A stretch of 26,288 bases of DNA from a bacterium (lineage in GTDB: Bacteria; SZUA-182; DTGQ01; JAFGSM01): positions 1-26,288 of the forward strand of contig JBLIRP010000055.1 in the NCBI GenBank assembly GCA_049472355.1. The letters run 5' to 3'. Numbering within the stretch: the stretch's first letter is position 1; the number at the start of each line of letters is the position of its first letter. The notes under the pieces were generated by a model. The model saw only the letters and a list, made by a program, of their open reading frames with translations, was not told the DNA's origin and did no database searches. The position numbers and the translations under genes are program-made. Shown piece by piece: positions 1-26,288 of this stretch.

Positions 1-108
1 CGGTCTATAGGTGCACGAGCTATTACGGTTGCGTCCGCAAGACAGGTCATGCGCAATGGTATTATACAAGAGGATCTTTATTAGATGCGGACAGGATAGA
101 TAGGGGGT

Positions 109-1536
109 TCATTCCTGGTATTTTTCGAAGAGCCGGAGCTGGACGTAGCGCTCCTCCTCAACGGGGAGCGGATATTCACCGGTAAAACAGGCGCAGCAGA
201 TCCTTTCGCCCATGTGGCCAACGGAGCGTCTCATCCCCTCCACCGAGATATACTCCAGGCTGTCCGCGCCGATAAAGTCGCTGATCTCCTTTTTGGTGTG
301 GGATGAGGCGATGAGCTCCTGGCGGGTGGGGATGTCGATGCCGTAATAGCAGGGAAACGAGGTGGGAGGGGAGGCGATGCGCATATGGATCTCCCGTGCG
401 CCCACCGCTCTGATCAGGGACACGATCTTCTTGCTGGTGGTGGCCCTCACGATGGAATCATCGATGACGATGACCCGCTTCCCCCTGAGCAGCTCCTTCA
501 CCGGGTTCAGCTTGAGCTTGACCCCGAAGTGCCGGATCGACTGCTTGGGCTCGATGAAGGTCCTGCCCACGTAGCGATTCCGTATCATGCCGAGTTCATA
601 GGGGATACCCGATTGCTCGGCAAATCCGAGCGCGGCGCTGGTGCCCGAATCGGGGACAGGGACCACCAGATCGGCATCAACCCTCGACTCCCGTGCGAGT
701 TGCCTGCCGAATTCCTTCCTGGTCAGGTGGACGTTGAGACCGTGGATGGTGCTGTCCGGACGCGCGAAATAGATATATTCGAACACGCAGAAACTCGTCC
801 GCTCCGGGGAAAACGGCTTGAAGCTGCGCACCCCGTCATCCGTGATGATGACCATCTCACCCGGCTCGATCTCCCTGATCAGGGTGGCATCCATGAGGTC
901 CAAGGCGCAGGTTTCGGAGACCAGGCAGTAGCCGTCACCGATCCTGCCCAGGGCCAGCGGCCGGAACCCCCGTGGGTCCCGCATGCCGATCATCTGGTTT
1001 TCGGTCATGAACACGAGCGAATAGGCGCCCTCGATCTTCGAGAGGGAATCCATGACCCGCTGGGGAAATCCCTCCGCCTTGGAGCGGGCGATGAGGTGGA
1101 CGATGACCTCGCTGTCGGTGGTGGATTGAAAGATGGAGCCGTCATCGACCAGGAACGAGCGGATCCTTTCCGCGTTGATCAGGTTCCCGTTGTGGGCGAT
1201 CGCCATGGTGCCGTGGGCGTACTTCACCATGATGGGCTGGGACTCGGCCATGGAGCTCTCCCCTGCGGTGGAGTAGCGTACATGCCCGATGGCCATCCTT
1301 CCCGGAACCTGGGCGAGCCGGGCCCGGGTGAACACGTCGGCGACCTTGCCCATGGCCTTCTCCATGTACATCCTGCCTTCGTCGCAGGAGGCAATGCCTG
1401 CGCTCTCCTGCCCCCTGTGCTGAAGCGCAAAAAGGCCCAGGTAGGTCAGGTTGGCCGCCTCGGGGTGATTATACACCCCGACCACACCACAGTGTTCACG
1501 CAGGGCAGTGCTGTGCTCCACCTTCCGGCCGAGCAT
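109..1536 (-). CDS. purF: Amidophosphoribosyltransferase (glutamine PRPP amidotransferase), Bacillus-like type with propeptide and Fe-S cysteines
   Basis: EHCGVVG nucleophile after a short propeptide; LQHRGQESAGI, GHVRYST, HNGNL, VIDDSIVRATT (PRPP loop); Cys motifs FCVFEYIY, PCYYGID, CCACFTG. Start at 1536 chosen for a GGGGA SD-like element; 1554 is an alternative. Confidence 0.97.
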   Translation of the reverse strand: MLGRKVEHSTALREHCGVVGVYNHPEAANLTYLGLFALQHRGQESAGIASCDEGRMYMEKAMGKVADVFTRARLAQVPGRMAIGHVRYSTAGESSMAESQPIMVKYAHGTMAIAHNGNLINAERIRSFLVDDGSIFQSTTDSEVIVHLIARSKAEGFPQRVMDSLSKIEGAYSLVFMTENQMIGMRDPRGFRPLALGRIGDGYCLVSETCALDLMDATLIREIEPGEMVIITDDGVRSFKPFSPERTSFCVFEYIYFARPDSTIHGLNVHLTRKEFGRQLARESRVDADLVVPVPDSGTSAALGFAEQSGIPYELGMIRNRYVGRTFIEPKQSIRHFGVKLKLNPVKELLRGKRVIVIDDSIVRATTSKKIVSLIRAVGAREIHMRIASPPTSFPCYYGIDIPTRQELIASSHTKKEISDFIGADSLEYISVEGMRRSVGHMGERICCACFTGEYPLPVEEERYVQLRLFEKYQE

Positions 1537-1666
1537 CTGATTTTCCCCGTTCATTCTTTTACGACATTCCAATGTATCATTCCGGCGCTAAGGGACCCGG
1601 AATCCTTCATGATGTGCGTATCCGGAAATCCCGCGCCATTCCATCCGGCCGACATCGATGTCCGGT

Positions 1667-3876
<2,210 letters not shown>

Positions 3877-3880
<4 letters not shown>

Positions 3881-4578
3881 CGCGCCACCTCCAGCCCCTT
3901 CCTGATGAGGGAGGAAAAGATCAGCATCCCGTCCCGGGAGCCGAGCACTGCCTCGGCGCACCGCTCGGGATGGGGCATCATGCCGAGCACGTTCCCTTGC
4001 CTGTTGCAGATACCGGCGATGTTTCCCACCGAACCGTTGGGATTGACCTCGTCGTCCAAAGAGCCGTCGGGCGCGCAGTACCGGAACACCACCTGACCGC
4101 GCTTCTCCATCCCGGCGATGTCCTTCCGGTCGTTATAGTAGCAGCCCTCCTGGTGGGCGATGGGTATCCGGAGCACCTGACCCTGTGTACACGCCCGGGT
4201 ATAGGGGAGGGTGGCATTCTCCACCCTGATGTGCACATACCTGCAGATGAACCTGAGCCCGCGGTTCATCAGCATGGCGCCCGGGAGCAGCCCGGATTCC
4301 AGAAGCACCTGGAAGCCGTTGCAGATCCCCAGCACGAGCCCCCCTCGCTTGGCAAAGGCCACCACCTCGTTCATGATGGGGGAAAAACGGGCGATGGCCC
4401 CCGCCCTCAGGTAATCCCCGTAGGAGAATCCCCCGGGCAGCAACACGAGGTCGTATCCCGCCAGGTCCCGCTCCTTGTGCCAGATGTACCCCGTGTCCAG
4501 GCCCATGACGTGCTTCAGCACATGGTAGCAGTCATGATCGCAGTTTGATCCAGGGAACACCACCACCCCGCACCGCAT
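3877..4578 (-). CDS. purQ: FGAM synthase glutaminase subunit PurQ
   Basis: [30 protein letters not shown] (catalytic Cys), GMMPHPER. True start MRCGVV at 4578; the longer ORF call runs through purS out of frame. Confidence 0.97.
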
Positions 4579-4580
4579 CC

Positions 4581-4826
4581 TCAGGCCCCCTCGATCTCGA
4601 AGCGGTATTCCTCGATCACCGGATTGGCGAGAAGCTTCCGGCACATCTCCTCTATCCTCTTGCGCGCCTGGCCGGGATTCTCGTCCTTCAGGTGCATGAC
4701 CACGTATTTTCCGAGCCGCACCCCCTCCACCTCGTCGTATCCCAGGGAACCGAGTGCATGGTGAATGGTCTTCCCCTGGGGATCCAGGACCCCGGGCTTC
4801 AGGGTGATGTAGATTCTGGCAATCAT
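4581..4826 (-). CDS. purS: FGAM synthase subunit PurS
   Basis: ~81 aa with [29 protein letters not shown]; adjacent to purQ. Start at 4826 or 4832, after GGGGAGAAAGG. Confidence 0.96.
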
Positions 4827-4890
4827 AGGCATCCTTTCTCCCCTCGATCGTACGGCGAGGGATGCGTTCACGGTTAGCAGGCTCACCCAG

Positions 4891-4919
4891 ATTATAGTGT
4901 AATTCATGCCGGTCTACAA
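4891..4919 (-). promoter_or_regulatory. Putative sigma70 promoter for purSQLF
   Basis: Minus strand reads TTGTAG-17 nt-TATAAT, about 60 nt upstream of purS. Confidence 0.6.
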
Positions 4920-4922
4920 TAG

Positions 4923-4940
4923 AACGAGACGAATCTCGTT
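4923..4940. other. Inverted repeat/hairpin (terminator or operator candidate)
   Basis: AACGAGA-CGAA-TCTCGTT perfect 7-bp stem with a TTCG loop on the minus strand, directly upstream of the purS -35 and downstream of the 5069 stop. Confidence 0.35.
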
Positions 4941-5068
4941 TTGCATTGCCGGGCCAGGGGCGCGAGCAGATATGATATTTGCCTTTAAATTGATTTAAAA
5001 TAATTTTTTGCCACACCATCACCATCGCAGGTTGCCTCAATCGAAAGGGAGAGAATCACGGGGACCGG

Positions 5069-7402
5069 TCAGAAGGACCACCAGGGGATCACCTGAATGT
5101 TTGTCGTGGTAGAGGCATACCCGCCCCGGATATCAAAAAAGAGGATCTCCACCAGGTAGGTGCCGGGAAAGTTGGTCTGGAACGTCCATACGGTGTCCCC
5201 GTTTGACACCTTTCCCACCGATCCGATATTGCAGGTGACGTACACCTCGTCACCGTCCGGGTCCTCTGCCCGGGCGTTGAACACGACCTCCTCCCCCGCC
5301 CTGATGATCCTGGGGTTGGGGAGCGCGGTGATGACCGGGGGGTGATTGTACCATGTGCCCGGATTCACGCAGATGATGGTGCGATCAGCCTGGTCAAAGG
5401 CGCCGAAGTGGTCGCGGCAGATCGTGATGACCCGCAGGTTCCCCTCGAATTTCGGAGTCAGCCTGGCAACGCCGCTGAAGGGATCGGCATCGCACTCGAT
5501 CCAGGGCCCATACCGGTAGGCGTGCAATCCCTCGATGAAGATCTCGTAGTACAGGTTGTCCTGATCGTCCCTGATCCGGTTCCCCGGGAGCATGGGGAGA
5601 TGGGTGGTGGCGGGGGTCCTCCCTTGTAGATGGGCGAGGGAGAATATGAAGCAATCGGGATCAACCGACAGGATGATACACTCGGTTTCCTCCCCCACAT
5701 CGAACACACGGGGAAAGATCCTCGCCTGGACCTCCGGGGGGTAGTTCTCGACCGGGTAATTCACCACGGAGACGGGAAACACCAGCTTCTCCACCTTGTT
5801 CTTGTTGATTACCTCCACTGCCACGAGCAGGTCCTCGAAGTACTGGGGGGCGTAGTCGAAGGAGGCGATATGGGGCCACTCCTCCATCCCCGCGTTCCAC
5901 AGGGCCGATTCCAGGGCATGGGTGAGTGCGGGCCCGAAGTGGCCCTTGCCGTATGCGTCGATGGCCTGCATAGTCAGAAACCGGTCCACGATGTATGTGG
6001 GCATGCCGTCATAGGGATCGATGGGCAGGGGACGAACGAGTAATGCGTCGATCCCGCTCCCGCCAAAACCACCGATAGAGGAATTCCACCCGAGCCTCCC
6101 GTGGGTGTGAAGCTCCCCATTCCTGTCCCCGCCGATCCTGAATCGTTGATCGGCAAAAAGGGGAAGGGTGGCGTCGATAAAAAATCCATTGCCCAGGTAT
6201 CGCTCCGCAACCGGATCGGGTGTCCCGAAGTTGGGATCCCCCGGTACCCACCGGCGGGTGTAATCGGGATCGTACAGGGGGCTGTTGGCATCGATCACGT
6301 GGTAGCCGGGATCGAGGGCCAGGAGATCGGCCACCCAGGTGTCCCTGATGCAGTTGGGATCACAGATGAAGTTGTTCTGGTCGAGGAGAAAATTGTCGAT
6401 GTTCCTGATGCTGTGATCGGCGCGGTAGCTGGCGAACAGGAGGAACCGGTAGGGCTCGAAGATCTGGGCGTACAGGGGGCCGATCTCCACCACATCCACC
6501 GCATACCTCTGTGAATAGAGTGAATAATCCTGCGTCCTGAAAATGATGTTGTCCAGTCGGTATCTATGCCCGCAGAATATGAGGGTGTCGGCCCGCACGA
6601 TCCGCCAGTCCCCCTTTCGCTCCTCGGGGATCCCGCCGTATTCTTCCACAGCGTTCTTCACCATCTCGGGGAGATTGACCCAGAGGACATGCCAGGTGCC
6701 GTCGGTGAAATTGCGGCCCAGGGAGATCCGAACGGACAGGGAGTCAGGGGAGGCGGCGCCCGAAAATCCGACCACGGTGGGAAAGTAATCGCACTGCGAA
6801 CAACTGTATGCAGCGGCCTGCACGGGCTTCATGGAAATGGTCACCCGGTGGCCCTTTTCGGTCCTGCACAGCACATCGCACTGAAACATCTCCCATGCGT
6901 CAAGGGCCAGCGGGGTCAAAAACCTGAAGCTCAGGATGGGAAGCGCGGTGAGGTCGATGTATCCCCTGCCTTCATGCCGCTCCGGCGACGGAGGGGTGGC
7001 GAGGCCGATCGAGATGCGGTGTCGTTCGTACTCCCTGCCTATGAGAAATATCGAGGGAGGACGGTACACCTCCAGCACCCTGCTTCCTTCCCTCATATCA
7101 AGAACTGTCCCGAAGAGGGCGGCATATCCCATGCCGAATCCGTACAGGGGATAGGGTGGTTCGTGCTGTCTCCACCCGTGGTTGCAAGGGCTGTCCCAGT
7201 ATTCAAAATTTTCGACCAGGATGTCACCATCCCCTGTTTCCGGATATTGCCAGGCAGGCACGTCGAGTGACTTACTCTCGAATGCAGGGCTTCCCGAGAA
7301 GGCGCCGGTAGGTTCAAAATGGGAGGCATAACTGGTTTCGGCGGGTGCCATGAGCGCTGCAACAACAATAAGAATGAACGGAATATATCGTTTACGACTC
7401 AC
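5069..7402 (-). CDS. Large secreted/surface hypothetical protein (~777 aa) with C-terminal cadherin/Ig-like modules
   Basis: GTG start at 7402 after GGGAGAGGA; signal-peptide-like N-terminus (SRKRYIPFILIVVAALMAPAETSYAS); two related modules NYPPEV...VDPD and NHPPVI...AEDPDGD. Confidence 0.75.
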   Translation of the reverse strand: MSRKRYIPFILIVVAALMAPAETSYASHFEPTGAFSGSPAFESKSLDVPAWQYPETGDGDILVENFEYWDSPCNHGWRQHEPPYPLYGFGMGYAALFGTVLDMREGSRVLEVYRPPSIFLIGREYERHRISIGLATPPSPERHEGRGYIDLTALPILSFRFLTPLALDAWEMFQCDVLCRTEKGHRVTISMKPVQAAAYSCSQCDYFPTVVGFSGAASPDSLSVRISLGRNFTDGTWHVLWVNLPEMVKNAVEEYGGIPEERKGDWRIVRADTLIFCGHRYRLDNIIFRTQDYSLYSQRYAVDVVEIGPLYAQIFEPYRFLLFASYRADHSIRNIDNFLLDQNNFICDPNCIRDTWVADLLALDPGYHVIDANSPLYDPDYTRRWVPGDPNFGTPDPVAERYLGNGFFIDATLPLFADQRFRIGGDRNGELHTHGRLGWNSSIGGFGGSGIDALLVRPLPIDPYDGMPTYIVDRFLTMQAIDAYGKGHFGPALTHALESALWNAGMEEWPHIASFDYAPQYFEDLLVAVEVINKNKVEKLVFPVSVVNYPVENYPPEVQARIFPRVFDVGEETECIILSVDPDCFIFSLAHLQGRTPATTHLPMLPGNRIRDDQDNLYYEIFIEGLHAYRYGPWIECDADPFSGVARLTPKFEGNLRVITICRDHFGAFDQADRTIICVNPGTWYNHPPVITALPNPRIIRAGEEVVFNARAEDPDGDEVYVTCNIGSVGKVSNGDTVWTFQTNFPGTYLVEILFFDIRGGYASTTTNIQVIPWWSF

Positions 7403-7795
7403 GCATCCTCTCCCATGCGGACGTCTATGAACCACCAAGGTGCGGTGGGGATGGGGATTGTTTTTATACTCTATTTTAGTATACCATACTGTGTAGACCA
7501 ATTTGTAGGCGCCGGCATGGAATCGCCTTTCATGGTGCCATGATCCCTCGATCGGGGAGTATATCGAATCGATATTCTCAGCCCCTTCCGACAGGAAGAT
7601 TTTTTGGATTTTATTAAAAAACAGGGCATTGCCGCGTACAATTGCGGTGCGTCGGGGCATTTTCCTTTGCGGTTTTTGGATCGCTCCATGCGCATCCTGC
7701 AGGGTTTCCTAAACTTCTCGCTCATCTCAGCCGATAACATATAGTAGTATTGCATATTTTTTTCCTTCTTTGCGCGGGGTACCATGCATACGCTG

Positions 7796-8632
7796 ATGAA
7801 AGTGACATTCTGGGGAGTGAGGGGTTCGATTCCCAGCCCGAGCAGGAATACCATCCGGTACGGGGGGAATACCTCCTGCGTGAGCATCCACACCACCTCC
7901 GACAAGATCCTGGTACTGGATGCGGGGACCGGCATCCGTGAACTGGGAAAGGCCCTCGCCGGGGGTAGAGACGAGATATTCCTCCTCTTGTCGCACCGGC
8001 ACTGGGACCATATCCAGGGGTTCCCCTTTTTCTGGCCCATCTACGAGACAAACCGGATTGTGAATATTCTTTCGAACGAAGAGGGAAAGAGCATGATATG
8101 CTCGCTTATCAACCAGATGGACGGCGCCCATTTCCCGGTGGAGCCGCAAAGCCTGCCATCCGTGCATCAGTGCATCAACGAGGATGTTTCCACGTTCCTG
8201 AATCACTACGGGTTCAGGGTTTCACGCATTGCCACCAACCATCCGGGCGGCGGCTATGGCTACCGTATCGAAAAAAACGGTCACTCCGTTATCTACCTCA
8301 CCGACAACGAACTCGATCCCCCGTACAAAAAGACCACGGAATTCGAAGGATTCGTGCACTTCTGCAGGCATGCAGACCTGCTCATCCACGACGCACAGTA
8401 CATCGAGAAGGACATGCCGCAAAAACACGGATGGGGGCACAGCCTGGTGAGCCAGGTGCGGCAGTTGGCTGCCCAAGCCGAGGTGAAACACCTGGTGCTC
8501 ACCCACCACGACCCGGACCGCACGGACGACGAGATCGACGCCATACAGGATGAGGTGCGCGCATGGTTCAAACAGCACAGCCTCTCCATTCAATGCACCG
8601 CAGCCTACGAGGGGCTCACCATCGAGATCTGA
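7796..8632 (+). CDS. MBL-fold metallo-hydrolase (RNase Z/class II phosphodiesterase-like; MKVTFWGVRGS family)
   Basis: FWGVRGSIP, YGGNTSCV, LDAGTG, SHRHWDHIQG (HxHxDH), LTDNE, HDAQY, WGHS, THHDP. Confidence 0.9.
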   Translation: MKVTFWGVRGSIPSPSRNTIRYGGNTSCVSIHTTSDKILVLDAGTGIRELGKALAGGRDEIFLLLSHRHWDHIQGFPFFWPIYETNRIVNILSNEEGKSMICSLINQMDGAHFPVEPQSLPSVHQCINEDVSTFLNHYGFRVSRIATNHPGGGYGYRIEKNGHSVIYLTDNELDPPYKKTTEFEGFVHFCRHADLLIHDAQYIEKDMPQKHGWGHSLVSQVRQLAAQAEVKHLVLTHHDPDRTDDEIDAIQDEVRAWFKQHSLSIQCTAAYEGLTIEI

Positions 8633-8784
8633 CACCCGGGTTCCCTCAACGGACCCGGCATGCCTCAGCACCATTCGCCGCGGCAATTCTTATTCCGAGT
8701 CACCGGGATAGATACATGAGCAGGCATGCCTGCTCACTACGACACAATGCCGAAACGAGAATTGCCTGCACCGCGGCATTCTGT

Positions 8785-8813
8785 TAGACCAGCGGGCATT
8801 ACTCTGGTATAAT
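8785..8813 (+). promoter_or_regulatory. Putative sigma70 promoter with extended -10
   Basis: TAGACC-17 nt-TATAAT with TG at the extended -10 position (TGGTATAAT). Confidence 0.55.
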
Positions 8814-8822
8814 CGATTTCCC

Positions 8823-9944
8823 ATGGGAATACGCATGCAGCACAAACTCATCCGGGGGGAACTGGAGCGACGAATACTCCACGGGATCGCCTGCGAATGG
8901 AACACCGCCCTCGCCTTTCTTGGTCCTCGTGAGCGGGGTCACCTGCGCATGCCCCTGTTCAGCCTCACCGACAGGGAAGGCGCATGGGGGCGCTGGTCGA
9001 GCGAGCGCCGCGAGATCTCCCTGAGCAGGAGGCTGGTGCTGCACCATCCCTGGGATTCGGTCCGGGAGGTGCTCCACCACGAAATGGCCCATCAATATGC
9101 GGATGAGGTGCTCGGTGCATTCAACGAGCCCCCGCACGGCCCGTGCTTTCAGCAGGCATGTCATCTGCTCAGGGCGAATCCGAAGGCCTCCGACAACTAC
9201 CCCCCGTTGCGGGAGCGTATCCTGAGCACCATGGCCTGCGAGGAAGACCGATTCCTGGTGAAGGTGAAAAAGCTCCTGTCCCTTGCCGAAAGCGGGAACC
9301 CGCATGAGGCCGAGGCGGCCCTGGCAAAGGCCCATGAGATCATCGCACGGTACAACCTGGGGCATGTGCTCCATGACGGCGGGCGGCATTTCGTGAGCAT
9401 CTTTGTCGGGGAGCCCGCACTCCGTCACAGCCGGGCGGATTATCTCCTTGCCCGCATTCTTCAGGATTTCTATTTCGTTCATGGGATCTGGGTGCCCGCC
9501 TACGTGCTGGAAAAGGGGAAAATGGGGCGGGTCCTCGAGATAAGCGGCACATTGAAGAACGCCCATATGGCATCCTATGTGTACGATTTCGTCCGTCATT
9601 TCATTGACACCAGGTGGAGGGAATATACGAGAAAACAGGGGGTGAACCATGCGACGAGCCTCGACTTTGCCGTGGGCGTCCTGGAGGGATTCCGCGCGCG
9701 CCTTGCAGCCCGTAAAGAAGTAAAACGGAGGCATAGATTGGAACCCGGGCTGATCAGAAGGGAGGACCCGATGCTTGTTGCTTACTGCCGCGTTCGCTAC
9801 CCCACCACCCGAACCTTCAGTCGGAGCATCCATACCCATGATGAGGCCGCGATGAAGGAGGGAAAACGCATCGGCAGAAACCTGGTCATCGCGGAAGGGA
9901 TTAAGGAGCAGGTGAGCCCACAAGGACTTCTTACCGGGAACTGA
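8823..9944 (+). CDS. SprT-like zinc metalloprotease domain plus DUF2786-like domain protein
   Basis: VLHHEMAHQ (HExxH) followed by PHGPCF (SprT-like HG..F); KVKKLLSLAESGNPHEAEAALAKAHEIIARYNL matches the DUF2786 pattern. Start at 8823 or 8835. Confidence 0.82.
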   Translation: MGIRMQHKLIRGELERRILHGIACEWNTALAFLGPRERGHLRMPLFSLTDREGAWGRWSSERREISLSRRLVLHHPWDSVREVLHHEMAHQYADEVLGAFNEPPHGPCFQQACHLLRANPKASDNYPPLRERILSTMACEEDRFLVKVKKLLSLAESGNPHEAEAALAKAHEIIARYNLGHVLHDGGRHFVSIFVGEPALRHSRADYLLARILQDFYFVHGIWVPAYVLEKGKMGRVLEISGTLKNAHMASYVYDFVRHFIDTRWREYTRKQGVNHATSLDFAVGVLEGFRARLAARKEVKRRHRLEPGLIRREDPMLVAYCRVRYPTTRTFSRSIHTHDEAAMKEGKRIGRNLVIAEGIKEQVSPQGLLTGN

Positions 9945-9973
9945 CCATTCCTTTAACTCCGCAGGAGGCATGT

Positions 9974-10297
9974 ATGGATAAATTGGAGGAAATGTACGAA
10001 AGATTCGACGAGATGTATAAAAAGATCAAGGGGATGAAAAAACGCCTCGACGAGATCAACGAGCTTTTCGAGGAGGCTGATAAGAAGGTCGAGGAGATGC
10101 GGCACCGTCACGATGAGGAGACAAAACGGATCTTCGATGCACTCGAGCGTCGTGATGCGGAGATACGGGAGTATCTTGAACGCGTGGAACATAGAAGCAT
10201 CGGCAATCTGCTTGCGGACATGGGGAACATGGTCGATGAGCTGTTCGATATCAGGCTCGCGCTGCTCGATGCGCATGAACACCCGGATGAGGGGTGA
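9974..10297 (+). CDS. Small charged coiled-coil hypothetical protein (107 aa)
   Basis: AGGAGG SD upstream; E/K/R/D-rich heptad pattern; 29 bp downstream of the previous gene. Confidence 0.8.
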   Translation: MDKLEEMYERFDEMYKKIKGMKKRLDEINELFEEADKKVEEMRHRHDEETKRIFDALERRDAEIREYLERVEHRSIGNLLADMGNMVDELFDIRLALLDAHEHPDEG

Positions 10298-10465
10298 GGG
10301 CGTCGATGCCCGATCTCCTCGTGCAGGATTCGGATGAGCATGCCGATATAAAAAACAGGATGTCGCGGCGTGTTGAGAGGGCGCCTGTACGGTGACATAG
10401 TAGCCACATAGTGCGGTATGCGACGCCTCTTTCCCGGTTTAAAACCCTCACACACATGGTTAAAC

Positions 10466-11974
10466 ATGAGCTTCAGAGAGTCACTGTTTGAGAGCCTGAA
10501 GGGTGCATTCGTCGAGGAGTCCATCACCGAATACACCATCACCGTCCTTCTGGTCGATGACTCCCGAACGGTGTGCGAGGCGATCAGTGAAATCCTTTCC
10601 GGAGAAAAGGACATCGCCTTTCACTACTGCACCGATCCCGAGGAGGAGGAAGCGGTTGCCGAGCGGGTAAGGCCCACCGTCATCCTCCAGGATCTGGTCA
10701 TGCCCGGAATCGACGGCCTCACCATGGTCAAAAAGCTGCGGGAAAACGAGGTCACCAGGGACGTGCCCATGATCGTGCTCTCCGCCGAGGAGGACCCTCA
10801 AATCAAGGCCAAGGCGTTTGAAACGGGCGCCAATGACTTTATGGTGAAATTCCCCGACACCATGGAGCTGGTCGCCCGGATACGACACCATTCCAAAAGC
10901 TATATCAACCTCCTGCAGCGCAACGAGGCATACCGGGCGCTGGTGGAGAGCCAGCGCAGGCTGGAGATCCGCAATCGTTTCATCATGAAGACCTTCGGAC
11001 GGTATCTTTCGGACGAGGTGGTGAACCAGTTGCTTGAAACCCCCGAAGGACTCCACCTGGGAGGAGAAAAACGGAAGGTGACCATCATGATGTCAGACCT
11101 GCGGGGATTCACCTCCATTAGTGAAAAATTACAGCCGGAACAGGTCATGACCACCATCAACAACTATCTGGAGACCATGACCACCATCATCTTCAAGCAC
11201 CACGGCACCATTGTGGAGTTTATCGGTGACGCCATCCTCTCTGTTTTCGGGGCGCCCACCAATATGGATGATGATGCGGCCAGTGCGGTGGCGTGCGCCG
11301 TCGAGATGCAACTGGCCATGGATGAGGTAAACGAAAGAAACAGGAACGAAGGGCTGCCCAGGCTGAATATGGGGATCGGCATCAACACCGGAGAGGTCAT
11401 CGTCGGGAACATCGGCTCGGTAAAACGGGTAAAATACGGCGTGGTGGGAAGGAATGTGAACCTGGCTTCACGCATAGAATCCCTGACCATCGGCGGGCAG
11501 ATCCTGATATCCGAAAGCACCAGGTATGATATCGGGGATACCCTCAAGTTGGGCAGGCAGATGGAGGTGGAGACAAAGGGGATCGACGAGCCCATCACCG
11601 TTTTCGAGGTGCTCGGATTGGGGGGAGACTATGCCCTCTTCCTCCCCGAGTGCTTTACCGAAGAGCTCCTCATGCTCCAGAAGGAGATCCCTGTTAAATT
11701 CGTTCTGGTCAAGGGCAAGGTGGCTGAAAGTGCTACATGCCCGGGAAGCATCCTGAGGCTTTCCCCAACCAAGGCGCTGGTCAAATCCCCGACAAAGGTG
11801 GACGAGCTCAGCGATGTAAAATTCCTGCTGGTGGGCCAAAACGACGAAGACATACCCATCGACCTCTATGCAAAGGTGGTGGGCCAGGGGGAGGGGACAT
11901 TTCTGGTCCATTTCACCTCCATGCCGAAGGTTACGGAAAACTACCTCAAGGGTATCCTGGATACCTGTCAATAA
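10466..11974 (+). CDS. Response regulator: WspR-like receiver + coiled stalk + class III adenylate/guanylate cyclase + C-terminal PilZ-like beta domain
   Basis: Receiver VLLVDD...ILQDLVMPGIDG...GANDFMVK; cyclase MMSDLRGFT, EFIGDAI, GIGINTGEVIVGNIGS, VNLASRIES, GQILIS. Start codon uncertain; the PilZ-like call is weak. Confidence 0.9.
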   Translation: MSFRESLFESLKGAFVEESITEYTITVLLVDDSRTVCEAISEILSGEKDIAFHYCTDPEEEEAVAERVRPTVILQDLVMPGIDGLTMVKKLRENEVTRDVPMIVLSAEEDPQIKAKAFETGANDFMVKFPDTMELVARIRHHSKSYINLLQRNEAYRALVESQRRLEIRNRFIMKTFGRYLSDEVVNQLLETPEGLHLGGEKRKVTIMMSDLRGFTSISEKLQPEQVMTTINNYLETMTTIIFKHHGTIVEFIGDAILSVFGAPTNMDDDAASAVACAVEMQLAMDEVNERNRNEGLPRLNMGIGINTGEVIVGNIGSVKRVKYGVVGRNVNLASRIESLTIGGQILISESTRYDIGDTLKLGRQMEVETKGIDEPITVFEVLGLGGDYALFLPECFTEELLMLQKEIPVKFVLVKGKVAESATCPGSILRLSPTKALVKSPTKVDELSDVKFLLVGQNDEDIPIDLYAKVVGQGEGTFLVHFTSMPKVTENYLKGILDTCQ

Positions 11975-12053
11975 AAGCCATCGGAAGCGGTCCTTTTCTG
12001 CTCCGGAATCGGCGATCCTTTTCTCTTCAGCAACCTGCAATTCAGATAATCCC

Positions 12054-12083
12054 TTGACCTCGCGAAGGGCGGTGGTATATAAA
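12054..12083 (+). promoter_or_regulatory. Putative sigma70 promoter for the giant STAND-like gene
   Basis: TTGACC followed after 16-18 nt by TATATA/TATAAA with an upstream TG. Confidence 0.45.
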
Positions 12084-12193
12084 TGCACATAATTCTGTTA
12101 CATAATGAGGGCTCCGCAGGGATTAACCGGCCTCGATGATCACGGTTATGCGCATTGGCAAGGGACACCGAAAAAATCGGAGGGACAAGAACA

Positions 12194-15100
12194 ATGACTT
12201 CCATTACGTGGCTTCATATCTCTGATTTGCATGCCTGCCATCCGGCACATAAATGCGAGTACCATGAAGTTGCGGAGAAGTTGATCGACGATCTGAACCT
12301 CCTGAAGAGGAAACACGATCTCGCCCCTGACATGATATTCTTTACCGGGGATGCCATATTCGGCAACCCTGCCGGCGGGGAAGGGAAATCGATGCCGGAG
12401 CAGTATGCGGAGGCTGCCGCGTTCATGGAAACCATCCGCACTACGTTCGGGGAACGTGTTCCCAAGAGAAATGTCTTCATCATCCCCGGGAATCACGATG
12501 TGAATCTCACGGTGGACAGCAAGTCCCTCATCCTATGGCTTCGGGAAAAGGCGGACCTTCGAAAACTGACCGACATGATCCACGACCCCAACAGCCTTTG
12601 GCGCTCATATGTGACAAAACTGCGCGAATACCGTGACTTTCTCAAGACGTTCGGCTATGACCACCTCATTGACGATCCCTCCCGGGTGAACTATTCCGAC
12701 ATCAGGGAATTCAACGGCGTGAAGATCGCCATCGCCGGATTCAATTCCGCATGGTCTTCCTCGGGCAAGGGAAAGAGAGAGAAGGGGAAGCTCTGGCTGG
12801 ATGGTGACCGGCAACTGGACCTCTTCCGCTCGACGCTCCCCAAGGCCAACTTTTCCATTGCCTTGATGCACCATCCGGTTGACTGGTTTACCAAGAAGGA
12901 GAGCGCCTTTTTCCTGCAACGATTGGAGTCCGATTTCAAATTCCTGCTCCACGGACACGATCACACGCGCTGGGTGACCCCGCGCAACGAACACACCCGC
13001 ATCGCAGCGGGCACCTGCTATCACCACCGAACCAAGAAATCCGGGTACAATGTCGTGCAATTGAATCTGGAGGAGGGAACGGGCGTCATATGGCTTCGGG
13101 AATATGATCCTGCAGGGCAGGGTGCATGGGCGCCGTGCCGGTCCGATGCGGAAGAGGTCGACGAGCAGGGGCGGCACCGACTGAAGAACGTCGCGTGGCT
13201 GCGCGACCTTCGAGACACCCTCAGCATCGGCACGGGGATGCCGGAGGATGCAGGGGCCCGTTCGTCAATGTATGCAATCCACAGCGGCCTGGAACGAACA
13301 CGGATGGATACGATCCCGTTACTGCCATCCCGGCCTCCGCGGTTGGTTCAAAAATCCTACGAGGTCATGTACAACATCGATCAGTCCGTGCTTCGCGAGG
13401 ACGCCCTGGAGGGAGATCCGACACGGATCAGGGAACTCTTCCTTCCGAAGGAGGACATCGACTTCCGCATCATCACCAGTGAGAATGCCGAAGAGGTGCC
13501 CGCTGAAGAAAAGTCACCCTGCTTCCACGAGCTCAGGACAGATGAGCACATTCAAAGACACTTCATTCCCCTGCCCAAGATCGTGAATCATCTGGATGAA
13601 TGGCTTTCATCAAAAGGGGACCTCCTGTTCACCGGCGCCCCGTTTTGCGGAAAAACGAGCCTCCTCACCTTCCTCTCTCTGGAGGCGCATAAACGATTCG
13701 GGAGCCAGGTGCCCATTGTGCGCCTGAAGACCGGCAAGGGCCTGTCCATCGATGATGTGGAAGACGCCGTGTCAAGGCTCCTACAGCGCCTCGAGCATGC
13801 GGGGGTGATCGGGAAGGAGACGCAGCCCATCATCGTGATCGATGATGTCCATGAACCGGGGACTTTTGCCATATGCAGGGAACTTCTGCGCTCACCCCGG
13901 CAGTGGAGGGTGTGGGGTGCGGCCCGCTGCGCCGAATTCGATGCGATCTCCTCGCAGGAAGGCAATCCATGGGGCAAAAGGGGAATAGTCAAAAATGCCT
14001 GCGATCTGGTGGACGAGGAGGATGTGAGGTTTTTCACCGATACCGTTCTTCGCCCGGTACTCGTTGCCAGAGGCGAGGAGGAACGGATCGACGAGATCAA
14101 TGAGGCGATCATTTCAATGGGCCGGGTCCCGGTCAGGTATCTCTGCCAGATGTGGGACCTCCTCACCAATCGCGCAGGTAAGGGAACCGAACGGTATGCC
14201 TCGCTCATACGGAAGGAACCAACCAGCGTTGAGGAGGTGGTAAAATCGGTTCTTCCGCGTACTATCCCGGGCTTGAAGGCGCTCGTGATTACCGATTTCC
14301 TCAAGGGTCCATCCTGGGAGCTCTTACGATATGTGCTCGGGAAGGTCGAACAATTCGGGGAGGAACTTGCAGGCGCCACCATTGAATCGTTGCGCAGGAC
14401 ATTGGCACTCCTTGACGACCCTGAAGATCCGAAGAGGGTCTTCATGTACAGACCGTTAGGGGAGGAAATCCGCACGCAGGGAAATCTTTCCTCCTTATTT
14501 CAACAGGAAATATGGGAAGGGATCCAGGAATTCCTCGAGGATTGGAACCGCATCAAGGAAGAGGGTATCCCTGAACATCTGTGCGCATTCTGGCTCTCCC
14601 TGTCGGAATGTGCCCAGGCATACGACCAAAAAGAGATTGCGGTTCGGTGCGCTGAAAGGGCGCTCGAGTATGCCTCCGGGGAGCAGGAGATAAAGGCCCT
14701 CTTCGAGATCGCACTGGCCACGAATCGATTGACCGGAAAATGGTGTGAGAACACCATCAACCTCCTGTGGCGAGCGATCGAAAAGTCCGGGCAACTGGAG
14801 AAGGTGACGCTGGACGCTGCGTATGCAAAGGCAATCCTCGGCAACCTCTTCCTCAATATCGTCCCCCCGAACATCAAAAAGGCCGTATCATTTCTTCATG
14901 AGGCAAAGAGCGCCTGCGAATTCCTCGGCGCCGACTCCGACGTCGGACACCTGAATAAGACAATGGCGCTCGCCAAGACAAACCTGGGGGAAATTGAGAT
15001 TTCGGAGGCCATCCACCATGCGCGACATGCACTCGGGACATACCGCAAGCTCAAGAACACCGCCAAGGAGATCGAGAGTCTCTGCCTCCTGGCATATTGC

Positions 15101-18100
15101 CTCCGCATGCAGTCAAATCCCGATTGGGCCGAGGCGATCATCTGTTACCAGGAGGCATTGAAACTGCAGATAGAGCCGGAACAACAGTCGGACCGGGCCC
15201 GCACGCTCTTCCAACTGGCTTTTTGCCTCTACACCCAGCCGGAGACTGATTGGACGGAGGCATTAAAGGCGTCCAGGGAGTCTGTCCGGATTCTCAGGGA
15301 GCGCGGCAATCCACGCGATCTTGTGGATCACATGGTTCAGTATGCCTGGCTGTGCCACCAGCAGCCCGATCCGGATTGGCATGAGGCCGTTTCCACGTAC
15401 CGGGAGGCATTGAGGCTCCTCACCAGCCCGGAAGATCATGCGGATCGTGCACTCATCCTCTACCTTTTGGCATACTGTCTTTCCCATCAACCCACCCCCG
15501 ATTGGGCGGAGTCCGTTACCCACTATCGGGAGGCACTGAACTATCAAGAGACACTGGGACTGGACGCAGACCATGCGCTGACACTGTGTCAATGCGCACT
15601 CTGTCTCCATACGCAGCCCTCCCCGGACTGGACCGGGGCCATCGCCCTGTACCGGGAGGCGCTGAAACTCCTTACGGGTCTTCACCAGCGTACGGATCGG
15701 GCCCAGGCCCTCCATCAACTCGCCCACTGTCTCCACAATCAGCCCGAACCCGACTGGGCGGGTGCCATCACCTGCTACCAGGGCGCCTTGGAGCTGCTGA
15801 CCGATCCCAAACACCGGAAGGAGCGGGCGGAGATATTCTACAGCATTGCCTATTGTCTCCATAGCCAGCTCCAGCCTGACTGGGCAGGGGCCATAACCTG
15901 CTACGAAAGGTCCTTCGAACTGTTGACCGAACCGGACGAACAGGCGGATCGGGCGCAGGACCTCTATCAATTGGCATATTGCCTGCATAACCAGCCGGTG
16001 CCTAAATGGCACCTGGCCATCTCCCGGTACCGCCAGGCACTGGAGCTCTTCACTGCACCCGAGGAACGCTCGGACCGGGCACAAACCTACTATCAACTCG
16101 CCTTCTGCCTGCACAACCAGCCGAAGCCCGATTGGCACCAGGCCATCTCCCACTACCGCCGGGCACTGGAGCTCTTCACCGGACCCGAGGAATACACCGA
16201 TCGCGCCCTGACCCTGTACCAATTGGCATACTGCCTGCACAACCAGCCCAAGCCCGATTGGCACCAGGCCATCTCCTGCTACCGCCAGGCATTGGAGCTC
16301 TTCACCGTAACCGGGGAACATGCCGAGAGGGCGCAGACCCTTTGCCAGTTGGCATACTGCCTGCACCACCAGCCCAAGCCGGATTGGCACGAGGCCATCA
16401 CCCACTACCACGGTGCCCTGACATATTTCATCGATCCCGAGCACCGGATCGAACGGGCATTGATCCTCTGCCAACTCGCCTACTGTCAGTTCAACCAGCC
16501 GCAGCCTGAATGGTGCGAGGCCGTTGCATCCTTTCGGGAGGCGCTCGAGCACCTGACCGGACCCGAGCATCACACGGAGCGGACACAATCACTCTACCGC
16601 CTCGCCTATTGCCTCTACAACCAGCCCGAGCCCGACTGGGTCGAGGCGGTCAGGTACTACCGGGAGGCGATCGAACACCTGACCGGACCCGGGCACCAGG
16701 CGGAGCGTGCACAGTCCCTCCACCGCCTCGCCTATTGCCTCTGCAACCAGCCCAAGCCCGACTGGGCAGGGGCGATCACCGCATCCCTGGAAACGATCGA
16801 GATCATGAAGGCACGCGCCGATACCCAGGGGTTCCTGGATTCGCTCATCCAATATGCATGGATCTGCCACAACCAGGAGTATCCGGATTGGCCGGAGGCG
16901 ATCGAGACATACCGGGAGGCGCTGGAGATTCTTGACGACCCCATATATCTGGAGGCACGGGCGCGCACAATGTACCAATTGGGGTTGTGCCTCTATCGCC
17001 AGACGGAGCCGGAGTGGCCCGAGGCAATCACCTGTTTCATGAAGATCCTGGAACTCCAGACGGAGAACCCCGAGCTGCCGCACCGGGGTCTTACCTTGTA
17101 CCAGATGGGATTTTGTTTCCACAACCAGGAGGAACCCGACTGGTCACGGGCGATCACCTGTTATCGGAAGGCCCTGGAACTGCTGGGGGAACCCGCTCAG
17201 AGGCATGACCGTGCCCGCGCCCTTATTCAACTCGCCACATGTTTTCACACCAAACCAAACCCGGACTGGGAGGAGGCCATTACCTTTTATCGAGAGGCTC
17301 TGGAACTGCTGACGGATCCGGAGCAGGCGGACGAACGGGCGCGCACCCTTGTTCAACTGGCCACATGCCTCCACGACAAGCCTCAACCCGACCTTCCCCT
17401 GGCCATTACCTCCTATGAGCAGGCATTGAATCTGCAGGCGGATCCGGATAAACGAAATGACCGGGCGATTACCCTCGTTCACCTTGCCTCATGCCTTCAT
17501 ACCCAGCCACAGCCGGATCTTGCACAGGCGGCCGGCTGTTATCGGGCGGCCCTTGAGATCCTCACGGAGCCTGAACAGCAACTGGAGCGGGCCAGGGCAT
17601 ATTATTGGCTGGCCTATTGCCTTCACAACCTGCCTGACCCGGACTGGCTCGAATTGGTACACGCATCACGCGAATCGGTGGAGATATTCAAAGGGCTTAA
17701 CAGGCCTCACGAGTTGCTGGACGCCCTTATCCAGCATGCCTGGCTCTGCTACAACCAGCCTGAACCTGCCTGGGGAGAGGCCATAGAAAGCTTCCGGCAC
17801 ATCATAGCACTTCAGATTGAGCCTCACCAGGAGGCGGATCGTGCACGGTCATTGTATCTTTTAGCCTATTGCCTGCATAACCAGCCGGAGCCCGACTGGG
17901 CCGAGGCCATGCAGCGCTATAGGGAGGCACTGGAACTGCAGGAAGGGGATGAATACCGCTCCGAACGGGCCATCACCTTCTATCAGCTTGCATACTGTCT
18001 CCAAAACAGGCCGAACCCGGACTGGGCCGAGGCCATCCGGCTCTACCAGGAGGCGATGGACCTTGTCAAGGATCAGGGGAAAAAGGTGGATCAGGGATTG

Positions 18101-19258
18101 ATCCTCTTCTGGCTGGCGTCCTGCCTGCACAACAAACCCGAGCCCGACTGGGACGGTGCGCTGAAGGCGTCCCGGGAGTCCGTGGCGATCTTCCAGGAAC
18201 TCAACGAGACCGGTGACCTCCTGGATTCCCTGATGCAGTATGCGTGGTTATGCCACAACAAGCCCGAGCCCGACTGGGACGAGGCAATACAGCATTACCA
18301 GGAGGCCCTGACGTTCCAAACGAAGCCGGATCAGCAGGCGGAACGCGCCCTCACCCTCTTCCAACTGGGGTTATGTTCCCACTGCAAACCTGTGCCTGAA
18401 TGGGATCAGGCAATCCACTATTACGATCAGGCTCTCAATCTTCAGACCCCTGAGGAGCTGTCTGCTGACCGCGCGCGCACGCTCTGCAGCCTGGCCTTTT
18501 GCTGTCAGAACAAGCCCGAACCCGATTGGCGCAGGGCTGTCCAGCGCTACCAGGAGGCCATTGAAATCCTCCCCGCATCAGAGCAGCGTGCCGAACGGGC
18601 CAGGGTCCTCTACCAGCTTGCAAATTGCCTGAGCAGGCAACCCAAGCCCGACTGGGACAGCGCAGGCAGGTATGCGCGGGAGGCCCTCGATCTGTCTCGT
18701 ATTCCTGGAGAACGCACCCAAACCCCATTGCCATCCTCTCAATTGGCAAGCATATTCGAGGAGATGTCATCCCCTGATCTGGATGCGGCAGTGAATTTCC
18801 GTCGGGAGACCGTTGAGGCCACCAAGAATGTCAACAGTATCTTCGAGTTGATCGTTGCCGTGGACAGAAAGGGAGAGTTCGAGGAAGGCGACTACTGGGC
18901 GCAGAAGGTACAGGGCACCCGGCTCATCGATATCGACGAGCCCGACCGGGAGGCGCTGGAGGACCAAAGGACGGCCTTCCTGGAACTGCGCAGGGATTCA
19001 CTCGACGGGGTGCTCACCATTGCCGACAGGCTCCGCGACGGGCCGCAGCATTCGCGCGCACTCTCCCTGGCCGCCATCGCGCACTTTGCCAGGGAGGAAA
19101 ACGCCGCCGCGTACCAGGACATTGTCAATGCGCAGGCAAGCCGCGAGGACATCTCCTGGCTGCGGAAGATTGCGGAGGGATACTTCAGGCGATACCGCCG
19201 GGACAAGTTGGGGGGGTTCCTGCAAATGGTCGAGGAGGTCTCCCAGGGCCGGCCTTGA
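12194..19258 (+). CDS. NLR/STAND-like protein (~2354 aa): calcineurin-like metallophosphoesterase + P-loop NTPase + long TPR-like repeat array
   Basis: All five metallophosphoesterase motifs (HISDLH, FTGD, PGNHD, MHHP, HGHDH); Walker A GAPFCGKTS (~13634), Walker B IIVIDDVH (~13829); 42-aa helical repeats. ATG at 12194 follows GGAGGGA. Confidence 0.88.
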   Translation: MTSITWLHISDLHACHPAHKCEYHEVAEKLIDDLNLLKRKHDLAPDMIFFTGDAIFGNPAGGEGKSMPEQYAEAAAFMETIRTTFGERVPKRNVFIIPGNHDVNLTVDSKSLILWLREKADLRKLTDMIHDPNSLWRSYVTKLREYRDFLKTFGYDHLIDDPSRVNYSDIREFNGVKIAIAGFNSAWSSSGKGKREKGKLWLDGDRQLDLFRSTLPKANFSIALMHHPVDWFTKKESAFFLQRLESDFKFLLHGHDHTRWVTPRNEHTRIAAGTCYHHRTKKSGYNVVQLNLEEGTGVIWLREYDPAGQGAWAPCRSDAEEVDEQGRHRLKNVAWLRDLRDTLSIGTGMPEDAGARSSMYAIHSGLERTRMDTIPLLPSRPPRLVQKSYEVMYNIDQSVLREDALEGDPTRIRELFLPKEDIDFRIITSENAEEVPAEEKSPCFHELRTDEHIQRHFIPLPKIVNHLDEWLSSKGDLLFTGAPFCGKTSLLTFLSLEAHKRFGSQVPIVRLKTGKGLSIDDVEDAVSRLLQRLEHAGVIGKETQPIIVIDDVHEPGTFAICRELLRSPRQWRVWGAARCAEFDAISSQEGNPWGKRGIVKNACDLVDEEDVRFFTDTVLRPVLVARGEEERIDEINEAIISMGRVPVRYLCQMWDLLTNRAGKGTERYASLIRKEPTSVEEVVKSVLPRTIPGLKALVITDFLKGPSWELLRYVLGKVEQFGEELAGATIESLRRTLALLDDPEDPKRVFMYRPLGEEIRTQGNLSSLFQQEIWEGIQEFLEDWNRIKEEGIPEHLCAFWLSLSECAQAYDQKEIAVRCAERALEYASGEQEIKALFEIALATNRLTGKWCENTINLLWRAIEKSGQLEKVTLDAAYAKAILGNLFLNIVPPNIKKAVSFLHEAKSACEFLGADSDVGHLNKTMALAKTNLGEIEISEAIHHARHALGTYRKLKNTAKEIESLCLLAYCLRMQSNPDWAEAIICYQEALKLQIEPEQQSDRARTLFQLAFCLYTQPETDWTEALKASRESVRILRERGNPRDLVDHMVQYAWLCHQQPDPDWHEAVSTYREALRLLTSPEDHADRALILYLLAYCLSHQPTPDWAESVTHYREALNYQETLGLDADHALTLCQCALCLHTQPSPDWTGAIALYREALKLLTGLHQRTDRAQALHQLAHCLHNQPEPDWAGAITCYQGALELLTDPKHRKERAEIFYSIAYCLHSQLQPDWAGAITCYERSFELLTEPDEQADRAQDLYQLAYCLHNQPVPKWHLAISRYRQALELFTAPEERSDRAQTYYQLAFCLHNQPKPDWHQAISHYRRALELFTGPEEYTDRALTLYQLAYCLHNQPKPDWHQAISCYRQALELFTVTGEHAERAQTLCQLAYCLHHQPKPDWHEAITHYHGALTYFIDPEHRIERALILCQLAYCQFNQPQPEWCEAVASFREALEHLTGPEHHTERTQSLYRLAYCLYNQPEPDWVEAVRYYREAIEHLTGPGHQAERAQSLHRLAYCLCNQPKPDWAGAITASLETIEIMKARADTQGFLDSLIQYAWICHNQEYPDWPEAIETYREALEILDDPIYLEARARTMYQLGLCLYRQTEPEWPEAITCFMKILELQTENPELPHRGLTLYQMGFCFHNQEEPDWSRAITCYRKALELLGEPAQRHDRARALIQLATCFHTKPNPDWEEAITFYREALELLTDPEQADERARTLVQLATCLHDKPQPDLPLAITSYEQALNLQADPDKRNDRAITLVHLASCLHTQPQPDLAQAAGCYRAALEILTEPEQQLERARAYYWLAYCLHNLPDPDWLELVHASRESVEIFKGLNRPHELLDALIQHAWLCYNQPEPAWGEAIESFRHIIALQIEPHQEADRARSLYLLAYCLHNQPEPDWAEAMQRYREALELQEGDEYRSERAITFYQLAYCLQNRPNPDWAEAIRLYQEAMDLVKDQGKKVDQGLILFWLASCLHNKPEPDWDGALKASRESVAIFQELNETGDLLDSLMQYAWLCHNKPEPDWDEAIQHYQEALTFQTKPDQQAERALTLFQLGLCSHCKPVPEWDQAIHYYDQALNLQTPEELSADRARTLCSLAFCCQNKPEPDWRRAVQRYQEAIEILPASEQRAERARVLYQLANCLSRQPKPDWDSAGRYAREALDLSRIPGERTQTPLPSSQLASIFEEMSSPDLDAAVNFRRETVEATKNVNSIFELIVAVDRKGEFEEGDYWAQKVQGTRLIDIDEPDREALEDQRTAFLELRRDSLDGVLTIADRLRDGPQHSRALSLAAIAHFAREENAAAYQDIVNAQASREDISWLRKIAEGYFRRYRRDKLGGFLQMVEEVSQGRP
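15065..18695 (+). repeat. Intragenic tandem array of 29 x 126-bp (42-aa) TPR-like repeats
   Basis: Consensus RAxxLYQLAYCLHNQPxPDWxEAIxxYREALELxTxPExxxD. The anchor Trp codons at 15125 and 18653 are 3528 bp apart, exactly 28 x 126. Confidence 0.95.
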
Positions 19259-19262
19259 GGGG

Positions 19263-20603
19263 CTATTGGGCTCCTGCCGCATCCATGGAGAAGTTGACTT
19301 CCTCAGCCTGATCGCCGAACACCCGTTTGAAGATCGTGTTCACGTGCTGCAGGTGATAGTGCAGGGAAAAGGCATTTTCCAGATCGCCCTTGGTGAGGAC
19401 ATCCCTTACGGATGGGTCCCTTTCCAGGGATGCCTTGAACTCCCCTCTCCGCTGCCATCCCTTCATGGCATTTCGTTGAACGACGCCGTAGGCATCCTCC
19501 CTGCTCATCCCCCTCTTCACCAATTCCAGGAGCACCCGCTGGGAAAAGATCAGCCCGCCGGTGAGCTCCAGGTTTTCCCTCATACGCTCCGGATAGACCA
19601 GGAGGTTCTCCATGAGCCGGGTAAAGCGGGCAAGCATATGGTCGAGGAGGATGGTGGTATCAGGGCATATGATCCGTTCCACGGAGGAGTGGCTGATATC
19701 ACGCTCATGCCACAGGGCCACGTTCTCCAGGGCGGCCTGGGCATTGGACCTGACCAGGCGGGCGAGCCCGCAGATCTGCTCCGACACCACCGGATTCCGC
19801 TTGTGAGGCATCGCCGAAGACCCCTTTTGCCCGGGGGTGAAACACTCCTCCACCTCGAGCACCTCCGTTCGTTGAAGATGACGGATCTCCAGGGCGAATT
19901 TGTCGAGCGAGGAGGCGATGATCGCCAGGGTGACAAAGAATTCGGCCAACCGGTCCCTCTGGATGATCTGGGTTGAAACGGAGGCCGGGGTGAGCCCCAG
20001 ATGATCACATACATATGCCTCTATCTCTGGGGGGCAGTTGGCGAAGGTCCCTACGGCGCCGGAGATCTTTCCCACCCTCACGGCATCCCGCGCCCTCTCC
20101 AGACGGGTCACATTCCTTTCCATCTCGGCATACCAGAGTGCCATCTTGAGTCCGAAGGTGATGGGCTCGGCATGCACGCCGTGGGAACGACCGATCATGG
20201 CCGCCAGGCGATACTGAAATGCCTTTTTCTCGAGCACATCGAGCAGGGCCCTGCAATCCCCGATCAGGATGTCCGCTGCCTGGGTAAGCTGGACGCCCAG
20301 GCAGGTATCCAGGACATCCGAGGAGGTCATTCCCATATGGATGAACCGCGCATGCTCCCCCACCCGCTCAGAAACAGAGGTGAGGAAGGCAATGACGTCG
20401 TGCTTGACCTCGTGCTCGATCTCGTCGATACGTTGGATGTCGAATCCCGCCTTCTCCTTGATGACCGCCAAGGCCTTCTCGGGCACGACACCCATTCGTG
20501 CCCAGGCCTCACAGGCGAGGATCTCGATTTGGAGCCAGATCCGGAACTTGTTCTCAGGCTCCCAGATGCGCCCCATCTCGGGCCGTGTATAGCGTTCTAT
20601 CAT
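19263..20603 (-). CDS. purB: Adenylosuccinate lyase
   Basis: MIERYTRPEM, KHDVIAF, TSSDVLDT, GRSHGVHAEP, GSSAMPHKRNP signature, WHERDISHSSVER. Confidence 0.98.
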   Translation of the reverse strand: MIERYTRPEMGRIWEPENKFRIWLQIEILACEAWARMGVVPEKALAVIKEKAGFDIQRIDEIEHEVKHDVIAFLTSVSERVGEHARFIHMGMTSSDVLDTCLGVQLTQAADILIGDCRALLDVLEKKAFQYRLAAMIGRSHGVHAEPITFGLKMALWYAEMERNVTRLERARDAVRVGKISGAVGTFANCPPEIEAYVCDHLGLTPASVSTQIIQRDRLAEFFVTLAIIASSLDKFALEIRHLQRTEVLEVEECFTPGQKGSSAMPHKRNPVVSEQICGLARLVRSNAQAALENVALWHERDISHSSVERIICPDTTILLDHMLARFTRLMENLLVYPERMRENLELTGGLIFSQRVLLELVKRGMSREDAYGVVQRNAMKGWQRRGEFKASLERDPSVRDVLTKGDLENAFSLHYHLQHVNTIFKRVFGDQAEEVNFSMDAAGAQ

Positions 20604-20651
20604 CCTGTCCCCCGATACGTTTTCGATCCATGGATACGAACCCGCACCTGC

Positions 20652-21458
20652 TCAGCAACATCCGGATTCCTGCACGTCCTCGCCCACGAGGATGGGATCG
20701 GTGACACGGTCCTGCCCGGCGACCCGGACCTGGATGTGATGACAATCGTTTTTCTGGAGCACCCTCAGGGCATTGAGATGCGCCATCTCCTCCTGGTTGT
20801 TGACCTGGCTCAGGTGCGCCAGCACCACGTGGCTGAGATCGCTGTGCAAGAGGTCCGACAGGAGGATTGAGGAATCCTCGTTGGAGAGGTGTCCGAACAT
20901 CCCCTTGATCCGCTGCTTGAGCCACCAGGGATAGGGGCCGCGCACCAGCATGCCGGGATCGTGGTTTGATTCGAGGATGAGGCAATGGGACCCCCGGAGG
21001 GATTCCCTCACCAGATGCGTGGTTTTTCCCAGGTCGGTCGCCACCCCCAGCTTTGCCCCTCCGCTGTGGATGCAGAAGCCGACCGGATCGGCGGCATCAT
21101 GGAGCACGGAGAAGGATTCGAAGGTAATATCCTGGATGTCGAAGTGTTTGCCCGGGGAAAAGGTGTGTACGTTCCTGAACCGGCTCCCCTTGTCATGCTT
21201 GATGGCGTCCCATGTCCCCCGGCTGAGGTAAACGGGAATGTCGAGCCGCTTGCTGAGGGTCTCCAGCCCCCTCAGGTGGTCTGCGTGCTCATGGGATATC
21301 ACCACCCCGTGCAGCTCCTCGGGGCTGATCCCTATCGAGGAGAGCCGCCGTAAGATCTCCCGGCAACTGAATCCCGCATCGATGAGCACCCTGGCCCTGG
21401 ACGATGCCACCAGCGTAGCGTTGCCGGAACTCCCGCTTCCCAGTACACAGATCCTCAC
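20652..21458 (-). CDS. MBL-fold metallo-hydrolase, YycJ/WalJ-like
   Basis: LGSGSSGN, IDAG, SHEHADH, HDAADP, ATDLG, LESNHD, GHLSN, LAHLS; GTG start. Confidence 0.9.
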   Translation of the reverse strand: MRICVLGSGSSGNATLVASSRARVLIDAGFSCREILRRLSSIGISPEELHGVVISHEHADHLRGLETLSKRLDIPVYLSRGTWDAIKHDKGSRFRNVHTFSPGKHFDIQDITFESFSVLHDAADPVGFCIHSGGAKLGVATDLGKTTHLVRESLRGSHCLILESNHDPGMLVRGPYPWWLKQRIKGMFGHLSNEDSSILLSDLLHSDLSHVVLAHLSQVNNQEEMAHLNALRVLQKNDCHHIQVRVAGQDRVTDPILVGEDVQESGCC

Positions 21459-21484
21459 TCCCCGCTCCCCCCTCCCCGCATCGT

Positions 21485-21934
21485 TCAGGTCCCGGTATGG
21501 CCGAATCCGCCATCCATCCTCTCGGAATCGGGCAGGTCGCTCACCTCTTCCCAGGATGCAGTAATGACCGGTTGAATGACCATCTGTGCGATCCGGTCCC
21601 CCCGTTTGACCTCAAACGGCAGGTGCCCGAGATTGATGAGAATGACCCGTATCTCACCCCGGTAATCCGCGTCAATGGTACCGGGGGTGTTCAGAAGACC
21701 GATGCCGTGCTTGAGCGCCAGCCCGCTCCGGGGGCGTATCTGTGCCTCGTACCCGGTGGGGATCGCGATGGCGACACCGGTGGGTATAACCGCCCGTTCC
21801 CCCGGCGATATGCTCACGGTCTGCGGCACTGCTGCAAAGATGTCCATCCCCGATGCATGCGAGGTCATATAGGTCGGATAGGGGATGTCATGGTTCCCTG
21901 CGAGTCGTTTTATGGAAATGTTGAGTCGATGCAT
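21485..21934 (-). CDS. dut: dUTP diphosphatase
   Basis: [36 protein letters not shown] (dUTPase motifs 1-5). Confidence 0.97.
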
Positions 21935-21944
21935 ACGCCTTGTA

Positions 21945-23225
21945 TCAACAGGTCAAGGGCCTCTTCCCGATCGGGACCCCGTTCAGGGGACCGATGGTGG
22001 CCAGATTGAGATACCGTGTATCCATGATCCGATTGGCAAGTGCCGCAATGTCCGCACCGGTGACCTGCTCGATGGCCTCCAATGTCTCGGTGAGGGTGAA
22101 GTGCCGCCCGAAGTACATCTCCTGCTTGGCAATCCTGCTCATGCGATTTATGGTACTTTCCAGCCCGAGCATCATATTTCCCTTGAGCTGATTCTGTGCC
22201 TTCTTCAGCTCATCATCGGGCACACCATGTGCCTTGAGCCTCCGGAACTCCTCCAGGATCAGGTCCGTCACTTCTTCCGCGCTCTCCTTCTTGGTCCCGG
22301 CGTACACCACCAGCATCCCCGCGTCCCGGTACGAGGACCAATATGAATAGACCGCGTAGGCAAGCCCCCTCTCCTCCCGGATGGTCTGAAAAAGGCGGGA
22401 GCTCAATCCGCTTCCCAGTATGGTATTGAGAAGGTACCCGGCATACCGCGCATCATCCGTCTGGGGCAGACCTGCGGTCCCCAGGCAGAGATGCACCTGT
22501 TCCAGCTCCTTCTCCTTCACCGAAATGTGGGGGACAATCCCGGGCGGCGGTTCCATGGGGAATGAATGGGAATCCCGCGCAGCGGGGATGACATCGCGCA
22601 CCATGTCCACGAATTGTTCATGATCCAGATTCCCGGCGGCAGCCAGGATGATCTGCTTCGGCTGGTATGCCTTTTTGTAGTAATCCCTCAGGGTTTTGCA
22701 GGACACGGCTCCCACCGTGGACCGCACCCCGATGATCGGCCTTCCGAGGGGATGCCCCTCCCAGAATCCCTGGGTCAGGAGATCATGGATGTAATCATCA
22801 GGGGTGTCCTCGATGGACCGAATCTCCTCCAGTATCACCGCCCTTTCCCGCTCCAATTCATCCTCGGGAAAGAGGGGATGCAAAAGGATGTCGATCATGA
22901 GGTCCATGGCCTTGGGAAGGGTTTCATCGAGACAGTTTGCCAGAAAGCAGGTGTATTCCCGCGAGGTGAATGCATCGAGGTGACCGCCCATGGAATCGAT
23001 TTCAATGGCGATATCGCGGGCTGAACGACTCGTGGTGCCCTTGAAGAGCATATGCTCGATGAAATGGGTGATCCCGTTCACCGGCTGCGGTTCAACCCTG
23101 GAGCCTCCGATGATCCAGAAACCGAAGGCCACGGAACGTACGAAGGGGAGACGTTCGGTGACCACCCGCATGCCGTTCTCCAGGGTCGATTCCCGATACT
23201 GGCCCGTGAATTCCTCCGGGCTCAA
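21945..23225 (-). CDS. M16 (pitrilysin-family) zinc peptidase
   Basis: Inverted zinc motif [31 protein letters not shown] start overlaps the pnp stop; usual position downstream of pnp. Confidence 0.94.
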
Positions 23226-25459
23226 TGGCGTCCCCCGCCGCCGCGGCGCGGATCGCGATCCTGCCGAAAACGTCCTCCATCCCTGGAGTGCGAAGGTCTG
23301 CCCCGGTCGTAACGACGATCCCTGTCATCATGACGCGGGGGGCGAGAATGGGGAGGAGGAGGGACATACCCCTCCGGCTTGGGGAGGAGCTCCTTGTGAC
23401 TCAGTTTCACCTTGCCTTCGGGATCGATGTCGATGACCTTGACCTGGATCTTCTCGCCATCCTTGAGCTCGTCCTCCACCCGTCGTACGAAATTGTAGCT
23501 GATCTCCGTTTTATGGAGGAGCCCGTCGGTGCTGGGGAGGATTTCGACGAAGGCCCCGAACTCGCAGATCTTCTTCACCACCCCTTCGTACACCTTCCCG
23601 ACCTCCGGTTCCTCGATAAGGGCGAGTATTCGGTCCCGGGCCTCCTTGTTCTTGTCCTCCTCGGTGGAGGAGATGGTGACCTTCCCTTCGTCGTCGATAT
23701 CGATCTTCACCCCGGTCTGGTCAATGAGCCCACGGATGGTCTTCCCGCCGGGGCCGATGACCAATCCTATCTTTTCCTTGGGGACCTGGACGAAGAGGAT
23801 CTTTGGTGCGTACTGCGAGATATTCGGCCTGGGGCTCGCCAGCGCCTCCATCATCTTGTCCAGGATGATCATCCTGCCCTCCCGCGCCTGCTTGAGGGCC
23901 TGGGCCATGACCTCCTTGGTCACCCCTGCGATCTTCACATCCATCTGGAAGGCGGTGATCCCCTCCCGGGTCCCGGCCACCTTGAAATCCATATCCCCCA
24001 GGTGGTCCTCCATTCCCATGATATCGCTCAGGATGGCGAATTCATCCCCCTCCTTGACCAGTCCCATGGCAATCCCCGCAACGGGTGAGTGTATAGGAAC
24101 ACCGGCATCCATCAGGGAGAGGGTGCCGCCGCATACCGATGCCATGGACGAGGAACCGTTGGATTCCAGGACATCGGACACGATGCGGATCGTATAGGGA
24201 AAGATCTCCTGAGAGGGGATTACGGCCTGAATGGCCCGTTCAGCAAGGACACCATGCCCGATCTCCCTGCGCCCCGGGGATCCCAGAAACTTCACCTCAC
24301 CCACGCTGAAGGGCGGAAAGTTGTAATGGAGCATAAAGCTCTTGTACCGCTCGCCCAGCAGGTCATCGATCTTTTTCTCATCCTCGGGGGTACCAAGGGT
24401 TGCAATGGCGAGCGCCTGGGTCTCCCCCCGTGTGAACAGGGCGGAGCCATGCGTCCGGGGAAGGATCGCCACGCGTGAATCAATGGGCCTTATTGCGTCC
24501 CAGGCCCTCCCGTCCGGTCTCTTCTTGTGTGAAAGGATCTGGGTGCGGGCGATCTCCTTGGTGACGTCCTCGATGATGTGCTTGACTGCACGCCGGGTCT
24601 CCTGATCCTCCTCGTCGGGGGCGAATTTTTCGACTGCCTGGTCGGTGATCTCGGAAAGCCTGCAGCTTCGTTCCAGCTTCCCAGGGATAAAGATGCCCTC
24701 CTCGATAAGCGGGACGGCAAAGTCCCGCACCTTTTCGACCAGGCCGGGATCGATCGATTTCTCCTCCACCGTTTCCTTGGGCAGGCCGACCTTTTCCCTC
24801 AGCCGTTCCTGCAGGTCGATAATGGGCTGAAGCTGCTCATGGGCAAAGAATATTGCGTTCAGCAGCACCTCTTCGGGCACCTCCTTGGCCATTCCCTCGA
24901 CCATGGTGACCGCATCCCTGGTGCCGGCGACAATGATGTTGATGCTGCTTTCCTCGAGCTGCGTGTAGGTCGGATTGATGATGAATTCGCCCCCGACCAT
25001 CCCGATCCTGACCGCGCCGACCGGCTCCAGAAAGGGGATGGGCGAGATATAGAGTGCACAGGAGGCGCCGATCAGGGAGAGGACATCCGGGTCATTCTCC
25101 TGGTCGGCGGAGAGCACCATGGCGATGACCTGGGTCTCCTTGGAAAATTCCTTTGGGAAAAGGGGACGGATGGGACGATCGATCAACCGCGCGGTGAGGG
25201 TTTCCTTTTCTCCGGGCCTGCCCTCTCGTTTGAAGAATCCGCCCGGAATCTTTCCCGCTGCGTATGATTTTTCCATATAATTGACGGTCAGAGGGAAAAA
25301 ATCGATCCCCTCCCTGCCCTCCTTTGCGCTCACCGCGCTTACCAGCACCACCGTGTCCCCGTATGTGACTGTTGCCGACCCGTTCGCCTGCTTCGCCATC
25401 AGCCCGGTGGTGATGGTTAACGTCCTTCCGCCGAACTCCATTTCAAAAATTTCAACCAT
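23222..25459 (-). CDS. pnp: Polyribonucleotide nucleotidyltransferase (PNPase)
   Basis: GKIPGGFFKREG, RLIDRPIRPLF, FTRGETQ, RREIGHG, ESNGSSSMAS, DMDFKVAG, KH (IGPGGK) and S1 domains; R/G/D-rich tail. Confidence 0.98.
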   Translation of the reverse strand: MVEIFEMEFGGRTLTITTGLMAKQANGSATVTYGDTVVLVSAVSAKEGREGIDFFPLTVNYMEKSYAAGKIPGGFFKREGRPGEKETLTARLIDRPIRPLFPKEFSKETQVIAMVLSADQENDPDVLSLIGASCALYISPIPFLEPVGAVRIGMVGGEFIINPTYTQLEESSINIIVAGTRDAVTMVEGMAKEVPEEVLLNAIFFAHEQLQPIIDLQERLREKVGLPKETVEEKSIDPGLVEKVRDFAVPLIEEGIFIPGKLERSCRLSEITDQAVEKFAPDEEDQETRRAVKHIIEDVTKEIARTQILSHKKRPDGRAWDAIRPIDSRVAILPRTHGSALFTRGETQALAIATLGTPEDEKKIDDLLGERYKSFMLHYNFPPFSVGEVKFLGSPGRREIGHGVLAERAIQAVIPSQEIFPYTIRIVSDVLESNGSSSMASVCGGTLSLMDAGVPIHSPVAGIAMGLVKEGDEFAILSDIMGMEDHLGDMDFKVAGTREGITAFQMDVKIAGVTKEVMAQALKQAREGRMIILDKMMEALASPRPNISQYAPKILFVQVPKEKIGLVIGPGGKTIRGLIDQTGVKIDIDDEGKVTISSTEEDKNKEARDRILALIEEPEVGKVYEGVVKKICEFGAFVEILPSTDGLLHKTEISYNFVRRVEDELKDGEKIQVKVIDIDPEGKVKLSHKELLPKPEGYVPPPPHSRPPRHDDRDRRYDRGRPSHSRDGGRFRQDRDPRRGGGGRH

Positions 25460-25492
25460 TTACTCGTACCTCCACGTCCCTTTTCCTCCATC

Positions 25493-25762
25493 CTATTTTC
25501 TGAGGCCCAGCCTGTCGATGATCGTCTTATATCGACCCATGTCCTTGTCCTTGAGATAATTCAAAAGCCTGCGACGCTGACCGACCAGCTTGAGGAGCCC
25601 TCTGCGGGAATGGTGATCCTTCTTGTGTACCTTGAAATGCTCGGTCAGATACGATATCCTGCCGCTCAATATGGCAATCTGCACCTCCGGTGACCCTGTA
25701 TCCTGCTCATGAAGCTTATAGGTGTTGATGAGTTCTTGTTTTTGTTCCTTGGCGAGTGTCAT
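25493..25762 (-). CDS. rpsO: 30S ribosomal protein S15
   Basis: 89 aa; [42 protein letters not shown]. Confidence 0.99.
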
Positions 25763-25801
25763 CGCTCCAAACCTCCTTTCCTATGTAAAATACAATAAAT
25801 A

Positions 25802-25830
25802 AATGTATCACACTGCTGCAATAAAGTAAA
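25802..25830 (-). promoter_or_regulatory. Putative sigma70 promoter for rpsO-pnp
   Basis: Minus strand TTTACT-17 nt-TACATT with an extended -10 TG, in an AT-rich intergenic region. Confidence 0.5.
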
Positions 25831-25852
25831 GCATTATCGGGGCTGAATGTCT

Positions 25853-26224
25853 CTATTTCTCGCTGTATTGCGCGCACGCACCGGCCGACTCCCACACCCT
25901 CACCCATTCCACCTCCACCGGTTCCCCCTCAATCCTCTTTTTAAATTCCATAAATATATAGCGGGAGAGATTCTCCGAGGAGGGGTTTTGCTGCGTAAAC
26001 GGCGGGACCTCATTCAGGAAGGCATGGTCGAGCACGGAAAGGATCTCGTCGAGCCATGTCTTCATGACCTTGAAATCGATGCCGATGCCGATCCTGTTCA
26101 GCCGGTCGGTCTTCACCGTCACCTGGACGCGCCAGTTGTGTCCATGGAGTCTTTCGCACTTCCCCTCGTATTCCCTGAGCTGATGGGCCGATGCAAATCC
26201 CGATTCCACCATGAGTCTATACAT
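25853..26224 (-). CDS. queD: 6-carboxytetrahydropterin synthase QueD
   Basis: FASAHQL, KCERLHGHNW (CxxxHGH), IDFK, LDHAFLN, NPSSENL, RVWES. Confidence 0.93.
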   Translation of the reverse strand: MYRLMVESGFASAHQLREYEGKCERLHGHNWRVQVTVKTDRLNRIGIGIDFKVMKTWLDEILSVLDHAFLNEVPPFTQQNPSSENLSRYIFMEFKKRIEGEPVEVEWVRVWESAGACAQYSEK

Positions 26225-26226
26225 GT

Positions 26227-26288
26227 TCACCCCTCGTCAATCCTGCCGATGATCCCCTGTATCTCGGCGAGCAATGCCTGAACCAGTT
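26227..26288 (-). CDS. 3' end of an unidentified upstream gene, truncated by the window edge
   Basis: Open frame ...LVQALLAEIQGIIGRIDEG-stop, ending 2 nt before the queD ATG. Confidence 0.45.
   Translation of the reverse strand, partial: LVQALLAEIQGIIGRIDEG

Follow-up and report, generated by a model that had tools for sequence, protein, structure and literature searches.

Background

Proteins in which an effector, a STAND NTPase and TPR repeats follow one another are usually taken as antiphage on sight. DS-8 (DefensePredictor; NCBIfam NF053861) and PDC-S60 of PADLOC carry in a single protein an N-terminal SMPDL3A-like metallophosphoesterase (MPE) followed by a STAND-class NTPase; that of DS-8 is a NACHT, and DS-8 is reported to be antiphage (PMC13092281). 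Effector, STAND and helical sensor occur in the same order in Avs/AVAST proteins, such as EfAvs5 (PDB 9jap). The regulatory STANDs MalT and PH0952 (PDB 8bob and 6mfv) show an NBD-HD-WHD-arm core followed by a TPR sensor, and MalT is described as switched by a maltodextrin (PMC6468293). The fungal NB-ARC/NACHT-TPR NLRs, as described in PMC4986451, have highly identical TPRs, mostly of 42 aa, a common period, swap effectors, and concentrate variable sites on the concave face.

The locus described here resides in a small uncultured phylum. The window, i.e. the whole stretch of 26,288 nucleotides analysed, includes a giant gene encoding an MPE, a STAND core and 29 TPR-like repeats (Table 1). The NTPase of this protein defines a clade holding two states, distant members which shuffle and have groove-variable repeats, and one lineage in which the sensor is frozen at 28-29 repeats, the effector has been lost from some copies, and cGMP and glycogen genes are linked to the locus. 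No description of the clade, or of its cyclase and glycogen-gene links, was found in a literature search.

Table 1. Features of the giant gene and of its surroundings in the window
Feature	Position	Strand	Notes
MBL hydrolase	7784-8632	+	part of conserved block 7784..10297
SprT-like/DUF2786 protein	8823-9944	+	part of conserved block 7784..10297
107-aa coiled-coil protein	9974-10297	+	part of conserved block 7784..10297
Receiver - class III cyclase - weak PilZ-like protein	10466..11974	+	Pfam; PilZ only E 0.13
Candidate sigma-70-type promoter	12054..12083	+	by eye; TTGACC (12054-12059), TATATAAA (12076-12083)
Ribosome-binding site GGAGGG	12179..12184	+	9 nt 5' of the ATG of the giant gene; GGAG retained in G001, G004
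Giant MPE-STAND-TPR gene (P0001)	12194..19258	+	single ORF, 2354 aa
Calcineurin-like MPE, aa1-347	12194..13234	+	PF00149; five intact metal-binding motifs: DLH aa11-13, GD 52-53, GNHD 99-102, HH 226-227, GHDH 254-257
Linker	13235..13453	+	low model confidence, pLDDT <50 at aa347-380
STAND core, NBD-HD1-winged helix	13454..14488	+	motifs and structural matches; inner borders approximate
Walker A GAPFCGKT, aa481-488	13634-13657	+	within STAND core
Walker B IIVIDDVH, aa546-553	13829-13852	+	within STAND core
Sensor-1-like VWGAAR, aa573-578	13910-13927	+	within STAND core
GxxP motif (GRVP)	14120-14131	+	Pro invariant
Helical arm	14489..15034	+	dN/dS 0.085, G000 vs G001
29 x 42-aa TPR-like repeats (PxPDW loop), aa948-2165	15035..18688	+	repeat analysis; Pfam TPR_12
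Variant Q[YH]AW repeats 3, 15, 22, 26	starts 15287, 16799, 17681, 18185	+	array not uniform
C-terminal helical cap, common to family	18689..19255	+	27-34% identity to C-termini of 6/9 family proteins tested
purB	19263..20603	-	Pfam; convergent, 4 nt past the stop of the giant gene

Domain organization of the giant protein

A sequence-only reading had described an intact N-terminal MPE, a central Walker A/B NTPase with a strand ending VWGAAR after it, a helical region and about 1200 aa of repeats, and all these elements have been located. The MPE scores 47 bits with PF00149, against a cut-off of 21.5, and its motifs are retained in every MPE-bearing relative checked. It matches both DS8_antiphage (108 bits) and PDC-S60 (E 2e-34), in either case over the MPE only. 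Like DS-8, the protein has an N-terminal MPE with intact catalytic residues, but the whole-protein NF053861 cut-off is not reached (108 bits vs 790, 273/994 positions). The closest relatives of the MPE are mostly fused to NACHT/STAND modules, and a Walker A motif was found in 67/119 of them; in the MPE tree, in which deep forks are weak, the domain does not join the MPEs of distant family members. The best structural matches (VIA Z) are SMPDL3B (21.4), acid sphingomyelinase (20.8), Rv0805 (19.5), purple acid phosphatase (19.4) and Mre11 (18.6). As phosphatases and Mre11 lie within 3 Z of the top match, the modelled structure does not fix the substrate.

The effector-STAND-repeat layout and the STAND assignment hold as well. 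The four best Foldseek matches of the core are all STANDs, the top one being Avs5 (E 5e-8, TM 0.32). By VIA, Avs5 has Z 14.2 (rmsd 23, 295 aligned), MalT 14.0 (rmsd 6.2, 351), PH0952 12.4 (rmsd 6.3, 324) and NRC2 12.4 (rmsd 4.9, 294), and the alignments to MalT and PH0952 are the longest of low rmsd (about 6). The N-terminal model (pLDDT 79.9) aligns aa447-856 to MalT, aa423-856 to PH0952 and aa457-820 to NRC2. A P-loop NBD with Walker A and Walker B is followed by a helical domain, carrying a 30-aa insert in the G005 copy, and a winged helix, with a GxxP rather than a GxP motif. None of the seven copies of the order departs from GK[ST] in Walker A or from the first Asp of Walker B; a Phe occupies in the giant protein a Walker A position at which Gly is usual. 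The sensor-1 Arg after strand 4 is a STAND feature. VWGAAR is found in the giant protein and in most relatives; MPE-bearing copies of the order retain the Arg, which is lost in G007 (WGAAG) and G010 (WYAIT).

The STAND fold stood, but the NTPase is not a NACHT. PF05729 matches neither the giant protein nor its genome, and the D[GAS]hDE sequence, the Walker B signature of NACHTs according to bioRxiv 2022.07.19.500537, is missing, DDVH being found here and DN[VIA]H in relatives; in this the protein differs from DS-8. No named Pfam family of STANDs (NB-ARC, nSTAND1-6) matches the NTPase; when cut out, it matches only AAA (E 2e-5, 25 bits) and, weakly, AAA_22/25, and hhalign against one nSTAND1-type protein gives a probability of 29%. 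A PDB sequence search with aa1-903 returned 0 matches. PADLOC found 0 families on aa370-903, and on the whole protein the MPE and generic TPR matches only. No Avs profile matched the giant gene, which the sequence-only reading could not assign to a named Avs type either; PADLOC matches of the neighbours are generic too.

The protein differs from DS-8 in its length, number of TPRs and stable single-copy gene, and from Avs in the MPE effector, the far longer sensor and the lack of a defence-island context. It has, unlike MalT and PH0952, an N-terminal enzyme, and 29 repeats vs 6 in PH0952. No DNA-binding output was found: the C-terminal 200 aa have no Pfam match, hence no helix-turn-helix of the MalT type. 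Since identity is 13-14%, the likeness to MalT and PH0952 is to be regarded as analogy, not orthology. The arm includes a block of approximately 85 aa (about 14741-14998), present in five aligned members of the order and absent from four aligned distant members.

Repeats and selection

Every unit of the array is exactly 42 aa long, with no indel; mean pairwise identity is 41%, and the maximum about 82%. Fungal NLRs with high internal conservation feature repeats >85% identical, polymorphic in number, with a diversifying groove. Here, in contrast, repeats are diverged, order is fixed, and groove sites are under purifying selection. The five complete arrays of the order that were compared hold 28-29 repeats each, and variant repeats occupy the same positions. 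Identity across families is higher in register (0.61/0.56/0.54) than off register (0.46/0.42/0.43), a difference reached in 0/5000 permutations. The positions predicted to line the groove and face a ligand (14, 17, 18, 21, 24 and 25 of the repeat) differ between repeats, but in each repeat they are conserved from species to species.

The dN/dS ratio of the giant gene is 0.17 overall, vs 0.06-0.18 in seven neighbour genes. Within the repeats it falls to 0.062 at groove positions, vs 0.208 elsewhere, which denotes strong purifying selection. Of the variable positions, 5/116 in the groove had changed, vs 33/203 of those elsewhere in the helices (Fisher p 0.001, from one genome pair and sites that are not independent).

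Neighbouring genes

The gene upstream encodes a predicted guanylate cyclase. According to PMC5995499, the E488K mutation switches the substrate of Cya2 to ATP; the upstream cyclase has Glu at the corresponding site (VEFIGD, E251 from the ATG at 10466), along with KYGVVG, as has Synechocystis Cya2, the structure that it resembles most (E 3e-62); in the PDB, 6fht and 2w01 match best. A receiver domain is found where Cya2 has CHASE2 and a membrane span. The purine-specifying Glu is retained in 4/4 orthologues. Nine cyclase-like ORFs occur in the genome: Glu was seen in the upstream one alone, four have Lys, and four were not parsed. Among 20 genomes, orthologues were found only in the four bearing the MPE, and the best cyclase match in G005, G007 and G010 has Lys in each. 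A Pycsar assignment was discarded, because PycC matches cover the class III core only, and no Pycsar effector adjoins.

The cyclase and giant genes are preceded by a same-strand block of three genes, whose order is kept in G001, G002 and G004 with single genes inserted; a Sua5 gene lies between cyclase and giant gene in G002. The gene block is the same in all four genomes of the genus having the giant gene.

In the three orthologues lacking the MPE (G005, G007, G010), the giant gene is preceded by a gene encoding a glycogen-binding CBM48 protein, with a GT4 gene in between in G007 and G010. This GT4 is glycogen-synthase-like and predicted to be catalytically dead, as the Arg/Lys and the two Glu residues present in MshA, and in its own intact paralogue, are missing from it. 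It is present in all seven genomes with the giant gene, though not adjacent in 5/7, the source genome included; exact co-occurrence is ruled out by orthologues in G006 and G012, in which the giant gene was not found. A complex prediction of the dead GT4 with STAND core and arm (aa420-947, without repeats) scored 0.00, which speaks neither for nor against an interaction.

Distribution

The giant gene is single-copy in 7 of the 13 genomes of the order, from two families; no paralogue was found in its own genome (87.5% complete), and no copy in the seven other genomes of the phylum. It is dispensable, since it was not found in four genomes of the order 96-98% complete. In this genus, the MPE is retained in four genomes, with the Cya2-type cyclase just upstream. 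A remnant of the MPE (last strand and helix) is clear in G010 and weak in G007, and the full-length sensor therefore persisted without its own effector. The best tree unites G005 with G007 and G010 (88/98), contrary to taxonomy, but the AU test (p 0.13) does not reject a tree that follows taxonomy; an initial tree, in which the outgroups were long, did not resolve.

In the seven genomes the giant gene is flanked by purine, signalling, glycogen-type and housekeeping genes, and neither a defence-island nor a mobile-element location is the rule. In the window no defence island was detected, PADLOC giving only generic matches on neighbours, i.e. PycC on the cyclase core and weak MBL matches. A conserved single-copy gene never found near defence loci had been envisaged as evidence against defence, and this is largely the situation; exceptions are toxin-antitoxin genes downstream in G004 and a transposase beside the G007 copy. 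Searches of phage, plasmid and viral-contig collections with the NTPase gave no match.

The clade is rare: the NTPase has 38 matches among 1.84 billion representatives, one of them false (P0039, a saposin, dropped). P0013, apparently an effector-less member, is truncated, and its cluster mate P0170 carries an MPE; P0015 may be truncated too. A scan of metagenomes added one locus among 262 candidates, closely related to the G002 copy. N-terminal effectors have been swapped across the clade, and include MPE, TIR, EAD1, kinase and conflict-GT4; TIR, EAD1, kinase and conflict-GT4 are listed as conflict effectors (PMC8195603; bioRxiv 2022.07.19.500537). Distant members have near-identical repeats (maximum 0.94-1.0), which differ in number inside 90% clusters (9-10; 8 and 12; 11-12); their variation is greatest in the groove (p <0.01 in 4/4). 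By analogy with fungal NLRs (PMC4986451), whose pattern they have in common, this is an immune signature.

Possible roles of the giant protein

The lineage kept a single, stable gene next to that of a cGMP-type enzyme, and the binding surface of its product is fixed; recruitment to everyday signalling may therefore have occurred. We tentatively regard the giant protein, with slightly less than even confidence, as a domesticated NLR-like switch gating the hydrolysis of a cyclic nucleotide, probably cGMP, on a fixed host cue. By comparison with MalT and PH0952, the resting protein would be an ADP-bound monomer, which arm and repeats keep closed; on binding in the TPR groove, a ligand would promote opening, ATP binding and oligomerization, and the clustered MPE domains would become active. 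Their substrate would be a cyclic nucleotide, most likely the cGMP made by the receiver-controlled cyclase just upstream, and the giant protein would thus end the cGMP signal on cue. The cue, the weakest step, might be a fixed molecule of the host, connected with its alpha-glucan (glycogen) status, because effector-less orthologues lie directly behind the CBM48 gene and the dead GT4. That an immune receptor was domesticated for metabolism in full, with a once variable groove frozen onto a glycogen-linked host cue (CBM48 protein plus dead GT4), gating cGMP hydrolysis here and working without the enzyme in other genera, seems rather unlikely; if true, it would be a traceable switch of a STAND receptor from immunity to housekeeping, and a new bacterial cGMP circuit. 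The signalling hypothesis is weakened by the association of cyclase and MPE, which counts as one event because confined to one genus, by the giant gene seeming, from its sequence, to have its own promoter, and by the Sua5 gene between the two in G002. The NACHT/STAND fusions among the closest MPE relatives, the antiphage DS-8 with its similar effector, the range of enzymes that the MPE resembles in structure, the dispensability of the giant gene, the best tree and the GT4 orthologues in G006 and G012 also speak against it.

The sequence-only reading proposed a pattern-recognition or defence protein. An NLR-like ancestry with swapped effectors is supported for the family; the defence step is unproven, and neighbourhood, single copy, selection and repeat order speak against it. 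An antiphage receptor in the DS-8/Avs manner, in which the repeats bind a conserved phage protein fold, the STAND oligomerizes and the MPE destroys a nucleotide needed by phage or cell, is the chief alternative, which we favour somewhat less. It agrees with the layout, the DS8_antiphage and PDC-S60 matches, the conflict heads and the repeat pattern of distant members, as in fungal NLRs (PMC4986451), the patchy presence within the order and the toxin-antitoxin genes in G004. The sensor would be frozen because its phage target is frozen; a receptor whose phage ligand keeps its fold would likewise be expected to show purifying selection. Generic PADLOC matches, single copy, synteny, three orthologues without effector and the lack of matches in phage, plasmid and viral collections speak against it. 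Plant ZAR1 guards pseudokinases. A guard or decoy receptor of this sort, whose repeats hold a protein of the host (dead GT4, CBM48 protein or cyclase) and which fires when an invader modifies or removes that protein, would account for the conservation of a dead enzyme next to the effector-less STAND of G007 and G010, for its presence in all seven genomes, and for a frozen groove; such a role is nevertheless improbable, as GT4 is mostly not adjacent, occurs in two genomes in which the giant gene was not found, and MPE-less copies have no known effector. Even less credible is a long scaffold, e.g. on glycogen granules, with the MPE acting as a constitutive phosphodiesterase and a minor ATP switch. 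The sensor-1-like Arg lost in G007 and G010, the Phe in Walker A and the G005 insert would suit it, but the invariant Walker A and Walker B residues, and the Arg kept in MPE-bearing copies, would not.

If the host-signalling hypothesis is true, the locus illustrates the conversion of an immune receptor into a regulator, by which MalT-like proteins could arise. It would also provide a rare bacterial cGMP circuit, and a caution against defence calls based on architecture only. If antiphage, the protein represents a STAND clade that has no name yet, and its very long sensor has a target conserved across the whole order. In either case, the position-specific code of the groove can be tested.

Start site and transcripts

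The ATG of the giant gene is backed by the ribosome-binding site and by relatives starting with MTSITW. The candidate promoter is a conserved island in G000, G001 and G004, the remaining spacer having diverged in G004; it is not among the output of a consensus promoter scan. Rfam and tRNA scans gave no matches. Contigs from two metatranscriptome runs of one study overlap the giant gene, most belonging to relatives 90-99% alike; being contigs, with DNA carry-over possible, they cannot show expression. No joint skipping whole repeats is listed among them. One contig, X12, has a single back-pointing joint (17907 to 17582), which coincides with a loose end.

Class and domain structure of the giant protein

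The gene is an authentic open reading frame encoding 2354 aa, as the sequence-only reading had described it, and the MPE (metallophosphoesterase) motifs, the Walker motifs and VWGAAR all fall in the protein where that reading had placed them. The 29-repeat sensor also held, with 29 units of exactly 42 aa at aa 948-2165 (mean identity 41%), which Pfam assigns to TPR_12, and which fit the TPR consensus, with a PxPDW loop.

A model of aa 1-860, built on 31 relatives (pLDDT 79.9), matches SMPDL3B, acid sphingomyelinase, Rv0805, purple acid phosphatase and Mre11 over aa 1-334 (Z 21.4 to 18.6); these matches confirm the predicted MPE fold, and leave the substrate unfixed. Residues 420-856 resemble Avs5, MalT, PH0952 and NRC2 (Z 14.2 to 12.4), AAA+ proteins scoring close behind, and the top four Foldseek matches of a second model (aa 379-947, pLDDT 68.7) are all STANDs, at low TM-scores of 0.22-0.32. 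Since STANDs are the top structural matches of both models, the NTPase core is a STAND, as had been supposed. Its Walker B motif, DDVH or DNxH, departs from the NACHT signature D[GAS]hDE, and NACHT, NB-ARC, nSTAND and Avs profiles do not match the core; the protein is therefore not a NACHT. DS-8 and PDC-S60 profile matches are confined to the MPE. By the tests run, the protein is a STAND outside NACHT/DS-8, Avs and all named nSTAND families, plausibly working as an effector-STAND-TPR switch. MPE-STAND fusions and 42-aa TPRs were already known; the unnamed NTPase clade, the frozen sensor of 28-29 repeats, the effector loss and the links to cGMP and glycogen are new. A literature search, mainly of listings and texts of freely accessible papers, retrieved no description of the family or its links.

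The NTPase family and its effectors

A profile made from the NTPases of seven genomes, searched against 1.84 billion representatives, matched 38 proteins, one of them false; 18 sequences were inspected and 16 domain-scanned, the remainder being mostly short fragments. The N-terminal domain is an MPE in P0012, P0014, P0016, P0004 and P0170 (partial in P0017), EAD1 in P0018, TIR in P0021, a protein kinase in P0026, and a conflict-type GT4 in the distant matches P0034 and P0038. Such effector sets are described for conflict systems (PMC8195603; bioRxiv 2022.07.19.500537). The PxP[DE]W repeat is common to the close members long enough to include it, and six of nine proteins tested carry the C-terminal cap.

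The MPE itself is a mobile module. A Walker A motif lies downstream in 67 of 119 relatives (the best 120 of 144 matches, minus the G002 copy), and partners among the matches listed include NACHT, nSTAND1/4/6, FGE, LRR and TPR. Members of this MPE subfamily also occur joined to Ser/Thr kinase-histidine kinase-receiver proteins (P0066, P0068-P0070 and others), a signalling use without STAND.

Several distant members of the NTPase family have near-identical repeats, varying in number inside 90% clusters, and in all four examined the predicted groove positions (14, 17, 18, 21, 24, 25) vary above the remaining ones, as in fungal NLRs (PMC4986451). These features support an immune ancestry of the family. 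The variability also lends independent support to the assignment of groove positions, otherwise derived from mapping onto the consensus rather than from a structural model.

Inheritance and conservation in the lineage

The gene is present, in single copy, in 7 of the 20 genomes collected for the phylum, all from two families of one 13-genome order. Four further genomes of the order, 96-98% complete, gave no match, nor did two incomplete ones. NTPase identity (92, 64, 56, 53-58, 53, 51%) declines alongside PNPase identity (95, 81, 81, 76, 61%; no PNPase match was found in G010). In a tree built without eight long or distant rows of an earlier one, nine copies form one clade (support 100/100), within which G005 groups with G007 and G010 (88/98), contrary to taxonomy, although the AU test does not reject a grouping that follows the taxonomy (p 0.13). 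Because identities fall together, and the conflict with taxonomy is not significant, inheritance was mostly vertical, with a possible single transfer inside the order. GC content (0.58) is ordinary for the window, where the gene has a cyclase gene on one side and convergent purB on the other, among purine and housekeeping genes. Runs labelled marine sediment metagenome account for half of the sampled words.

The five complete arrays compared contain 28 or 29 repeats, and their variant repeats occupy matching positions. With the register set by hand and a single gap placed at repeat 13, repeats are more alike in register than off register, even between families (0/5000 permutations). Between G000, the window's own genome, and G001, dN/dS is 0.17 over the whole gene, 0.18 within the repeats and 0.062 at groove positions, seven neighbour genes ranging from 0.06 to 0.18. 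Changes hit 5 of 116 groove positions variable between repeats, and 33 of 203 other variable helical positions. Sites diversifying in distant members are frozen in this lineage. The groove, with its many Tyr, Phe, Trp, Gln, His and Asn residues, would fit a sugar or peptide ligand.

Two genomic contexts

In four genomes of the genus (G000, G001, G002, G004) the gene retains its MPE, and follows a block encoding an MBL hydrolase, a SprT-like protein, a coiled-coil protein and a cyclase. Guanylate cyclases are rare in bacteria. The best structure matches of this cyclase are Cya2 and its E488K fusion, and all four copies have Glu at the E488 site; E488 determines the GTP specificity of Cya2 (PMC5995499). 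This cyclase is the sole Glu-type seen among nine cyclase-like ORFs of G000, a genome in which the search for further MPEs of this family found no other. Cyclase orthologues were found in these four genomes only; its pairing with the MPE amounts to a single event within one genus. Separate transcription of the giant gene is suggested by a conserved promoter-like island. The MBL hydrolase, a below-cut-off match to the cyclic-nucleotide phosphodiesterase model NF041851 (E 3e-11), is a second candidate cNMP-degrading enzyme; two of five other order genomes tested give matches, distant ones only.

The copies in G005, G007 and G010 begin 30-65 aa ahead of the NTPase module, and no MPE was found upstream. 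An MPE tail is recognisable in G010 (28.2 bits, 0/500 shuffles), weak in G007 (7.9 bits, 1/500) and not found in G005; since G010 keeps it, the enzyme was cut off at least in the family of G010. The G007 and G010 copies (P0007, P0008) have also lost the sensor-1-like Arg; that of G007 is missing most of its C-terminal cap as well, and a transposase lies downstream of it. The G005 copy carries a ~30-aa in-frame insert within the helical domain, 79% identical over 28 aa to a repeat elsewhere in that genome; a short mobile repeat is its likely origin.

All three effector-less genes are preceded by a small AMPK-type CBM48 gene; in G007 and G010 a GT4 gene separates the two. G004 has a CBM48-GT4 pair at another site, and in G000, G001 and G004 a GT4 copy lies ahead of a GH57 branching enzyme. 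Stand-alone CBM48 proteins occur as several paralogues per genome. The Gly-Gly loop, an Arg, a Lys and the two Glu residues of the E-x7-E motif are catalytic in GT4 enzymes; MshA and an intact paralogue have them, this GT4 does not. It has been kept across the order with its catalytic residues lost, occurring in all seven genomes that carry the giant gene and in two where that gene was not found.

A possible mechanism

The architecture, intact motifs, STAND fold, conservation pattern and gene contexts are established, and we tentatively favour, at somewhat under even chances, a STAND switch gating cyclic-nucleotide hydrolysis by the MPE on a host cue. By analogy with MalT and PH0952 (PMC6468293), an ADP-bound monomer would be held closed by the arm and the TPRs; ligand binding would open it, leading to ATP-dependent multimers, which would activate the MPE. 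The substrate would be a cyclic nucleotide, cGMP being the first candidate, and the cue, the weakest step, may be host-derived and glucan-linked.

A DS-8/Avs-like receptor recognising a conserved phage fold is a serious competitor, rated somewhat lower, and purifying selection is compatible with it; DS-8 protection requires both MPE and ATPase, its substrate being given as unknown in PMC13092281. A guard or decoy receptor appears improbable, and a scaffold a little more so.

Coordinates of the features discussed (window positions where no locus is named)
Feature	Location	Strand	Remarks
Giant gene	12194-19258	+	
Receiver-cyclase	10466-11974	+	WspR-like receiver; guanylate-specifying Glu as in Cya2
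MBL hydrolase	7784-8632	+	
863-aa protein	5069-7660	-	
HEPN + nucleotidyltransferase pair, Phd/YefM antitoxin genes	L010:16876-18926	-	G004
Insert in G005 copy	L014, P0010 aa 315-342		
Repeat resembling the insert	L083:3027-3110		
Stand-alone AMPK-type CBM48 proteins	L014:3214-3543, L018:7997-8377, L019:3241-3573, L081:3932-4351; G000:C145:5988-6296		Basic N-terminal tail
Dead GT4	L078:8980-10374 = G000:C62	-	
Dead GT4	L018:8424-9800	+	
Intact GT4 paralogue	G000:C82:18878-20074		Adjoins GH57-like genes

Other genes of the genus

For the 863-aa protein the sole match is a weak Ig-like one at the C-terminus (Big_9, E 0.003); the protein is 90% identical in G001, and absent from this site in G004, where the HEPN, nucleotidyltransferase and antitoxin genes lie directly 3' of the giant gene. 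Five open frames of 3200-4600 aa reside on G000 contigs C65, C72, C127, C86 and C92.
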